From Candidatus Uhrbacteria bacterium (GTDB taxonomy: Bacteria > Patescibacteriota > Patescibacteriia > UBA9934 > GWF2-40-263): a stretch of DNA of 64,000 nt. The notes below the pieces were generated by a model that was given only the letters and a program-made list of their open reading frames with translations, did not search any database and was not told the origin of the DNA. This document shows positions 1-64,000 of the stretch, in pieces. The stretch lies in contig JACRJU010000010.1 of assembly GCA_016219925.1 (NCBI GenBank), positions 32,147-96,146 on the forward strand. The letters run 5' to 3'. Position 1 is the stretch's first letter. Each line of letters begins with the position of its first letter. Made by a program: the position numbers and the translations under genes.

Positions 1-1
1 C

Positions 2-367
2 TACTTCCTCTCCATCTGGCTCTTCGCTTTCCTCGAATTTACCGATTACTATCTCGACACATGGATCGTCACCAATCAACGCATCATCAACATCGAACAA
101 GAAGGGCTCTTTAATCGCATCGCTTCCGAGCTTGATTTGGCGGCTGTACAGGACACGACAGCCGAAATCCGCGGCATTCTTCAGACGATGCTCACCTATG
201 GACAGGTGTACGTGCAAACGGCTGGTGAAAAAGGACGTTTTCATTTTAAAAATATTGATAACCCCGAACAAGTCAAAGAGACGATTGCGCATCTTGTCGA
301 AGAGGACAAACAGCGCATCGCGAGCGGCGGGATCGTTCCGGGACGGGTTAAATCGATTCTCAAATAA
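2..367 (+). CDS. 5'-truncated CDS; bacterial PH-domain (bPH_2/YdbT-like) protein, C-terminal part
   Basis: Open frame runs from the window edge to the stop at 365-367. Motif 'DTWIVTNQRIINIEQEG' is typical of bacterial pleckstrin-like domains. Confidence 0.4.
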   Translation, partial: YFLSIWLFAFLEFTDYYLDTWIVTNQRIINIEQEGLFNRIASELDLAAVQDTTAEIRGILQTMLTYGQVYVQTAGEKGRFHFKNIDNPEQVKETIAHLVEEDKQRIASGGIVPGRVKSILK

Positions 368-433
368 CTCCCAAGACCTCTGTCTACAGCCTTCGACAGG
401 CTCAGGCAATAATGAAAAATTCTGCGAAGGCCG

Positions 434-1531
434 CTAGCTTGATTTCTCCCAACGATATACCCCCCAAGCCCAGTCGGCTAGACGCTTGGCATCATCAAAC
501 GATTCCACGCGTGATCGGGCCCCGAACAAAACGATGAGCAATTCCCGCTCGTCGTTTTTGTCTGGCTTGATAGACTCCACCACGTTCCAGCCGGACTCAT
601 CGAGATACCCGGTCTTCCCGCCCGTCACCCACACATCATCATAACGCGGCTTCCAGAGCATCCAGTTTGTGTTGATCATCTTCTTGGAAACGCCGGTGTT
701 CGCAACACGAATGAGACGCGTGGCTGTCGTGGTGACTTGTTGAATAGAGTTGCGCGAAAAAGCATCGGCGGCCAAGCGCGCAAACTCCAAAGGGGTTGAA
801 ACGTTCCCGAGTTCAATACCGGTTGGATCAACAAAATGGGTCTGTGAAAGATTGAGTGCTTGCGCGCGTGCGTTCATCACCGACACAAAATCTTTACGGT
901 TCATGCCCGTTGTGCGCGAAAGCGCATTGGCCGCATTGTTGGCAGAAGCGACCAGCGCGGCATACAACAAATCGTTCACCGTAAACTGATCGCCATTATT
1001 CACGTACAATTTGGCTCCTCCCACATCATCATTGTTTCTCACGTCCGCCATCTGATCGAGACGAATGCCTTGATCCATCACAATCGAAGCGGTGATAAGC
1101 TTCGTCATCGAAGCAATCGGCCACACTAGTCTTTCGCGCTTCACGGTCAGCACCGTACCTGTCGCTCGATCAATAACCGCATAAGCTTGCGACCCGATGA
1201 TTGATTCAACCTCGCGCGAGTTGATACGCCGAGGGATCGCGGTGCCGGGGACAGGTCCAAAAGAACGCAGGGGAGGATATTCTTTCCATCCGTACTGGGC
1301 CGCCCAGTCTTGCAAATCAAGAAGTACCCCCGCGCCCGATCCGGAAATCGCCCGTAGCGTCACGGGATCAAAAACTGTTTGTAAATCCGCGCGGGAATGA
1401 TAAATCGCAAGCAACGCATCCGTCTGCGCGCTCGCCCTCCATGGAACCAACAAAAGACACAACATCACAAAAACTCCCTTCGTCCACCAAAGGGAGTCTT
1501 TTTTTTCAGTTCCATTTCTTTTTAAGATCAA
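434..1531 (-). CDS. D-alanyl-D-alanine carboxypeptidase (peptidase S11, PBP5/6-like)
   Basis: Signal peptide is followed by the SxxK motif 'SMTKLITA' and the KTG motif 'GGKTGY'. Confidence 0.7.
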   Translation of the reverse strand: MILKRNGTEKKDSLWWTKGVFVMLCLLLVPWRASAQTDALLAIYHSRADLQTVFDPVTLRAISGSGAGVLLDLQDWAAQYGWKEYPPLRSFGPVPGTAIPRRINSREVESIIGSQAYAVIDRATGTVLTVKRERLVWPIASMTKLITASIVMDQGIRLDQMADVRNNDDVGGAKLYVNNGDQFTVNDLLYAALVASANNAANALSRTTGMNRKDFVSVMNARAQALNLSQTHFVDPTGIELGNVSTPLEFARLAADAFSRNSIQQVTTTATRLIRVANTGVSKKMINTNWMLWKPRYDDVWVTGGKTGYLDESGWNVVESIKPDKNDERELLIVLFGARSRVESFDDAKRLADWAWGVYRWEKSS

Positions 1532-3392
1532 TGCCTTGATAGAAATATTTTAAAATATCTTGCCACTTCTGCCCGCCCTCGTCAGCCATGCAAAGCGCTT
1601 CGCTCGCGCTCATCCCAACACCATGACCCCAAAGCGTGCGCCCTTTGCGAGCATCGCACGGAGCCGGAACAGACTTCAGCCACGCAACCGATCCACCCCA
1701 CACTTCGCTCCAGTCGCGCGTGCGACCATCCGAGCGTGAAAAATAGGGGGTCAATGCGGTTCGATTATCATAGGTGACGACAACTCCGCGTGTTTGCGTG
1801 GCGGCCCGACCAATAGACGGGTTGCGAATCTCATAGCCGTATCCTTTATACACTTGATCATCGGCTGTCGAATTCATGTGAAAAAATTCACTCGCATGCT
1901 TGGTCGCGCGTTCGTAGTGATAAAGGGCGTATGTGCGCGCAACGGTAATCAGAGCCTTCTTAAATTCCGGATGAGAAATCTCCGAAGTCTCGCCAAGCCC
2001 CGCAAGATACGACTCCGTAGGCAGTTCATTGATGATCCAGGTTCGGTCTTTCGTATTGTTGTAGCGGAGCTCAAGTGTGCCACGGAACTGATTATCCGCG
2101 TATGCGGCATTGCGCGTCTTTCGGCGATCAAAATTTTGAATGATACAGACACCACCCGGATTATTTGGGACAAACCGTAAAAACTGATACGTCTGCTCGA
2201 TCCCTTTGCCCCGATTGAAATAGTACCGCTGATTTTTATAAAACGCGCGCACCATATCACTTGAAGTGAGCTCACCCAACAACCCGCCGGCGCCATCAAT
2301 CAATTTCCAATCCCCATCACAACCGATCTCCACTTGCCAATCCGTTTCATCATCAACGATTAAAACCCCGATACGCATGACCGGCTCATCAATGAGCGTG
2401 CCGGCCTCGATCTGTCCTTCTTCTAAAGTCAACGGACTCTCCAGAGCCTCCTGCGCGCCCGTGGTCACTTCAACCGGAATATCAATTTCAAAATCCGGAA
2501 CGACAGATCCATTCACCGCAAGACGATATGTCACCACATGCTTGCCTTTGGTCGGCGGCGCGGTAAAGCTAAAATCAATTAAATCAAGCGCGCCAGGTTT
2601 GACCTCTCCCGCATCGCTCATAGCCACCTGCGTTGCACTAACCCAAGAGGAATGGTAGGTATTCACCGCGGCGGCCGCAACGTCGTTGGGGCGAATCTCG
2701 CGCGTCTTCCATATGACCGTTCCAGTATTTTTTACCCCGACCCGATAGCGCACCTCTTCTCCTGCTTCGGCGGTGACTTCTTTGGCTGATCGCAACAACA
2801 AAGTCGCGGACAAACCCGCACTGGTTACCGGAGAAGGCGTTCCATCCGTTGTTGTCGGCTTTTGAACAACCGGTGCTGATACTCCTTTTACTTTGATGCT
2901 CAACGTAAACTTCCCTCCGGGAATCCACACGGTATTTTCCGCGGCCAACTGAAACGTCTCTTTATAATCGCCGACACTTTGAGGAGCTTTGAGAGTGAGA
3001 TCAACGTGTCCGACTTTTCCCGGAGCCACGGACGCTTCTTTCAAAACGGCCGCTTGAGTAAAGTCTTTCCAGTTGTCCGCATGAAAATCGCTCACGCGAT
3101 ACTTGGGATCGTAGGTATAGATGGAGACGTAGGCTGAACCCGTGTTCACCCATGTCTTTGTACCCATGTTTTGAACAGTGATTGAAACGGTTTGTGTGGC
3201 ACCGGGAGCCATCTCAAACCCTTGCTTAGGAGCCGACACTTGCAAAGCTTCAAATCCTTTCTTCGAAGCCGCGTGCGCAACAAGCGATCCTGAAAAAAAA
3301 ACAAAAAAAGCCGTTACGACCATCAAAACGGCTCGCGTGAAAACCGTGGAAGTATTCTTCGCGAGATGTGCCCTCATATCCATTTCTATCAT
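1506..3392 (-). CDS. Secreted SpoIID/LytB-domain protein with N-terminal Ig-like repeats
   Basis: C-terminal 'ESYLAGLGE...ALITVARTYALYHY' is a SpoIID/LytB amidase-enhancer signature. N-terminus is signal-peptide-like. Start chosen at an internal ATG to avoid overlap with the divergent gene; the ORF track extends to 3437. Confidence 0.55.
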   Translation of the reverse strand: MIEMDMRAHLAKNTSTVFTRAVLMVVTAFFVFFSGSLVAHAASKKGFEALQVSAPKQGFEMAPGATQTVSITVQNMGTKTWVNTGSAYVSIYTYDPKYRVSDFHADNWKDFTQAAVLKEASVAPGKVGHVDLTLKAPQSVGDYKETFQLAAENTVWIPGGKFTLSIKVKGVSAPVVQKPTTTDGTPSPVTSAGLSATLLLRSAKEVTAEAGEEVRYRVGVKNTGTVIWKTREIRPNDVAAAAVNTYHSSWVSATQVAMSDAGEVKPGALDLIDFSFTAPPTKGKHVVTYRLAVNGSVVPDFEIDIPVEVTTGAQEALESPLTLEEGQIEAGTLIDEPVMRIGVLIVDDETDWQVEIGCDGDWKLIDGAGGLLGELTSSDMVRAFYKNQRYYFNRGKGIEQTYQFLRFVPNNPGGVCIIQNFDRRKTRNAAYADNQFRGTLELRYNNTKDRTWIINELPTESYLAGLGETSEISHPEFKKALITVARTYALYHYERATKHASEFFHMNSTADDQVYKGYGYEIRNPSIGRAATQTRGVVVTYDNRTALTPYFSRSDGRTRDWSEVWGGSVAWLKSVPAPCDARKGRTLWGHGVGMSASEALCMADEGGQKWQDILKYFYQGIDLKKKWN

Positions 3393-3415
3393 AACAAAAA
3401 AAGAGGCCTCCGTCA

Positions 3416-4876
3416 ATGCAGGATTTTCGTGATACACTGCCGTTATCTATGCAAAAAGGCATTGTGGCGAGAAATTTCGCCGTGCAAGTATCTGGAAAAC
3501 TTCTCGCTGTTTTGGTTGGACTCATTTCAGTTGGTGTCCTGACACGCCACCTTGGAACAAATGGGTTTGGAGAATACACCACAGCGATCACGTTCCTTCA
3601 ATTGTTCGGGGTCGTGGTTGATTTTGGTCTGACCCTCACCATGGTCGTCATGATTTCAGAAGAGGGAGCGGATAATGAACGGATCATTGGAAACATTTTT
3701 GGTCTGCGCCTCTTGAGCGGGGCGCTGATTTTCAGTTTCGCTCCGCTTGCGGTGCTTTTGCTCCCGTGGTCCGCGCAGGTAAAGGACGCCGTACTGATCG
3801 GAAGCGTCGCGTATGTGCTTATGGGAGGAGCGACTCTGCTCGTCGGAGTCTTCCAGCGCTTTCAAGCGATGTGGCGGTCTGCACTGGCAGAAATGGTTAA
3901 CCGCATCGTACTGGTGATTGCCATCGTGATATTCGCGCAACTCAACTTAGGAGTGGTCTGGATGGTCGGAGCTTCGATGATTGCCAATGCGGTTTGGCTT
4001 TATGCCATGGTTCGACTGGCTCGCCCTTTCGTACGCATCCGTTTTTTGATGGATAGACATCTTTGGCAACAGGTGTGGTCTCGTTCTTGGCCGATTGCGG
4101 TCTCCATTTTTTTTAACCTGCTCTATCTCAAAGGGGACGTCCTCTTCCTTTCTTTGTATCGAAGCCAGACAGAAGTCGGTCTTTACGGAGTCACCTATCG
4201 CATCATCGACATGCTCACCGCCTTGCCGGTGATGTTCATGGGCATCCTTTTGCCTTTGGTTGTGAACACGTGGTCGGCTGGAAATCACGAAGAATTTCGC
4301 ACTCATGTGCGCCGTACATTTGATTTATTTATGATCGCCGCTATTCCGATTGTGATTGGAACACAGGTCGTGGCTGGACGGCTTATGCGACTGATCGCCG
4401 GGCCTGGATATGAAGCTTCTGGTGATATTTTGCGCTTGCTCATCTTCGCGGTCCTGGGTGTTTTTCTCGGCGCGCTATTCGGACATCTTGTGGTCGCCAT
4501 CAACAAACAAAAACCCATGGTGTGGGGATATGTGAGCGTCGCGGTGCTCACCGTAGCCGGCTACTTCCTTTTTATTCCCCCTTATGGCATGTGGGGTGCC
4601 GCTTGGATGACGCTTTTCTCTGAAGGTTTGATCGCAATCATCACGTTTGCGGTGGTCTATCACACGACCTCCGCCGTCCCACACTTGGGCGTGACACTCA
4701 AAGCCATTTTCGCTTCAGCCATCATGTATATCTTCCTGCAATTTCTCCCTACCCCATTTGTGCTTCTTGATCTTGCAGTGGCCGCCGCTCTTTACTTAAT
4801 CGTTATGCTTGTTATCAAAGGAATCAAGCTTGAAGAACTCCTCGCGCTAAGAGAAGCGCGCAATGCGATTGAATGA
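3416..4876 (+). CDS. Polysaccharide biosynthesis flippase (Wzx/MOP superfamily)
   Basis: 486 aa with about 12-14 hydrophobic helices. N-terminal '[21 protein letters not shown]' matches the Wzx pattern. Confidence 0.6.
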
Positions 4877-6062
4877 TATGACCGCGATACTCCTTTTGAT
4901 CACCCTCGTCTTTGTCGTTCTGGCTTACAAACGGCTTCCCCTCGCCGTCCTTTTGGTGATAGCCCTTCTGCCGAGCTATCTGCTTCGTCTCACCCTTTTT
5001 GGGATCCCAACAACTTTGCTTGAACTCATGCTCGGCGTTGTTGTTGTGGTTTGGCTCGGACAAAATCGTCATCGGCTGAAAACGATCCTCGCACTTGAAA
5101 GACGTTGGGCGATTGCGATTGCTTTGGTGATTCTAGCGGCGACGGTTGGAGCCGTCGTTGCTCCGGATACCATCGGCGCTCTTGGCGTTTGGAAAGCGTA
5201 CTTCATCGAACCCGTCGCATTGTTTTATGTTCTTGTTGATTTGTGCCGAAAAAAAGAATTAGACAGCAGCCGCATCATCAACGCGCTTTTGCTTGGTGGC
5301 GCGATCATCGCCGCGCTGACCCTCGTGCAGTGGGTGACGAATCTCGGCATTCCGATCCCATGGGATTTCGAACGCCGCGCGACCAGCCTCTTTGATTATC
5401 CCAATGCTGTTGGTTTGTTTTTAGGTCCGATCGCGATCATCACTTTGTACAAAAAATCCACGCGCGCGCTTTTCCTGCTCTTTCTGATTGCCATTGGGCT
5501 TGCACAGTCCGAAGCGGCTCTTGGAGCGATGGCAATCACGCTTGTCGTGATGGGACTTGCCTCTGCCCATATTCGAAAAACAACGCTCGTATTATGTCTC
5601 GTGGTCGCAACTCTCCTTTTGGTTATACCCACCACCCGCACCTATCTGATCACCAAGGTTACTTTGCAAGACCCTTCAGAACAGGTACGCGTCAGTCAAT
5701 GGCAAGAAACAATCGCCTTTCTCAAAGATCACCCGTTTTTTGGAGCAGGCCTCTCGGGATATCCTAAAGCCCTCGTCCCCTATCATACCCACCTTCAGTA
5801 CGAAATTTTTCAGTATCCGCACAATATCTTTTTGAACATCTGGGTAGAACTCGGTCTTTTGGGACTCATCGCTTTTGTTTTTTTAACGGCAACGCTTCTG
5901 CGTTCTCTTCTTTCTTCTTTCTTCTTCCTTCTTCCTTTGCTCGAAATCCTCCTCCATGGCCTCGTTGACGTTCCGTATTTCAAAAATGATTTAGCCGTGC
6001 TCGTGTGGATTCTGATCGCTCTTGTGTATGTCGAATACACCAACGCAAAACACGCCTCATAA
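4863..6062 (+). CDS. O-antigen ligase/polymerase family membrane protein (Wzy_C-like)
   Basis: Polytopic membrane protein with a loop '[13 protein letters not shown]' typical of O-antigen ligase-like proteins. Contains an in-frame CT-rich tract. Confidence 0.5.
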
Positions 6063-6657
6063 AAAAACCCTCTCAATCGGCGTCGCCGTCGCCATTGTGG
6101 TTTTGGTATCAGCGGCACTCTTGCGATTGGTTCATATCGTGAAACCGCAAGCGCCTTTGCCCCTGCTCGCAAGCGCTCCGGGACTCATTGAGCTCCATAC
6201 GATTGAGGAGATCACGGCACAGAGCACGACCTCTGTCATTCCGCCAAAACGGACATTTGATGCCGAGCTCGCGACGATCGGCATTTATCCAGATGCCACA
6301 AAAACCATTCCTGCCGGAATGGTCACTCTTGTGTACACGCGAGAGCACAATCGATTTGTTGAAATCGATTACCGCCCTGGGACGAACGCCGAAAAAGAAC
6401 TGACGGCTATTGGAGCACAGCAGAGCGAACAGATTATTCTGATGCCACAAGTGAAAGCGACATTTGTCAGAATGCGAAAATTCGTTGCGTGCAAATCGCC
6501 TGTCGCTGAACAACCCGGGGTCTGTCAATTCACTCGCGCGATCGTTTTTGATCTCCTTACGGAGACGGTCGTTTTATTCGCCGACGGGGAGCACGCAACC
6601 GATGGAGAACTGATCGAAATGGCTCGTTCAATCGTTGACGCAGGGTCTTTTGAGTGA
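6022..6657 (+). CDS. Hypothetical membrane-anchored protein
   Basis: N-terminal transmembrane anchor '[18 protein letters not shown]', then a soluble domain of unknown family. Overlaps the upstream gene by 41 nt, so the start is uncertain. Confidence 0.35.
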
Positions 6658-6674
6658 TACGCTCGTGCCCGCAT

Positions 6675-6763
6675 GGAGAGGTCGCATAGTTGGTCTAGTG
6701 CGCGCGACTCGAAATCGCGTATGCCGCAAGGCATCGAGGGTTCGAATCCCTCCCTCTCCGCCA
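6675..6763 (+). tRNA. tRNA-Ser (anticodon CGA), type II with long variable arm, encoded CCA
   Basis: Acceptor stem ggagagg/cctctcc, anticodon loop ctCGAaa, variable arm atgcc-gcaa-ggcat, T-arm gaggg-ttcgaat-ccctc, then G-CCA. Confidence 0.8.
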
Positions 6764-6765
6764 GT

Positions 6766-7114
6766 TATGAACAAAACACACACTTTGGAACTTTTGCAAA
6801 AAACGTTTTGCCGACTTCAACCATCCTCCATTGAAGGGGTTGGGGTGTTTGCGGTCAAAGAAATCCCCGAAGGGGTCAACCCATTTGAAGGCATGCGTGA
6901 TGATTTTTTCGTCATTGAAAAAAACGGAACGGTTCGCATTCCGCAAAGCGCCCTCAACGGCATGGATATGTCCTTTTATGTTAACAACTCCGACCATCCC
7001 AACCTCACCACAACCGACGGCTTCCTGTTTATCACGAGTCGTCTCATCAAACCTGGAGAGGAATTGACTGTCGCTTACGCAATCTACGACGAAAAGTACG
7101 CCACATCCCTATGA
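6766..7114 (+). CDS. SET-domain-like small protein
   Basis: 'IEGVGVFAVKEIPEGV' and 'FYVNNSDHPN' resemble SET-domain GxG and NHxCxPN motifs. Start trimmed to the first ATG after the tRNA; the ORF track runs through the tRNA. Confidence 0.4.
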
Positions 7115-7216
7115 TCCGATTCTGGATCATCGCCATCATTTTTTGTCTGCTGCTTCTCGTTGTTTTGTACTACGCCTCGAAAGAATAGGCGGCTTGTTTT
7201 ATAATAGGAACATCCT

Positions 7217-8089
7217 ATGACGATTCGAAAAGCCATCATCCCTGTTGCTGGCATGGGCACGCGTTTTTTGCCTGCTGCCAAAGCCCAGCCAAAAGAAATG
7301 CTCCCCGTGGTCGATAAACCGATCATCCAGTATATCGTTGAAGAAGCGGTGCAAAGCGGCATCGAAGAAATCATCTTCGTCACCGCCATCGGTAAACATG
7401 CTATTGAAAACCATTTTGATCGAAACTTCGAATTGGAATACCGCCTTGAACAAAAAGGGAAACTCAAGGAACTTAAAGCCATATCGGAGATCGGCAGACT
7501 CGCCAAATTCGCCTTCGTGCGCCAATCCAAACCCCTTGGTGACGGCCATGCCGTATTAAGCGCCCTCCCCTTTCTCGATTTGCACGAACCGGTCGCGGTC
7601 CTTTTTGGCGATGACATTATCGAAGGCAAAACTCCGGCGCTCAAACAATTGATTGATGTCTATAATAAGTACGGAGATTCAGTCCTCGCGTTACAAAAAG
7701 TGCCAAAAAACATGGTGAACCAATTCGGGGTGGTGGATGGGAAAAAATTATCCAAAACAACGTGGGAGATCAGGGGCTTCGTAGAAAAACCCGACATCAA
7801 GGAAGCTCCAAGCGATTTAATCGCAATCGGACGCTATATCCTGACTCCAAACATTTACACGCTTCTGGAAAAACAAAAACCCGGCAAGGATGGTGAAATC
7901 CGTCTGGCTAACGCGTTTGAGACGCTCCTCAAAAATAACGGAGTCTTGTATGGATGCCACTTTGAAGGAACCTGGCATAACTGCGGCGATAAATTCGGAT
8001 TCGTCAAAGCGCAAATTGAACTGGGCCTTAAACATCCCGATGTTGGTCCGGCTCTCAAAAAATATTTCAAAACCATGAAACCCCTATGA
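7217..8089 (+). CDS. galU: UTP--glucose-1-phosphate uridylyltransferase
   Basis: N-terminal 'KAIIPVAGMGTRFLPAAKAQPKEMLPVVDKPIIQY' is the canonical GalU signature. Confidence 0.9.
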   Translation: MTIRKAIIPVAGMGTRFLPAAKAQPKEMLPVVDKPIIQYIVEEAVQSGIEEIIFVTAIGKHAIENHFDRNFELEYRLEQKGKLKELKAISEIGRLAKFAFVRQSKPLGDGHAVLSALPFLDLHEPVAVLFGDDIIEGKTPALKQLIDVYNKYGDSVLALQKVPKNMVNQFGVVDGKKLSKTTWEIRGFVEKPDIKEAPSDLIAIGRYILTPNIYTLLEKQKPGKDGEIRLANAFETLLKNNGVLYGCHFEGTWHNCGDKFGFVKAQIELGLKHPDVGPALKKYFKTMKPL

Positions 8090-9462
8090 GGAGGACCTCT
8101 TTCAAAAAACTTTCCCTGCTGTTCGCTCTCATCCTGCTTGTCGGTGCAGGATGCACAGGCCCATCGGCCGCGGAAATTTCAGCTACCAAACCCGCCACCA
8201 TTTCCATTTGGCAGGTGTTTGACTCGGAAGAATCGCTCTTGCCAATCATGAACGCTTATCGCGCCATCCATCCCAATATTTCCTTTGAATATCGCCAGCT
8301 TCGTTCAGACGAATACAAAAATGAACTCCTGCGCGCATTTGCGGAAGGAAAAGGCCCAGATGTTTTTGCTATTCATAACACCTGGGTGGGCGAATATGAA
8401 AGTTTGATCGCTCCGTTGCCCGCGTCGCTCCAAATCGGCTATTCCGAAACGCGCGGCACCATCAAAAAAGAAACCATCTACACCTTAAAAGAAGAGCCGA
8501 CGATTTCCCTGCGAGCGCTCAAAAATGATTTCGTGGATGTGGTGTCCAAAGATGTGGTGCGTGCCTACCGCGTCAACCAGAATACCGAACCTCAAGATCG
8601 GATCTTCGGCCTTCCCCTTTCCGTTGACACAATGGCTCTTTACTACAATAAGGATCTGCTCAACGCCGCCAATATCCCTGAACCGCCAACCACATGGACG
8701 CAGTTTCAAGAACAGGTTGGCAAACTCACCAAAATTGGCCAAAACGATACGATCTTACAATCCGGCGCGGCCGTGGGCACGGGAAAAAACATCGAGCGCG
8801 CAATAGATATCTTAAATCTTCTCATGCTCCAAAATGGCGTCGAGATGGTTAGCGACCGTGGATCTGCTATCTTTGCCACAGGATCAGACAAAGAAAATCT
8901 AGCTGCAGATGCTGTGCGCTTCTATACTGATTTCGCCAACCCTCTTAAACAGGTGTACACCTGGAACGACTCTCAACCCAATTCATTTGACGCCTTCGTC
9001 AACGGCAAGGCCGCATTCTTTCTTGGCTATGCTTACCACGCGCCTCTGATTGCCGCACGGTCGCCAAAACTCAACTTCGCCATCGCTCCTGTTCCCCAAA
9101 TCGAAGGAGGAAAAACCGTGAACTACGCAAATTACTGGGTGGAAACCGTTTCACGCCAAACGAAAAATCTTGATACCGCTTGGGATTTCGTTGAGTTCGC
9201 CGCCTCAAAAGATCAGGTTACAAAATATCTCGATCTTGCCAAACGGCCGCCTGCTCGGCGAGCGCTTGTGAGTAGCCAACTTGAAGATGAAACCCTCTCG
9301 ATCTTTGCCTCCCAAGTGCTCACCGCGCAAAGCTGGTATCATGGAAGAGACGCGGGGGCTATGGAACAAGCCTTCATTGACCTCATCGGAGCGACCCTTT
9401 CAGGTTCTGATACACAAGAAATTTTGACGATCACTCAAAATAAAGTGAACCAAACGCTTTAA
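8086..9462 (+). CDS. ABC transporter substrate-binding lipoprotein (sugar-binding family 1-like)
   Basis: Lipobox 'LLVGAGCTG', a size of about 458 aa and an SBP-like sequence. No permease or ATPase is adjacent. Confidence 0.65.
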   Translation: MRRTSFKKLSLLFALILLVGAGCTGPSAAEISATKPATISIWQVFDSEESLLPIMNAYRAIHPNISFEYRQLRSDEYKNELLRAFAEGKGPDVFAIHNTWVGEYESLIAPLPASLQIGYSETRGTIKKETIYTLKEEPTISLRALKNDFVDVVSKDVVRAYRVNQNTEPQDRIFGLPLSVDTMALYYNKDLLNAANIPEPPTTWTQFQEQVGKLTKIGQNDTILQSGAAVGTGKNIERAIDILNLLMLQNGVEMVSDRGSAIFATGSDKENLAADAVRFYTDFANPLKQVYTWNDSQPNSFDAFVNGKAAFFLGYAYHAPLIAARSPKLNFAIAPVPQIEGGKTVNYANYWVETVSRQTKNLDTAWDFVEFAASKDQVTKYLDLAKRPPARRALVSSQLEDETLSIFASQVLTAQSWYHGRDAGAMEQAFIDLIGATLSGSDTQEILTITQNKVNQTL

Positions 9463-9467
9463 GCTTT

Positions 9468-10094
9468 ATGCGACGAGCTTTTGCCTTTCTGCTCATCACC
9501 CTTTCCGTTGCGGCTTTGCCGTTTGCTGGATTGGCGTACTCGAGCAACATTTGCAAAGGCCCGACCTGTGATGTCTCCGAGGTGGGACGATTTATGGAAG
9601 GGATTACGCGCGAATGTGGAAACCTGGGCAACTGCTCGATCAATGATATTTTGATGGTGTTTGCCAATGCAGGAAACTTCGCCGTCGGCATTGTGGGAGC
9701 GCTTGTGCTTCTCATGTATGTGATCGGGGGAATGTACATGCTTTCTTCAGCAGGATCTTCGGACCGAGTCGCAAAAGGAAAAAAATATCTCACCATCTCA
9801 ACAACGGGGCTCCTCATTGTCGTCTTTGCTTATATTGGCATTAAGACGCTCGAATCGGTTTTGAGAACAGCCGGAGGCGAGGGTGACTTCGTCGAGGCTT
9901 GCACCGAGTCAACGATCGGCCAGCCTTGCGGACCGTCCAAACAATGTTTTCAAGCTGATGGTGCGTCAAGTGTTTCCTGTATCTCAAACTGTGAAGCTTT
10001 TACTCCAGGGGCGAGTTGCAAAAATGCTTCAAATCCTGCATGTATTTCAGGATTATGCCCTGGAGAAGCCGTGTGTTGTCCTCCAACGCCTTAA
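9468..10094 (+). CDS. TrbC/VirB2-like pilin family paralog 1 with Cys-rich C-terminal extension
   Basis: Signal peptide, conserved two-helix core 'LLMYVIGGMYMLSSAGSSDRVAKGKKYLTISTTGLLIVVFAYIGI', then about 70 aa with at least 12 Cys. Confidence 0.55.
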   Translation: MRRAFAFLLITLSVAALPFAGLAYSSNICKGPTCDVSEVGRFMEGITRECGNLGNCSINDILMVFANAGNFAVGIVGALVLLMYVIGGMYMLSSAGSSDRVAKGKKYLTISTTGLLIVVFAYIGIKTLESVLRTAGGEGDFVEACTESTIGQPCGPSKQCFQADGASSVSCISNCEAFTPGASCKNASNPACISGLCPGEAVCCPPTP

Positions 10095-10104
10095 TCCCAT
10101 TGCT

Positions 10105-10470
10105 ATGAAACTTTTTTTAAAACGATTAACTCTCCTTCTGTGGATTTGGTCCATGCCCCTTATGGCATTCGCCGCCGACCCGGCAGAAAAAAAATTGTTT
10201 AATCCTCTTGGAACTACGAGCATTCAAGCGGTGATCGCCCGGCTCATCAAAGCTTTGCTTGGACTTAGCGGAAGCATCGCCCTTCTGATGTTTGTGTGGG
10301 GAGGATTCTTGTGGCTTAGCTCTCGAGGGGAAACCAAACAAATCGAAAAAGGGAAAGAAACCATCAAATGGGCCACTTTCGGGCTCGTTATTATTTTTAC
10401 TGCCTACATTTTGGTTGGAGCAATCATTGGTGCGCTGATAAAAGGAACAGCTGTAGAGGCCCCAAGCTAG
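10105..10470 (+). CDS. TrbC/VirB2-like pilin family paralog 2
   Basis: Signal peptide then 'WGGFLWLSSRGETKQIEKGKETIKWATFGLVIIFTAYILVGAI'. Start set at the internal ATG that gives a signal peptide. Confidence 0.55.
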   Translation: MKLFLKRLTLLLWIWSMPLMAFAADPAEKKLFNPLGTTSIQAVIARLIKALLGLSGSIALLMFVWGGFLWLSSRGETKQIEKGKETIKWATFGLVIIFTAYILVGAIIGALIKGTAVEAPS

Positions 10471-10564
10471 CCGTGTGGATAAGCAGAGTTCTTTCTTCCC
10501 AAAAAAACGAGTAAAATACCTATAACCTTTCAATCATTTAACTTTTAAGGAGGCAACAATTTCT

Positions 10565-11023
10565 ATGACCATGGTACAGAAAAAATATCTCGGTTATGCG
10601 CTGGGAGCCGCCGTAGCCCTGCTCATTGCCGCGCCGATCGTGCTGGGAGGCGCACACAACGCTCTCGCTGCCCCCGGGCCACTTACAAAGGATGAGCTTT
10701 TCGGTGGCAAGGGTAAAACAGGCGATACATTTGCGGCAAATGCCGGACTTGGAAATGCGAACCTGATCGATACGATTTCTTCGATCATTCGCGTAGCTCT
10801 TGGTTTCCTCGGTGTGATTGCAGTGGTGATCATCCTGCTTGGTGGATTCAAGTGGATGACCTCGGGCGGAAACGATACCAAAGTTGGTGAGGCTAAAAAG
10901 CTCATCTTCGCAGGCATCATTGGATTGGTGATTGTGTTATCCGCATACGCGATCGCGAATTTCGTTATCGGCCAAATCGCGGGCGTCACCTCTAATCCTG
11001 TCCCTCCTGTCGGTGCTGGCTAA
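10565..11023 (+). CDS. TrbC/VirB2-like pilin family paralog 3
   Basis: 'LGGFKWMTSGGNDTKVGEAKKLIFAGIIGLVIVLSAYAIANFVI'. Confidence 0.55.
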   Translation: MTMVQKKYLGYALGAAVALLIAAPIVLGGAHNALAAPGPLTKDELFGGKGKTGDTFAANAGLGNANLIDTISSIIRVALGFLGVIAVVIILLGGFKWMTSGGNDTKVGEAKKLIFAGIIGLVIVLSAYAIANFVIGQIAGVTSNPVPPVGAG

Positions 11024-11105
11024 TGACTCATGCCCCCATCCCCCATCTTTTGGATGGGGGTTTGCGTAAGCTGATGAGAGGATTCGTCTGCTTACGCAAA
11101 TATTT

Positions 11106-11504
11106 ATGCAACGTTTTTTCTTGCGCATCGGCGCTCCAGCGATCATCTTTCTTTTGAGCGCCCCGTCTGCTTTGGCAGAGTCCGAAGCGGCAAAAGCGCT
11201 AAAGGGCGGACTCACAGATACCGCCAAGTTGGCTGGCTACCAATCAACATCTTTGCCTGTCATCATTGGAAATGTCATCAAGGCTTTGTTGGGTGTGGTC
11301 GGTATTATTTTCCTTTTGATTACCATCTATGCCGGTATTATGTATATGACGGCCGCGGGAGATACCGGAAAAGTCGACAAAGCAAAAAAAATGCTCACGC
11401 AATCGCTTATTGGCCTGGTGATCATCATAGGCGCCTATGCCTTTGCCAATTTCGTTGTGACTCAACTGGCTGTAGCAACAACGGCGGCACCAGTAAAAAA
11501 ATAG
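11106..11504 (+). CDS. TrbC/VirB2-like pilin family paralog 4
   Basis: 'YAGIMYMTAAGDTGKVDKAKKMLTQSLIGLVIIIGAYAFANFVV'. Confidence 0.55.
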   Translation: MQRFFLRIGAPAIIFLLSAPSALAESEAAKALKGGLTDTAKLAGYQSTSLPVIIGNVIKALLGVVGIIFLLITIYAGIMYMTAAGDTGKVDKAKKMLTQSLIGLVIIIGAYAFANFVVTQLAVATTAAPVKK

Positions 11505-11505
11505 T

Positions 11506-11901
11506 ATGAAAACCTTTTCAAGATGGCTGCTCATCGGAATATTTGTCTTGCTTCCAGTTTCTGCCTGGGCCGGCCTTCTTGATTCGCAACTAAGTACCGT
11601 AGGCAGTCAATTAGGAAAAGACGGTGGGGTCCCAACGAGTCTCCCCGTATTTATCGGTGGACTCATTAATGTCGTTTTATCGGTTCTTGGTCTCGTCTTT
11701 CTCGTTCTCATCGTGTATGCTGGATACATGTGGATGACGGCTTCAGGCGATTCAACCAAAGTTGATAAGGCCAAAAAACTTATTGGACAGGCTCTCATCG
11801 GCATGATCATTGTTATCGCTTCCTATGCGATCAGCGCGTTCGTGATCGACCGAATTTCAGGCGCAATTACGGTAGCGCCGGCGGCAGCCCCCACAAAATA
11901 A
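11506..11901 (+). CDS. TrbC/VirB2-like pilin family paralog 5
   Basis: 'YAGYMWMTASGDSTKVDKAKKLIGQALIGMIIVIASYAISAFVI'. Confidence 0.55.
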   Translation: MKTFSRWLLIGIFVLLPVSAWAGLLDSQLSTVGSQLGKDGGVPTSLPVFIGGLINVVLSVLGLVFLVLIVYAGYMWMTASGDSTKVDKAKKLIGQALIGMIIVIASYAISAFVIDRISGAITVAPAAAPTK

Positions 11902-11923
11902 CTTTCTTGAATCTTAATTATCT

Positions 11924-12316
11924 ATGAAAAATCTCTACTACACTTTCAGCGCCTGGATTTCCGTCTTGGGCCTGTCGCTTTTGCCGGCAAGCGCCATGGC
12001 TCAACTTAAACCATCAACAGATGCGGCGAGTGATCTTGGTAAGATCGGCAAGAAACTCGGCAACGAGACTCCAAACGATCTTCCAAACCTCATTGGCGGA
12101 CTCATCAACATGTTCCTTTCGATTCTCGGCATCGTCTTTGTGGTGCTGGTGATCTATGCCGGATACCTTTGGATGACGGCATCTGGCGACGCTACTAAAG
12201 TTGATAAAGCCAAAAAACTGCTTGGCCAGGCCATCATTGGAATCATCATTATTGTGGCGGCCTACGCGATCAGCACGTTCGTTATTAATAGGATCGTCGG
12301 AGCGGTTAAACCGTAG
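11924..12316 (+). CDS. TrbC/VirB2-like pilin family paralog 6
   Basis: 'YAGYLWMTASGDATKVDKAKKLLGQAIIGIIIIVAAYAISTFVI'. Confidence 0.55.
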   Translation: MKNLYYTFSAWISVLGLSLLPASAMAQLKPSTDAASDLGKIGKKLGNETPNDLPNLIGGLINMFLSILGIVFVVLVIYAGYLWMTASGDATKVDKAKKLLGQAIIGIIIIVAAYAISTFVINRIVGAVKP

Positions 12317-12328
12317 ATTTAAAAAAGG

Positions 12329-12356
12329 CAGAGCCGCGAGGCTCTGTTTTTATTTT
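12329..12356 (+). terminator. Rho-independent terminator after the pilin paralog array
   Basis: Hairpin cagagcc-gcga-ggctctg followed by tttttatttt. Confidence 0.6.
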
Positions 12357-12414
12357 GAAAATAAACATCCCCTGACCGACTCCACGTGAGGTGGATATCG
12401 ACCAGGGGATAGGA

Positions 12415-13344
12415 TCAGCGCTTCCACCCGTTAGTGGCGTGGGTGATGCGCCGATCAAGGCTCTCGACGCGGTCGAGTTCGACCCGGACCGCGTTGCCCC
12501 ACAGAGTCTGGGGCGGCAGGCCGGGGATCTCGACCAGACTGCCGGTCGGAGCCAGGTAGATGATCTCGATGCGGTCGCGTGGGCCGACCGCCGAGATATA
12601 GAGCTCGTCGTAGGCGGCCGGGGCGACCGCGCTGTACGGGGTGCGGTCCGGACGACCGTCCCCATCGAGATCGGCGTAGACCGTCTCGATCGAGCCATCC
12701 GCATTGCCGATCGGGATGGCAACCCCGTTGCGCTTCACGAGAACCCGCGAGAATTGGGGGTTTCGGTGGGTGTGCCAGCTGACCCCACTGGCAAGCCCGA
12801 AGACTTGCAAGTAGGGGCCAACCACCTCGAAGGTCGTGGCGGCGTATGCCCCTGGGGTCGGGATGACCCTGTAGGGCGCGCCACCGACCATCATCGTGGA
12901 CGGTGGTAGGCCTGCGGGCGGACGGTGGTAGGCCTGCGGCTCGGCTGGTTGAGCCTTGCCGTCCTTCGCCTTCCGATCGCGGAGCGTCCGAAGACGCGCC
13001 TTGATCTGCTGCCTGGCTGTGCCAGCGGCAGGCAGCTCCGGCTGCTTGGCGTCCGGCACTGCCTGCTGGGACGCGAGCTTGGCTTTGGTCGCCTCGAGCT
13101 CCTGACGGAGCCGATCGACTTCGGCCTTGAGCCCGCTCTCGCCGGCTTTGAGCCGCGCCTCCAGGATCTTCACGTTCTGATCCTGGATGCACAGCAGTTG
13201 CTTGAGGCGGGCACTCGAGTCGGTTCCGGCGTAGCGGGCCTCGCAGAATGCGACGGCCTGCTTCGCTTCCTTCGACTCTTCAGCGTGCAGGGTGGCGGGG
13301 ACGAACAGGAACAGGGCGGCCGCGATGGCCATTTCGAACTTCAT
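12415..13344 (-). CDS. Secreted coiled-coil protein of unknown function (high-GC island 1)
   Basis: Signal peptide 'MKFEMAIAAALFLFVPATLHA', a coiled-coil stretch, then a C-terminal domain of unknown family. Strong GC-rich third-position bias. Antisense ORFs in the same region are Arg/Pro/Gly-rich junk. Confidence 0.5.
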   Translation of the reverse strand: MKFEMAIAAALFLFVPATLHAEESKEAKQAVAFCEARYAGTDSSARLKQLLCIQDQNVKILEARLKAGESGLKAEVDRLRQELEATKAKLASQQAVPDAKQPELPAAGTARQQIKARLRTLRDRKAKDGKAQPAEPQAYHRPPAGLPPSTMMVGGAPYRVIPTPGAYAATTFEVVGPYLQVFGLASGVSWHTHRNPQFSRVLVKRNGVAIPIGNADGSIETVYADLDGDGRPDRTPYSAVAPAAYDELYISAVGPRDRIEIIYLAPTGSLVEIPGLPPQTLWGNAVRVELDRVESLDRRITHATNGWKR

Positions 13345-13419
13345 GGATTTCTCCTTGTGGTCGGACGTGCCGACCGTCTTCGTCTTTCGAGACGGCCGGC
13401 ACGGACCACCCGAGCCGAC

Positions 13420-14055
13420 CTACTTGCGGTGAACTCGGAGGAGCTCGTTGAGGTCGCGGCGGTTGCACGCCGCTTCCTCTGCGGGGTTGGCGGGCGGGCG
13501 ACCACCAGGGCACTGGCTCGTGCTCGCGGGCGCGAGCGCTTGCGGAGGTGGCGGGCCGTAGTAACCCGGGGCGACCGCTTCACCGAGCGGCGGGAGGTAG
13601 CCTCTGGCTCCTGCCCGCCATCCAGCCTCGATCATGGTCGTCTCCTGGCTGGCTCCCGGATAGTAGACAGCCTGACCGTACGGCCCGTAGCCGCCGGCGG
13701 CGTAGGGGTAGGCCCCCATGCCGTACGGCCCGTAAGCGCCGTAGTAGCCCGTGTACCCGGAGGTCACCTGACCTCCGCGGGTGCTCACCTGCGTGGGCAC
13801 CCCCTTGTCAACCGACGCGCGGGCCGTTGCGGCCGCGCGCTCGGCCGCATCGCCGTCATGACGCGTACGCTCGAGCTGGTCGGCGGCGGCAAGGAGCGCT
13901 GCCGCTCCCCCGGTGGTGGCCAGATCCTGGTGGACCTGGACCGAACCGATGACCCGACCGCTTGCGTCGGTGAGGTCGCGCTTGAGCGCGACGCTCGCGC
14001 ATCCCGTGAGGGCGGCGAGCACGATGGCGAGGATGGTCTTCATCTGCTTCTCCAT
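13420..14055 (-). CDS. Lipoprotein with Gly/Tyr-rich repeat region (high-GC island 1)
   Basis: Lipobox 'LAALTGC'. Low-complexity 'YTGYYGAYGPYGMGAYPYAAGGYGPYG'. Same strand and same composition as the downstream gene. Confidence 0.5.
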   Translation of the reverse strand: MEKQMKTILAIVLAALTGCASVALKRDLTDASGRVIGSVQVHQDLATTGGAAALLAAADQLERTRHDGDAAERAAATARASVDKGVPTQVSTRGGQVTSGYTGYYGAYGPYGMGAYPYAAGGYGPYGQAVYYPGASQETTMIEAGWRAGARGYLPPLGEAVAPGYYGPPPPQALAPASTSQCPGGRPPANPAEEAACNRRDLNELLRVHRK

Positions 14056-14210
14056 GTCGACTCGCCTGCGGCTGCCGACTCAATTGCCCTGAAAAGGACG
14101 GTTTGTCCCAATTTGGGAACGTAGAAATATACCATAAAATTGCCTTTTTGTCAATAAATCCAACGAAAAAACGCCCTTTTAGGACGTTTCCTCAAACATT
14201 TAAAAACGGG

Positions 14211-15497
14211 CTAACGCAAGTATCCCCAATTATGCAAAAGATCCGAATCTCTCTCCCAACGGTCCCCGATATCCGTGCGGTAATACATATTAGGCACCAT
14301 GACGTTTTGCACACGGTTATACACCTGTTGTTGGGCGGCCTTCATCGTGGCCCCAGTCCCGGCAACCGTCATCACCGCCCCGGCATGCCCAGCCACAACC
14401 CACTGACCGTTTAACACTTTCACCTCCTCAATATGAATCCCATCAAGCGTGTTGCGGCGCAGATAAATCGCGGCATCTTTTGAGTACGTTTCAAATGCTT
14501 TATGGTCATCAAACGGATATGGCGGCGTGCGCAAACGGACTCCGACCTGGAACCCTTTTTTTGTTTTGATCGCAAAGCTCTCACGATTGGCTAGCCGATA
14601 GAGGAGCTCGGACATGGGCATGAGCAGTCCCTCGTGCTGGATCGAAATCGTCGGGTAACCAAAACGGCTTGTGAACTCAAGCGGATAAATGCCGTTCCCG
14701 TTGACGATACAGTTAAGATCGAAGTAGCCAACATATCCCTCGCGCGAAAGCGTCTCTTCCATTTTTAGAAGCGTGGCGTTGAACAATCGGTTGGGCTCGG
14801 ACCAATACATGGACGTTCCCATTTCCCCAGTCGAGATCCCGAGGTTCCCAGGAAATAATTTTTTGTGCTCAAAGTTGATGTTAATCGGGGACAAAAACCG
14901 ACTGCCATTAAAGAACGCTCCAACGGCCACTTCCACACCGGAAACGTGTTTTTGTAGTTGAAACACTTTGATCTTTTTAAGCCACACCCGCTTATACGCC
15001 TCCATAATGCCAATGACATCACTGCCGTCGTCTTCCGTACCGACAAATAGAAGGCGTTTGAGGTTGGCCGCCTCGCCGCTTGGCTTGAACACATAGCGTC
15101 CGGGATGCGCGCGGACATATGCAATGGCCTCATCAAAATCCGCGAAGGTTTGATAAGACAAAATCGGAATGCCATGCTTTTTAAGCTCTTCTTGACCAAA
15201 ACCGCGATCATCTTCGAGCTGGTCGGTGTAAGCCGTCCCTCCGATCACCGCTTTGCCGGTGCGGCGCAGACGATCCGCTTTGGCTCCCAAGCCAAGCACA
15301 TCGTCAAACACAACCACATCTGCCCAATCCACCTCCTTCTTCCAATCCTCTACCTTTTCGATGAGCCCATCGCCGACGTCCTGTGACGCATCAGAGTCAA
15401 CGTACATCTTCACGCGGTGACCCTCACGACTCACCTGCCAGGCTACATCGACACACAAGGCATCGAGTGTGACAAACAAAAAATTTTTCGAGTCCAT
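14211..15497 (-). CDS. ATP-grasp enzyme, phosphoribosylamine--glycine ligase (PurD)-like
   Basis: 'YVFKPSGEAANLKR', 'GYVGYFDLNCIVNGNGIYPLEFTSRFGYP' parallel PurD 'IVIKADGLAAGKG...GFLYAGLM...KVIEFNCRFGDPE'. Host-like GC. Confidence 0.5.
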   Translation of the reverse strand: MDSKNFLFVTLDALCVDVAWQVSREGHRVKMYVDSDASQDVGDGLIEKVEDWKKEVDWADVVVFDDVLGLGAKADRLRRTGKAVIGGTAYTDQLEDDRGFGQEELKKHGIPILSYQTFADFDEAIAYVRAHPGRYVFKPSGEAANLKRLLFVGTEDDGSDVIGIMEAYKRVWLKKIKVFQLQKHVSGVEVAVGAFFNGSRFLSPININFEHKKLFPGNLGISTGEMGTSMYWSEPNRLFNATLLKMEETLSREGYVGYFDLNCIVNGNGIYPLEFTSRFGYPTISIQHEGLLMPMSELLYRLANRESFAIKTKKGFQVGVRLRTPPYPFDDHKAFETYSKDAAIYLRRNTLDGIHIEEVKVLNGQWVVAGHAGAVMTVAGTGATMKAAQQQVYNRVQNVMVPNMYYRTDIGDRWERDSDLLHNWGYLR

Positions 15498-15532
15498 ATA
15501 TGTTGGTCATTATAGACGCATGAAAATGGAAG

Positions 15533-15591
15533 TCAAAAAATTCTGTAAAAGAAAACGACGGCAGCAATCCTTGGGAAGGAAAGCTGCCGTC
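15533..15591 (-). terminator. Rho-independent terminator downstream of the island-2 gene (minus strand)
   Basis: On the minus strand, 9-bp stem gacggcagc/gctgccgtc is followed by a T-rich run. Confidence 0.5.
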
Positions 15592-15599
15592 AGAAGCGG

Positions 15600-17600
15600 C
15601 TACTTGCAGCCGAAGGCCTGACGACCTTCATAGCTAAGCGCCGCGCAGTCGACTCCGTTGGTGTGCGTGTGCGGCTTGGAAGCCGAACGCGCGCTGGACG
15701 AAGTCGGGGGCGTCGTGGCGAAGGGGTCCATCGTGTGGTGACCCACGAACCACGGAACGCTCACCGCGACCATGAGTGCGCAGAGGAAGACCGCGAGGTG
15801 GCCCACCAGGGGGTTACTCCCTTGAGTCACGTTCAGGATCGATCCTGACTGCACCCGTGTCTGTGCGAGCCGGCGCACGAGCCAGTACCCGGGCAGGTAC
15901 ACGAGCGTGAAGAGGACCGCGCTCGCAACCCACTGATGAGTCCCGAGGAAGCTGAGGCTTGCACCCCAGGCCGCGACAGTCGCGCCCCAGACGGCTTGCG
16001 GCCATCCGTGACGGATCATCCAGTCTGCGGCGATGATCCCGATCGTCACCAGCCACCCGTACTGCGCGCCCCGAAGAGCAAGCAGTTGGGCCTTGGCCGG
16101 CGCGCCCGCGACCTTGAAGCCCATCCCGATGCACACGCCGACGAAGGCGAGGCCCAGGATGACGACGCGTGCGCTGAGCGACACACCGACCTCCGGGATG
16201 AGGCCCAGAGCGATCAGGTACGCCGGCATCAGCATGAAGGTGAACCTCCAGCCGAATTCGGCGAGCCAATCGGCGGGCCACCCGAGCACACTGACAACCA
16301 GGGGGTGGAGCAGACGCTGCCAGATCCGCAGCGTAAAAAACATGATGATCAGCACCGTCGCGCAGATGATCGCGCGCAGGCTGTGGTACATGCTCGGGGC
16401 ACTGAAGAGGCTCGAGAGCATCCACCAGAACGCCGTGAGGAACATCACCACGGTCGCCAGGTTGAACACCACGATCCCGACCGCCGAGCCGTAGAGCAGG
16501 GCTTTGAGGGTCCCGCTCATGGCGCCGCGGTTGTGCCAGGCGCTCGAAGCGCCGCGCAGGGCCTTGTGCCAGAGCGTGAGCTCCGCACCCAAGGCCGTGT
16601 CGAACGCGGCGATGATGTCGTCGAGATCTTCGGGGTTGAACCGGTCCTCGGGGGTCGCACGCGGATTGTAGTACTCCGCGAGCGTCCTGAGAAACGGCAC
16701 GCCCTTCTTGTCGACGACGTCCTTGACGATGTCCTCGCGCAGGGCGTACTGCAGGGCCGTTCCCTGCCGCACGCTGCGGCTGATGAGCAGGAAGAAGCGC
16801 CGAACCTCGGGTCCGACCGCCTCCCACCACTCGGCGGGCTTCCTCAGAAGACCCTCGAGGATCTTGAGCTCTACGGCGCTGACGCGCTGGGTATCCCCCA
16901 TCTGCGCGATCGCTTCCGCGAGCTTCAGGACCTCGTGCGGGAAGGACTCGGCCGGCACACGCTCGGTGCGAGGCTGTTGGCCCTTGCCACCGCCGACCTG
17001 CTTGGTCGTGGCTTTGTGGGTGTCATCCCAGACGCTCTTGTAGAGCGCCCAGGTCGGATCCAGGATGACGGGCACCTGGTCGGCACCCACCCGAATCTTG
17101 CCGTCAGAGTCCCGGGCCGGAACGAAGATCTTACCCGGAACGAGCCGGCTGACAACAACCCAGTCAAGAGTCTGGTTGGCATCAGCGTCTGCGACGCCGG
17201 GGTCGGAGCGGGCCGCGTCGACCTCGCGATCGATCTGGCTCGCGGCATCCGCGTACCCGGTGAACACGCCCAACAGGGCGTGTGGGCCAACCTCCTTGAG
17301 GAGGAGCTTGGCCTCGCGAACGACCGGACGGGTGTCGCCCGGAAGAATCCGCTCGACGAAGTCGCTCTTCTTGAGCAAGGCCGCGACGGCCGAGCCCGCG
17401 AGTGGGAGGGTGAACCCGGGCATGGTGCGCGCCAGGGCCATGACCGGCCCGGCCGCTCCGAAGATGCCCTTGAGCGACCGCTTGGCGATCGCCTTGCCGG
17501 ACTCTCCAGCACCCGCACCCTCGGTGAGCTCGCGCTCGAGGTGCTGGTGCACGGCCTGTTCGGCGGCCTCTTCGGCCATCAATCGAAGAAACTCGTTCAT
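15600..17600 (-). CDS. Large polytopic membrane protein of unknown function (high-GC island 2)
   Basis: 666 aa. A soluble N-terminal domain of about 350 aa is followed by about 7-9 hydrophobic helices. GGAG RBS upstream. Very GC-rich. Confidence 0.5.
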   Translation of the reverse strand: MNEFLRLMAEEAAEQAVHQHLERELTEGAGAGESGKAIAKRSLKGIFGAAGPVMALARTMPGFTLPLAGSAVAALLKKSDFVERILPGDTRPVVREAKLLLKEVGPHALLGVFTGYADAASQIDREVDAARSDPGVADADANQTLDWVVVSRLVPGKIFVPARDSDGKIRVGADQVPVILDPTWALYKSVWDDTHKATTKQVGGGKGQQPRTERVPAESFPHEVLKLAEAIAQMGDTQRVSAVELKILEGLLRKPAEWWEAVGPEVRRFFLLISRSVRQGTALQYALREDIVKDVVDKKGVPFLRTLAEYYNPRATPEDRFNPEDLDDIIAAFDTALGAELTLWHKALRGASSAWHNRGAMSGTLKALLYGSAVGIVVFNLATVVMFLTAFWWMLSSLFSAPSMYHSLRAIICATVLIIMFFTLRIWQRLLHPLVVSVLGWPADWLAEFGWRFTFMLMPAYLIALGLIPEVGVSLSARVVILGLAFVGVCIGMGFKVAGAPAKAQLLALRGAQYGWLVTIGIIAADWMIRHGWPQAVWGATVAAWGASLSFLGTHQWVASAVLFTLVYLPGYWLVRRLAQTRVQSGSILNVTQGSNPLVGHLAVFLCALMVAVSVPWFVGHHTMDPFATTPPTSSSARSASKPHTHTNGVDCAALSYEGRQAFGCK

Positions 17601-17776
17601 CTCTATCTCCTGTGCGGCTCTTGGCCGCGCAATGGGTTTGGAACACGTGAAAAGGGCGAAAAAAACCTTTTCTCCAATGCGCGTTGCCGCACACAGAAGG
17701 GACTTTTATATCATATTTCGGCCGTTTTGTCAACGGCCAATGACTCATTTTTCTTAAATTCCTTCATAAGTCACCC

Positions 17777-17851
17777 AGTGGGTAATAAGAGATTTGTGAC
17801 CTTGTCTTCGGGCCGACGGACTCATCGCCGTCGTTCCCTCCGACATGGTCA
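17777..17851. repeat. 75-bp palindromic element with perfect 15-bp terminal inverted repeats
   Basis: aagagatttgtgacc (17777-17791) and ggtcacaaatctctt (17837-17851) are exact reverse complements. The spacer holds an internal cgacgg/ccgtcg stem. Confidence 0.6.
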
Positions 17852-17979
17852 CAAATCTCTTTAGGGCTGTGAAGAATAAACGAGTCACAGCCAGTGGGGA
17901 GGCGGCCATGGGGCCCCCACTGACCTTCTCTTTGTGGGCTTCAAGCGAACCCAAGCGGGTGGTCGAAAAGACAAAAGGG

Positions 17980-19152
17980 TTATTTGAATTCAGACGCACG
18001 ACGCTTCTCCTGAATCATTTTGGTTATAATCGGCCGATCGGTGTTGCGCCCGACAAGCACGGCGCCAATAAGCTGGCCTGCCCGAGAAAAAAGTTGTGTG
18101 ATGCCTCCCTGCTCAACCGAACCCACCAACCGAACTTCATCGGCATGCGCGCGCGACACATCACCCACAAAAATAATTTCCAAACCAAGAGCGTTTGTGG
18201 CGTAAGAAGAAACCAAAGAGAACACAGTCTTCTCCCCAGCCATATTCTTTGCCACCACACGTCCCTGCATCTGCGCATTCATCCAGTTACCCACGCGCAC
18301 ATGACGGCCAACATTGATATCGTAAAACTCGGCCACATCGCCAGCCGCAAAAATGTTTGGCTCTGATGTCTGTAAAAATTCATCACACACGATGCCCGCC
18401 TCAACCTTCACTCCTGCTTCGCGCAACCATCCATCATCCGATTCGATCCCAATTCCCACTCCAAGAATGGTGCAAGGATGCTCACCGAGCGAACTGATAA
18501 ATCCGGTGAGTTCGCGCTCCCCCATGGTATCGACAAAAAGTCCGCCCGGATGGAGCTCAACACCCTTCTTGATTAAATGTTGATTGATAAGACGCCCCAC
18601 TTCGGGCTCGAGCCCTTTAGACCAAAAATGGTTTCCTCGAAAAATAACGGTTGTCGGGATCCCAAAATGGGCAAACAAGTTGATGTACTCACAGGCGATA
18701 AACCCACCGCCGTAAACGCCGCCACGGCAAGATGATCCCTGCTCGGCAAGTAGTTGATTCAAATGATCCGCGTCATCAAGCGTACGTAAATAAGAGACAC
18801 CGCGCACATCCAATCCGAGAGTACGCAGTTCGCCTCCGGTTGCGATGAGTAGTTTGTCATAGGGGAGTTCGCGGCCATCTGAGAGTTCGACGAAGGTATT
18901 TTTCGGGTCCAGTTTTACAACCGAAATTCCGCGCACCCACTCAATCTTTTGTTCTTCATACCACGACTCTTTCTTCAAAAAGACCCGCTCGCGCGGAATT
19001 TTCCCTTTCAAATAATGCGGCAACAGCACCCGCGAATAGAGGGCGTGCTGTTCCTCACTCACAAGCGTAATCTCATCGCTGGAATCGAGCTTGCGCAATT
19101 CTTCCACGGCCGTTGTTCCGGCAATGCCTCCGCCGATGATGAGATAGCGCAT
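17980..19152 (-). CDS. FAD-dependent pyridine nucleotide-disulfide oxidoreductase (ferredoxin/rubredoxin reductase-like)
   Basis: 'MRYLIIGGGIAGTTAVEELRK' is a Rossmann GxGxxG fold with two dinucleotide-binding regions. Start trimmed to the internal ATG at 19152. Confidence 0.75.
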   Translation of the reverse strand: MRYLIIGGGIAGTTAVEELRKLDSSDEITLVSEEQHALYSRVLLPHYLKGKIPRERVFLKKESWYEEQKIEWVRGISVVKLDPKNTFVELSDGRELPYDKLLIATGGELRTLGLDVRGVSYLRTLDDADHLNQLLAEQGSSCRGGVYGGGFIACEYINLFAHFGIPTTVIFRGNHFWSKGLEPEVGRLINQHLIKKGVELHPGGLFVDTMGERELTGFISSLGEHPCTILGVGIGIESDDGWLREAGVKVEAGIVCDEFLQTSEPNIFAAGDVAEFYDINVGRHVRVGNWMNAQMQGRVVAKNMAGEKTVFSLVSSYATNALGLEIIFVGDVSRAHADEVRLVGSVEQGGITQLFSRAGQLIGAVLVGRNTDRPIITKMIQEKRRASEFK

Positions 19153-19177
19153 AGACAAAAAAATCCAAAAAGACCTC

Positions 19178-19456
19178 TTAGAGCTCGGGGAAAAGTTGTT
19201 TCCCGGCTTCATCAAAAATAAAAATTGCGAGTGTCGGGCAAGACTGGGCGGCAAGCAAAATATTCTCCTGTTGCTCTTGGGTTACCTCAAGCCATCGTTC
19301 ATAGGTGGGACCACCTGGCGCTTGCCCATGGTCATACACCTCGGCTTTATTTTCACTGTTGAGTTGAAATGTTTCGGGCGCGATGGTAACGCACGAAGCC
19401 GCCCCGATACACAAGTCCTCATCGACTTTAATTCGAATCTTTGGCATAGACCTCAT
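19178..19456 (-). CDS. Ferredoxin (single [4Fe-4S]-type)
   Basis: 'PKIRIKVDEDLCIGAASCVTIAPETF'. Start ATG overlaps the nifU stop in ATGA fashion. Confidence 0.6.
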   Translation of the reverse strand: MRSMPKIRIKVDEDLCIGAASCVTIAPETFQLNSENKAEVYDHGQAPGGPTYERWLEVTQEQQENILLAAQSCPTLAIFIFDEAGKQLFPEL

Positions 19457-20103
19457 CAACCAAAATATTTTTCTTTATAAAAACGAATCAGCTCTTCGAC
19501 GGCCGGCAAACAACTGGGATTGCCAATGCCCACTTTGGTCTTTTGCTGAACGAGCTCAATTGTATGCGCACCATCGAGCACCGCCTCCTCGATATCATGA
19601 TCCGTCACTTTTGAAACCTGATCAATAATCCGAAACGCTTCAACCAATATTTTATCAGTCTGTCCGCTTCTGCGGTAATAGTCATTGATCGCATCGCGAA
19701 GCGCTTTGTCGCACAGCACCGAGCAATGAAACTTTCGCTGTGGGAGACCTCCCAAACGCTCCATAATATCTTGCGGCTTGAGCTGACGTGCTTGCTCAAG
19801 CGTCATTCCACCGTTCTCTGTCACCATGACCGATGCCATCGATGTTGACGCGATCGCGCTTCCGCATCCGAATGTTCGCCAATGGAAATCTGTAATGCGC
19901 TCGGTCGTTGGATCCACCTTCATCCAAACACGCAACTCGTCGCCACAAGCCGGCGATCCGACTTTGCCGATGGCATTGTATTGGGTTTCATCAGCCTGCT
20001 CATGCATGAAATTGCGCGGATGGAAAAAATGATCCTTCACGATATCCGTGTAGAACCACGATTGGGTTTTGTCGCGTGAGGATACATCAGCCATAAACTT
20101 CAT
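19456..20103 (-). CDS. nifU: Fe-S cluster assembly scaffold NifU/IscU-like
   Basis: 'GSPACGDELRVWMKV', 'HCSVLCDKALRDAINDY'. Confidence 0.8.
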   Translation of the reverse strand: MKFMADVSSRDKTQSWFYTDIVKDHFFHPRNFMHEQADETQYNAIGKVGSPACGDELRVWMKVDPTTERITDFHWRTFGCGSAIASTSMASVMVTENGGMTLEQARQLKPQDIMERLGGLPQRKFHCSVLCDKALRDAINDYYRRSGQTDKILVEAFRIIDQVSKVTDHDIEEAVLDGAHTIELVQQKTKVGIGNPSCLPAVEELIRFYKEKYFG

Positions 20104-20233
20104 GGGGATCTCTGCAAAACTCGATGAGATTTGCTCAAACGGGCTGTTGATCCCCGCGAACCCTACTGAAACGTAGGGAGAGCAGGGTCAACGGGCGCAC
20201 GTGAGAGCAAAGATCGCGAGTTTTGCAGAGGTC

Positions 20234-21433
20234 CTAGCGAAAATATTTTTCATCAACCCTTACTGGGCTTATTGATCGTAATTTGGCAACCAGTGGCGGA
20301 AGAGTTTCAAGCACATAGGCGATATCCTCCTTGGTTGTCGCGTGCCCGAGGGTAAACCGCAATGATCCGTGCGCCACCTCATAAGGCATCCCGAGCGCGA
20401 GAATGACGTGGGACGGATCAAGCGATGCGCTGGTACACGCAGAACCTGTTGAAGAAAAAATACCTGCGGCATCAAGGTACAACAGAAGTGCCTCCCCTTC
20501 AATATCCATGAAAGAAATATTCACATTGTTGGGAAGGCGTTTCGTGCGATGGCCGTTTAGGCGCACTTTCGGAATTGTTTTTATGATCCCTTCGATAAGC
20601 TCATCGCGCAGGGGAATCAGACGCTCTGATTCATGCTGAAGATCGCCCTGAACCAGTTCAAACGCGCGCGCCATGCCAACAATACCAGCCACATGTTCTG
20701 TCCCAGGACGCAAACCGCGCTCTTGAGGTCCGCCAAACAAGAGCGGCTGAAGTTTGATCCCTCGTTTTACATACAAAACCCCCACTCCTTTAGGACCGTA
20801 CATTTTGGAACCGTTGATCGTCAATAAATCAACATGAAGTTTCTCAACATTCAACGGAAAAAACCCGGTAGCTTGGCAGGCATCCGTGTGAAAAACTGGC
20901 CAGGCTCGCCCCTTCTCTTGGCGAAATTTCTGAATCACGTTCCCGATTTCACTGATCGGTTGAATCGTCCCAATCTCATTGTTGGCGGCCATGATCGAAA
21001 CGAGAATTGTATCCTCGCGCAAAGCCCTTGCCACCTGCTCTGGGGTAATCAACCCTTCTTTATCCGGCGAAAGATACGTCACTTGAAAACCTTCTTTCTT
21101 TTCCAAATGCATCACGGCTTCCAAAACCGCATGATGCTCAATCAAAGAGGTGATGAGATGTTTGCCTGTTTTTTGATTGGCTCGTGCATATCCGAGCACG
21201 GCGAGATTATCTGATTCTGTGCCAGAAGATGTAAACAAAAGTTCATCCGGTCGAGCCCCCAAAATTTCCGCGATGGATGAGCGCGCCTCGTCTATAGCAT
21301 CTTTGGCTTGTTTACCCAGTGTATGGAAACTCGATGGGTTGCCAAAACGATCTTTCAAATACGGCAACATGACCTCAAGCACGCGAGGATCAAGGGGAGT
21401 GGTGGCGGCATGATCAAGATAAACGGAGGGCAT
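20234..21433 (-). CDS. Cysteine desulfurase (NifS/IscS family)
   Basis: 'TSSGTESDNLA', 'ITSLIEHHAV', 'INGSKMYGPKGVGVLY'. Class V aminotransferase. Confidence 0.9.
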   Translation of the reverse strand: MPSVYLDHAATTPLDPRVLEVMLPYLKDRFGNPSSFHTLGKQAKDAIDEARSSIAEILGARPDELLFTSSGTESDNLAVLGYARANQKTGKHLITSLIEHHAVLEAVMHLEKKEGFQVTYLSPDKEGLITPEQVARALREDTILVSIMAANNEIGTIQPISEIGNVIQKFRQEKGRAWPVFHTDACQATGFFPLNVEKLHVDLLTINGSKMYGPKGVGVLYVKRGIKLQPLLFGGPQERGLRPGTEHVAGIVGMARAFELVQGDLQHESERLIPLRDELIEGIIKTIPKVRLNGHRTKRLPNNVNISFMDIEGEALLLYLDAAGIFSSTGSACTSASLDPSHVILALGMPYEVAHGSLRFTLGHATTKEDIAYVLETLPPLVAKLRSISPVRVDEKYFR

Positions 21434-21483
21434 AAATCAAAAAGACGGTAACAAAAAATTTCCCTACTTTCAAGAGTGGCCAC

Positions 21484-21681
21484 CTACTCCAACTCCTCAT
21501 CCTCTTCAAAATCCGCAAAAAGCGCAGGGTCTTCCAAATAACGTTTCAGACATTTTTCGCTACAAAATGTCAAAAGCTTGCCAAGATACTCTCTCGTCAC
21601 GGCCTGTGTGAGATCCATTATGGGGATATGGCACACATCGCACTCATTCGTTTGCTCACCTAACGACATTTCGTGGTTCAT
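21484..21681 (-). CDS. Small zinc-ribbon protein (YHS/TRASH-like), acidic C-terminus
   Basis: 'ECDVCHIP...FCSEKCLKRY'. Start overlaps the VIT1 stop in ATGA fashion. Confidence 0.35.
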   Translation of the reverse strand: MNHEMSLGEQTNECDVCHIPIMDLTQAVTREYLGKLLTFCSEKCLKRYLEDPALFADFEEDEELE

Positions 21682-22226
21682 ACATTTATCCCAAAATACC
21701 AATTCACCGCGCGCGCAATCACATACCCAATAAGCGCGGCGGAAAGCGAGATGATGGCCATTTCGACCCCACTACGAAAAGCCGGGCGTTTGGTAAAATG
21801 CGATGACCAGACCCCGACTAAAAATAACACAACAGCGGTAAGAGGAATCGAGACGATAAGGGCAAAAGAAATGGGGAACAAAAAATACGGCAATAACGGA
21901 ACAACCCCACCAACCAGATAACACAGGCCCATGACCATTGCCGCGCGGACAGGGCTCTCTTGTGTGTGGGGGGAAATTCCATCATGACGATGAATGACCG
22001 CCTCGGTTTCCAAGGCAGATTTTGAGGAAAGATAACTGCCTGCCGCCATCGACGTGCACTCGGCAGCCAAAATAACGAGTCCAGAAAGAATAACGATAAA
22101 GGTGTTGTTTGCACCAATCGCTATTCCTGTCAGGGCTCCGAGCGTCGAGACGAGAGAGTCTTCCAAACCAAATACAATTTCCCGTATCGACTCGGAGATC
22201 CATCGCTCCAAAGAGAGGTTCGACAT
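21678..22226 (-). CDS. VIT1/CCC1-family iron/manganese transporter
   Basis: 'EIVFGLEDSLVSTLGALTGIAIGANNTFIVILSGLVILAAECTSMAAGSYLS'. Confidence 0.7.
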   Translation of the reverse strand: MSNLSLERWISESIREIVFGLEDSLVSTLGALTGIAIGANNTFIVILSGLVILAAECTSMAAGSYLSSKSALETEAVIHRHDGISPHTQESPVRAAMVMGLCYLVGGVVPLLPYFLFPISFALIVSIPLTAVVLFLVGVWSSHFTKRPAFRSGVEMAIISLSAALIGYVIARAVNWYFGINV

Positions 22227-22296
22227 ATACCGTAATTATAATGCCGGGATTGATTTTCGGAAACGTTTTTGATACATTCCCCCCAGTCGATGCTTC

Positions 22297-22371
22297 TGGC
22301 CACGTGGCGAAGTGGTAACGCAGGGGTCTGCAAAACCTCGATGCGCCGGTCCGATTCCGGCCGTGGCCTCC
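22297..22371 (+). tRNA. tRNA-Cys (anticodon GCA), encoded CCA
   Basis: Acceptor ggccacg/cgtggcc, anticodon loop ctGCAaa, T-loop, discriminator t, then CCA. Confidence 0.7.
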
Positions 22372-22405
22372 AATCAAAACACCGAGCGCGTGCTCGGTGT
22401 TTTGA

Positions 22406-23044
22406 TTAAAAAATTTCAACCGTCACATACTTTAATCCAAACTGTTTGGCCGCATCTTTCTGTTTCATCCAGACGTCCAAGTGGTATCGATAGCGCTGGT
22501 TCATGCGATCCTCCACATAGAAAACACGGTCCCCATACAACTCTGGAATACGTACGCGCGTCCCCATAGGCAAAAAGTTAGCTGCAACGATATTTTCGGT
22601 ATCGCGCTCACAAACATCGAGTCCAGAAGCTGTCACACAAGGAGAATTATCCGTTTGACCAACCTCGGAAGTATAAGCCGTCACTGGAAGACGTATCGTT
22701 CGGCGCGCGCTGGCCTTATCCGATTCAGGTAAGTGGCCGTAAGGACGCGTTTCGTTTTTCATCTGCTCAATAATAAGCGCAACGGTTTGATCATCAAGCG
22801 TAACCTGTTCGCGTTCCATGTCCGCATTCGCAATGGTCGGAAAAAGCACGTAGGTTCCCAACACGGCCACGAGTAAAAGAACGGAAAAATCCAAAGCAAA
22901 GTGTTTTGCTTTACGAACAGGAAAAATAATCGCGTGAGAAACTTCAGAAATCCAAGAGACTCCCGCCTGAATTTTCTTCTTTAGAGCATTCATCATACCC
23001 CGTACCATCCTCCTACAGAGGCACGAGACATAAAAAATGCACAA
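22406..23044 (-). CDS. Membrane-anchored 3D-domain protein (MltA/YocH-like cell-wall binding)
   Basis: 'TASGLDVCERDTENIVAANFLPMGTRVRIPELYGDRVFYVEDRM' is a 3D-domain signature. N-terminal transmembrane anchor. Confidence 0.5.
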   Translation of the reverse strand: MCIFYVSCLCRRMVRGMMNALKKKIQAGVSWISEVSHAIIFPVRKAKHFALDFSVLLLVAVLGTYVLFPTIANADMEREQVTLDDQTVALIIEQMKNETRPYGHLPESDKASARRTIRLPVTAYTSEVGQTDNSPCVTASGLDVCERDTENIVAANFLPMGTRVRIPELYGDRVFYVEDRMNQRYRYHLDVWMKQKDAAKQFGLKYVTVEIF

Positions 23045-23179
23045 TGTTCCACCTAAATAAAAAGCTCCCCTTGTCTCTTGGGAGCTTATTTAGGTTACCA
23101 TAAAAATCGTGTTTTGTCAATCGAAAGTTATCCGCACCTATTCCCTCGCATCATTTTTCCCTATATCCTTATATCAGCT

Positions 23180-26113
23180 ATGTCCCAATATACGTACAGT
23201 TCGCACGGTTGGAAATCTCGTCGCCCTCTGCGCAGTCGCTTGCCAAAAACCGGTCTCATTAAAAATCTCGTCCTGCTCGCCATCGCGCTTGGATTTGCTG
23301 GGTCGCTTGCCCTCCTGGCTCTTTTTGCGGTTGCCAGTCACAACCTCCCCAATCCAAACGCGCTGACGAAACGTTCTATTTCTCAAACCACAAAAATCTA
23401 CGATCGCACAGGCGAGCATGTGCTGTATGAAATTTTCGGTAACGAAAACCGCACGCTGAAAAAAGTCCAAGAAGGCTTTTGCAAAGACGACCTCAAACTG
23501 GAAACAGACCCCAATGGCATCCCCTTGTTTGCTTTGCAAGCGACCATCGCCGCTGAAGATCGCAACTTTTGCAAACATGGCGGATTTGATCTTAAAGGAA
23601 TCGCGCGCGCATTCTTCCAAAACCTCACAGGCAACCGGGTAGGAGGATCAACGCTCACCCAACAGCTCGTCAAAAACGCAATTCTATCGAATGAAAAAAC
23701 GCTCATGCGCAAAGTTAAAGAACTCGTCCTCTCGATTGAACTTGAACGCCGTTATCACAAAGATGAAATCCTCCAGATTTATTTCAATGAGATTCCCTAC
23801 GGCTCGACCTACTACGGCATTGAGGCCGCCGCACAAAATTTTTTTCATACCTCCGCAGATAAACTGACTCTCGCGCAAGCTGCCACCCTCGCCGCTCTCC
23901 CTAAAGCGCCAACGACCTACCTTAATAATCCAGACCGCTTGCTTGCTCGTCGCAACTATGTCCTCGATCAAATGAAAGGGCTTGGATTCATCAGTAAAGA
24001 ACAGGCCGTCGCTGCGGAAAAAGAACAAACCCCTATCGAAACTCGCCTTTCCAATATTGAAGCTCCACATTTTGTTTTATACGTGAAAGAACTTCTTGAA
24101 GAAAAATATGGACAACAGGCCGTCGAAGAAGGAGGCCTCAAGGTGATCACCACTCTAAACTACGACGATCAAAAAATCGCCGAAGAAGAAGTAAAAAAAG
24201 AAGTGGAGGCCCGAGGAAAAGAACGCGGGTTTTCCAATGCGGCCCTTATCGCTCTTGATCCCAAAACTGGTCAGATTTTGAGCATGGTAGGATCAAAAGA
24301 TTATTTCGATGACTCAATTGATGGACAAGTCAACGTCACAACCCGCTTGCGCCAACCCGGATCCAGCTTCAAACCGATCGTTTATGCTAAAGCGTTTGAG
24401 ATGGGATACACCCCCAACACGGTGCTGTGGGATGTCGAAACGACCTTCCCAACTGTAACAGGAGCTTATACCCCTCATAACTACGATCTCCAAGAGCGCG
24501 GACCTGTTCGTCTGCGCGATGCTCTTCAAATGTCGCTTAACATCCCTGCTGTTAAACTGGTTTATCTCGTTGGGGTTGAAAACGCTCTTGATTTTGCCAC
24601 ATCGCTCGGTTACAGCACGTTTGGCGATCATAGCGCTTTTGGTCTTTCAATTGTTTTGGGTGGAGGGGAAGTTAAACTGATCGAGCACACGGCGGCTTAC
24701 GGCGTTTTCGCAAACAACGGCGTAAAGATGGACACGGTTTCTCTTTTGCGTGTGGAAGATAGCGACGGAACGGTGCTCGAGGAATGGAAACCAAACAAAG
24801 GGAAGCGAGTCGTTGACGAAAATGTTACGCGTACCCTGACGCATGTCCTCTCTGACAACAACGCGCGCATTCCGGTCTTTGGGGCCGCGAGTCATCTTCA
24901 ACTTGGCGATCGTCCGGTTGCGGCCAAAACAGGAACCACCAACGACAACAAAGACGCTTGGCTCATTGGCTATACCCCCTCGCTTGTGGTTGGGGTATGG
25001 GGCGGCAACAATAACAACAAACCGATGGTGAAAGGCGCAGGCGGTTCTTCGGTCTCGGCACCGATCTGGAACGGATTCATGCGTCGCGCCCTTGCAAACA
25101 CCCCCATCGAAACCTTCATTCCACCCGTCATCAAACAAACAGGCAAGCCGATCCTCGACGGACAAATCGGATCAACCAAAGCGATCGTTGATAAAACAAC
25201 AGGGAAACTTGCCACACAGTACACGCCAGAATCCCAAAAAGAAGAACGCGTGTTTGCGCAGTATCATTCCATCCTACACGACGTAGATCGAGCCAATCCC
25301 CTTGGAGATCCTCCCAAAGACCCCAACGCCGATCCTTATTATACGTCGTGGGAACAGGGGATTGCTCGTTGGATCAAAAAACAGGAAGAAAAAACCGGAA
25401 AAAAAATCGTGTCGCAAGATCCCCCAACGCAGTTTGACGATGTGCATATTCCGGAAAATTTCCCCACCATCAAGTGGATCAAACCCTCCGATGGTCAATT
25501 TGTCTCACGGAACCTTGAGGCAGAAGCGTTTGCGAGCGCCCCGCGCGGTATTGCTCGCGTCGAATTCTTTGTTGATGGATTTTATCTGGGTTCAGATAAC
25601 ACCCAACCGTTTCAATTTTCTGGAACCCTTCCAAGTTCAATAGACCGAGGTCTGCACACACTCAAAGCGGTCGCCTATGACGATGTAGAAAACTCGGGGT
25701 CCATCACACAAAATATTCAAGTTGCAGAAGAAGCCCCGGAAGAAACCCTCTCTCTTGTTGACCCAAAAAATGGACAGACCATCGAACAAAATGACGAACC
25801 TTATCGAGTCATCTTGTCCCTCAAACATCCCAGTCAGTACAGTTCGGTGCGTCTCTACGCCAACCCCATCGGTCCAGGACCAAGACAACTTATCGGAGAA
25901 CAAAACCATCCTACAAGCGTCTTTCAAACGATCGCATGGAAATTACCTACATCCGGGAATTACGCGTTGTTTGCTGAAGGCACAACGATCACAGGAGCGA
26001 CGGTCAAAACCGCGGGGATCACCGTTTCGGTTGTCCAAAAAACCCCGCAGGGCAACACCTCGGGGACTGGAGGAGAACTCTTTACTCCAACGAATCCGCT
26101 CAACCTTTTTTAA
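23180..26113 (+). CDS. Penicillin-binding protein 1A (bifunctional glycosyltransferase/transpeptidase) with C-terminal Ig-like extension
   Basis: Glycosyltransferase motifs 'EDRNFCKHGGFD', 'GGSTLTQQLVKN'. Transpeptidase 'SSFKP', 'KTGTTND'. Start moved to the internal ATG at 23180. Confidence 0.9.
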   Translation: MSQYTYSSHGWKSRRPLRSRLPKTGLIKNLVLLAIALGFAGSLALLALFAVASHNLPNPNALTKRSISQTTKIYDRTGEHVLYEIFGNENRTLKKVQEGFCKDDLKLETDPNGIPLFALQATIAAEDRNFCKHGGFDLKGIARAFFQNLTGNRVGGSTLTQQLVKNAILSNEKTLMRKVKELVLSIELERRYHKDEILQIYFNEIPYGSTYYGIEAAAQNFFHTSADKLTLAQAATLAALPKAPTTYLNNPDRLLARRNYVLDQMKGLGFISKEQAVAAEKEQTPIETRLSNIEAPHFVLYVKELLEEKYGQQAVEEGGLKVITTLNYDDQKIAEEEVKKEVEARGKERGFSNAALIALDPKTGQILSMVGSKDYFDDSIDGQVNVTTRLRQPGSSFKPIVYAKAFEMGYTPNTVLWDVETTFPTVTGAYTPHNYDLQERGPVRLRDALQMSLNIPAVKLVYLVGVENALDFATSLGYSTFGDHSAFGLSIVLGGGEVKLIEHTAAYGVFANNGVKMDTVSLLRVEDSDGTVLEEWKPNKGKRVVDENVTRTLTHVLSDNNARIPVFGAASHLQLGDRPVAAKTGTTNDNKDAWLIGYTPSLVVGVWGGNNNNKPMVKGAGGSSVSAPIWNGFMRRALANTPIETFIPPVIKQTGKPILDGQIGSTKAIVDKTTGKLATQYTPESQKEERVFAQYHSILHDVDRANPLGDPPKDPNADPYYTSWEQGIARWIKKQEEKTGKKIVSQDPPTQFDDVHIPENFPTIKWIKPSDGQFVSRNLEAEAFASAPRGIARVEFFVDGFYLGSDNTQPFQFSGTLPSSIDRGLHTLKAVAYDDVENSGSITQNIQVAEEAPEETLSLVDPKNGQTIEQNDEPYRVILSLKHPSQYSSVRLYANPIGPGPRQLIGEQNHPTSVFQTIAWKLPTSGNYALFAEGTTITGATVKTAGITVSVVQKTPQGNTSGTGGELFTPTNPLNLF

Positions 26114-26814
26114 GAAAGATACGCGCTTTGCATCACACCTTCTTTAGCAAGCTCGGAGGCTGAACCAGAAACTTTGATACGGCCTCCGGCGAGCAAATAC
26201 CCGCGGTCCACATAATGCAGAGCGAACCGAACATTTTGCTCTACGATCAACAGCGCGGTTCCTTCCTGCGCGAGTCGCTTTAACACCTCAAAAACCTCAT
26301 GCATCAGTTTAGGCGAAAGACCAAGCGATGGTTCGTCCAGCATGAGCAGTTTTGGTTGCGTCATGAGGGCCCGGCCGATGGCGAGCTGCTGTTGTTGGCC
26401 TCCTGAAAGATTTCCGGAAAGTTCGCGGCGTTTTTCACACAACACTGGAAACGTCTCATACACATGCTGTAAATTCGCGCGACACGTTTCTTTGTGATCA
26501 AGAAGATAGCCACCTATTTCCAAATTCTCTTCAACGGTTAAGCTCGAAAAAACCTGACGCCCTTGGGGCACATACCCCACCCCCTGCTCGATAAGCCCAT
26601 GGGTCGGCAGATGGGTAATGTCTATTCCATCAAACAAAATACGGCCGGCGGTTTTTGTCGTCATGGCATAAACCGATTTAAGCACAGTGGATTTCCCTGC
26701 CCCGTTTGGACCAATCAGAACCACCATTTCTGAGCTGTCGACCACAAGATTCACGTCTTCAAGGACGTGCAGATCGCCATAGCCGGCCGAGAGATTTTCA
26801 ATATGCATCAACAT
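26110..26814 (-). CDS. livF: Branched-chain amino acid ABC transporter ATP-binding protein (LivF-like)
   Basis: Walker A 'GPNGAGKST', signature 'LSGGQQQQLAIGRAL', Walker B 'LLMLDEPS'. Confidence 0.8.
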   Translation of the reverse strand: MLMHIENLSAGYGDLHVLEDVNLVVDSSEMVVLIGPNGAGKSTVLKSVYAMTTKTAGRILFDGIDITHLPTHGLIEQGVGYVPQGRQVFSSLTVEENLEIGGYLLDHKETCRANLQHVYETFPVLCEKRRELSGNLSGGQQQQLAIGRALMTQPKLLMLDEPSLGLSPKLMHEVFEVLKRLAQEGTALLIVEQNVRFALHYVDRGYLLAGGRIKVSGSASELAKEGVMQSAYLS

Positions 26815-26815
26815 A

Positions 26816-27367
26816 TTAGGTCAGCGTCGCGGATGGAAATTCATCCGGTTGATGAAAGTCTGGTTTATCGCCTGGCAAAGGGCTTAAAGAAAGAAACTGT
26901 CCGGCCATGTACACGAAAACGTTTAGGGCGCGCACATTTTCCGGAAGCAACCGATTTGGAATGACACATGCACTGATCCATGTTTTATGCGGGGTCTTCG
27001 TATATACGAGTGATGGGGAGAATTGGGAGAAATCATCACGACGGTGTCGGATACGATCGAACGAGAGCGCAAGAAAATGTCCACCCGCTCCTAACTCCAG
27101 TTCGAAATATTGATGCCCCGGACCTACCAAAAAAAGCTCAATGACATCGTCGTTCCAAAGTCCTTCCACTCGCGCGCCAATCGGCGCCTCTTTTGGGACC
27201 CGCATCTCAGGCAAGACTGGTCCTTCTGCTTTAATTTCAAGCCCTTCAGACACGACAGATAATTCCACTTTTCCCCACACGCGTTCATCCGGACAGAGCT
27301 GACCGTTCCACAGCCGATCAACGCGCAAAGCGAGGGTCTCTGGGTGTCTGGGGACGATGAGCATCAT
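26816..27367 (-). CDS. Hypothetical protein, CBM9/DOMON-like fold suspected
   Basis: 'VEGLWNDDVIELFL' resembles the CBM9-type 'W-DD-vE-F' motif. Wedged between livG and livF with 4-nt ATGA overlaps on both sides. Confidence 0.35.
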   Translation of the reverse strand: MMLIVPRHPETLALRVDRLWNGQLCPDERVWGKVELSVVSEGLEIKAEGPVLPEMRVPKEAPIGARVEGLWNDDVIELFLVGPGHQYFELELGAGGHFLALSFDRIRHRRDDFSQFSPSLVYTKTPHKTWISACVIPNRLLPENVRALNVFVYMAGQFLSLSPLPGDKPDFHQPDEFPSATLT

Positions 27368-28161
27368 AGGGCCGGTCCTAAATAGGCTTCCAGGACACGG
27401 GCATCGGACAGGACCTCGTGCGGCAGACCTTGTGTAAGAACGCGACCTTGATTCATCACGATAACCTTATCCGCGACCCGACGCACGAAATCCATGTCAT
27501 GCTCAATAAGCAAAACGGTCTCTCCTTTTTCCCTAAGCGCGCACAACGTTTTCTTAAACTGATCGCGTAGAACCGGATTCACTCCAGCCACCGGCTCATC
27601 AAGCATGAGCAGGTCGTGAGGATTCAAAAGGGCGCGGGCAAGATCAAACAGTTTTTGCTGGCCATAGGACAGATCGGTTACAATGGTGTGTGGATCCTTA
27701 TCCAGTCCGACAAACGTCATCATCTCTTGTATGCGGCTATGTTCTTGAGGGTCGGCTTTGATCGTGCGCAGGAACATTTTTAAAAATTGGTCATCATCTT
27801 CACGCAGAGCAATCAACAGATTGTCCTCAATAGAGAGATTGCGAAAGAGACGTGAAGTTTGGAAGGTGCGCGAGATTCCCGCGCGCGAGCGACGCCAAAT
27901 GTTTTGATGTGTTAGGTTTATATTTTTAAAAAAAATCTCCCCAGAATCAACAGGGAAGAACCCAGAAATCAAATTGAACACTGTAGTCTTACCGGCGCCG
28001 TTTGGCCCGATAAGCGCGGTGATTTTTCCAGAATCAATTTCAAAATGACAACCGTCCACGGCCTGAACCCCTCCGAAATGTTTCGTTAGATTTTTTACAG
28101 AGAGCATAGGGCTAGTCGAGGTCGGCGCGACCGAGTAAACCTTTTGGTCGCCACAACACAA
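27364..28161 (-). CDS. livG: Branched-chain amino acid ABC transporter ATP-binding protein (LivG-like)
   Basis: 'GPNGAGKTT', 'LSYGQQKLFDLARAL', 'LLMLDEPVAGV'. Confidence 0.8.
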   Translation of the reverse strand: MCCGDQKVYSVAPTSTSPMLSVKNLTKHFGGVQAVDGCHFEIDSGKITALIGPNGAGKTTVFNLISGFFPVDSGEIFFKNINLTHQNIWRRSRAGISRTFQTSRLFRNLSIEDNLLIALREDDDQFLKMFLRTIKADPQEHSRIQEMMTFVGLDKDPHTIVTDLSYGQQKLFDLARALLNPHDLLMLDEPVAGVNPVLRDQFKKTLCALREKGETVLLIEHDMDFVRRVADKVIVMNQGRVLTQGLPHEVLSDARVLEAYLGPAL

Positions 28162-28972
28162 TGATCACAAGGACCGCCATAAATATCATCACCCGCAAAG
28201 GCCCAATGAGTGATGAAGGAATAGCAAAAAATCTAAGAGACTCCGAAATCACAAACACAAGAATCACCCCCACAAGCGATCCGCGCAGGGACGCGAGCCC
28301 GCCGATCACAACAGCCGCGAGCGCAAGCACAAGAGGGTCAAGCCAAAAGGTCCCGGGATTGATGAGCCGCAAAAAATGAGCAAGGAGTGATCCGGAGAGA
28401 CCAACAAAAAACCCAGAAAGAGCCATGGCTGTGATCTTCGCACGCTCCACATTTTTCCCAAGGCTCTCAGCCACTTGTTCATCGTCACGGATAGCTTCAA
28501 GCACACGTCCAAACGGAGATGAAACCGTTTGATTCAAAATGATATAAGCCACCGCAAGCACGAGCAAGACAAGAATGAAAAAGAAAAATGGATCGGTGAA
28601 ACCCTCTGGACGCATGATGCCGCGGACACCAAGCGTCCCGCGCGTAAGACTCGTCCAATTGATAAACACAGCAGAAGTCACGAACATAAAGCCCAAAGTC
28701 AGCAAGGCAAAATAATCGTCCTTGATGCGCCGGCTCGGAAGAGCAAGCAAAGCCCCGAAGACAGCGGCGGAGATTCCCGCAAGCACAAATGCTGGAAAAA
28801 ACGAAAATCCAAACTTCGTTGTTAAAATGGCACTGACATAAGCGCCAATCCCCATCAGTCCAACATGCCCTAAATTCACCAGACCTGTGTAACCCATCGC
28901 GAGATTAAAAGAAATGGCGATCAGGCCATAAATAGCCACGAGGGTAAAGATGTGAATGAGGAAGTTGACCAT
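28112..28972 (-). CDS. livM: Branched-chain amino acid ABC transporter permease (LivM-like)
   Basis: Polytopic permease following LivH. 5' end overlaps livG. Confidence 0.7.
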   Translation of the reverse strand: MVNFLIHIFTLVAIYGLIAISFNLAMGYTGLVNLGHVGLMGIGAYVSAILTTKFGFSFFPAFVLAGISAAVFGALLALPSRRIKDDYFALLTLGFMFVTSAVFINWTSLTRGTLGVRGIMRPEGFTDPFFFFILVLLVLAVAYIILNQTVSSPFGRVLEAIRDDEQVAESLGKNVERAKITAMALSGFFVGLSGSLLAHFLRLINPGTFWLDPLVLALAAVVIGGLASLRGSLVGVILVFVISESLRFFAIPSSLIGPLRVMIFMAVLVIIVLWRPKGLLGRADLD

Positions 28973-28976
28973 ACTG

Positions 28977-29873
28977 TTATTTAAACTTTCTCATACCGAA
29001 CAATCCCTGCGGACGAAGAAGGAGGAAAAAGAATAAGAGGACAAACGCCATGGAATTTTTCCATCCAGCGCCGAAGAACCAAACAGCAATCTGTTCGAAT
29101 AGTCCGACGATGAATGCTCCAAAAATCGCGCCCCCGATTGAGCCAACGCCGCCAATAACCATCGCGGTGAAACCTTTAATAGCGAGGTACACCCCCATGT
29201 TGGGATCCAAATTGAACTCCAGACCAATCAAAATGCCAGCGATTGCTCCGAGTAAAGAACCAACCAAAAAAGAGAGTCTTCGAATGTCGCGCGTTTTAAT
29301 CCCCATGACCTCCGCCACTTCTTCGTTATCCGCTGTGGCGCGCATCGCCTTGCCAAATTTCGTTTTCTTGACGATGAAAGAAAGGGTAAGAAGGAGCAGG
29401 GTGGAAACGATGATCAAAATAATCTGCATTAGCGTAATGTTGAGATCAAAAAAACGATACACTTCTGTTTGCACGCTGAACGCTTTGAGGCTCGATCCGA
29501 ACAAAAGAAGAACCAAAGCGTTGCCGATCATCAAAAGAGCAATGGTTGAGATGAGATACGCCATCCGTTTGGCTTTGCGTTTACGCTGGGTCTCATAAAC
29601 AAGTTCGTTCATGATAAGACCTGTAGCCACAGACACAACAATGGCGCACACCGCTGCGAGCGCTGGGCTGAACCCCAGAACCACCCAAACATAATGAAAC
29701 ACATACCCCCCAAGTAAAATCACCACACCATGGGCCAAATGAAAAATCCGGCTTGTCGCGTAGATGAATGTGAGGCCAGAAGCCACCAAGGCATAAACCG
29801 AACCGGCGATAATCGCGTTGATAATCAGCTGAAGAACAATCTGCATACTTCGCTTATCATAGAGAAAATACAA
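28977..29873 (-). CDS. livH: Branched-chain amino acid ABC transporter permease (LivH-like)
   Basis: Polytopic membrane protein. Operon context. Confidence 0.75.
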   Translation of the reverse strand: MYFLYDKRSMQIVLQLIINAIIAGSVYALVASGLTFIYATSRIFHLAHGVVILLGGYVFHYVWVVLGFSPALAAVCAIVVSVATGLIMNELVYETQRKRKAKRMAYLISTIALLMIGNALVLLLFGSSLKAFSVQTEVYRFFDLNITLMQIILIIVSTLLLLTLSFIVKKTKFGKAMRATADNEEVAEVMGIKTRDIRRLSFLVGSLLGAIAGILIGLEFNLDPNMGVYLAIKGFTAMVIGGVGSIGGAIFGAFIVGLFEQIAVWFFGAGWKNSMAFVLLFFFLLLRPQGLFGMRKFK

Positions 29874-29908
29874 AAGACCCGCAACAAGCGCGGGTCTTTT
29901 GTTTTGTT

Positions 29909-31105
29909 TTACGGCGTGTAGGCACCCAGATCAATTGTTTCGCCATTAACGAAATGTTTGATGTGGTAGCCGATAATCGGATCACCGTTTTGATCAAATG
30001 AAGTATCTCCGAGAGCTCCCGGCCAATTTTTTACTGCATAGAGCCAATCTCGAACCTTCAAAGGATCCACACCAGAAACAGGGAAGGCGTCCTTCAGCAT
30101 GTAAATCTGGTCATAAGCCGCAGCCATGGACGCTGGATATTCCGGAGCGTGGCCATAGGCGGCCTGAAAATTGTCGAGGAAACGCTTGGTCACTTCACGC
30201 GTAGAATCAAGTTCGGGTGTTGGCGAATAAATGTCTGCGTAGAGAGTTTTGTTTTTAGCAATAGTGTCTGAACCCAACATCACGTCTGAAACAAGAAGTT
30301 GGCCTTTAAATCCATTCTCTTTCAATTGTTTGAGAATCTGAATTCCGGCGGCAGGAGTCTGTGGAACGATATAGAGGACATCTGGAGCGGCTGTTGAAAT
30401 TTTGAGAACCTGCGTTCTAAAATCTGTGTCTCCGGTGTTGAACGTTTCGTCTGCCACCACTTCTGCGCCATATTCTGCAGCCGCGGCCGTAAACGACTTG
30501 CGCAAACCTTGCGCATAATCTGTCTGTTCAGAAATTACGGAGACTTTCTTTGTCCCAAGTTTCTTGATGCTGTACGAGGCGATCACGTCTCCAGCCATGG
30601 CATCAGATGGATAAGAGCGGAAAACGAGGTCTCCAGCCGTTGAAAGATCTGGGCTTGAGGCCGCCGCTGAAAACAACATCACTCCTGCTGGCTCCGTGAG
30701 AGCGGCGGCGGCAAGGGCGGCACCTGAACAGTCTCCACTCACAATGAATTTAATCTTATCAACCTCGATCAGTTTTTGGGCGGCTGATGAGCCGTCTTGT
30801 GGATTGCACTTCGAGTCCTCCCAAACGAGTTGCAATTGGTGACCATCAATTCCTCCAGCCGCGTTAATTTCATTGACGGCAAGCATCGTGGCGTTCTGAA
30901 GCGGAATACCATAAACGGCACCATCTCCAGTAAGAGGATCCATCGCTCCAAGAACGATCGGGCCCTCTGGAATTGTGGCTTGAGCTGTGGGTTGGGCCTG
31001 CTCCTCTGGAGCTTTGGGAGCTGGTTTTGAAAAGTACACGATGCCGAGCACCACGATCACGATCGCGATGACCCAAAGCAGTGCACTGCTGGATTTTCCA
31101 GACAT
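29909..31105 (-). CDS. Branched-chain amino acid ABC transporter substrate-binding protein (LivJ/K-like)
   Basis: N-terminal transmembrane/signal region and periplasmic binding fold of family 1 ('LGAMDPLTGDGAVYG'). Confidence 0.75.
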   Translation of the reverse strand: MSGKSSSALLWVIAIVIVVLGIVYFSKPAPKAPEEQAQPTAQATIPEGPIVLGAMDPLTGDGAVYGIPLQNATMLAVNEINAAGGIDGHQLQLVWEDSKCNPQDGSSAAQKLIEVDKIKFIVSGDCSGAALAAAALTEPAGVMLFSAAASSPDLSTAGDLVFRSYPSDAMAGDVIASYSIKKLGTKKVSVISEQTDYAQGLRKSFTAAAAEYGAEVVADETFNTGDTDFRTQVLKISTAAPDVLYIVPQTPAAGIQILKQLKENGFKGQLLVSDVMLGSDTIAKNKTLYADIYSPTPELDSTREVTKRFLDNFQAAYGHAPEYPASMAAAYDQIYMLKDAFPVSGVDPLKVRDWLYAVKNWPGALGDTSFDQNGDPIIGYHIKHFVNGETIDLGAYTP

Positions 31106-31153
31106 AAGTCAAAATGGGTATTTAATCCCGTTTTCGTGGGTGCGATACGGGTT

Positions 31154-32290
31154 TTATGAACGAATAGGCATGAGCACATACCGGTACGCCTGTGTGCTCT
31201 GTGCGGGACTGATAAGACAGGGGTTGGCCCCATCAATCATTTCAAAGACCACCTGATCTGAAACGATCGCTTGCAGGCCATCGAGGAGATAGCGATAATT
31301 TACCGAAACTGTGTTTGGCTGTCCAGAAATTTCTGCGCCGCAAGAGCTGATGTTATCCCCACGGGTTGCGTCTGTCGCCTGAACATGGAGAGCCTCCGCG
31401 GTGGGTTCAAAAGCCAAAGTGACGTCAAATAAGCCATTTTTTGAGAATAAACTAGCGGTTTTTACAGCTTTTATAAAGTCTTCTTTATCCAAAATAGCCC
31501 GTGTTGAAAACTGTTTTGGGATAATCTGCTGGTAATCAGGATAATTTTCATCAATAACCCGTGAAATAAGTTCAACCGGACCAAAAATAAATACCGCCTG
31601 ACTTTGCGAAAGCTGTAAGCTGACAGTTGTTGGTAGTTCAACATCATCTTTGAAAACGGAAAGAACGCGTAGAACCTCCGAAAGCGTCTTGGCTGGGACA
31701 ACGACACTTCTTTCTTGTCCTGGACGATCCAGAAGCGTTATGGTGGCTTCTGAGAGCCTGTAGGAGTCGGTTGCAACCAGCTTCAAACGCCCCTCACTCT
31801 CAAATGAAGAAAAATGCATGAGCACACCCGTGAGTTCTGGACGTGATTCGTTTGTTGCTACCGCAAAGAGGACTTGAGATAAGGCGGCTTTTAAATCACC
31901 AACAGGAATCCGATAGATCTCCTCCCCATTCACTTTTGGCACAAGAGGGAATTCAGAAGCAGAAAGTCCGTTGATTTTTGTTTTGTGGTTTCCGCACTGC
32001 AAACGAATATTATCATCATCCGTATCAAGACGAATTGTTTCGCTTGGAAGGAGCGAAACGTAATCATAAAATAGTTTTGATGGGACGGTGTGCTCCCCCG
32101 GTTCATCAACTTTGCCTCTCACAACACAATTCACTGCAATTTCTAAATTTGTCGACGTAAATTTTATTGTTCCCCCCTCCGCTTTAACAAGAACATTTTG
32201 TAAAATCGGTAAATTAACGTTCTTCGTCATGAGATGGCTTGTGATGCTCAACCCTTGATGGAGATTCTCTTTCGTACAAGACAGTTTCAT
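31154..32290 (-). CDS. dnaN: DNA polymerase III beta sliding clamp
   Basis: 378 aa, lies downstream of dnaA, with a three-domain repeat pattern. Confidence 0.85.
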   Translation of the reverse strand: MKLSCTKENLHQGLSITSHLMTKNVNLPILQNVLVKAEGGTIKFTSTNLEIAVNCVVRGKVDEPGEHTVPSKLFYDYVSLLPSETIRLDTDDDNIRLQCGNHKTKINGLSASEFPLVPKVNGEEIYRIPVGDLKAALSQVLFAVATNESRPELTGVLMHFSSFESEGRLKLVATDSYRLSEATITLLDRPGQERSVVVPAKTLSEVLRVLSVFKDDVELPTTVSLQLSQSQAVFIFGPVELISRVIDENYPDYQQIIPKQFSTRAILDKEDFIKAVKTASLFSKNGLFDVTLAFEPTAEALHVQATDATRGDNISSCGAEISGQPNTVSVNYRYLLDGLQAIVSDQVVFEMIDGANPCLISPAQSTQAYRYVLMPIRS

Positions 32291-32354
32291 ATTTTTGTTC
32301 TGTATTATTGTTTTTACAAAAGAGATTAATAAATAAAGTAATAGTAGTAAGGGG

Positions 32355-32425
32355 TGTGGATGAAGTGGAAAACAGAAATTTTTAGCTTAATTGAGTGATG
32401 TTTTAGCTTATGGATTTGTGGATGA
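32355..32425. promoter_or_regulatory. Candidate oriC core: two TGTGGATGA DnaA-box-like 9-mers beside an AT-rich stretch in the dnaA-dnaN intergenic region
   Basis: tgtggatga at 32355-32363 and 32417-32425, each one mismatch from TGTGGATAA. 32291-32350 is about 80% AT. Confidence 0.45.
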
Positions 32426-32535
32426 ACTTAGGTGTTTGGTTGTGGAGTCTTGGTGAATATTTTTGAACACTTTATTTATTCACTCTTTCCCCCACCTCTT
32501 TCACAGAGGGTTACCCACGAGAAGTGCACTGTATA

Positions 32536-33927
32536 TTAATAGGTGTAGAGTTTTTGTTTGATCAGTTCAAGATCGTGTTGAAGTTTTTCATCCGCCACAA
32601 GACAATTACAGATTTTTTCATAGGCGTGCATAGCTGTTGTGTGGTCTCGTCCTCCAAGTTCTGTTCCAATAGATGGATAACTCGCTTTCATTTCCTCACG
32701 CATGAGATACATGATAATTTGTCTTGGAAACGCCAGCCGTTTTTGGCGGCTCGCTCCAAGCAGGTCAACGATTTGGACATCGAAATATCCAGCGACTGTC
32801 TGAATAAGCTGTTTGGGGGTAACGGTTTTTCTTGTGTTTGAAGGAGTGAAGCTTGAGAGGATTGGTTTTACAGAATCAAGAGTTGCGCGGGTGTTTTTGA
32901 ATTGATGAAACGCGATAATTTTGTTAAGGGCTCCTTCAAGTTCTCGAACGTTCGTTTGGACAACACTTGCGATGTGATGAACGATGTCGTGTTCGAGTGC
33001 GTAAGTTTTTTCTCGGCACTTGGTTTCTAAAATTGCTACACGTGTTTCAAAATCTGGAGAGCCCACGTCGGCCATCATTCCCTGCTCAAATCTTGAGATA
33101 AGCCGGCTTTCAAGTTGGGGGATGGCTTTTGGTGGACGATCTGAAGAGATCACGATCTGCTTGTTATTTTGGTAGAGCTGGTTGAATGTGTGAAAAAACT
33201 CTTCCTGCGTTCCCTCTTTTCCAGTCATAAACTGGATGTCGTCAACCAATAGAACATCAACCGTTCGGTAACGATTTTTAAACTCAACCATCCGCCCCCC
33301 CTTAAGCGCCCCAATGAAATCATTGGTAAAACGCTCGCTTGTGACATATAAAATGCGCGTTTGTGGGCTTTTTCGTATAAGTTCGTTGCCAACCGCTTGT
33401 AAAAGGTGGGTTTTTCCAAGGCCGACACCACCATAGATAAACAAGGGGTTGTAGACGCCTCCTGGCTGTGCACACACAGCTTGAGCGGCGGCGTGGGCCA
33501 GCTCATTTTGTTTGCCAACAATGAACGTTCCAAAACAGTACTTTCCATTAAGAGAAAATTCCCCTGTGCGAATTTCTTGAGGTTCGTGACTGGTTCTGGG
33601 TTGGTACCCGTCTGATGTTGGTGGTTCGTTCTGCGAAGACCCATCGAACAGCGGAATAATTTGTTGAGGAGCTTGTTGGCGCGCTTCCACGCGGTACGTC
33701 AACTGTTTGATTGTTCCGTTCGTGAGATCCTGCAAAGACTGCATGATTTCTTTTGAATACTTCTTTTCTAGCCAGGCTTTTGTAAAAAGATTCGGAACTC
33801 CAACGATAATGGCATGATCACGCACTTCTGAAATAAAAGTTTGTTTAAACCAGGTGGTGAAATTTGCTTTACTCAATGACAATTCGAGTTCGCCAAGAAC
33901 CGCTTGCCAGAGTTCGTTGGTGTTCAT
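32536..33927 (-). CDS. dnaA: Chromosomal replication initiator DnaA
   Basis: 'GGVGLGKTHLLQAVG', 'VDVLLVDDIQF', C-terminal 'RDHTTAMHAYEKI'. Start at internal ATG 'MNTNELWQ'. Confidence 0.9.
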   Translation of the reverse strand: MNTNELWQAVLGELELSLSKANFTTWFKQTFISEVRDHAIIVGVPNLFTKAWLEKKYSKEIMQSLQDLTNGTIKQLTYRVEARQQAPQQIIPLFDGSSQNEPPTSDGYQPRTSHEPQEIRTGEFSLNGKYCFGTFIVGKQNELAHAAAQAVCAQPGGVYNPLFIYGGVGLGKTHLLQAVGNELIRKSPQTRILYVTSERFTNDFIGALKGGRMVEFKNRYRTVDVLLVDDIQFMTGKEGTQEEFFHTFNQLYQNNKQIVISSDRPPKAIPQLESRLISRFEQGMMADVGSPDFETRVAILETKCREKTYALEHDIVHHIASVVQTNVRELEGALNKIIAFHQFKNTRATLDSVKPILSSFTPSNTRKTVTPKQLIQTVAGYFDVQIVDLLGASRQKRLAFPRQIIMYLMREEMKASYPSIGTELGGRDHTTAMHAYEKICNCLVADEKLQHDLELIKQKLYTY

Positions 33928-33990
33928 ACGGGGCGTAGTGTAGACTACTTGTCCACATGTGAGCAAGTGCGTGTTTCGTGTACAAAGGGG

Positions 33991-34018
33991 TTGATGTTTT
34001 GTGGGTAACTTGTTAATA
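33991..34018 (+). promoter_or_regulatory. Putative rpmH promoter (-35 ttgatg, 16 nt, -10 taatat) overlapping DnaA-box-like tgtgggtaa
   Basis: Sequence motifs upstream of rpmH. ttgtccaca (33949-33957) and tgtgggtaa (34000-34008) are one-mismatch DnaA boxes. Confidence 0.3.
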
Positions 34019-34043
34019 TCTTTGTGCCTAATGTTTTACCCCT

Positions 34044-34190
34044 ATGCCAAAGCGCACACATCAACCAAAGACGCGTCAGCGCGCCAAAGTTCACGGATTT
34101 CGCCAGCGCATGACGACATCAACTGGAAAGAAAGTGCTCAGCCGTCGCCGCGCAAGCGGGCGCAAGCGTTTGAGCGTGAGCGACAAGTAA
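34044..34190 (+). CDS. rpmH: 50S ribosomal protein L34
   Basis: Translates to '[48 protein letters not shown]'. Below the size cutoff of the ORF track. Confidence 0.9.
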
Positions 34191-34191
34191 C

Positions 34192-34536
34192 ATGCTTCCC
34201 GCGGCCCATCGGCTTCGTCATGAAAAAGACATCAAAACGCTCCTGGCCAAAGGCAGGAGCGTGTTTGGTCTGTTCATGGGTTTCCGCATTCGTAAAAATA
34301 CTCTTGATGTTTCTCGGTTCGCGGTCGCTGTGGGGACCAAAGTGTCAAAAAAAGCCGTTGTGCGGAATCGTCTACGCCGACAGATTCGCGCGATTTTGTT
34401 TAAACATCTTTCTGCCATTACCCCAGGCTATGATTTTTTGGTTATGGTAAAAAAAGAATCCATTGGAAAAACATCAAAGGAACTCGAAACGGATTTGGTA
34501 AAAACTTTGCGAGGACGAGCTCGCCTATTGCGATGA
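34192..34536 (+). CDS. rnpA: Ribonuclease P protein component
   Basis: '[29 protein letters not shown]', classic position after rpmH. Confidence 0.85.
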
Positions 34537-34790
34537 TTTGGCAATTTTTTCCAAAATACATTGCCCTAAGAACAATTCGTCTGTATCAAAAGACTCTTTC
34601 TTTTGATCATGGAATATTTAAACGGCTTTACCCAAGCGGATTTTGCCGATTTCATCCAACATGTTCTGAATACGGCTATCAAGCCGTTGAACGATTCGGG
34701 GTTTTGCATGGTGGGTGGCTGGCCATTGGCCGCATCATTCGATGCAATCCCTTTTCAAAAGGCGGGATAGACGAAGTCCCAAAACAATAG
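34533..34790 (+). CDS. yidD: Membrane protein insertion efficiency factor YidD
   Basis: 'RLYQKTLS...[19 protein letters not shown]...[14 protein letters not shown]'. Confidence 0.85.
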
Positions 34791-34803
34791 ACGGGCTATC
34801 CGT

Positions 34804-35022
34804 CTATTCTATTTCTATTTGTTTGATTTTTGCGGTTGCTCCTCGCACAAGTGTCAGACGAGACGGAGCGATTTTCAATTCCTGAGCTAACACCTTAATG
34901 ACAGCGGTATTGGCTTTTCCCTTTTCTGCCACAGCGCACACAGAAATTTTGAGAGTATCCTCATCTAACCATTCTAGCGATTCTTTTTTCGCCCGAGGTT
35001 TCACATGAACGGTTAGCAACAT
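34804..35022 (-). CDS. DUF167 (YggU) family protein
   Basis: 'MLLTVHVKPRAKKESL...LVRGATAKIKQIEI'. Confidence 0.65.
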   Translation of the reverse strand: MLLTVHVKPRAKKESLEWLDEDTLKISVCAVAEKGKANTAVIKVLAQELKIAPSRLTLVRGATAKIKQIEIE

Positions 35023-35816
35023 AGTCCGGGCCCCCCTTCAAGGGAGTTGGTGATGCCAATCAATTTTTGGTGTATGAGCCCATTGGTTGCGACCAGATCA
35101 CGACTCTGATGGCTCCAAAGGTTTCCACAATAGTCTGATATTTTTCCTCCAGCTTCGCAGACCAACAGAGATCCCACCACCGTGTCCCATGGATTATTAC
35201 CAGTAAGGATCACCGCATCGGCTCGTCCACTTGCCACATATGCGAGCATAATTGTCGCTGAACCTAAGCGACGGAAATAGGTTGTTTGTCTTTCAAGAGC
35301 GGAAATAATTTGAGCATGGCGCTGTTGGTCTTTTTCTTTATATCCTCTTCCCGCAAAAAGCATCGAGCCGCGCGCGGCGTCTTTGGTTGAGACATGAATA
35401 GACGTTCCATTGAGGGTTGCTCCTTGCCCTTTCGCGCAAACGAACATTTCATCATGGAGGGGATCATAAATAACCCCAAGGAGTGTTTCATTATTCTCAA
35501 CAAGCGCAATGGCCACAGCAAAAATCGGAATATGAGCGAGAAAATTTGAGGTTCCATCTAATGGATCGATGACCCACGTACGTGAATTGGTGATCTGTTT
35601 GTGAAGGGCGTCGGGCGATTCTTCACTCAGTTGGAGGTCATTTGGAAAAATACGCGCAAGCGATTGTGCGATGTACTCGTGGGAAATCAGATCCGCCTCT
35701 GATACGAGAGTCTGGTCTTCTTTTGTCTGAACGTGGTTTGAATTTCCGAAGCGATTTTTGACAAGAGCGCCTGCGGCTCGGGCAATATCCACAACCACAT
35801 CACATTCACGAAACAT
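35013..35816 (-). CDS. Inositol monophosphatase family protein (SuhB-like)
   Basis: 'WVIDPLDGTSNFLAHIPIFAVAIAL'. Confidence 0.8.
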   Translation of the reverse strand: MFRECDVVVDIARAAGALVKNRFGNSNHVQTKEDQTLVSEADLISHEYIAQSLARIFPNDLQLSEESPDALHKQITNSRTWVIDPLDGTSNFLAHIPIFAVAIALVENNETLLGVIYDPLHDEMFVCAKGQGATLNGTSIHVSTKDAARGSMLFAGRGYKEKDQQRHAQIISALERQTTYFRRLGSATIMLAYVASGRADAVILTGNNPWDTVVGSLLVCEAGGKISDYCGNLWSHQSRDLVATNGLIHQKLIGITNSLEGGPGLCC

Positions 35817-35875
35817 AGATGGGGGCTCCCCCTTTTTTATCTAACGGCGTTTTTGTGATGTGGTCAAGACGCGAC

Positions 35876-37165
35876 TTATTTCACCATCACTGATTTCAAA
35901 AATTCGATGACTTTCCGATTTCTTAGAATTTGTTGGACATACTCACGATATTCCGGGGCGTAGATTTGTTCTTTAGCTTCTTTATCTTGATAATGTTCTG
36001 CAACACGATCCAACTCCGTATCGATTTCTTTTTCCTCCACAGTTGTGTGCTCTTGATCGGCGATCGCCCGCAGGACCAAAGCCACTTTGATGCGCGTCAG
36101 AGCTTGAGGGGTGAAGTCCATTTTCAGTTGTGCGAGCGTGCGTTTGAGATTAGCTATGTAGGTTTCAAATTCAAGCCCCTGGGACTCGACCCCACGCTTG
36201 AGTTCCTCGATCATTTTATTGATCTCCTCGTTAAGCAAGAGATCCGGAATTTCCTCAAAACGAGATTTTTTTGCGATGAGTTCCAACACCTCGCGCTCTT
36301 GTCGCTTAGCCTCCTCTTGTTGTTTTTCTTCGAGGAGGTTCTTGTTAATGATGGCTTTTAAGGCTTGCAAATCCTTGAGACCGTGGGTCACAGCAAACGC
36401 GTCATCGAGTTCTGGAGGTTGCAAGTGATAGACTTCTTTGATAGTGATTTCAAATTCCGCTTGCGATCCAGCAAGCATTTTTTGGACATGATCTTTTGGG
36501 AATGAAAGAGAGAACGCTTTTTGTTCGTCCTCTTTAAGTCCTATCAGTCGCTCCTTAAGGCCTGGGATGTAGTAGTCTTCGTTGAGGTAGATCATGTGGT
36601 TTGGGGAAGAACCTCCTTCGATCGCCACCCCATTTTTTTTTATGATCATGGAGACGACGACCTTATCCGTTGCGCCGATCGGCGTTTCTTTTGGCGCACG
36701 AACTTCTTTTGTTTGCATGCGCTGGAGATCGCGCAGGGCCAGGTCGATCTCTTTATCTTCAACGACAATAGTTTTTGGCTCAACACGCAAATCTTTGTAC
36801 ATAGCAAGTTCGGACGCTTTTGGCATGCGTGTCACTTCGGCTGTGAAAACGAGGTCATTGTCGGGCGCCAATTTGGAAACATCAATTTTCGGTGATCCAA
36901 CCGTTTCGATGTCGTGGGCTAACAGAGCTTGAACATAAGAGGAACGAACAATAGACTCGAGAGCTTCCTCGAGGATTTTCATTTCACCAAATCGTTGTTT
37001 GACTATGTCGTAGTTTGCTTTCCCCGGACGAAAACCAGGAATTTCGGAATGCTCGGACAAGTGCGTCGCCGCATCGGTCAAGTATGGAAGCAACTCTTGC
37101 GAAGTGAGTGTGAACGTCAGTTTTACGAGATTCTTTTCGAGATTTTCGATTTTGACATCAGGCAT
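35876..37165 (-). CDS. tig: Trigger factor
   Basis: 429 aa. N-terminal 'MPDVKIENLEKNLVKLTFTL', central PPIase-like region and a C-terminal arm. Confidence 0.8.
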   Translation of the reverse strand: MPDVKIENLEKNLVKLTFTLTSQELLPYLTDAATHLSEHSEIPGFRPGKANYDIVKQRFGEMKILEEALESIVRSSYVQALLAHDIETVGSPKIDVSKLAPDNDLVFTAEVTRMPKASELAMYKDLRVEPKTIVVEDKEIDLALRDLQRMQTKEVRAPKETPIGATDKVVVSMIIKKNGVAIEGGSSPNHMIYLNEDYYIPGLKERLIGLKEDEQKAFSLSFPKDHVQKMLAGSQAEFEITIKEVYHLQPPELDDAFAVTHGLKDLQALKAIINKNLLEEKQQEEAKRQEREVLELIAKKSRFEEIPDLLLNEEINKMIEELKRGVESQGLEFETYIANLKRTLAQLKMDFTPQALTRIKVALVLRAIADQEHTTVEEKEIDTELDRVAEHYQDKEAKEQIYAPEYREYVQQILRNRKVIEFLKSVMVK

Positions 37166-37179
37166 AGTGGGCTGCTTTC

Positions 37180-39171
37180 TTAGACGATGAGCGCCACGAT
37201 AAGAAGCGCAACGATATTCAAGATTTTGATCATGGGGTTGATGGCCGGACCCGCAGTATCTTTGTAAGGGTCTCCGACGGTATCACCAGTGACAGCGGCT
37301 TTGTGAGCATCCGATCCTTTGCCACCATAGTTTCCAGCTTCAATAAATTTTTTGGCGTTGTCCCATGCTCCACCGCCAGTTGTCATCGAGATTGCCACGA
37401 ACAGTCCAGTGATAATCGAACCAATAAGGAGCCCTCCCAAAGCCTCTGCTCCCAAAGCAAACCCAACGACCACTGGAGCAAGCACGGCGAGCAAAGAGGG
37501 AACGAGCATCCGACGTAGAGCGGCTTGCGTCACAATATCAACCGCCTTGCCATACTCCGGTTTTGCCGAGCCATCCATAATGCCTCGGATTTCGCGAAAC
37601 TGGCGGCGCACTTCTTCAACCACCGCACCAGCGGCTTGCCCAACAGCTTGCATGGCCATCGCTCCAAACAAATACGTCACGAGTCCGCCCAAGAAGAGTC
37701 CGGCAATGACGCGCGGATCAACGAGGCTAAAGGAGACATGGACACCCCGTGCTTCGATGGCATGAACATAGTCTCCAAACAATACGAGTGTTGCCAAACC
37801 AGCTGAACCAATAGCATACGCTTTGGTGACGGCTTTTGTCGTGTTGCCAACAGCATCGAGTGGATCAGTGACATCGCGCACTTCAGAAGAGAGTTCGGCC
37901 ATTTCGGCGATTCCGCCGGCGTTATCCGTGATGGGGCCAAAAGCATCGATTGCAACGATAATACCAGTGAGTGATAGCATGGCCATGGCGGCGATGGCGA
38001 TGCCGAACAAACCAGAGAGCTGATACGAAACGAGAATACCAAGGACGATCGTCAACACAGGGAGGGCGGTTGATTTCATCGACAAAGCGATTCCGGCAAT
38101 GATATTCGTGCCATGTCCGGACTGGGAAGCGCTGGCCAAATTTTGTACCGGCGCATATTGAGTGCCAGTATAGTATTCCGTAATCATGATCATGAGCGCT
38201 GTTACGAGAAGTCCAACCAGAGCGCTGAGATAAATGTTGGTGATGGAGAGTCCGACGATTCCCGCAAGGACCACTTTTGTGACGGGATAAAACCCAATCG
38301 CACTCAAGACTCCTGCGACGAGGAGTCCTTTGTAGAGGGCTTTCATGATTTTTTTGTCCGAGCCGATCTTGATGAAGAAACTTCCAATGATCGAGGCGAC
38401 GATCGCAACAGCCCCAAGAGCGAGGGGATACAAGATCAAAGCTTCCTTTCCTGGGAACAATAAAGATCCGAGAAGGATGGTCGCCACGCAAGTGACCGCG
38501 TAGGTTTCAAACAAGTCTGCCGCCATCCCAGCGCAATCACCGACGTTATCACCGACGTTATCTGCAATTACCGCGGGATTGCGAGGATCATCTTCTGGGA
38601 TTCCAGCTTCTGTTTTTCCAACAAGGTCAGCTCCGACATCAGCGGCTTTTGTGAAAATTCCACCACCCAAACGTGCGAATACACTGATAAGAGATCCTCC
38701 GAATCCAAGCCCGACTAACGCCTGAACATCATGGGTGAGCGCATAAAAAACCGTGACTCCAATCAAAGCGAGACCGACAACAAACAGACCAGTGACCGAT
38801 CCGCCGCGCGTGGCCATGTCCATCGCTTCTGAAAGACCCGTCTTAGCGGCTTCGGTGGTGCGAACGTTGGCACGGACAGACACCGCCATGCCGATCACCC
38901 CAGCAAGTCCTGAGAGCACAGCGCCTACAAGGAAGCCAAGAGCGAGTTTCCAAGACAAGATAAACCCAAGTAGGAGGAAAACAATGATACCGATACCGGC
39001 AATCATTTTGTATTGACGAGCCATATAAGCATTCGCCCCTTCTTGGATCGCAAGAGCGATGCCTTTCATTTTTCCTTCACCTGCTGGTTGTTTAAGGATC
39101 CATTGAATAAGAATGCTTCCATAAAGAAGTGCGAGCACGCCCGCGACGATCGCTAGAACGATAATAGACAT
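37180..39171 (-). CDS. hppA: Membrane-bound proton/sodium-translocating pyrophosphatase
   Basis: '[12 protein letters not shown]', '[22 protein letters not shown]'. About 16 transmembrane helices. Confidence 0.85.
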
Positions 39172-39249
39172 AACATCACAAATGAAATTACAGATTATCA
39201 AAAAGACGATGATATACTAGAAAAAAAGACGGGTTGTGTCAACGCTAAC

Positions 39250-39852
39250 ATGTCAAAAATGCCCACATTTGCATATGAACGGCGGCTAATCACTCAAGGT
39301 TTTAAGGTGATTGTTGGGGTTGATGAGGTGGGGTGTGGGGCGCTAGCTGGACCGGTATGTGCCGGGGCCGTTGTGCTTCCTCTTGATTCGCGTTTGGGAG
39401 CCATTCGCGATAGCAAACTTGTTGGGCCCCAAGAGCGTGAGCGTCTTTATGCGCGTATTGTAGAACGGGCAGATGCATGGTCTGTTGGCTATGCGGATGT
39501 TCAAGAGATTGCCACACTCAACATCCGTGGCGCGACCTTTTTGGCGATGCGTCGCGCGGTTGAACAGATTCCACAAGCCCAAGTGCTTTTGATTGATGCT
39601 TGGCGAATTCCAGGAGTTGATCTTCCTCAACAAGCCATCATTCACGGAGATCTCTTGGTGAAATCTATTGCGGCCGCTTCGCTCATTGCCAAAGTGTCTC
39701 GCGACCGAGTCATGCAGTCGTACCACGAGCAATACCCGCAGTACGGGTTTCCTATTCATAAAGGATACGCAACAGCGTTGCACAAAAAAGCGATCGCGAT
39801 TCATGGCCCCTGTCTTATTCATCGCCTCGGTTTCCGAACATTTTCTTCATAG
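39250..39852 (+). CDS. rnhB: Ribonuclease HII
   Basis: 'VGVDEVGCGALAGPVCAGAVVL'. Confidence 0.85.
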   Translation: MSKMPTFAYERRLITQGFKVIVGVDEVGCGALAGPVCAGAVVLPLDSRLGAIRDSKLVGPQERERLYARIVERADAWSVGYADVQEIATLNIRGATFLAMRRAVEQIPQAQVLLIDAWRIPGVDLPQQAIIHGDLLVKSIAAASLIAKVSRDRVMQSYHEQYPQYGFPIHKGYATALHKKAIAIHGPCLIHRLGFRTFSS

Positions 39853-39898
39853 GCGGATTGACGAGAGGCTCGAATTTTGGTAGTCTGAGGGACGTTAA

Positions 39899-41209
39899 TT
39901 GTTGTTTTCTATACCTCTTAAATTCAAACAACTTCTTGTCCGTGTCCTGCTTTCGTCCCTGCGAGGTCTGTTGGCTTTCAAGCGACACGGAGGAGGATGG
40001 CTTCGATGGTTTTCGAAGCCTTTTTCGTTTGTCGGGGTCTGGCTCGTTCGTCTTGTAGGCATCCCTGTTTACCGTGTCTTCTTTTTTATCAAGCGGCAGA
40101 TTGCCAACATTGTTCGTCCTACGAAGCACGGTTTATTACACATCATTACCAATCGATATACCGTGCATGTGGTTATGATTATTTTGGTGGCCTGTGTGAT
40201 TGGACTAAACATCAAAACCCGTGCCGTGCGTGCGGAAACATTTGGACAGAAGAGTTTGTTGTATGCGCTTGTATCGGTTGATGATTCTCAAACCATTGAG
40301 ATCGTTCAAGCGGACCAGAGCATTCTTCCAACAGGAGTCATCTCACGGTATGAATCGGATACGGTTTTAGACAATCAAGCTGATGTTGATTTATCTGATT
40401 TGCAGTCGCCTTATACCACCCCAACAACCGGAGGGACACCGCAGACGCCACCAAGCGTTCCCGCGCGCAGTGCGGTTGAAACGTATGTGGTTCAGGAAGG
40501 TGATACGCTTGGGAATATTGCGGATCATTATGGGTTAAATTTGAGCACGATTCTTTGGGCGAACCAACTTACTTTGCGAAGCACCATTCGTCCGGGCCAA
40601 GAGCTCTCCATCCTTCCAACGGACGGAGTGCTTTATAAGGTAACCTCTGGGGATACTCTTTCGCGCATTGCTCGACGCTTTAATGTTGATGCGGACAAAA
40701 TTTTGTCACAGAACCAATTAGCCAGCGCTGATCGGTTACATATCGGTGATCGACTCCTCATTCCAGGCGCAGAACCCTATCAAGCCGCTCCACGCATCAC
40801 CGCACCGGTATCGAATTTGTTTGCTCCATCTACAAAAACTCCTCCTGCGACAGGTGGTTGGATATGGCCGACCGATTGGCATGTCATCACCCAGTATTTT
40901 GGATGGAAACATACCGGTGTTGATATTGATGGGGATTACACCACCAACAACTATGCTGCGCGCGATGGGGTGGTTATTTATAGCGGATGGCGCGGAGGGT
41001 ACGGGTTGACGGTTGAAATTGATCATGGGGATGGATATGTCACACGGTATGGTCACCATTCGAAGATTTATGTGAAAGTTGGAGATTATGTAACCGCAGG
41101 ACAAGCCGTTGGCCGCACTGGCACGACCGGACGTTCGACAGGAACTCACCTCCATTTTGAGGTGATTAAGAATGGACGTTTTCAGAATCCGCTGGATTAC
41201 GTAAGATAA
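39899..41209 (+). CDS. LysM-domain M23 family metallopeptidase
   Basis: Two LysM repeats ('YVVQEGDTLGNIADHYG', 'YKVTSGDTLSRIARRFN') and M23 'HTGVDID...GTHLHFEV'. Confidence 0.75.
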   Translation: MLFSIPLKFKQLLVRVLLSSLRGLLAFKRHGGGWLRWFSKPFSFVGVWLVRLVGIPVYRVFFFIKRQIANIVRPTKHGLLHIITNRYTVHVVMIILVACVIGLNIKTRAVRAETFGQKSLLYALVSVDDSQTIEIVQADQSILPTGVISRYESDTVLDNQADVDLSDLQSPYTTPTTGGTPQTPPSVPARSAVETYVVQEGDTLGNIADHYGLNLSTILWANQLTLRSTIRPGQELSILPTDGVLYKVTSGDTLSRIARRFNVDADKILSQNQLASADRLHIGDRLLIPGAEPYQAAPRITAPVSNLFAPSTKTPPATGGWIWPTDWHVITQYFGWKHTGVDIDGDYTTNNYAARDGVVIYSGWRGGYGLTVEIDHGDGYVTRYGHHSKIYVKVGDYVTAGQAVGRTGTTGRSTGTHLHFEVIKNGRFQNPLDYVR

Positions 41210-41213
41210 CAGC

Positions 41214-41594
41214 ATGAATACTTGTACCAACTGTAAACATCTTGTTGAAGAATGGAACCGAATTTGCAGACAGTGTGGGTATCATTTGGTTTTGGAACCT
41301 GAGGCTGATGTCCGCGCGCGGTATTTGCGCGGGCCATCACTAGGGGCTCTTTTGTTTACGCAGGTTTGGTCAGCGGGTGCGCGGCTGTATGTATGGTTTC
41401 TGATCTCGCTCGTTCCCGGAGTCGGTTTAGTTGCTCTGTTTGCTTGTCTGTTTTGGGGTCGGCGATGGTCATGGAAGTCCGGTGGCTGGCAAAGTTGGGA
41501 AGCTTTTACAAAACGCATGCGTCTGCTCGATCTCCTTGGGCTGTGTTGGGTTTTGATATTGGTCGGGTTCTATCTATTTAGACGATTCGCTTAG
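41214..41594 (+). CDS. Zinc-ribbon membrane protein, hypothetical
   Basis: 'CTNCKHLV...CRQCGY' then two hydrophobic helices. Confidence 0.35.
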   Translation: MNTCTNCKHLVEEWNRICRQCGYHLVLEPEADVRARYLRGPSLGALLFTQVWSAGARLYVWFLISLVPGVGLVALFACLFWGRRWSWKSGGWQSWEAFTKRMRLLDLLGLCWVLILVGFYLFRRFA

Positions 41595-43090
41595 AGGCGT
41601 TCTTTGTACTGAAGGGCTTCAATGAGATGGGCTTTTTCAATCTGTTCCGCTCCGGCCAAGTCTGCGATCGTGCGGGCGATTTTTTTTATGCGCGTGTAGC
41701 CACGCATGCTGAGCATCCCTCTTGCGAAGCACGCATGCAAAAGTTGGGTAAGTTGTTTGTTGAGCGAGCAGTAAGCATCCAGATTTTTTTGCGAAAGTTG
41801 TGCGTTCGTCTTGATGCCGATGATTTTGTAACGATCTTGCTGTCTTTCGCGCGCTGTTTGGACGCGTCTTTGCACACACGCAGAAGTCTCGGATACAGAG
41901 GTTTCCAAATCTGAGACTTGGAGGTTTGGGACAGAGGCGAAGAGATCGATGCGATCAAGAAGCGGACCAGAGATTTTTTTTCGATACCGATCGACTTCTC
42001 CAAACGCACACGTGCATGCGCGTTTGGGGTCATTGAAATATCCACACGGACAAGGATTCATCGTTGCGATGAGTTGAAACTGTGCAGGGAATCTCACAGT
42101 TTCGTGTGCACGCGCAATAACAACCTCCCCTTCCTCCAGAGGTTGGCGCAGATGTTCAAGCACGCGTGAAGAAAATTCAGGAAGTTCGTCTAGAAATAAA
42201 ACCCCGCGGTGGGAGAGGGTAATTTCTCCCGGTCTAGGGAGAGATCCTCCACCAACAAGAGCCGCCGCTGAGGCGCTATGGTGGGGAGATCGCAGTGGAC
42301 GTTGTAAAAGTACACCAGGATTTAGACCGATTCCCGCTATGGATGCGATGCTCGTCACCTCGAGCATCTCTTCGCGCGTAAGGGTCGGCAGGATACCAGC
42401 GATCGAACGTGCCAAAAGCGTTTTTCCTGTTCCTGGGGGTCCGCTTAGTAAAAGATGATGCCCGCCACTTGCTGCAATTTCGAGCGCGCGTTTTGCGGAT
42501 TCTTGTCCGCGAATCATCGCAAAGTCCACACGATCTTCTTGGCTCGTATTTGGTTGAGTTGGGGGTTGTTGGATTATCGGCTGGTCCCCTCGCATATGCG
42601 CGACCAACTCTTGTATCGTCTCAATACCAAATATTCCAATACCTTCAACTAATGCCGCCTCCGCGGCATTGTTTTTTGGCACAAAAATACGCAGATGACC
42701 ATTTTGTTTTGCCATCAGAGTCGTAGCGAGAACGCCGCGCTGTGTTCGGATTTCCCCGTGAAGCCCCAATTCTCCTAACAAAACTGAACTCACTAAAGCA
42801 TTTTCGTCGAGCTGGCCGCTTCGGCACAGGATGGCCATAGCGATAGGGAGGTCATAACAGGCTCCTTGCTTGCGAAGGTGGGCAGGAGCGAGGTTGACGG
42901 TCACATGACCACGGGGAAATTGGAAGCCACTGTTTTTAATCGCCGCCTTGATCCGATCACGCGATTCTCTGACCGAGGCGTCCGGAAGGCCAACAATGGT
43001 AAATTGCGGAAGTCCCGAGGCAATGTCTACTTCGACAGAAACCGGTATGGCTGTGGTGCCGAAAATTGCCGATGAGGTAATCGAAAACAT
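41591..43090 (-). CDS. YifB/ComM family Mg-chelatase-like AAA+ ATPase
   Basis: 'GPPGTGKTLLARS', 'RGVLFLDELPEF', C-terminal 'RIKKIARTIADLAG'. Confidence 0.85.
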   Translation of the reverse strand: MFSITSSAIFGTTAIPVSVEVDIASGLPQFTIVGLPDASVRESRDRIKAAIKNSGFQFPRGHVTVNLAPAHLRKQGACYDLPIAMAILCRSGQLDENALVSSVLLGELGLHGEIRTQRGVLATTLMAKQNGHLRIFVPKNNAAEAALVEGIGIFGIETIQELVAHMRGDQPIIQQPPTQPNTSQEDRVDFAMIRGQESAKRALEIAASGGHHLLLSGPPGTGKTLLARSIAGILPTLTREEMLEVTSIASIAGIGLNPGVLLQRPLRSPHHSASAAALVGGGSLPRPGEITLSHRGVLFLDELPEFSSRVLEHLRQPLEEGEVVIARAHETVRFPAQFQLIATMNPCPCGYFNDPKRACTCAFGEVDRYRKKISGPLLDRIDLFASVPNLQVSDLETSVSETSACVQRRVQTARERQQDRYKIIGIKTNAQLSQKNLDAYCSLNKQLTQLLHACFARGMLSMRGYTRIKKIARTIADLAGAEQIEKAHLIEALQYKERL

Positions 43091-43138
43091 AAAACCTCCC
43101 AATAAAGGGAGGTCTTATCTAGCACTCGTGCTATTACC

Positions 43139-43651
43139 TTACACGATAGGAACGGTTTTGTCAATATTTTTTTTGCGTGAAGTCAAAAGCAGAAGGGCGA
43201 TAACTCCCAGGACAATCACCAAATCAGAGAAGTTGATGGCACTGCGGCCAAAGAAAATAAGATAATCAACTGTGAAGCCGTAAATAAGGCGATCAAAAAG
43301 GTTTCCCGCCGCTCCGATAAGGATCATGAGACAAGCAAAAGCTACATGAGGCTTTGTGAGAATCGTTTTGCTCACGACGCGAATCAACACAAGACCGATA
43401 ACAATGCTGACGAGCACCACAAGTTCATGACGAAACGGGAGATCGAAGGCGAGTCCGAAGTTTTTATGAACCGCAAAATCAATCAGATGAGGTGAGGTCA
43501 AAAAAGTCTCTTCTGGAAAATATAAGAGTGCCTTTGCTTTGAGCCACTCATCAAGAATGACTGTCAGGGCGATCGGAAAGAGCAAAAAATAAATGTCGAA
43601 TTTTGAACGTTTCACACCTCTTGTGTCAGGGTTTTCTTGCATTGGATGCAA
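43139..43651 (-). CDS. lspA: Lipoprotein signal peptidase II
   Basis: 'GAAGNLFDRLIYGFTVDYLIFF'. Confidence 0.7.
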   Translation of the reverse strand: MHPMQENPDTRGVKRSKFDIYFLLFPIALTVILDEWLKAKALLYFPEETFLTSPHLIDFAVHKNFGLAFDLPFRHELVVLVSIVIGLVLIRVVSKTILTKPHVAFACLMILIGAAGNLFDRLIYGFTVDYLIFFGRSAINFSDLVIVLGVIALLLLTSRKKNIDKTVPIV

Positions 43652-43995
43652 GATGTGGAAGTTGGTCGGGCCTCCAAACGACGTTCGTCAATTTCTTGTC
43701 CGCAGTATTTACAAGTGCCGTAGGTTCCGCCATCGAACATTTTAAGAGCACTCTCGACATCACGAAGAGCCTTTTCGAGTTCTTCTTCCAAGGAAAGATT
43801 GTCGGAGAAGCTCGCGACTTCGGAGGCGTTTTCATCTTCTTTGTCGCCGATATTCTGAAAATCCGTTTCAAATTCGGTTTCTTTTGCTTTTGGATTGCGA
43901 TGGGCAAACTTAGACAACTCCGTCGTCAATCGGTTTTTCTCCTCTTCGAGCGTCGTCTTCATTTTTTCAAGAAACTGCTGGTTCATATCAGTCAA
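43612..43995 (-). CDS. DksA/TraR-family C4 zinc-finger protein
   Basis: 'CKYCGQEIDERRLEARPTSTSCIQC'. Confidence 0.65.
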   Translation of the reverse strand: MTDMNQQFLEKMKTTLEEEKNRLTTELSKFAHRNPKAKETEFETDFQNIGDKEDENASEVASFSDNLSLEEELEKALRDVESALKMFDGGTYGTCKYCGQEIDERRLEARPTSTSCIQCKKTLTQEV

Positions 43996-44554
43996 AAATG
44001 GCTTAGTTTGGATACCTTATCAGCTTTTGGATAAAAAAAGAAGAGGGCAGTGAGCCCATGACAAGTGTTGTTTAAGGCTATGCCCCCAAGGCAGGATTGA
44101 TGGTGGCTTTGGAGGCGTCGGGTTATGGGTTCCATGCTTGAAGCCCATGACTCGACGCCCTTAGAACACAACCGACTCAATCCTAAGGTTCCTACACCAC
44201 CTCTCTACCATTTCATGGTTTTACCTGCGGATGAATCCTGACGGATTCACATCATTGCAGGCGAACCTAGATGTTTCGTTTTTGTTTTTGTTTGGAGGAT
44301 ATCGAAACAGTAGAGCGGCGAGACGTTTTCCGAATAACGCGCGAGCGTGGGGTGCTCACTCACCATTGAAGGCAAGCGTCTTCGGAAAACCTCCCAAGAG
44401 TGTGTAGAAAGAACGAACGATCAGTGGTTGATCGTATTTACATAGTAACAAAAAAATGACGTTTGGTCAATTGTCATTTTTTGCCTGTGATTAGCTTAGA
44501 AGCAGACGTCTTGAAAACAGGATGTGTTCATTATGTATTACTGTAATTGCAAAG

Positions 44555-44594
44555 TTATCCACAGAATCTGTTATTTACCCATAACTTATCCACA
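44555..44594 (+). promoter_or_regulatory. Two perfect DnaA boxes (TTATCCACA) in direct orientation, 31 bp apart
   Basis: ttatccaca at 44555-44563 and 44586-44594, with degenerate ttatttacc between them. Confidence 0.6.
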
Positions 44595-44595
44595 A

Positions 44596-45891
44596 TTAAA
44601 AACACAGATGAAATTCCTCTTGTTTTCCAGATGTTTTGACACCAATAGCTGAAAGGTTGTTGCCCAAAAGTCTAAAGACATCACTGCTATAAGCATTTGT
44701 TGGATAGGATTTTGATTCGGCGAGACTTTTCATTGAAAGATAAGCGGTATTTACATCACAGGGAACAGCTTTTTTATGCTCTTTTTGTGGTTCTTGTAAC
44801 CATTCCTTCAGAGTTTCTTCATCGTTTGTGAAAATAAATGGGTCATTCTTGCTCACAAAAAGGCCATCATTTCCGTTTGAAGCATGAAAAAATTCAGTAC
44901 CGCCTACAGTGATTTCTTCAACCGGGATGAGGCTTGGGTCAGCAATGATTTCTTGTATTGTTGTGGAATCCGGCAGAGATCGCGATGTCATTGTTGGTTT
45001 TGAGACTGACAAGATTGTTTGAATCAACTTGGATCGATCAGCTTGAGCATCTGTATGGATCATTGAGACAAGGAAAACAGGATTTTGTGGGTTTTTTAAA
45101 ATGATATCCCCGGTCATTGATGAAAAATTGCTAAAGAGCGAAATAGAAGATTCGGAGAGAAGTGGTCCTGCAATAGGCGTGAATATACTCAGAAAGCCAT
45201 TGGCAACTTTTTGATTTGTTGACACTGGCGTATGCAAATAGAGATATAAACTAGTGAAGTCTAGATTACGATATCCTATGTTGTTTGCGTTTTTTTCTTG
45301 CAGAGGAATAATAAGACCATTCTTATCTTGGAAAATTGCAGAAAGTTTTTGGTGATCCTTTTCGTAAAGATTCCCAATGGGAGCGTTGAAGATCGACGAG
45401 AATGAAAAGCGTGGGTGTTTCACCTTTAGCCCGCTGATAGCTTGAAGTTTGTCAGAAAGGAGCAACATATTATTACCGATGGGTTGGACGATAATATGGT
45501 TAGCATCGAATAGGGGAGTTTTAAGATCACTTTTTTGCGAGCGGATGGCCACAACTCTTGATCCATCATCCAAAAAGAACCAAATGAGTTCTCCATGCGT
45601 AATAGGTTCAAGATCCTCCAGAGTGAAGTTTCGGTTTGAAATCAACGGAACGTTTCTTAGAACGCGTTCAAGAACAGGTTTTGTTTTTGGGTTGATAAAT
45701 AGTTGGGCAGCTCCGATGGTTCCTTCTGGAGCCGCGATGAAAAGTCGCGTCGAACTTAGGAAAAAAAGTCGTGTCCAAGAAAAGACAATAAAACCAAACC
45801 CCAAAAGAACCACCAAAAGCCAAACAACCCACCAAGATCGGCGGGTTGTTTTATGACTGCGGGAAAGAGGGATATGAAGTCTTTCTCCCAT
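44596..45891 (-). CDS. Hypothetical membrane-anchored extracytoplasmic protein
   Basis: N-terminal transmembrane anchor 'WWVVWLLVVLLGFGFIVF'. No recognisable domain. Confidence 0.35.
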   Translation of the reverse strand: MGERLHIPLSRSHKTTRRSWWVVWLLVVLLGFGFIVFSWTRLFFLSSTRLFIAAPEGTIGAAQLFINPKTKPVLERVLRNVPLISNRNFTLEDLEPITHGELIWFFLDDGSRVVAIRSQKSDLKTPLFDANHIIVQPIGNNMLLLSDKLQAISGLKVKHPRFSFSSIFNAPIGNLYEKDHQKLSAIFQDKNGLIIPLQEKNANNIGYRNLDFTSLYLYLHTPVSTNQKVANGFLSIFTPIAGPLLSESSISLFSNFSSMTGDIILKNPQNPVFLVSMIHTDAQADRSKLIQTILSVSKPTMTSRSLPDSTTIQEIIADPSLIPVEEITVGGTEFFHASNGNDGLFVSKNDPFIFTNDEETLKEWLQEPQKEHKKAVPCDVNTAYLSMKSLAESKSYPTNAYSSDVFRLLGNNLSAIGVKTSGKQEEFHLCF

Positions 45892-45905
45892 GGGTTTAGA
45901 GACCT

Positions 45906-48113
45906 TTAGGGTTTTGCTGGTGGGCGCGGTCTAAACGGTTTTCGGCCCATTGGTCGCTGGCCGCCAGAGTCCGGAGCCCCTGCTGGACGTTCGGGATAGG
46001 TGTTGCCCGGAGCATCTTTCATGGAAAGACTGATTTTTCCGTCTGGTGAGAGGTCCATGACCTTCACCATAACTTCATCGCCTAACTTTACGATATCAGA
46101 GACTTTCTCAACGCGCCATGGAGCCATCATACTCACATGCACCATGCCGTCCTTTTTGGGAAGAAATTCGACAATCGCCCCGAAGTCCATCACACGCACC
46201 ACTTTTCCTTTAAAAATCTCCCCCACTTTCGCCTCTCGGGTCAACGCTTCAATCATGCTTTGGGCCTTGGCGGCACCATCGGCATTTGTCGAAGTGATCA
46301 TCACAAGCCCGTCATCTTCGATATCAATCGCTTGAACCCCAGTGGTGGCAATAATTTCGTTGATGGTTTTTCCAGACGGTCCAATGACGCTCCCGATAAG
46401 CTCTGGATTAATGTGAAGGGTAATAATGCGAGGCGCATAAGGAGAGAGATCTGGACGTGGAGCCGCGATCACATCTGTCATCGCTTTCAAAACTTCCAAT
46501 CGCGCTTCTCGCGCTTGCTTGATCGTCTGCTCAACAATATCGCTGGTCAGGCCGTCGGTTTTGGTGTCCATCTGAATGGCGGTGATGCCTTCTTGGGTTC
46601 CGGCGATTTTGAAATCCATTCCCCCTTTACCATCTTCCAAGTCTTGGAGGTCTGTGATGACTTTCCACACCCCCTTTCCATCCGTGGCGAGTCCCATCGC
46701 AATACCTGCGACCGGCGCTTTGATCGGAACTCCCGCATCCATAAGTGCGAGCGTGGAACCACACGTTGAACCCATTGAGCTTGACCCATTGGATCCCAAA
46801 ACTTCCGAGACCGCCCTGATAGTGTACGGAAAAGCTTCTTTGTCCGGCATCATGGGCATCAAAGCTTTTTCCGCCAGTCCACCGTGACCAATATCGCGTC
46901 GTGATGGGCCGCGCAGAGGTTTTACCTCGCCGACAGAAAATGGAGGGAAGTTGTAGTGATGGAAATAGCGCTTGGTGCCAACCAGTTCCATACCATCGAG
47001 TGTCTGGGCATCGCCGGGCGCGCCCAGAGTGACCACAGTAAGCACTTGGGTCTCCCCACGCATGAAGTGTCCGCTTCCATGTACGCGTGGAAGCACGGCT
47101 ACCTGCGAAAGCAACTCACGAATCTGGGTGATCGCCCGTCCGTCCACACGTCGTTCCTCCTGAAGGATCGCGCGAGAGACTTCTTTTTCCAAAATTTCCA
47201 AAACGATATCCGTTCCAAAGTGGAGCTCCTCTTCCACCACCCCTTGCTCGACCAAAAATGTTTTGGTGTTTTTTTTGAGCTGTTCTTTTTGTGTTGCCCG
47301 TTCTGTTTTGGTGGCTTTTGGTGATCCAAAAAAGAGCTCTTTGACTTGTTGGGTGATGAATGGCGCGGCGATATTTTCTACGCGTTCTTGTTGAACGGTC
47401 TTTTCTGGGATGACCTCGCGCTTTTGTTTTCCAACAGCCGCACGCACTTCCTCAATGAGTTTTACCGGAACATCAATATGCTTGAGACCAAAAGCGAATC
47501 CCCCAATCACCGTCTCTTCTGGCGCTTCGTTGGCTCCAGCTTCAATCATGATCACTTTATTTTTGGTTCCAGCAAAGGAGAGGTCGAGGATAGACTTATC
47601 TCGCGCCTCGTAGCTCGGGTTCATGACCCACTCTCCGCCAATGGATCCCACGCGGATACAGCCGATTGGACCAGCCCAAGGAATATCGCTGATGTGCAGG
47701 GCGCAGGAAGCTCCGATGAGGCCGAGCACATCCGGATCATTCTCGCCGTCAAAAGACAGTGTCGTCACAATGACCTGTACATCATTGCGCATGCGGTCAT
47801 CAAAGAGCGGACGAATGGCGCGGTCGATGAAGCGTGCTGTCAGAATCGCTTCATCGGTTGGGCGACCTTCTTTTTTAATGAATCGACTTCCTTTAATGCG
47901 TCCGGCGGCATAGAGTTTTTCTTCAAAATCCACCATAAGCGGAAAAAATCCCATGTTTTCGCGCAACTCTGAACTCATGGTTGCGGTTGCAAGCACGATG
48001 GTGTCGCCATATTGAACCGTGCAGGATCCCCCTGTTTGGTTTGCATATTTGCCCACTTCAATCGTGAGCGTTTTTCCGCCCCACGGGGCGGAAAAGGATT
48101 TGGGTTGGATCAT
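45906..48113 (-). CDS. pnp: Polyribonucleotide nucleotidyltransferase (PNPase)
   Basis: Two RNase PH domains plus KH '[15 protein letters not shown]' and S1 '[20 protein letters not shown]'. Confidence 0.9.
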
Positions 48114-48203
48114 AGAGTATGGTGATCCTACAGAGGCAGAAGATGTCGAGGCAACCTCGAAATCTCAACGTCTCCGCAGGAATCAAAAATAAGAATCAGT
48201 AAA

Positions 48204-48842
48204 TTAAAACTCAAGCCGACGGGTTCTGGATTCATCCTGATTATCATCCGAGGCTTCCATCACAAAACTCAAATCGTCACTTCCCCCTTCTTCATCAACC
48301 GAGTCTCCCGCGGTCTCACCTCCCGTCTGTGGAGCTTTGCCAACCGGACCGATGAGATACCGGCGTTTGTTTTTTGAGAGATCCGTATAGTCATCAACAA
48401 AATTTGTCAGACTCGTCGAAGTCGTTTCTCCAAAAGCCATTACTTCGGCAATGCGCCCACGACTTTGGATATGTTCGACCAGAGGAATGAAGTCCCCATC
48501 GCCAGAGACGATAACCACAACATCAAGAACATCAAGCATGCGAACCACATCAATCGCAAGACCGACGTCCCAGTCGGCTTTTTTGTGGCCCGAGGCATAT
48601 TCCATGAGCTCTTTTTCTCGCGTTTCAATGCCGGATTTTTGCAGGGCTTCGAAGAACGGCTGTTCTTCGGCGGTTTTTGTGCTCACGACATACGCTAGTG
48701 CACGAATGAGTCGTCGGCCGGCCACAGCGTCCTCAACGATATTTTTGAAATGGACTTTGCGCTGAAAAAGAGAGCGGGCGCTGTAGTACATGTTTTGCGT
48801 GTCGATAAAAACACCAACGCGCTGATCTTTGTGTTTAAACAT
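48204..48842 (-). CDS. NYN-domain (LabA/DUF88-like) protein with acidic C-terminal tail
   Basis: 'VGVFIDTQNMYY', 'DVVVIVSGDGDFIPLVE'. Confidence 0.65.
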   Translation of the reverse strand: MFKHKDQRVGVFIDTQNMYYSARSLFQRKVHFKNIVEDAVAGRRLIRALAYVVSTKTAEEQPFFEALQKSGIETREKELMEYASGHKKADWDVGLAIDVVRMLDVLDVVVIVSGDGDFIPLVEHIQSRGRIAEVMAFGETTSTSLTNFVDDYTDLSKNKRRYLIGPVGKAPQTGGETAGDSVDEEGGSDDLSFVMEASDDNQDESRTRRLEF

Positions 48843-48864
48843 AGGGGAAGAAAAAAGAGTTGAA

Positions 48865-49128
48865 TTACTTCAACTCTAACTCTTTTTTGATTTTCAAAAA
48901 GGCCTTTTCGTCTTCGCGTTCGAGATATTTGAGCAGACGGCGGCGTTCGTTCACTTTTTTGATGAGCCCACGACGAGAGGAAAAATCTTTTTTGTGGGTA
49001 CGCATGTGCTTGGTCAGCTCGTCGATTTCTGTCGTGAGAATCGCGATCTGAACTTGTGGCGACCCGGTATCTGAATCGTGGGTACGGAATTTTTCAATGA
49101 CTTTCTGCTTCTTTTTGATGTTGAGCAT
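48865..49128 (-). CDS. rpsO: 30S ribosomal protein S15
   Basis: '[42 protein letters not shown]'. Confidence 0.9.
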
Positions 49129-49293
49129 AGATAAGGAGAGTTCACGCGCGGGGCCGAGTGAGGGGGCTCAATCCCTAGCCAAGCCAGCGCCAGAGTGATT
49201 TATGGCAAAAGCATAGCAAAAAGCCCACTTGGCGTCAATTATTCTGTCGGAGGTCATCCTACTCGAGCCGGTTGCTGTTATACTATAGACCAT

Positions 49294-50508
49294 ATGTCTG
49301 AACCCCTAGCCTCTTCTTTTCCGGCAACGCATCGCCGCTCGATCGCCCATCTTGGTGCATTCCCCACCCTTGCCTCAAATCGGCTTATCGGATTTATCGG
49401 GTCGAGTATGCTTGGGGTTTTTCTGCCGATTTTTTTATATGAGTTTTTTGATGCCTCCCTTTCGTTCGTCCTGTTGTGGTTTGCGATTGATTTTTTAATT
49501 AAACTTCCGTTTTATGTTCCGGCCGCACGCGCGTTCTCTCGCATCGGGTTGGTTCGTTCCATGATGATTGGGACTCTTGGAATGGTTCTTTTTTACGGAG
49601 TATTTTTCTTGCTTGATAAAAACATCTCTTTTCACCCATTTGTTCTGATGGCCATTGGAATGTTCGGGCTCTCGCTTGATAGCACGTTTTATTGGTCACC
49701 GTTCCACATCGACATGGCGAAGTTTATGGATGCTAAGCGACGCGGGATTCAGTTGGGAGCCTACTATAGTCTTCAGCAAATCATGTCCGTGGTCACTCCT
49801 CTTGCGGCGGCGTTTCTCATTGCACATTTTGGCTATCGTGCCAATTTTTTTGCTGGGCTCATAATCTCATTTCTCTCGATCATTCCGCTTTTTTTTGTTC
49901 CCGAGCGTCGCGTGCGGTATGAATTTGGCTATCTGGAAAGTTTACGCAAACTTTTTTCAAAAAAATTTCGCGCAATGTCTTTTTCAATGATGGCGCTTGG
50001 GGCGGAAAACATTGTGGCATCAGTTGTGTGGCCCATCTTTTTGTTTTCCCTTTTTCGTGGGAGTTATCTTGAAGTCGGCGGCGTGACCGCCGCGATTATC
50101 GTTATCTCACTTGTGTTAGAGATGGTGGTCGGAAAAGAAACGGATCGAATGCGCGCGGGCTTCATGATCAAATGGGGAACGTGGATTTATGCTTTGGGTT
50201 GGGTGGCTAAAGGGATTGTAAGCACGCTTACCGGGGTCTTTGCAGCCTCGACATTTCATAGCTTTAGCTCGATTGTGGTGCACACGCCTCTTGATGCCCT
50301 CACGTATCAGCAAGCCGCGGATTCTGGACACTACATTGATGAGTATACGGTTTTGCGTGAGATGTCGCTTGGCATCGGGCGCGTCGTCATGTTGCTTCTT
50401 TTGATTCCTCTGACGACTTCCTTTTCGATCGGCTATGCTTTTTTTGCGGCCGCGGTTGTCTCGCTTGGGATGAACTGGCTTGTGCAGTATCACGCGCAAG
50501 AATCATAA
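49294..50508 (+). CDS. MFS-type transporter
   Basis: 12 predicted helices. Start trimmed to the internal ATG 'MSEPLASSF'. Confidence 0.55.
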   Translation: MSEPLASSFPATHRRSIAHLGAFPTLASNRLIGFIGSSMLGVFLPIFLYEFFDASLSFVLLWFAIDFLIKLPFYVPAARAFSRIGLVRSMMIGTLGMVLFYGVFFLLDKNISFHPFVLMAIGMFGLSLDSTFYWSPFHIDMAKFMDAKRRGIQLGAYYSLQQIMSVVTPLAAAFLIAHFGYRANFFAGLIISFLSIIPLFFVPERRVRYEFGYLESLRKLFSKKFRAMSFSMMALGAENIVASVVWPIFLFSLFRGSYLEVGGVTAAIIVISLVLEMVVGKETDRMRAGFMIKWGTWIYALGWVAKGIVSTLTGVFAASTFHSFSSIVVHTPLDALTYQQAADSGHYIDEYTVLREMSLGIGRVVMLLLLIPLTTSFSIGYAFFAAAVVSLGMNWLVQYHAQES

Positions 50509-50539
50509 AACTCCCGAGAGCTTCGGGAGTTTTATGATT
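50509..50539. terminator. Bidirectional hairpin terminator between the MFS and DsbA-like genes
   Basis: aactcccgag-agc-ttcgggagtt, T-rich on both sides. Confidence 0.5.
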
Positions 50540-51313
50540 CTACGTTTTGAGAAGTTGATCAATAGCCGCTGATACAGAGCTGTATGGGAGAGCTCCTTTG
50601 ATCGGGATCGCGTTGCCATCTTTGTCGATGATGAAAGACCCGGGGGTTCCGTTCACTCCTGCGTTTGCGCCATCTTGGGACTGTTGTTGGATCTTTCCGT
50701 CATACTTGCTTTTGCGGTAGCAGTCTTCCCATTGGTTGACGTTCAGACCAAGCTTGCCGGCAAGCTGTTTGTAGTACGCATCGGATTCAGAATCTTGATT
50801 CGCGAAAAGATCATCTGCAAATTCCCAGAATTTCCCCTGCTCGGATGCACACTCCGCGGCGTTGGCGGCTGGAAGAGCGTTGGGATGAAATGACAATGGG
50901 AAATGTCGGTAGATCCAGCGCACTTTTCCATCGTAATTTTTCATGACTTGTTGCATGGTGGGATGAAAATTTTGACAGAACGGACACTGGAAATCGGAGT
51001 ATTCAATAACGGTGATCGCGGCATCTTTTGCCCCGCGGATATGATCCGCATCTGTGACAACTGGGACGGCTGTGGGCTCGGGAGTTGGGATAGTTGTTGG
51101 ATCCGTGACTCCAGCGTCAGCCACGGCTCCCGCGGCGGATGGGGCTTTCAAACCGAGATTGATTGTCCCCCCTTTGAGTATTTGGGTGCCGAGAATGATG
51201 AATCCAACCGTGCACAGGACAAGAATGGCGGTCACGAAACCAAGCCAGAATGCACTTTTGGCATTCAAGACATCAAAAAGAGATGAGGGTTTGTTGGGTG
51301 AGAGTTGATCCAT
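50540..51313 (-). CDS. DsbA-like thioredoxin-fold thiol:disulfide oxidoreductase, membrane anchored
   Basis: N-terminal transmembrane anchor and a 'CPFC' active site. Confidence 0.7.
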   Translation of the reverse strand: MDQLSPNKPSSLFDVLNAKSAFWLGFVTAILVLCTVGFIILGTQILKGGTINLGLKAPSAAGAVADAGVTDPTTIPTPEPTAVPVVTDADHIRGAKDAAITVIEYSDFQCPFCQNFHPTMQQVMKNYDGKVRWIYRHFPLSFHPNALPAANAAECASEQGKFWEFADDLFANQDSESDAYYKQLAGKLGLNVNQWEDCYRKSKYDGKIQQQSQDGANAGVNGTPGSFIIDKDGNAIPIKGALPYSSVSAAIDQLLKT

Positions 51314-51361
51314 AGAGTAGAGGTTAAAAATACCAAAAAAGAAGCGGGTCGACCTCGGGTC

Positions 51362-51739
51362 TTAAAATCCGTGTGTGGCAAAAAGATAAGGGAGAAATTG
51401 GTCACCTAGAGGCCCACCTCTGCGACGGAGCCGCCATTGTTTGATCAAAAAACTTACGGACGGACGGAGAATATTAACCAGAGGCAAGAGCACGACAACG
51501 AGAGTCATCACAATCAGACTGATGTTCATCTGAACACTCGTCACCATGCCAAGTTGGTTGCTTGAAAGAGGAAGTGGGGCGCTGATATGTTCAACCGGGC
51601 AAAATGATCCGTGTTCATGTTGCGTTTCAAATAAGCCGCAGTGCGCGCCAGCGAGAAGAAGAAAACTGGAGAAGGCCAACAGGATCACCAGAGTCCATGA
51701 TTGATTTTTGAGGGCGTGCACAGTCATAACAGGCGTCAT
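51362..51739 (-). CDS. Small membrane protein with Cys/His motifs, hypothetical
   Basis: 'AHCGLFETQHEHGSFCPVEH' flanked by transmembrane helices. Start trimmed to avoid the divergent xer gene. Confidence 0.3.
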   Translation of the reverse strand: MTPVMTVHALKNQSWTLVILLAFSSFLLLAGAHCGLFETQHEHGSFCPVEHISAPLPLSSNQLGMVTSVQMNISLIVMTLVVVLLPLVNILRPSVSFLIKQWRLRRRGGPLGDQFLPYLFATHGF

Positions 51740-51796
51740 TGTAGCACGGGGCTCTCTTGGGTGAAAAGTACAAGCGTCGTATAATACAGAGGTCTT

Positions 51797-52720
51797 ATGA
51801 AATCTCTTCAAGCCTTTATCACGGATTTTTTGGAATATCTGGAAGTCGAGCGTGGTCGCAGTGCGCGGACGATTCGCAACTACGATTTTTATTTGCGCCG
51901 GTTTGCGCAGTTTGCTGGAAATATCCTTCCACCAAAGATTACGCGTGAAACCGTTCATCGCTATCGGTTATTTTTGAATCGTCTGGAACAAGGCCGTCAA
52001 GAAGTGACGCTCAAAAAAAGTACGCAGAATTATCATCTCATTGCCTTGCGCTCATTTTTGAAATATCTTTCGCGTCATGATGTTGCGAGCCTGCCCGCTG
52101 AACAGATCGAACTTGCCAAGCAGTCTAAGCGCACCGTGGATTTTCTCGAAGCTGATGAACTTGCCCGACTGTTGGCGATGCCGCAGAAAATCCATTCCGG
52201 TTTGATCGCCCTGCGTGACAAAGCGATTTTGGAGTTGTTGTTTTCCGCAGGTTTGCGCGTGAGCGAACTCACCGGACTCAAGATCGAGCAGATCAATCTC
52301 AAACGTGATGAGTTTACCGTGCGCGGCAAAGGCGACAAGCCGCGGCTGTGCTTTTTGTCTGATTCGGCAAAAGAAGCCATCAGAGGCTATCTTGAGAGAC
52401 GCCGCGATCCTTCACCGTTTTTGTTTGTTTCTCATGATCGGGCCAAAAGTGGTCGTAAAGACGGCGGACCACTCACCCCTCGCTCAGTTGAACGCTCGGT
52501 TGAACACTATGCGGTGAGCGCTGGCATCACAAAAAAAATTACTCCTCATACGCTTCGTCATACTTTCGCTACGGATTTACTCATGAGCGGCGCGGATATT
52601 CGTTCGGTGCAGTCGATGCTCGGGCATGAATCCATTACGACAACTCAGGTTTACACCCACATCACGAACAGCCAGATGAAGGAAGTTCACAAACGGTTTC
52701 ATGGGAAACAAAAGAGTTAG
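51797..52720 (+). CDS. Tyrosine recombinase XerC/XerD family
   Basis: 'ARDKAILELLFSAGLRVSEL', 'HTLRHTFATDLLMSGADIRSVQSMLGHESITTTQVYTH'. Confidence 0.85.
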   Translation: MKSLQAFITDFLEYLEVERGRSARTIRNYDFYLRRFAQFAGNILPPKITRETVHRYRLFLNRLEQGRQEVTLKKSTQNYHLIALRSFLKYLSRHDVASLPAEQIELAKQSKRTVDFLEADELARLLAMPQKIHSGLIALRDKAILELLFSAGLRVSELTGLKIEQINLKRDEFTVRGKGDKPRLCFLSDSAKEAIRGYLERRRDPSPFLFVSHDRAKSGRKDGGPLTPRSVERSVEHYAVSAGITKKITPHTLRHTFATDLLMSGADIRSVQSMLGHESITTTQVYTHITNSQMKEVHKRFHGKQKS

Positions 52721-52748
52721 CGGTAGAGTTTTTTTAGGAGTTTTTTGG

Positions 52749-52777
52749 TCGGCCATTGACAAAATGGCCGATTTTTG
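52749..52777 (+). terminator. Rho-independent terminator after xer gene
   Basis: tcggccatt-gacaaa-atggccga followed by tttttg. Confidence 0.55.
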
Positions 52778-52858
52778 ATAAATTGAGCTCTTCATTCCTG
52801 CTGGAAGCGGTTGCTTTCAGAGCGCGGGGGTGGGGTAACAACTTACCGGAGGAGAGGC

Positions 52859-53194
52859 ATGATCGACCTGACAGCCGCTACCTTCGACGGGGTCGTCAAG
52901 AAACACCCCGTCATTCTCGTCGACTTCTGGGCGGCTTGGTGTGCACCTTGCCGCGCCATGATGCCGGTCATCAGTGGGCTCGCGGAGGCCATGCCCGATC
53001 TGGTGATCGGCAAGGTCGACATCGACCCCGAGCTCGAGTTGGCGACGCGCTTTAGGATCAGCGCGATCCCCACGCTCATGTTCATCGTCGAGGGACACGA
53101 GGTTGCGCGCCTCACTGGGGCCACGTCGTTGCCCAAGCTCATCGCTTGGGTGCGCGAGCACCAGGGCGCCGTGGAGACGAACCCGAACACGTAG
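52859..53194 (+). CDS. trxA: Thioredoxin (high-GC island 3)
   Basis: 'VDFWAAWCAPCRAM', 'SAIPTLMF'. GGAGAGG RBS. About 65% GC. Confidence 0.8.
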   Translation: MIDLTAATFDGVVKKHPVILVDFWAAWCAPCRAMMPVISGLAEAMPDLVIGKVDIDPELELATRFRISAIPTLMFIVEGHEVARLTGATSLPKLIAWVREHQGAVETNPNT

Positions 53195-53232
53195 CCGGAG
53201 CGACAGAGAGTCCCCCGGTCTTTTTATTTGTC

Positions 53233-53261
53233 TTGACGCTATGGTACGCTTTGCCTATCTT
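53233..53261 (+). promoter_or_regulatory. Sigma70-like promoter (-35 ttgacg, 17 nt, -10 tatctt) for the kinase-like gene
   Basis: Motif spacing and position 10 nt upstream of the ATG at 53272. Confidence 0.35.
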
Positions 53262-53271
53262 CATAACCTGT

Positions 53272-54129
53272 ATGCCACGCGAACAAAAATTGTATTTGGT
53301 CGAGAACGAGTCAGTTTCAGAGGAACGACACGAACCTCCAGAGATGGAAACGCCAAAAGAGATTCTTGAAGCGGGCGCAGTGAGCAACACCGCGATTGTC
53401 GAAGAATTGGAGCAACACGATTTTAAGTTTGATGGCGCGCGCGAGCGGTTAAGCAGTGGTGTTTTTGGTCCGCTCTATCGCGTGGAAGCAAAAACAAAAG
53501 AAGGCGAGTCCGTAATCATGGTGGAAAAGGTTTTTGCTCCTGGTGATAAAACCAAAACCAAGCGATTTTCTATTTATGAGTCCGATGCCGCTTCGATGGA
53601 ACAAGCCAGCGTTAAACAGCGCGCGCGTCTTGGACTCGTGGATTCTTCCTCTCAAGAGAGGAAGCTTAAAAAAGTGATTATTGATTGGCTTTACAATGAA
53701 GAGCGCGCGCTGAGCGAGCTTTCCGATATCCCCGGCATCCCAAAATCATACGGGGCTGTCTATGAGGGATCTCGTGGTTCTCTGCTTGAACAATATATCG
53801 AAGGGTTTGATTTGTTCGACCTTGCTCAACAAGCACAGTCTGTTGAGCAGATCAACGACATCTTTGATCGGTATCGAGACACCTACACACAAGCAGCTGA
53901 GCGCGGGTACATCTATAACGATCCTTATGGGTCAACGGTCATGGTTGATCAACAGACTTTTCAACCCTACCTGATCGATTGGTATAAACACGCCGCCGGT
54001 TCGATCCAATCGGACGGTCCGGCCAAGGAAAAATTTGAACAAGGCTTGAAAGATTTGGAACAATTCCGAAAAGACACTATCAGTCAGTTTGAGGAAAAAC
54101 ATCTCGCAGAAGTGCGGGCGGCTTTGTGA
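53272..54129 (+). CDS. Divergent protein-kinase-like fold protein
   Basis: Gly-rich loop 'SSGVFGPLYRV', 'VIMVEKVF', catalytic-loop-like 'YIYNDPYGSTVMVD' and DFG-like 'IDW'. Start trimmed to ATG at 53272. Confidence 0.4.
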   Translation: MPREQKLYLVENESVSEERHEPPEMETPKEILEAGAVSNTAIVEELEQHDFKFDGARERLSSGVFGPLYRVEAKTKEGESVIMVEKVFAPGDKTKTKRFSIYESDAASMEQASVKQRARLGLVDSSSQERKLKKVIIDWLYNEERALSELSDIPGIPKSYGAVYEGSRGSLLEQYIEGFDLFDLAQQAQSVEQINDIFDRYRDTYTQAAERGYIYNDPYGSTVMVDQQTFQPYLIDWYKHAAGSIQSDGPAKEKFEQGLKDLEQFRKDTISQFEEKHLAEVRAAL

Positions 54130-54167
54130 TTTTTTAAGATTTAAAGGTGTTGTCTGTTTATTCGACA

Positions 54168-54189
54168 GAGGCCATTGGCCTCTTTTTGG
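54168..54189 (+). terminator. Rho-independent terminator after kinase-like gene
   Basis: gaggcc-att-ggcctc followed by tttttgg. Confidence 0.5.
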
Positions 54190-54245
54190 TCTCTTGGTAG
54201 GGTACAGATACGACCTGGCATAAGGCTCGGTCAAGGGAGGCCATC

Positions 54246-55226
54246 ATGGCACACGTGACCCATCGCGATCTGCTCTTTCCCATCGTCGTGAAGTTCTGGG
54301 GGGTCCGCGGATCCTTCCCGACCAGCGACGTCCGGATCGGCGGGCACACGACATGCCTGACGCTCCAGTTCCCCGACCAACTCATCATCTTCGACACGGG
54401 TTCGGGGATGATCGACCTTGGCAACCATCTGCTCGAGCCGGCGCTCGTGCCTGGAACGACCCTCAAAGACATCGAGGTGTTCACCAAGGTCTGGCTCGGC
54501 CAGACTGGCAACAAGCCCGAGGATCTCGGGCGCGCTCTGCAGGAGCGGTTCCAGGGCAAGAACGGCGGGGTCAACGCGACCGTGATCCACAGCCACGTCC
54601 ACAAGGATCACCTCGACGGGCTCACGGCGTTCAAGCCCGTGTTCCGTCCGGACACGGAGCTCACCTTCATCGGCTCGCGCCACAATGATCTGACGATCGA
54701 GCAGGTCATGGAGCGCTTCGTGTTCACCCCGCCGGTGTTTCCGGTGCCCTGGAAGGTCCTGGGGTCGAGGCGCACCATGCGCGAGATCGCTCCGTCGGGC
54801 GACACCTTCACGATCCCCTGCGCGGTCGGCGACGACATCCGTGTGCGGATGCTGCCGATGAACCACCCCAACCAAGCCTACGGGTACCGGTTCGAGTGGG
54901 GCGGTCGTGTGATCGCGGTCACGCTCGACCACGAGCACGGTCACGACTTCGACCGCAACGTCGTCGAGCTCGCGGACAACGCCGACCTGTGGATCACCGA
55001 GGCGCAGTACACCGATGCGCAGTACGCGCGGTGCAAGGGCTTCGGCCACATCAGCGAGACCGCGGCCGCCGCGCACGCCAAGGCGGCCAAGCCCCGGCTC
55101 GTCTACACGACCCACCACGATCCGGACGCCGGCTTCGACGATGTCCAGCAGATCGCGCGCACCATCCAGGAGTTCTCGGGCGTCGAAGCTCGGTACGCCT
55201 GGCAGGGTAGCGAGGTCCACGTCTGA
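54246..55226 (+). CDS. MBL-fold metallo-hydrolase (high-GC island 4)
   Basis: 'VIHSHVHKDHLDG' HxHxDH motif, plus downstream His/Asp ligands. AGGGAGG RBS. Confidence 0.7.
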   Translation: MAHVTHRDLLFPIVVKFWGVRGSFPTSDVRIGGHTTCLTLQFPDQLIIFDTGSGMIDLGNHLLEPALVPGTTLKDIEVFTKVWLGQTGNKPEDLGRALQERFQGKNGGVNATVIHSHVHKDHLDGLTAFKPVFRPDTELTFIGSRHNDLTIEQVMERFVFTPPVFPVPWKVLGSRRTMREIAPSGDTFTIPCAVGDDIRVRMLPMNHPNQAYGYRFEWGGRVIAVTLDHEHGHDFDRNVVELADNADLWITEAQYTDAQYARCKGFGHISETAAAAHAKAAKPRLVYTTHHDPDAGFDDVQQIARTIQEFSGVEARYAWQGSEVHV

Positions 55227-55234
55227 CCCTTCTT

Positions 55235-55260
55235 CACCAGCTTCTGCTGGTGCTTTTTTA
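55235..55260. terminator. Hairpin terminator after MBL gene, possibly bidirectional
   Basis: caccagc-ttct-gctggtg followed by cttttttat. The stop of the convergent antiporter gene abuts it. Confidence 0.5.
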
Positions 55261-56262
55261 TAGGGCGTTTTTTAATCGTGATATCTGTCCGATCAACAGA
55301 GTGTTTGCTGTCAGGATAATTAAAAAGATGAGGATCAGGGAATTACCACCAAGAAAGATGCCGCCCATCATGGCGACGACGGATGCCCCAAGGGTCGTGA
55401 CGATGTTGTCCATTGCAACTCCGACGATCGCATCACCAATGCGGCCTTTGGGATGAATGGAAAAGCGATGCACAACGATCATCTCCCCAAAACAGCCGAT
55501 GAGCCCGGCCAAAATTCCGGTAATGACAAAAGGGATATGAGTCAGGTGGGAAAAGACCTCCAGAGTTTTGACCATGCTTTCTGCGGCAAGTAAAATCGCG
55601 ATTCCAGATAAGATGAGATCGAACCAAATGCGCCATGATCCGTGACGGTCGTAATAGCGTTCGCCCTGCGCGATTTTTTCGACGGGTGAATCCGGCCGAT
55701 CATTTTTGCGGAAGAGATAAAGTACGGCGATGCACACGATAAATAAAATGATCCCGACAGGAGGAATCAGTTGATACAGATCGCCAACCATTAATGTTTC
55801 AGTTTGCTGAATCTGTCCGAAGAGCACCATGCTGACGGCCACGAAAGCTGTCAGAAGCGTAAGTGTTGTTAAGATGTTGATGGCGCCGTCCATTTCTTGG
55901 CGAGAGGGTTTGACGGCGTGCTGTTTGATGGGTTTGAGCGTTCCGCCGGACGTAAACGGAGGAAACATGAGAACGATTTTGTTTTTTCGGTCTGCGATAT
56001 TTTGACGAAACAGACACCAAACCGCATGAACAATGTTGTAAATGTTTGAACCGAACGTGGTTGATGCCGCGATGATGGCGAGTTGGATCGCACGGACTGG
56101 GTCGGTGTCTTTGACTTGAAGAGAGATAAAGGCCGCGACGATACCGATCACCATGTCGGGGAATGCGGTCCCGAATGCTTGGAGGAATCCGCCAGCCAAT
56201 TTGGTGCGGTCTTTGAGAACATCAGTTGTTTCTTCAATCACTTGGGCCGTGCCGCGAAACAC
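55258..56262 (-). CDS. Ca2+/cation antiporter (CaCA/YrbG family) membrane protein
   Basis: Alpha-repeat-like 'AFGTAFPDMVIGIV' and a second repeat 'GASVVAMMGGIF'. Start is GTG. An in-frame TGA lies 18 codons upstream. Confidence 0.55.
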   Translation of the reverse strand: MFRGTAQVIEETTDVLKDRTKLAGGFLQAFGTAFPDMVIGIVAAFISLQVKDTDPVRAIQLAIIAASTTFGSNIYNIVHAVWCLFRQNIADRKNKIVLMFPPFTSGGTLKPIKQHAVKPSRQEMDGAINILTTLTLLTAFVAVSMVLFGQIQQTETLMVGDLYQLIPPVGIILFIVCIAVLYLFRKNDRPDSPVEKIAQGERYYDRHGSWRIWFDLILSGIAILLAAESMVKTLEVFSHLTHIPFVITGILAGLIGCFGEMIVVHRFSIHPKGRIGDAIVGVAMDNIVTTLGASVVAMMGGIFLGGNSLILIFLIILTANTLLIGQISRLKNAL

Positions 56263-56411
56263 GACGCCGACACCGATACTAAAGACCGCGACGATGACAA
56301 GCGTCTGGAGCCATCATGAATCTGAAATGGGCAAAATCTGATCAATGATAAAAAACCTAAGCCCGAGCGCAAGAGCGAGGTACAGAAGGATTCTTAAAAA
56401 GATCATAGATG

Positions 56412-56488
56412 TGGTGGCCCGGGAGGGACTTGAACCCCCAACCCTGTGCTTAGAACGCACCTGCTCTATCCAGTTGAGCTACCGGGCC
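56412..56488 (-). tRNA. tRNA-Arg (anticodon TCT, tentative), encoded CCA
   Basis: Reverse complement ggcccgg...ccgggcc-a-cca. D-arm gctc/gagc, anticodon loop gtTCTaa with one G·A at the stem end, T-loop ttcaagt. Confidence 0.65.
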
Positions 56489-56544
56489 AAATTCAGTAAA
56501 CTGAATCGGAAGCGTAGATAAATTTTATCACAAAGTCAACCCAT

Positions 56545-57132
56545 ATGCGTACGCGCGTGATTATTGTTCATGGGTGGGGAGGTTTTCCAGAGGAAGGCTG
56601 GTTCCCTTGGCTGAAACAAACATTGGAACAGAAAGGATATACGGTTGAAGTTCCTCACATGCCTCATCCCGATTCTCCGGAAATTTTCCCGTGGGTTTCA
56701 ACACTCGCTCAAGTGGTTGGAGATATTGATGAGCACACGTTTTTTGTTGGGCATAGTATCGGCTGTCAGACGATTTTGCGTTTTTTGGAATCTCTGCCAG
56801 CGGGTCAGACGGCCGCAGGGGCAGTCTTTGTGGCGCCATGGCTTGCTCTTCAGCATTTAGGTGAAGAAGAAATGGAAATTGCCAAGCCATGGTTGCAGAC
56901 GCAGATTGATCTTGTGAAGGTCTTAGAGCATCTTCCAAAGAGCGCGGCGATTTTTTCTGACAATGATCCGTTTGTTTCTATTGAACAGCAGGATATTTTT
57001 CGTGATGAGCTTCATTCGGAAATTGTAATCGAACACAGGCTTGGACACATGAGCGGAGAGGATGGAGTGTCAGAGCTTCCTTCAGTTTTGGTTCATCTTA
57101 TTTCGTTATTTCCGTTGGAGTCGTCGTCTTGA
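56545..57132 (+). CDS. RBBP9/YdeN-family serine hydrolase (alpha/beta fold)
   Basis: 'VIIVHGWGG', nucleophile elbow 'GHSIG'. About 195 aa. Confidence 0.65.
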   Translation: MRTRVIIVHGWGGFPEEGWFPWLKQTLEQKGYTVEVPHMPHPDSPEIFPWVSTLAQVVGDIDEHTFFVGHSIGCQTILRFLESLPAGQTAAGAVFVAPWLALQHLGEEEMEIAKPWLQTQIDLVKVLEHLPKSAAIFSDNDPFVSIEQQDIFRDELHSEIVIEHRLGHMSGEDGVSELPSVLVHLISLFPLESSS

Positions 57133-57173
57133 TTTTTTTTTCTTTCGTTGCTATTCTCTTCGCGTTCGCGCAT

Positions 57174-57249
57174 GGCGGCCATGGTGAAACGGTTATCACA
57201 GCAGGTTGTGGTCCTGTCGTTACGGGTTCGATTCCCGTTGGCCGCCCCA
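57174..57249 (+). tRNA. tRNA-His (anticodon GTG) with encoded G-1 and CCA
   Basis: G-1 + gcggcca...tggccgc-c-cca. Anticodon stem gcagg/cctgt with loop ttGTGgt. T-arm acggg-ttcgatt-cccgt. Confidence 0.75.
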
Positions 57250-57303
57250 CACAAAACCCCCGGCTTTTGCCTGGGGTTTTGTGTGAGAGATAAGAATCGA
57301 ACC

Positions 57304-57322
57304 CGTAACGACGATCAACAAC
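57304..57322. repeat. Inverted 19-nt copy of the tRNA-His variable/T-arm region
   Basis: gaatcgaacccgtaacgac is the exact reverse complement of tRNA positions 57216-57234. Confidence 0.6.
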
Positions 57323-57423
57323 ACGGGTACGATGCTTGAAGTGAGCGAGCGGAGAGGCCGAGCGGAGCTCGGACTATCCCGAGCGAGCGAGAGCAATATG
57401 GGCGCCAGCCCATATTCCCGTTG

Positions 57424-57447
57424 GCCGCCCCACAAAATAGACCCCAG
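57424..57447. repeat. Direct repeat of the tRNA-His 3' end (att-like), embedded in a long hairpin
   Basis: attcccgttggccgccccaca-aaa matches 57231-57251. Forms cccgttggcc...ggccaacggg (57427-57489) enclosing acaaaatagacccca/tggggtctattttgt. Confidence 0.6.
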
Positions 57448-57694
57448 CATGCTGGGGTCTATTTTGTTTGGCCAACGGGAGGTGAAGGGGGCATGTCTCT
57501 TTTCTCTTCATTCTATCCACACTTGACACCATTTTTTCCTTCAGGCATACTTCTGCGGGTCTGCTTGTGAGGTGGCTATTTCAGCCAAAATTGCAGGCAT
57601 CCCGGCTGGCCGGATAGCCAGAGCCAGGCCAAACCGGATCGGTTTCCGGAAAGGCCAAACACCAGAAGCCCCAATGGGGCAACAGAGGCTACAG

Positions 57695-58732
57695 ATGAGG
57701 AACCTGTTTCAGATCGCGGTGGAGAATCTCGGCATCGAGAAGCGTCGCGTCGACATCAACGGCGTCACCGTCACGGCCATCAAGGGCTCGCCCGACAACA
57801 TCGCGCGGGTCATCGGCACCGCCCTGCGCGAGGAGCAGTACGACCTCAGCAACCTGATCGGCATGGGCATCTCCCGCGACGGGCAGATCCACCTGATCGG
57901 CTTCGACCCGGACAACGGCGGCAAGATCTCCAAGGCCGAGCTGCCCGAGAACGAGCTCGGGGGGCTCTACCTCGACGGCTTCGACTATGCGCACTTCGTC
58001 GGCTCGATGAAGGACGGCATCGTCGTCAGCGCGTTCGCCAAGGGCGTCCAGGCGACCCCGCAGAAGGGCCAGGCGCTGGACACCTTCGTCAAGGCCGTCT
58101 TCGCGGACGGCAACGTCATCGGCGCCGAGGACACCACCAACACGGTGCTGCTCATCGGCCGCAAGGGCGACCGCGTGCTGTTCGCGCTCGACACCGAGAA
58201 GCCGGACCTGTTCATGCAGGTGACGACGCCGCAGATGATCGGCGAGCCGCGCTACGCGCTGGTCGACCAGCAGACGCTGCTCATCGCCGAGGCCGGGACC
58301 GACCAGGTCTACGCCACCACCGCGCAGGAGCTCAAGACGCTCTTCGAGACCGGCGTGGAGCCGACCTGGCAGATGGCCGCGCTCAAGGGCCTCAGGATCG
58401 AGGACATCTCGCTCGGCATCGGCGACACCAACACCGTGATCGTCACCGCCATCCAGGGCCGCCAGCGCAAGCTGATCCCGACCTGGGCCGGCTGGAAGCC
58501 GACCAATGAGGGCGAGCAGAAGTTCCTCATGAACCCCAGCTACGCCGACGGCGTCGAGTCCGGCACGACCGCCCCGATCGTCCGCACCACGAGCAGCACC
58601 TACGTCGCGGTCGACGGCAACGGCGGCACCTTCCCGCGCCTCACCATCGGGACGCCCGAGGACATCAACCACCGCCTCGCGGTCATGGTCAAGAAGGCCG
58701 AGACCGGCGGCTACGCCAACCTGGCCCTGTAG
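57695..58732 (+). CDS. Hypothetical protein, 345 aa (high-GC island 5), family not recognised
   Basis: Coherent ORF with GC-rich third-position bias and a GAGG RBS. Start set at 'MRNLFQ'; the ORF track runs from 57572, but that start is read as a GTG alternative. Antisense ORF is Arg/Gly/Ala junk. Confidence 0.5.
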   Translation: MRNLFQIAVENLGIEKRRVDINGVTVTAIKGSPDNIARVIGTALREEQYDLSNLIGMGISRDGQIHLIGFDPDNGGKISKAELPENELGGLYLDGFDYAHFVGSMKDGIVVSAFAKGVQATPQKGQALDTFVKAVFADGNVIGAEDTTNTVLLIGRKGDRVLFALDTEKPDLFMQVTTPQMIGEPRYALVDQQTLLIAEAGTDQVYATTAQELKTLFETGVEPTWQMAALKGLRIEDISLGIGDTNTVIVTAIQGRQRKLIPTWAGWKPTNEGEQKFLMNPSYADGVESGTTAPIVRTTSSTYVAVDGNGGTFPRLTIGTPEDINHRLAVMVKKAETGGYANLAL

Positions 58733-58776
58733 GCCGCCCCCCCACAACGTCAGCGCACACTCGCGCTGACACGCTC

Positions 58777-58825
58777 GCACCGCTTCTCGGAGCTCCTCCT
58801 CCAAGCGGTGCGTTTTTATTTTCTG
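58777..58825 (+). terminator. Rho-independent terminator after island-5 gene
   Basis: gcaccgctt...aagcggtgc, a 9-bp stem, followed by gtttttattttctg. Preceded by a second hairpin gtcagcgc-acactc-gcgctgac. Confidence 0.55.
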
Positions 58826-58881
58826 TCTAGATTTTCGACAACACTTCCCCTTTTTGCATCTGCACGCTAATGTGACACTAT

Positions 58882-59652
58882 ATGCGTATGCATTATTCGC
58901 CCGATGTCATGGCCGGACTTAGGGCTTTCGGACTTGACGAGAAAGATGTCAAAGTCTATTTGGCAGGCCTTGAGCTTGGACCATCGAGTGTGCTTGAACT
59001 TTCGCGCAGAACACAACTCGCTCGCACAACGCTCTATCCGATTCTGGAGCGTCTCGAACGACAAGGGGTCTTTCGTGTTGGGCTTGAGAAAAAAACAACC
59101 CTCTACATCGCCGAGCCCCCAGCGGTACTCCAGCGCCTGTTGGATGAGCGCGAGGGGGCCTTTGCCAAGGCGTTTCCTCTTTTGGAAGGACTGCGAGCTA
59201 CAGCGGACGATGCGCCCGGGGTGACGATCTACGAGGGATCGGATGGATTCAAGCGACTTTGGAAACAACTCCTGCGTAGTGGAGTTAAGGAATATCGATT
59301 GATCACCACCGGCGTTGGGCTCCTTGATTATGTGAAGGAACCGTATCTCATCAAACAAGTGATTGCGGAACGGCTTGAGCGCGGCATCAAAAGCAAGCAA
59401 CTCATCCCCATGAGCCGTGACGCTAAAAAAATTGTCGAAAAAGATCCCTCTGAACTTCGAGAATCTCGATTTTTGCCCGCGGGCACAACCCTCCCAGCAA
59501 CCGTGATCATTTTTGCCGGCAACATCGCCTTTATTACAACCCGAAAAGAAAACACGATGATCGTTCTGACCTCCGGCGATATTGCTCTGACTTACGCAAC
59601 GCTATTTGATTTGATTTGGGATAAGGCCAATCAAAACCATATCGAGTTTTAA
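58882..59652 (+). CDS. TrmB-family HTH transcriptional regulator
   Basis: N-terminal wHTH 'DVKVYLAGLELGPSSVLELSRRTQLARTTLYPILERLERQGVF', C-terminal TrmB-like domain. Confidence 0.55.
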   Translation: MRMHYSPDVMAGLRAFGLDEKDVKVYLAGLELGPSSVLELSRRTQLARTTLYPILERLERQGVFRVGLEKKTTLYIAEPPAVLQRLLDEREGAFAKAFPLLEGLRATADDAPGVTIYEGSDGFKRLWKQLLRSGVKEYRLITTGVGLLDYVKEPYLIKQVIAERLERGIKSKQLIPMSRDAKKIVEKDPSELRESRFLPAGTTLPATVIIFAGNIAFITTRKENTMIVLTSGDIALTYATLFDLIWDKANQNHIEF

Positions 59653-59676
59653 GACGTTTTTTGATACACTCTGGGC

Positions 59677-62325
59677 ATGTCTGAATCGACTCCCCTTTTT
59701 TTGATTCTCGACGGCAATGCGCTTTTGCACCGCGCCTGGCACGCCATCCCCCCTCTGACGACAAAAGACGGGCTGGTTGTGAATGCGGCGTATGGATTTA
59801 CGATGGTGATCGAGAAAATGCGCGAGCAGTTTAAGCCGGATTACATGGCGGTTGCCTGGGATTTGCCAGGCAAGACGTTTCGGCATGAAAAGTTTGAAGC
59901 TTACAAAGCCACGCGCCAGAAAAAAGAACAAGAACTTTATGACCAAATTCCGATCATTCAGAAGATCCTTAAAGCGTTTTACATTCCTTCTTTTGAAGCG
60001 CCGGGGTTTGAGGCGGATGATTTGATCGGGACGCTCTGTGCGAAGGCTGAAAAAAAAGGCTATCGAACTCTTATTGTGACAGGTGATCTGGATGCGCTCC
60101 AGCTGGTTTCAAAAAAAACACAGGTTGTCTTTTTTCAAAAAGGCATTTCCGAAACGAAAACGTATGATGAGCCGGCTGTGCGTGAACGCTATGGCCTGAC
60201 TCCAACTGAACTCATAGATTACAAGGCATTGCGTGGGGATGTCTCGGACAATATTCCGGGCGTTTCTGGCATTGGAGAAAAAACAGCTGGTGCACTTGTT
60301 CAGACCTATGGTTCGCTCAAGGGGATTTTTACGGCGCTAAAAAAAGGAGAGATTGAAGAGAAAGTGGCAAAGAAACTGCGCGGACAGGAAAAGAACGCCG
60401 AGGATTCTCTCGAACTTGTGACGATTGTACGCGATGTTGATGTGCCGTTTCATTTTGATGCGGCCAAGACGCGCCAGCCGGATTGGGAGGCTCTTTTAGA
60501 TCAGTACCGCCAACTGGAATTTCGCACACTTCTTCGCAAGCATACGCAAGATCTTCTCGCGCCACCTCTAAAGACGTCTGGACGGACGACACCACAGGAA
60601 GTTCATATCGTGCGTGAACTTGATGATCTTAAAAACAGTCTTGCTCGAGTTACAACCCCTTGCGGTCTTCTGCTCGCAACACAACAACCAGATCTTTTTG
60701 GAGCGACGCTGGCCGCCTTGGCGTTGAGCGATGGAAAGCAAACCGTTGTTGTTACAAATCCTGCGGACAAACAAATGAAACTCATTGAGGCAAAACTTAA
60801 ATCGTCCAAACTTATCATCACACATGATCTAAAAACCACGTTGCATCAGTGCTCCCTCTTCTCCCCCTTCTTCCCCTTCCCTTCTTCTTTGTTCTTCGAC
60901 ATCATGCTCGCTTCCTATCTTCTCCATTCCGGTTCGCGCGCGCATGATCTTCCGACGATTATTTCTGACCAGCTGAACATCAAATTTCCAGAATTGCCGA
61001 TGGCGTATGCTTCGCAAAAAGATTATGAACGATTAGGTGCAGCTTCTGCCTTATTGCCCAAACTGGCCACAAAACTTCGGGAGGCTCTTCAAGCTTCTCA
61101 CATGGAGACGATTTTTGATGAGATTGAGATGCCGCTTATTCCCGTGCTCTATCGAATGGAACGTCGGGGCATCGAACTTGATACGGATGCACTCGGTCAT
61201 TTTTCCAAGCAATTGAAACAGCGCATTGAAGATTTGGAAAAACAGATCCACACGGCGGCAGGTGAAGATATCAACGTCAACTCCCCACTTCAGCTTGCAC
61301 AGGTTTTGTTTGAGACTCTCAAACTGCCGACCAAAGGAATCAAAAAAACCAAAGCGGGTTTTTCAACGGCGGCTTCCGAGCTGGAGAAACTGTGGGACGC
61401 GCATCCCATCATCCCGCTTATTTCCGAACATCGTGAATTAGCTAAACTTCAGTCGACGTATGTGGAGGCTTTGCCTAAACTGGTAGACCGCGAGGGCCGA
61501 GTGCACACGACGTATCATCAAACCGTGGCCGCCACAGGCCGACTGTCTTCTTCCGATCCCAATTTGCAAAACATTCCGATCAAGACGGAATTGGGGCGCG
61601 AGATTCGAAAAGCGTTTGTGGCGCCTCGGGGCAAACGGCTTTTGAGCGCGGATTATTCACAGATCGAGTTGCGTCTTGCCGCGGTGATTGCCAAGGATCG
61701 TCCGTTCATTGATGCGTTTCGCGATGGAGCGGATATCCATACGCGTACGGCCGCGGAAGTTTTTGAGATTACAGAGGAAGCTGTGACTAAAGAACAGCGT
61801 CGCGCGGCCAAGGCGATCAATTTTGGGATTCTCTATGGGATGGGACCACGTTCCCTTTCACGTTCGACTAACCTGTCTCTTTCACAAGCCAAGGAGTTCA
61901 TTGAACGCTATTTTGAAATTCATTTTGCGATCAAAAATTATTTGGACGAGACCAAAACAAAGGCGCATGTAGATGGATATGTGGAAACGCTTTTCGGACG
62001 GCGCCGCTCGTTTCCAGAGATTCAGTCGGGCGTGCCGATGCTCGTAGCGCAGGCCGAACGCATGGCCATCAATATGCCGATTCAGGGAACGGCTGCGGAC
62101 ATTATGAAAAAAGCGATGCTTTCCGTTGATGGGTGGCTTTCACAAAGCGGCTTGCCCGCGGCGATTCTTCTTCAAGTGCATGATGAGCTTGTCTTGGAGG
62201 TGGAAAAAGAAGCGGTTGAGGCGGTGGGACATGGAGTAAAGGAAATGATGGAAGGTGTGGCCAGTTTTGAGGTGCCGCTTATTGTGGATGTGGAAGTGGG
62301 GACGAATTGGGGAGAGATGAAATAA
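59677..62325 (+). CDS. polA: DNA polymerase I (5'-3' exonuclease + polymerase; 3'-5' exo domain apparently degenerate)
   Basis: 5' nuclease 'LILDGNALLHRAWHA', polymerase motifs 'RRAAKAINFGILYGMG', 'LLQVHDELVLE'. No DxE Exo I motif. Confidence 0.9.
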   Translation: MSESTPLFLILDGNALLHRAWHAIPPLTTKDGLVVNAAYGFTMVIEKMREQFKPDYMAVAWDLPGKTFRHEKFEAYKATRQKKEQELYDQIPIIQKILKAFYIPSFEAPGFEADDLIGTLCAKAEKKGYRTLIVTGDLDALQLVSKKTQVVFFQKGISETKTYDEPAVRERYGLTPTELIDYKALRGDVSDNIPGVSGIGEKTAGALVQTYGSLKGIFTALKKGEIEEKVAKKLRGQEKNAEDSLELVTIVRDVDVPFHFDAAKTRQPDWEALLDQYRQLEFRTLLRKHTQDLLAPPLKTSGRTTPQEVHIVRELDDLKNSLARVTTPCGLLLATQQPDLFGATLAALALSDGKQTVVVTNPADKQMKLIEAKLKSSKLIITHDLKTTLHQCSLFSPFFPFPSSLFFDIMLASYLLHSGSRAHDLPTIISDQLNIKFPELPMAYASQKDYERLGAASALLPKLATKLREALQASHMETIFDEIEMPLIPVLYRMERRGIELDTDALGHFSKQLKQRIEDLEKQIHTAAGEDINVNSPLQLAQVLFETLKLPTKGIKKTKAGFSTAASELEKLWDAHPIIPLISEHRELAKLQSTYVEALPKLVDREGRVHTTYHQTVAATGRLSSSDPNLQNIPIKTELGREIRKAFVAPRGKRLLSADYSQIELRLAAVIAKDRPFIDAFRDGADIHTRTAAEVFEITEEAVTKEQRRAAKAINFGILYGMGPRSLSRSTNLSLSQAKEFIERYFEIHFAIKNYLDETKTKAHVDGYVETLFGRRRSFPEIQSGVPMLVAQAERMAINMPIQGTAADIMKKAMLSVDGWLSQSGLPAAILLQVHDELVLEVEKEAVEAVGHGVKEMMEGVASFEVPLIVDVEVGTNWGEMK

Positions 62326-62329
62326 GGGT

Positions 62330-63307
62330 ATGTTGATTTTGATTTATGGCGACGATACCTTTCGAGTGCAAGAAAAAGTGCGCCACATGCGGCAGGCGTT
62401 TTTGGATAAGTTTGATAAGTCCGGGATGAATCTTGCCGAGTTTCCCGTGAAAGGCTCGAGTGCGATTGTGGCGTCAGAGGTTTTGCAAGCCGCTTGTTCC
62501 TATCCTTTTTTATCACCCAAACGCATGGTGATTGTTGAGGGGCTCATCAGCGCAACAAAAAAGGATGAACAATCGGTGTGGGTTCAGGGCTTAGCGCGCA
62601 TTCCGCAGTCAACGATCGTGGTGCTTTGGGAATCTATCGAACCGGCCGCACTGGAGAAGAAACCATTTTTTAAAGAACTTTTGAAAATGGCCGAAGTGCA
62701 CACCTACCCTTTTGTGAACCTTCAAGGTCCAGCTCTTTCAAAATGGGCGAGCGACCGTGTGGGGGCAAGAGGCGCTCGAATGAGTCGAACCGCTTTGCAG
62801 GAGTTGGTGACGCGCGTCGGAGGTGACCTTTGGCGTTTGTCGCAAGAAATTGAAAAGCTCATTGCGTATGCAAGCGGTCAGGAGGTGACCAAAGAAATGG
62901 TTGAGGCACTCGTCGAGGCTTCTTTTGAAGGAAAAATTTTTGAGTTGATGGACGCCATTTCTAAAAGACAACCCGCTCGTGCTTTACAGTTGCTAAAGCA
63001 GGAGCGACTTTCTGGAAATGATGATCACTATGTGCTGACTATGCTCGGACGGCAGGTGCGCATTTTGCTGAGCACCCGCTGTTTCCTGGATGAACATCCG
63101 GGAGCGAATAAAAATCAAGTTGCCGAAGCGATCGGTGTTCATCCTTTTGTGGCGAGCAAAGCCGTTGAACAAGCGCGCTTGTTTTCTTTTGATCATTTAA
63201 GCAAAGCACACGATCTCTTATTCTCGTTTGATCAAAAACTAAAGACCGGTCGCATCAGCGCCGGTCTTGCGGTTGATTTGATCGTCGATCACTTTACGCA
63301 TTCTTGA
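62330..63307 (+). CDS. holA: DNA polymerase III delta subunit
   Basis: 'MLILIYGDDTF', size 325 aa and position after polA. Confidence 0.65.
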   Translation: MLILIYGDDTFRVQEKVRHMRQAFLDKFDKSGMNLAEFPVKGSSAIVASEVLQAACSYPFLSPKRMVIVEGLISATKKDEQSVWVQGLARIPQSTIVVLWESIEPAALEKKPFFKELLKMAEVHTYPFVNLQGPALSKWASDRVGARGARMSRTALQELVTRVGGDLWRLSQEIEKLIAYASGQEVTKEMVEALVEASFEGKIFELMDAISKRQPARALQLLKQERLSGNDDHYVLTMLGRQVRILLSTRCFLDEHPGANKNQVAEAIGVHPFVASKAVEQARLFSFDHLSKAHDLLFSFDQKLKTGRISAGLAVDLIVDHFTHS

Positions 63308-63563
63308 TTGCGTTGATCTTCTGCATCATGCGCGATTTAAATCGCGCGACAGTATTTTTCTTAAGGACTTTCTTGGCCAGCGCTTTGTCCAGCTTTTTGC
63401 CGACGATGTGGTAAAGCTCGAGAGCTTCTTTTGCCTGCTTCGCGGTGAGCGCTTTGCGCAACTTCACACGCAAGGAGTGGATTTCAGCCTGAACCAATTT
63501 ATTTCGTGTGGCTCGCTGAACACTCTGGCGCAGGGCTTTTTTTGCATTTTGGAGATTTGGCAT
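63294..63563 (-). CDS. rpsT: 30S ribosomal protein S20
   Basis: 'MPNLQNAKKALRQSVQRATRNKLVQAE'. Confidence 0.9.
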   Translation of the reverse strand: MPNLQNAKKALRQSVQRATRNKLVQAEIHSLRVKLRKALTAKQAKEALELYHIVGKKLDKALAKKVLKKNTVARFKSRMMQKINAIKNA

Positions 63564-63620
63564 AGAAGTAGATGAACGCGGCTAGTATAAATGAACCAGA
63601 CAAGCTGTCAACCCTTAGGC

Positions 63621-64000
63621 TTATTCTTCAGCGACAACAACCATATCGATTTCGACAGGGTCGAGCTGTTTACCTGATGAACCGTCTGTGATTTTATAGA
63701 TATCCTTATCGATTTTTTTGAGTTCGCTGGATGAGGCCGAGTAGGCCTTTACGGTTGTCTCAAGATGTTTGCCCAAGCGATTATGATGATCTTCGTAGGC
63801 CTTCATATGGCGCATCAGTAATTCGGTGTGTTTTTGAATGTCCTTTACAGATTCCTCAATTTGCAAAGCCTTGAGTCCCAAGATAACAGTTTGAAGATAG
63901 GCAAAAAATGACGTTGGCGAAACTATCATGACATTTTTTTCAAAAGCGTACTCGATCAGATTTCTTGTGTTGACTTTCACCGCGCCGACATCTGCAGAAA
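63621..64000 (-). CDS. rmuC: DNA recombination protein RmuC, C-terminal part; gene continues past the window end
   Basis: 'NVMIVSPTSFFAYLQTVILGLKALQIEESVKDIQKH' is RmuC C-terminal-like. Open frame reaches position 64000. Confidence 0.6.
   Translation of the reverse strand, partial: SADVGAVKVNTRNLIEYAFEKNVMIVSPTSFFAYLQTVILGLKALQIEESVKDIQKHTELLMRHMKAYEDHHNRLGKHLETTVKAYSASSSELKKIDKDIYKITDGSSGKQLDPVEIDMVVVAEE

What the first reader, a model, noticed from the sequence alone, without database searches (positions are those of the whole stretch)
57229..57490. Compact repeat/hairpin module downstream of tRNA-His: inverted tRNA fragment, two long hairpins and internal palindromes within about 260 bp
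Directly after the tRNA there is a 13-bp-stem hairpin that begins inside the CCA end (57248-57285). Next comes an exact 19-nt inverted copy of the tRNA variable/T-arm segment (57304-57322). A GC-rich segment with small palindromes follows (gagcgagcgg...gagcgagcgag; atatgggcgccagcccatat). A second tRNA-3'-end copy is folded into a ~63-nt double hairpin (57427-57489). The arrangement looks like a decayed second, inverted tRNA-His or pseudo-tRNA plus att remnants. It could also be a MITE-like insertion-target structure, or a processed small RNA.
Basis: seen in the sequence. Interest (0 to 1): 0.5.

Follow-up and report, generated by a model that had tools for sequence, protein, structure and literature searches.

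The report
Conserved hairpin element in tRNA-His fragment
Just after the tRNA-His gene of this Candidatus Uhrbacteria genome lies a partial, rearranged copy of the same tRNA, split in its T-loop by an 82-base hairpin-rich element; that element recurs at the same T-loop position beside tRNA-His, tRNA-Met and tRNA-Lys genes of related bacteria and matches no described RNA family.

Summary
The inverted tRNA copy lies at 57294-57312, not 57304-57322. The second tRNA 3' copy starts at 57414.

This is not random decay. The order is: tRNA-His (57174-57249), terminator H1, an inverted tRNA fragment, a direct T-arm half, an 82-nt core "X" (57334-57415), a copy of tRNA nt 60-76, then terminator H2.

Two other genomes carry the same layout at tRNA-His (L004, L005). 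A metagenome contig has it at tRNA-Met (L052). In L051, X sits inside a tRNA-Lys copy. In every case X lies between T-loop nt 59 and 60, and its flanks come from the neighbouring tRNA.

X folds as a rod with three tandem G·A motifs plus two hairpins that co-vary. Ten pairs show compensatory changes (0 of 500 shuffles reach this). The tRNA-sense strand folds better in 5 of 5 copies. Rfam, phage, plasmid and viral searches found nothing, and no recombinase or transposase gene lies beside any copy.

- **Best reading (0.45):** a small, non-autonomous selfish insertion that targets tRNA T-loops and persists only where a partial tRNA duplication keeps one gene intact.
- **Main rival (0.3):** a functional RNA with a tRNA-mimic tail.

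It is not a leader of the downstream gene, a classical island or an assembly artefact.

The parts
57174..57249 (+). tRNA-His (GTG) with encoded G-1 and CCA. The T-loop TTCGATT is 57227-57233.
   Evidence: ARAGORN; Rfam RF00005 at 61.3 bits; sequence.
57231..57251 (+). Direct repeat copy 1, ATTCCCGTTGGCCGCCCCACA. It covers tRNA nt 58-76 plus 2 nt.
   Evidence: the repeat finder family D1; pattern search finds 2 hits against 0.02 expected.
57248..57285 (+). H1, the bidirectional intrinsic terminator of tRNA-His. Arms are 17 nt and the tail is TTTTGTGTG.
   Evidence: -29.7 kcal/mol, z = -8.1. It is homologous to the L004 terminator: same loop GGCTTTTGCC, stems changed with compensation.
57294..57322 (-). 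Inverted partial tRNA-His copy. 57294-57312 is an exact reverse complement of 57216-57234 (variable loop, T-stem 5' strand, T-loop). A decayed part extends to about 57322 and matches the anticodon arm (tRNA nt 31-61).
   Evidence: the repeat finder pair I2; local alignment. An equivalent fragment is present in L004, L005, L009 and L052.
57323..57333 (+). Direct T-arm 5' half, ACGGGTaCGAT (tRNA nt 49-59, one mismatch). It forms hairpin Ha with the inverted fragment (ATCGAACCCGT / ACGGGTACGAT).
   Evidence: GGTTCGAT lies directly 5' of X in the four other copies; the window has GGTaCGAT.
57334..57415 (+). Conserved core X (82 nt). The rod spans 57333-57395: closing stem, three tandem G.A/A.G motifs each separated by two Watson-Crick pairs, GGAGAG/CUAUCC, and the variable apical hairpin Hb at 57358-57372. 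Hairpin Hc follows at 57396-57415.
   Evidence: Alignment A1; RNAalifold; covariation with 10 compensatory pairs and 0 of 500 shuffles reaching it; covariance model R1 scores 104 bits and finds one copy in the window; the plus strand is more stable than the minus in 5 of 5 copies. No Rfam family matches.
57416..57432 (+). Tail TCCCGTTGGCCGCCCCA. It is a copy of tRNA nt 60-76: last T-loop base, T-stem 3' strand, acceptor 3' strand, discriminator and CCA. With 57414-57415 and 57433-57434 it forms direct repeat copy 2.
   Evidence: In L004, L005 and L052 the tail is identical to the 3' part of the neighbouring tRNA, 19-20 of 19-20 nt.
57432..57467 (+). H2, a perfect 36-nt palindrome of terminator form: a GC-rich stem followed by TATTTTGTTT. 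Both Logan contigs break here.
   Evidence: The simple terminator scan did not list it. A terminator hairpin occupies this place in L004, L005, L052 and L059.
57470..57480 (-). GGCCAACGGGA, an inverted copy of tRNA nt 61-71. It extends H2 into the 65-nt quasi-palindrome 57416-57480. It is specific to this genome.
   Evidence: the repeat finder pairs I6 and I7; fold of -50.9 kcal/mol, z = -10.6. It is absent from L004, L005 and L052.
57523..57694 (+). Not part of the module. This is the promoter (TTGACA, 17 nt, CATACT; 57523-57551) and the roughly 140-nt leader of the downstream ORF 57695-58732.
   Evidence: Promoter scan; alignment with L003. The same promoter and leader precede the homologous ORF in L003, L056, L058 and L059.

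Best explanation
The region is the 3' flank of tRNA-His. It contains the tRNA's own terminator (H1), then a gene-less composite of about 150 bp, then a second terminator (H2).

The composite is a rearranged partial duplicate of tRNA-His. It comprises an inverted fragment (reverse complement of nt 31-61), a direct T-arm 5' half (nt 49-59) and a direct 3' part (nt 60-76). Its T-loop is interrupted between nt 59 and 60 by an 82-nt structured core, X.

My preferred mechanism is that X is a small, non-autonomous selfish element that targets the T-loop of tRNA genes. Two routes seem possible. It may recognise the T-arm as a DNA hairpin, as loop- or hairpin-targeting insertion sequences do. Or it may use T-loop-specific recombination or homing that copies flanking tRNA sequence. 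Because tRNA-His is single-copy and essential, only insertions that leave or regenerate an intact gene survive. That would explain why X is always found in a truncated tRNA copy next to an intact cognate tRNA. The 21-nt direct repeat of the tRNA 3' end would then be the att-like junction of that event.

**Shown**
- The anatomy of the region.
- The fixed T-loop position of X.
- The three different tRNA hosts.
- Conservation and covariation of the structure on the tRNA-sense strand.
- The absence of coding capacity and of any adjacent recombinase gene.

**Inferred**
- Mobility itself.
- The DNA-level or RNA-level route of insertion.
- The trans-acting factor.
- The origin of the inverted fragment. 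It possibly arose by template switching around the T-arm and terminator palindromes, as for the H2 extension.
For: 1. **The same composite recurs at tRNA-His in two other genomes.**
   - These are L004 and L005 (L005 = L053 = L055), found by scanning for the tRNA 3' end.
   - Scanning metagenomes for two conserved X blocks gave six hits. Two lie in coding sequence. Two (L053, L055) repeat the L005 tRNA-His copy. The other two lie next to tRNA-Met (L052) and inside a tRNA-Lys copy (L051).
2. **The insertion site is fixed.**
   - X is preceded by GGTTCGAT (T-loop up to nt 59) in four copies and by GGTaCGAT in the window.
   - It is always followed by nt 60 plus the T-stem 3' strand of the neighbouring tRNA.
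3. **X has changed host.** By sequence the copies group as {window, L004} and {L005-His, L052-Met, L051-Lys}.
4. **Presence is patchy.**
   - Eight loci share an identical tRNA-His gene (L005, L006, L010, L018, L027, L028, L041, L042). Only L005 has X. L027 has a different element, and several have just a terminator.
   - Closer relatives L056, L058 and L059 lack X.
5. **In L005 and L059 the direct repeat covers the whole terminator.** It is 53-55 nt and identical, while the internal inverted fragment has decayed. This is what one expects if the repeats are regenerated by recombination and the interior belongs to the element.
6. **The structure is conserved.**
   - 95.7% of cells are paired and 10 pairs show changes on both sides.
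   - 0 of 500 shuffles reach the observed values, and slid controls are far lower.
   - Hb and Hc have unrelated sequences but remain hairpins.
7. **Nothing known matches and nothing is encoded.**
   - There is no Rfam match.
   - By reading the sequences, the 64-aa ORF over X is cut by stop codons in L004 (13 codons) and in the L005/L052/L051 group (3 codons).
8. **Tolerated and precedented position.**
   - T-loop nt 59/60 is where T-loop motifs tolerate insertions (my own knowledge of T-loop structure).
   - Group I introns are known to interrupt tmRNA genes at the T loop (PMC13011429).
Against: - No transposase, integrase or reverse transcriptase gene lies within several kb of any X copy. 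The only recombinase is a Xer-like gene 4.5 kb upstream.
- X is single-copy in this 64-kb window even with filters off. It is rare overall: five distinct copies were found in all.
- X has no terminal inverted repeats and no clear target-site duplication, only a 2-nt AT ambiguity at the junctions.
- The window and L004 carry the module at the same locus although their Ser_hydrolase proteins are 59% identical and their upstream spacers cannot be aligned. Yet the G.A rod, the inverted fragment (18/19) and the tail (19/19) are conserved. That looks like long-term purifying selection, which favours a host function.
- The recurrent inverted tRNA fragment is not predicted by a simple insertion model.
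- L051 has a different arrangement, with X upstream of the intact tRNA.
Confidence: 0.45

Rival explanations
1. The module is a functional plus-strand non-coding RNA of the tRNA-His transcription unit, either a read-through 3'-trailer RNA or an independently made RNA. In this reading it has three hairpins (Ha, the G.A rod, Hc). These are followed by a single-stranded 17-19-nt tail identical to the tRNA's 3' end, and then by its own terminator H2. The tail (a tRNA 3'-end mimic) and the upstream anti-T-arm segment (complementary to tRNA nt 44-61) would make it specific for the cognate tRNA. It could act as a decoy, a regulator of tRNA processing, a trans-acting '3' half', or a guide-like RNA.
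For: - **Purifying selection.** Primary sequence is conserved in the rod, the tail (19/19) and the inverted fragment (18/19) between genomes whose proteins are 59% identical and whose spacers cannot be aligned.
- **Structure.** Hb, Hc and the closing stem show compensatory changes.
- **Strand.**
  - The internal loops are GA/GA on the plus strand, where they can form tandem sheared G.A pairs. On the minus strand they would be UC/UC.
  - The plus strand folds better in 5 of 5 copies.
- **sRNA-like layout.** Structured 5' part, single-stranded stretch, then a terminator.
- **Tracking of the host tRNA.** The tail and the anti-T segment follow the identity of the neighbouring tRNA (His or Met).
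- **A second family with the same layout.** 'Z' (L059, L027) has a T-stem-like closing helix, a G.A-containing helix, hairpins, then the acceptor 3' strand and CCA.
Against: - No promoter-like site lies between H1 and the module. The gap is 8-20 nt, and the only strong promoter is at 57523.
- The module sits behind a strong terminator.
- L051 lacks the inverted fragment and has only 9 nt of tail.
- In L027 the tail of the Z element has decayed.
- The element is very rare and patchy among close relatives.
- No expression data are available.
Confidence: 0.3
2. The module is the scar of a classical tRNA-targeting integrative element (prophage or island). In this reading the two tRNA 3' copies are attL and attR, X and the inverted fragment are remains of the attP arms, and the element's interior with its integrase has been deleted.
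For: - A direct repeat of the tRNA 3' part starting in the T-loop, with the tRNA regenerated, is the hallmark of tDNA islands (Islander paper PMC4383910, abstract seen).
- The repeated GAGCGAGCG motifs (D4) could be arm-type binding sites.
- The stretch between tRNA-His and the TrmB-like gene varies among relatives.
Against: - Only 183 bp separate the repeats and no gene lies between them.
- The same gene-less size (176-187 bp) and the same boundaries recur in three genomes at tRNA-His and at tRNA-Met. Independent deletions would not give that.
- No viral contig, phage or plasmid carries X, Z or this tRNA-His 3' end.
- The T-arm half is separated from the core repeat by X itself, which is not the layout of an attR.
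- Hairpin covariation is not expected for protein-binding arm sites.
Confidence: 0.1
3. The module is neutral debris: a duplicated and inverted tRNA-His that is decaying. The palindromes would have been produced and extended by replication template switching around the T-arm and terminator hairpins. No function and no mobility are involved.
For: - The inverted copy decays away from the T-arm, for example GTTGTGG to GTTGTTG in the anticodon region.
- The H2 extension GGCCAACGGGA is specific to this genome and looks like a quasi-palindrome extension.
- Inverted tRNA fragments lie just after the terminator in 6 of 43 tRNA-His loci, against 0 upstream.
- The orientation of tRNA-His flips among relatives.
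Against: - Debris would not keep an 82-nt core with compensatory changes across genomes with 57-59% protein identity.
- It would not place the same core beside tRNA-Met and tRNA-Lys with matching flanks.
Confidence: 0.07
4. The module is a cis-regulatory leader or insulator of the downstream gene (57695-58732).
For: - It lies directly upstream of that gene's promoter.
- A module (X or Z) sits between tRNA-His and the homologous gene in both the window and L059.
Against: - The conserved promoter and leader begin only at about 57497.
- They occur without any module in L003, L056 and L058.
- X occurs with unrelated downstream genes in L005, L052 and L051.
Confidence: 0.03

Closest known systems
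Genomic islands and prophages integrated in tRNA genes, T-loop sublocation class, and their gene-less derivatives (cis-mobilizable elements)
   Same: - Direct repeat made of the tRNA 3' part starting in the T-loop.
- An intact tRNA is regenerated on one side and a displaced fragment sits on the other.
- Different tRNA genes can be used.
   Different: - The whole unit is about 180 bp with no integrase and no cargo.
- The displaced fragment is separated from its T-arm half by a structured 82-nt core.
- An inverted tRNA fragment is part of the unit.
- No phage or plasmid relative was found.
IS200/IS605-type miniature elements (PATEs) and other insertion sequences that target hairpins or palindromes (REP/BIME-targeting IS; terminator-targeting group II introns)
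   Same: - No terminal inverted repeats and no clear target duplication.
- Hairpins near both ends.
- Insertion always 3' of one short motif (TTCGAT here; ISDra2 uses TTGAT, from my own knowledge).
- The target is itself a hairpin, the T-arm.
   Different: - The left-end and right-end hairpins are unlike each other, and their sequences are not conserved.
- No TnpA or TnpB gene was seen.
- One copy per locus.
- Partial duplication and inversion of the target is not a feature of that family.
Introns in tRNA and tmRNA genes (bacterial group I introns, including those of Patescibacteria and the tmRNA T-loop introns; archaeal introns at non-canonical positions)
   Same: - An intervening sequence at a fixed position of a tRNA-type T-loop.
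- Patescibacteria are rich in tRNA introns (PMC13011429).
- Nt 59/60 is structurally permissive.
   Different: - X is 82-97 nt and has no group I core (no Rfam hit).
- The interrupted tRNA copy is never complete, so nothing functional could be produced by splicing.
- An intact intron-less gene lies alongside.
Small RNAs derived from tRNA 3' external transcribed spacers (for example 3'ETS-leuZ of E. coli; my own knowledge)
   Same: - Location in the 3' trailer of a tRNA gene, on the same strand.
- Structured, and followed by a terminator.
   Different: - The module lies behind a strong terminator.
- It contains tRNA-derived mimic and antisense segments.
- No expression evidence is available.
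Split and permuted tRNA genes of Archaea and red algae (my own knowledge)
   Same: A separately encoded 3' portion of a tRNA, preceded by a segment complementary to another part of the same tRNA.
   Different: - A complete tRNA-His gene is present.
- The break is in the T-loop, not the anticodon loop.
- Bacteria lack the splicing endonuclease these systems depend on.

Membership tests
tRNA or pseudo-tRNA (Rfam RF00005; ARAGORN) | A cloverleaf that scores with a tRNA covariance model. | tested here: not met
   Only the real gene 57175-57249 is found. No second tRNA-model hit appears on either strand of 57000-57800 at E <= 10.
tRNA-integrated genomic island or prophage (attL/attR) | A direct repeat consisting of the 3' part of the target tRNA, with the tRNA gene regenerated. 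| tested here: met
   57231-57251 equals 57414-57434 (21/21). The tRNA is intact.
tRNA-integrated genomic island or prophage (attL/attR) | An integrase gene and cargo genes between the repeats. | tested here: not met
   The spacing is 183 bp and holds no conserved ORF. No integrase lies near any of the five X loci. The nearest recombinase is Xer-like, 4.5 kb upstream and outside the repeats.
MITE (miniature inverted-repeat transposable element) | Terminal inverted repeats and a target-site duplication. | tested here: not met
   The ends of X (GCTTGAAG... and ...GCCCATAT) are not inverted repeats of each other. Only a 2-nt AT ambiguity exists at the junctions.
MITE (miniature inverted-repeat transposable element) | Many dispersed copies per genome. 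| tested here: inconclusive
   The 64-kb window holds one copy. Two copies, at tRNA-Met and tRNA-Lys, come from one metagenome sample, but I could not tell whether they come from one genome. The whole genome was not available.
IS200/IS605-derived miniature element (PATE) | Insertion 3' of a fixed 4-6-nt target, with no terminal inverted repeats and with sub-terminal hairpins. | tested here: met
   TTCGAT precedes X in four copies and TaCGAT in the window. Hairpins lie near both ends.
IS200/IS605-derived miniature element (PATE) | Similar left-end and right-end hairpins recognised by one TnpA, and a TnpA or TnpB gene somewhere in the genome. | tested here: not met
   Hb and the rod are unlike Hc, and their sequences vary between copies. 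No such gene was seen in the window ORFs examined. The rest of the genome was not testable.
Group I intron in a tRNA or tmRNA gene | A group I catalytic core, within an otherwise complete host gene. | tested here: not met
   No Intron_gpI hit at E <= 10. X is 82-97 nt. The interrupted tRNA copies lack either the 5' two-thirds (window, L004, L005, L052) or the acceptor 3' strand (L051).
Intrinsic (Rho-independent) terminator | A GC-rich hairpin followed by a T-run. | tested here: met
   H1 is called by the scan and folds strongly. H2 has the same form (stem, then TATTTTGTTT) and folds at -50.9 kcal/mol including its extension, but the simple scan did not list it.
Any described RNA family (Rfam 15) | A covariance-model match. 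| tested here: not met
   Nothing but tRNA reaches significance in the window region, the whole window, or eight related loci.
Expressed small RNA (tRNA 3'-trailer type) | A discrete transcript with defined ends. | not testable with these tools
   No transcriptome data. No promoter-like site lies between H1 and the module.

The most novel reading that the evidence does not exclude
X, together with the unrelated 'Z' element found in the same layout in L059 and L027, may represent a class of tRNA-cognate RNAs. Each would be a structured scaffold inserted at the permissive nt 59/60 of a T-arm. A free 12-19-nt tail identical to the tRNA's 3' end follows the scaffold. An upstream segment antisense to the same tRNA's T-arm often precedes it. 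Such an RNA could act as a guide-like or decoy RNA for the tRNA gene or transcript: the motif TTCGAT followed by the tail sequence is exactly what is found in the intact gene, as with transposon-end-derived guide RNAs. Or it could serve as a trans-acting replacement 3' half. Equally novel would be a new type of mobile element that recognises the T-arm hairpin of tRNA genes.
Probability: 0.15. Interest if true: 0.85.

Novelty: new variant of a known kind. Interest (0 to 1): 0.58.

Why it matters
tRNA genes are the classic landing sites of mobile DNA. The known occupants are kilobase-sized islands with integrases, or self-splicing introns.

Here a gene-less unit of about 180 bp has a conserved, co-varying 82-nt core at one exact T-loop position. 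It recurs at three tRNA species in the small genomes of Candidate Phyla Radiation bacteria.

- **If it is mobile,** it is a new minimal way of colonising an essential gene without destroying it. It also points to an unidentified trans-acting factor that recognises a helix rich in G·A pairs.
- **If it is an RNA,** it adds a family of tRNA-specific mimic or antisense RNAs in organisms where almost no regulatory RNA is known.

There is also a practical consequence. Such modules break short-read assemblies at their palindromes, and they can be misread as att sites of islands.

Tried and rejected
1. **Known RNA family or pseudo-tRNA.** Rfam at gathering and E-value thresholds, plus ARAGORN, found only the real tRNA.

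2. **Island bounded by a third repeat.**
   - GGCCGCCCC occurs a third time at 58732, right after the stop codon of the GC-rich ORF. That suggested an island spanning 57438-58731.
   - I rejected this. The homologue in L003 has a similar post-stop sequence.
   - The ORF is also syntenic, with its own conserved promoter and leader, in five relatives.

3. **The GC-rich neighbour gene as the element's recombinase or nuclease.**
   - It has no Pfam or NCBIfam hit.
   - A high-confidence AlphaFold model (pLDDT 94) gives only weak beta-propeller-like matches, TM about 0.3.

4. **Assembly artefact at the palindrome.** Independent Logan contigs are identical to the window, and the right arm lies in the right-hand contig.

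5. **Protein coding.** The 64-aa ORF 57332-57526 is interrupted in L004, L005 and L052 (sequences).

6. **Phage, plasmid or viral origin.** Five viral-contig scans (X in three patterns, Z, and the tRNA-His 3' end) and blastn against phages and plasmids found nothing.

7. **Relation to GTCATCCYGAGCG-type repeats.** These are seen near L003, L005 and L031, but in the window they occur no more often than chance.

8. **Similar modules at the other three tRNA genes of the window.** There are none.

9. **Literature.** Nothing in the searchable library describes small T-loop insertions or such modules.
Full report
**Observation**

- **Organism.** The window comes from a Candidatus Uhrbacteria genome; NCBI names the neighbouring proteins HZA85_01900 and HZA85_01905.
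- **tRNA-His.** tRNA-His(GTG) occupies 57175-57249, with G-1 at 57174 and an encoded CCA.
- **Repeats and hairpins.**
  - H1 (57248-57285) has 17-nt arms, -29.7 kcal/mol and z = -8.1.
  - There is an exact 19-nt inverted copy of the variable-loop and T-arm segment.
  - There is a 21-nt direct copy of the tRNA 3' end. A 19-nt probe finds 2 sites against 0.02 expected.
  - A 65-nt quasi-palindrome spans 57416-57480, at -50.9 kcal/mol and z = -10.6.
- **Corrections.**
  - The inverted copy is at 57294-57312, not 57304-57322.
  - The second 3' copy starts at 57414, not 57427.
  - The 'double hairpin' is one long palindrome.
- **Not an artefact.** Two independently assembled Logan contigs are identical to the window and break symmetrically inside the palindrome.

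**Anatomy**

Reading 5' to 3' on the plus strand:

| Coordinates | Element |
|---|---|
| 57174-57249 | tRNA-His |
| 57248-57285 | terminator H1, called by the simple scan |
| 57294-57322 | inverted tRNA fragment, reverse complement of nt 31-61; perfect over the T-arm and decayed over the anticodon arm |
| 57323-57333 | ACGGGTaCGAT, a direct T-arm 5' half that pairs with the inverted fragment as hairpin Ha |
| 57334-57415 | the 82-nt core X |
| 57416-57432 | TCCCGTTGGCCGCCCCA, equal to tRNA nt 60-76 |
| 57432-57467 | terminator-like palindrome H2 |
| 57470-57480 | GGCCAACGGGA, an inverted copy of tRNA nt 61-71 that extends H2 |

The promoter TTGACA-17-CATACT (57523-57551) and the leader of the next gene begin only after this.

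**Comparative evidence**

- **Same module at tRNA-His elsewhere.**
  - Scanning one genome per species for the tRNA-His 3' end gave 46 loci.
  - Two of them carry a second copy 176-187 bp downstream. These are L004 and L005, the latter from Uhrbacteria RIFOXYA2_FULL_40_9.
  - L004 is labelled Gammaproteobacteria but is syntenic with the window.
  - In both, the intervening sequence is the same module.
- **Same core at other tRNAs.**
  - Scanning metagenome contigs for two conserved blocks of X gave six hits.
  - Two are chance matches in coding sequence.
  - Two repeat the L005 copy.
  - One lies behind a tRNA-Met gene (L052). There the tail is the tRNA-Met 3' end and the inverted fragment resembles the tRNA-Met T-arm.
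  - One lies directly inside the T-loop of a 5'-complete tRNA-Lys pseudo-copy, immediately upstream of an intact tRNA-Lys (L051).
- **Fixed junction.**
  - The 5' flank of X is GGTTCGAT in four copies and GGTaCGAT in the window.
  - The 3' flank is always nt 60 plus the T-stem 3' strand of the neighbouring tRNA.
  - X therefore sits between T-loop nt 59 and 60, with a 2-nt AT ambiguity.
- **Host switching.** By sequence the copies group as {window, L004} and {L005-His, L052-Met, L051-Lys}, so X has changed tRNA host.

**Structure**

- **Consensus fold.** RNAalifold on the five copies gives a closing stem (UGCGU/ACGCA) with G-C to U-A exchanges. Next come three repeats of two Watson-Crick pairs plus a 5'-GA/5'-GA internal loop, which I read as tandem sheared G·A pairs. 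Then follow GGAGAG/CUAUCC, a variable apical hairpin Hb, and a second hairpin Hc.
- **Covariation.**
  - 95.7% of cells pair.
  - Ten pairs change on both sides.
  - 0 of 500 shuffles reach the observed values, and slid controls collapse.
  - With only five sequences this is supportive, not conclusive. But Hb and Hc have unrelated sequences and remain hairpins throughout.
- **Strand.** The GA/GA loops would be UC/UC on the other strand, and the tRNA-sense strand folds better in 5 of 5 copies. So the structured strand is the plus strand, as RNA or as single-stranded DNA.
- **No known family.** No Rfam family matches. X is single-copy in the window and has no conserved ORF.

**Context**

- **No mobility gene nearby.** No integrase, transposase or reverse transcriptase lies near any copy. 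The Xer-like recombinase 4.5 kb upstream is syntenic in relatives and looks like the housekeeping enzyme.
- **No external source.** Viral contigs, phages and plasmids hold neither X, nor Z, nor this tRNA 3' end.
- **The downstream GC-rich gene is not an island.**
  - Homologues with 28-43% identity and GC3 of 0.87-0.997 sit at the same place, behind the same promoter and leader, in five relatives.
  - The predicted fold is beta-rich with no enzyme-like match.
- **Patchy presence.** Among eight loci with an identical tRNA-His gene, only L005 has X. Closer relatives L056, L058 and L059 lack it.
- **Long-term conservation.** The window and L004 keep the module at the same locus although their Ser_hydrolase proteins are 59% identical and their upstream spacers cannot be aligned.

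**Explanation**

- **Preferred (0.45): X is a small non-autonomous selfish insertion specific for the tRNA T-loop.**
  - It is seen only in truncated tRNA copies because the intact cognate gene must survive.
  - The direct repeat is the junction of that event.
  - Shown: the fixed T-loop position, three hosts, patchiness, the absence of genes, and repeats that in L005 and L059 extend over the entire terminator while the interior has decayed.
  - Inferred: the insertion route and the trans-acting factor. The route could be recognition of the T-arm hairpin in DNA, T-loop recombination, or homing with co-conversion of flanks.
- **Main rival (0.3): a functional plus-strand RNA with a tRNA-mimic tail and an anti-T-arm segment.**
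  - The long-term conservation and the sRNA-like layout favour it.
  - The lack of a promoter behind a strong terminator, the deviant L051 copy, and the rarity of the element count against it.
- **Classical att scar (0.1).** It fails on the missing integrase and on the recurrent 176-187-bp size.
- **Neutral decay (0.07).** It fails for X, but may explain the 11-nt H2 extension.
- **Leader of the downstream gene (0.03).** Comparison with relatives excludes it.

**Comparison and novelty**

- **Closest known kinds.** These are T-loop-class tDNA islands and their gene-less derivatives, IS200/IS605-type miniature elements and other hairpin-targeting insertion sequences, T-loop introns of tmRNA genes (PMC13011429), and tRNA-trailer small RNAs.
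- **Membership.** The module meets some defining features of each and fails at least one: integrase and cargo; terminal inverted repeats; matched end hairpins; a group I core within a complete host gene.
- **Rating.** I rate it a new variant of a known kind, namely a minimal structured occupant of a tRNA gene, with interest 0.58.
- **Most novel reading still open (probability about 0.15).** X and the analogous Z element are tRNA-cognate guide, decoy or '3'-half' RNAs, or a new class of mobile element that recognises the T-arm.

Noticed in passing
window 57523-58732; also L003 2098-3270, L056 4044-5130, L058 2635-3774, L059 3085-4154: The 345-aa ORF 57695-58732 has GC 0.67 and GC3 0.986 in a window of 50% GC. 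Homologues sit at the same syntenic place (beside tRNA-His, upstream of TrmB-PolA), behind the same promoter TTGAC(A/C)-17-GGCATACT and a partly conserved leader of about 140 nt. They share only 28-43% identity while the neighbouring TrmB proteins are 72-79% identical, and all have GC3 of 0.87-0.997. So this is a fast-evolving gene that keeps extreme GC3 in mid-GC genomes, not a recent transfer. The family is tiny (33 representatives among 1.84 billion proteins) and has no Pfam or NCBIfam hit. An AlphaFold model (pLDDT 94) is beta-rich and gives only weak propeller-like matches.
   Followed up: partly
window 12391-14124, 15600-17864, 54231-55226: There are further sharp GC-rich patches (60-69% GC) that coincide with single ORFs. 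Long ORFs are open on both strands there. Two of the three ORFs scanned have no Pfam hit and one is an MBL-fold protein. The flanks carry no tRNA fragments. This may be the same phenomenon as the GC-rich gene next to tRNA-His.
   Followed up: partly
L059 2814-3010 and L027 (about 150 nt after its tRNA-His terminator): A second, unrelated structured element ('Z') sits in the same layout downstream of tRNA-His. The order is: hairpin, GUC, GGGAAUUGAAC (an inverted T-loop), GCCGGAGCCUUAU, a hairpin, AUGGCGAGGCGG, a large hairpin, then AAUUCCCGGUGGUCGCCCCA and a terminator identical to the tRNA's own. In L059 a T-stem-like helix closes a three-way junction. In L027 the tail has decayed.
   Followed up: partly
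L031, L034, L047, L041, L009 (within 300 nt downstream of tRNA-His): Other Patescibacteria tRNA-His loci carry different short inserts that end in a copy of the acceptor 3' strand plus CCA (L031, L034, L047). Others start with an inverted T-loop fragment right after the terminator (L031, L041, L009). Of 43 tRNA-His loci, 5 have a direct and 6 an inverted copy of at least 10 nt of tRNA nt 44-76 within 400 nt downstream. None has an inverted copy upstream.
   Followed up: partly
L003 12-86, L056 3896-3970, L058 2474-2548 versus window 57175-57249 and L059 2739-2813: The orientation of tRNA-His relative to the conserved neighbours (the GC-rich gene, TrmB, PolA) flips among close relatives. X or Z modules were seen only where the tRNA 3' end faces those genes.
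   Followed up: no
window 57438-57461; L002 252-1343: Logan unitig-type contigs of SRR12113407 end and start symmetrically, 12 nt either side of the centre of the H2 palindrome. On the GC-rich ORF, the gene call recorded for these contigs is on the antisense strand (363 aa) instead of the strand of the 345-aa protein annotated at NCBI.
   Followed up: yes
window 58732-58748: GGCCGCCCCCCCACAAC directly after the stop codon resembles the tRNA-His 3' end (GGCCGCCCCACA). GGCCGCCCC occurs only three times in the window. It is probably part of the gene's 3' region, because the L003 homologue has TAGGCCCCC at the same place, rather than a third att-like repeat.
   Followed up: partly
L005 2900-3160 (also L003 3330-3415 and L031): L005 has tandem repeats of about 38 nt containing GGGATGACAG...CCCTGCCC a few hundred bases downstream of its module. 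Related GTCATCC(C/T)GAGCG... palindromic motifs occur near L003 and L031. In the window they are no more frequent than chance.
   Followed up: partly
L004 (CAYMBX010000047.1): This MAG contig is labelled 'uncultured Gammaproteobacteria'. Yet it shares gene order (kinase-like protein, tRNA-Arg, Ser_hydrolase, tRNA-His), a 59% identical Ser_hydrolase and a near-identical tRNA-His with the Uhrbacteria window. The label is probably a binning or taxonomy error.
   Followed up: partly
window 51797-52720: A Xer-like tyrosine recombinase gives sub-threshold matches to XerC and XerD and an above-threshold match to archaeal-type XerA. It lies 0.4-4.5 kb from tRNA-His in the window, L056 and L059. I did not test whether it acts on T-arm-like sites.
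   Followed up: no
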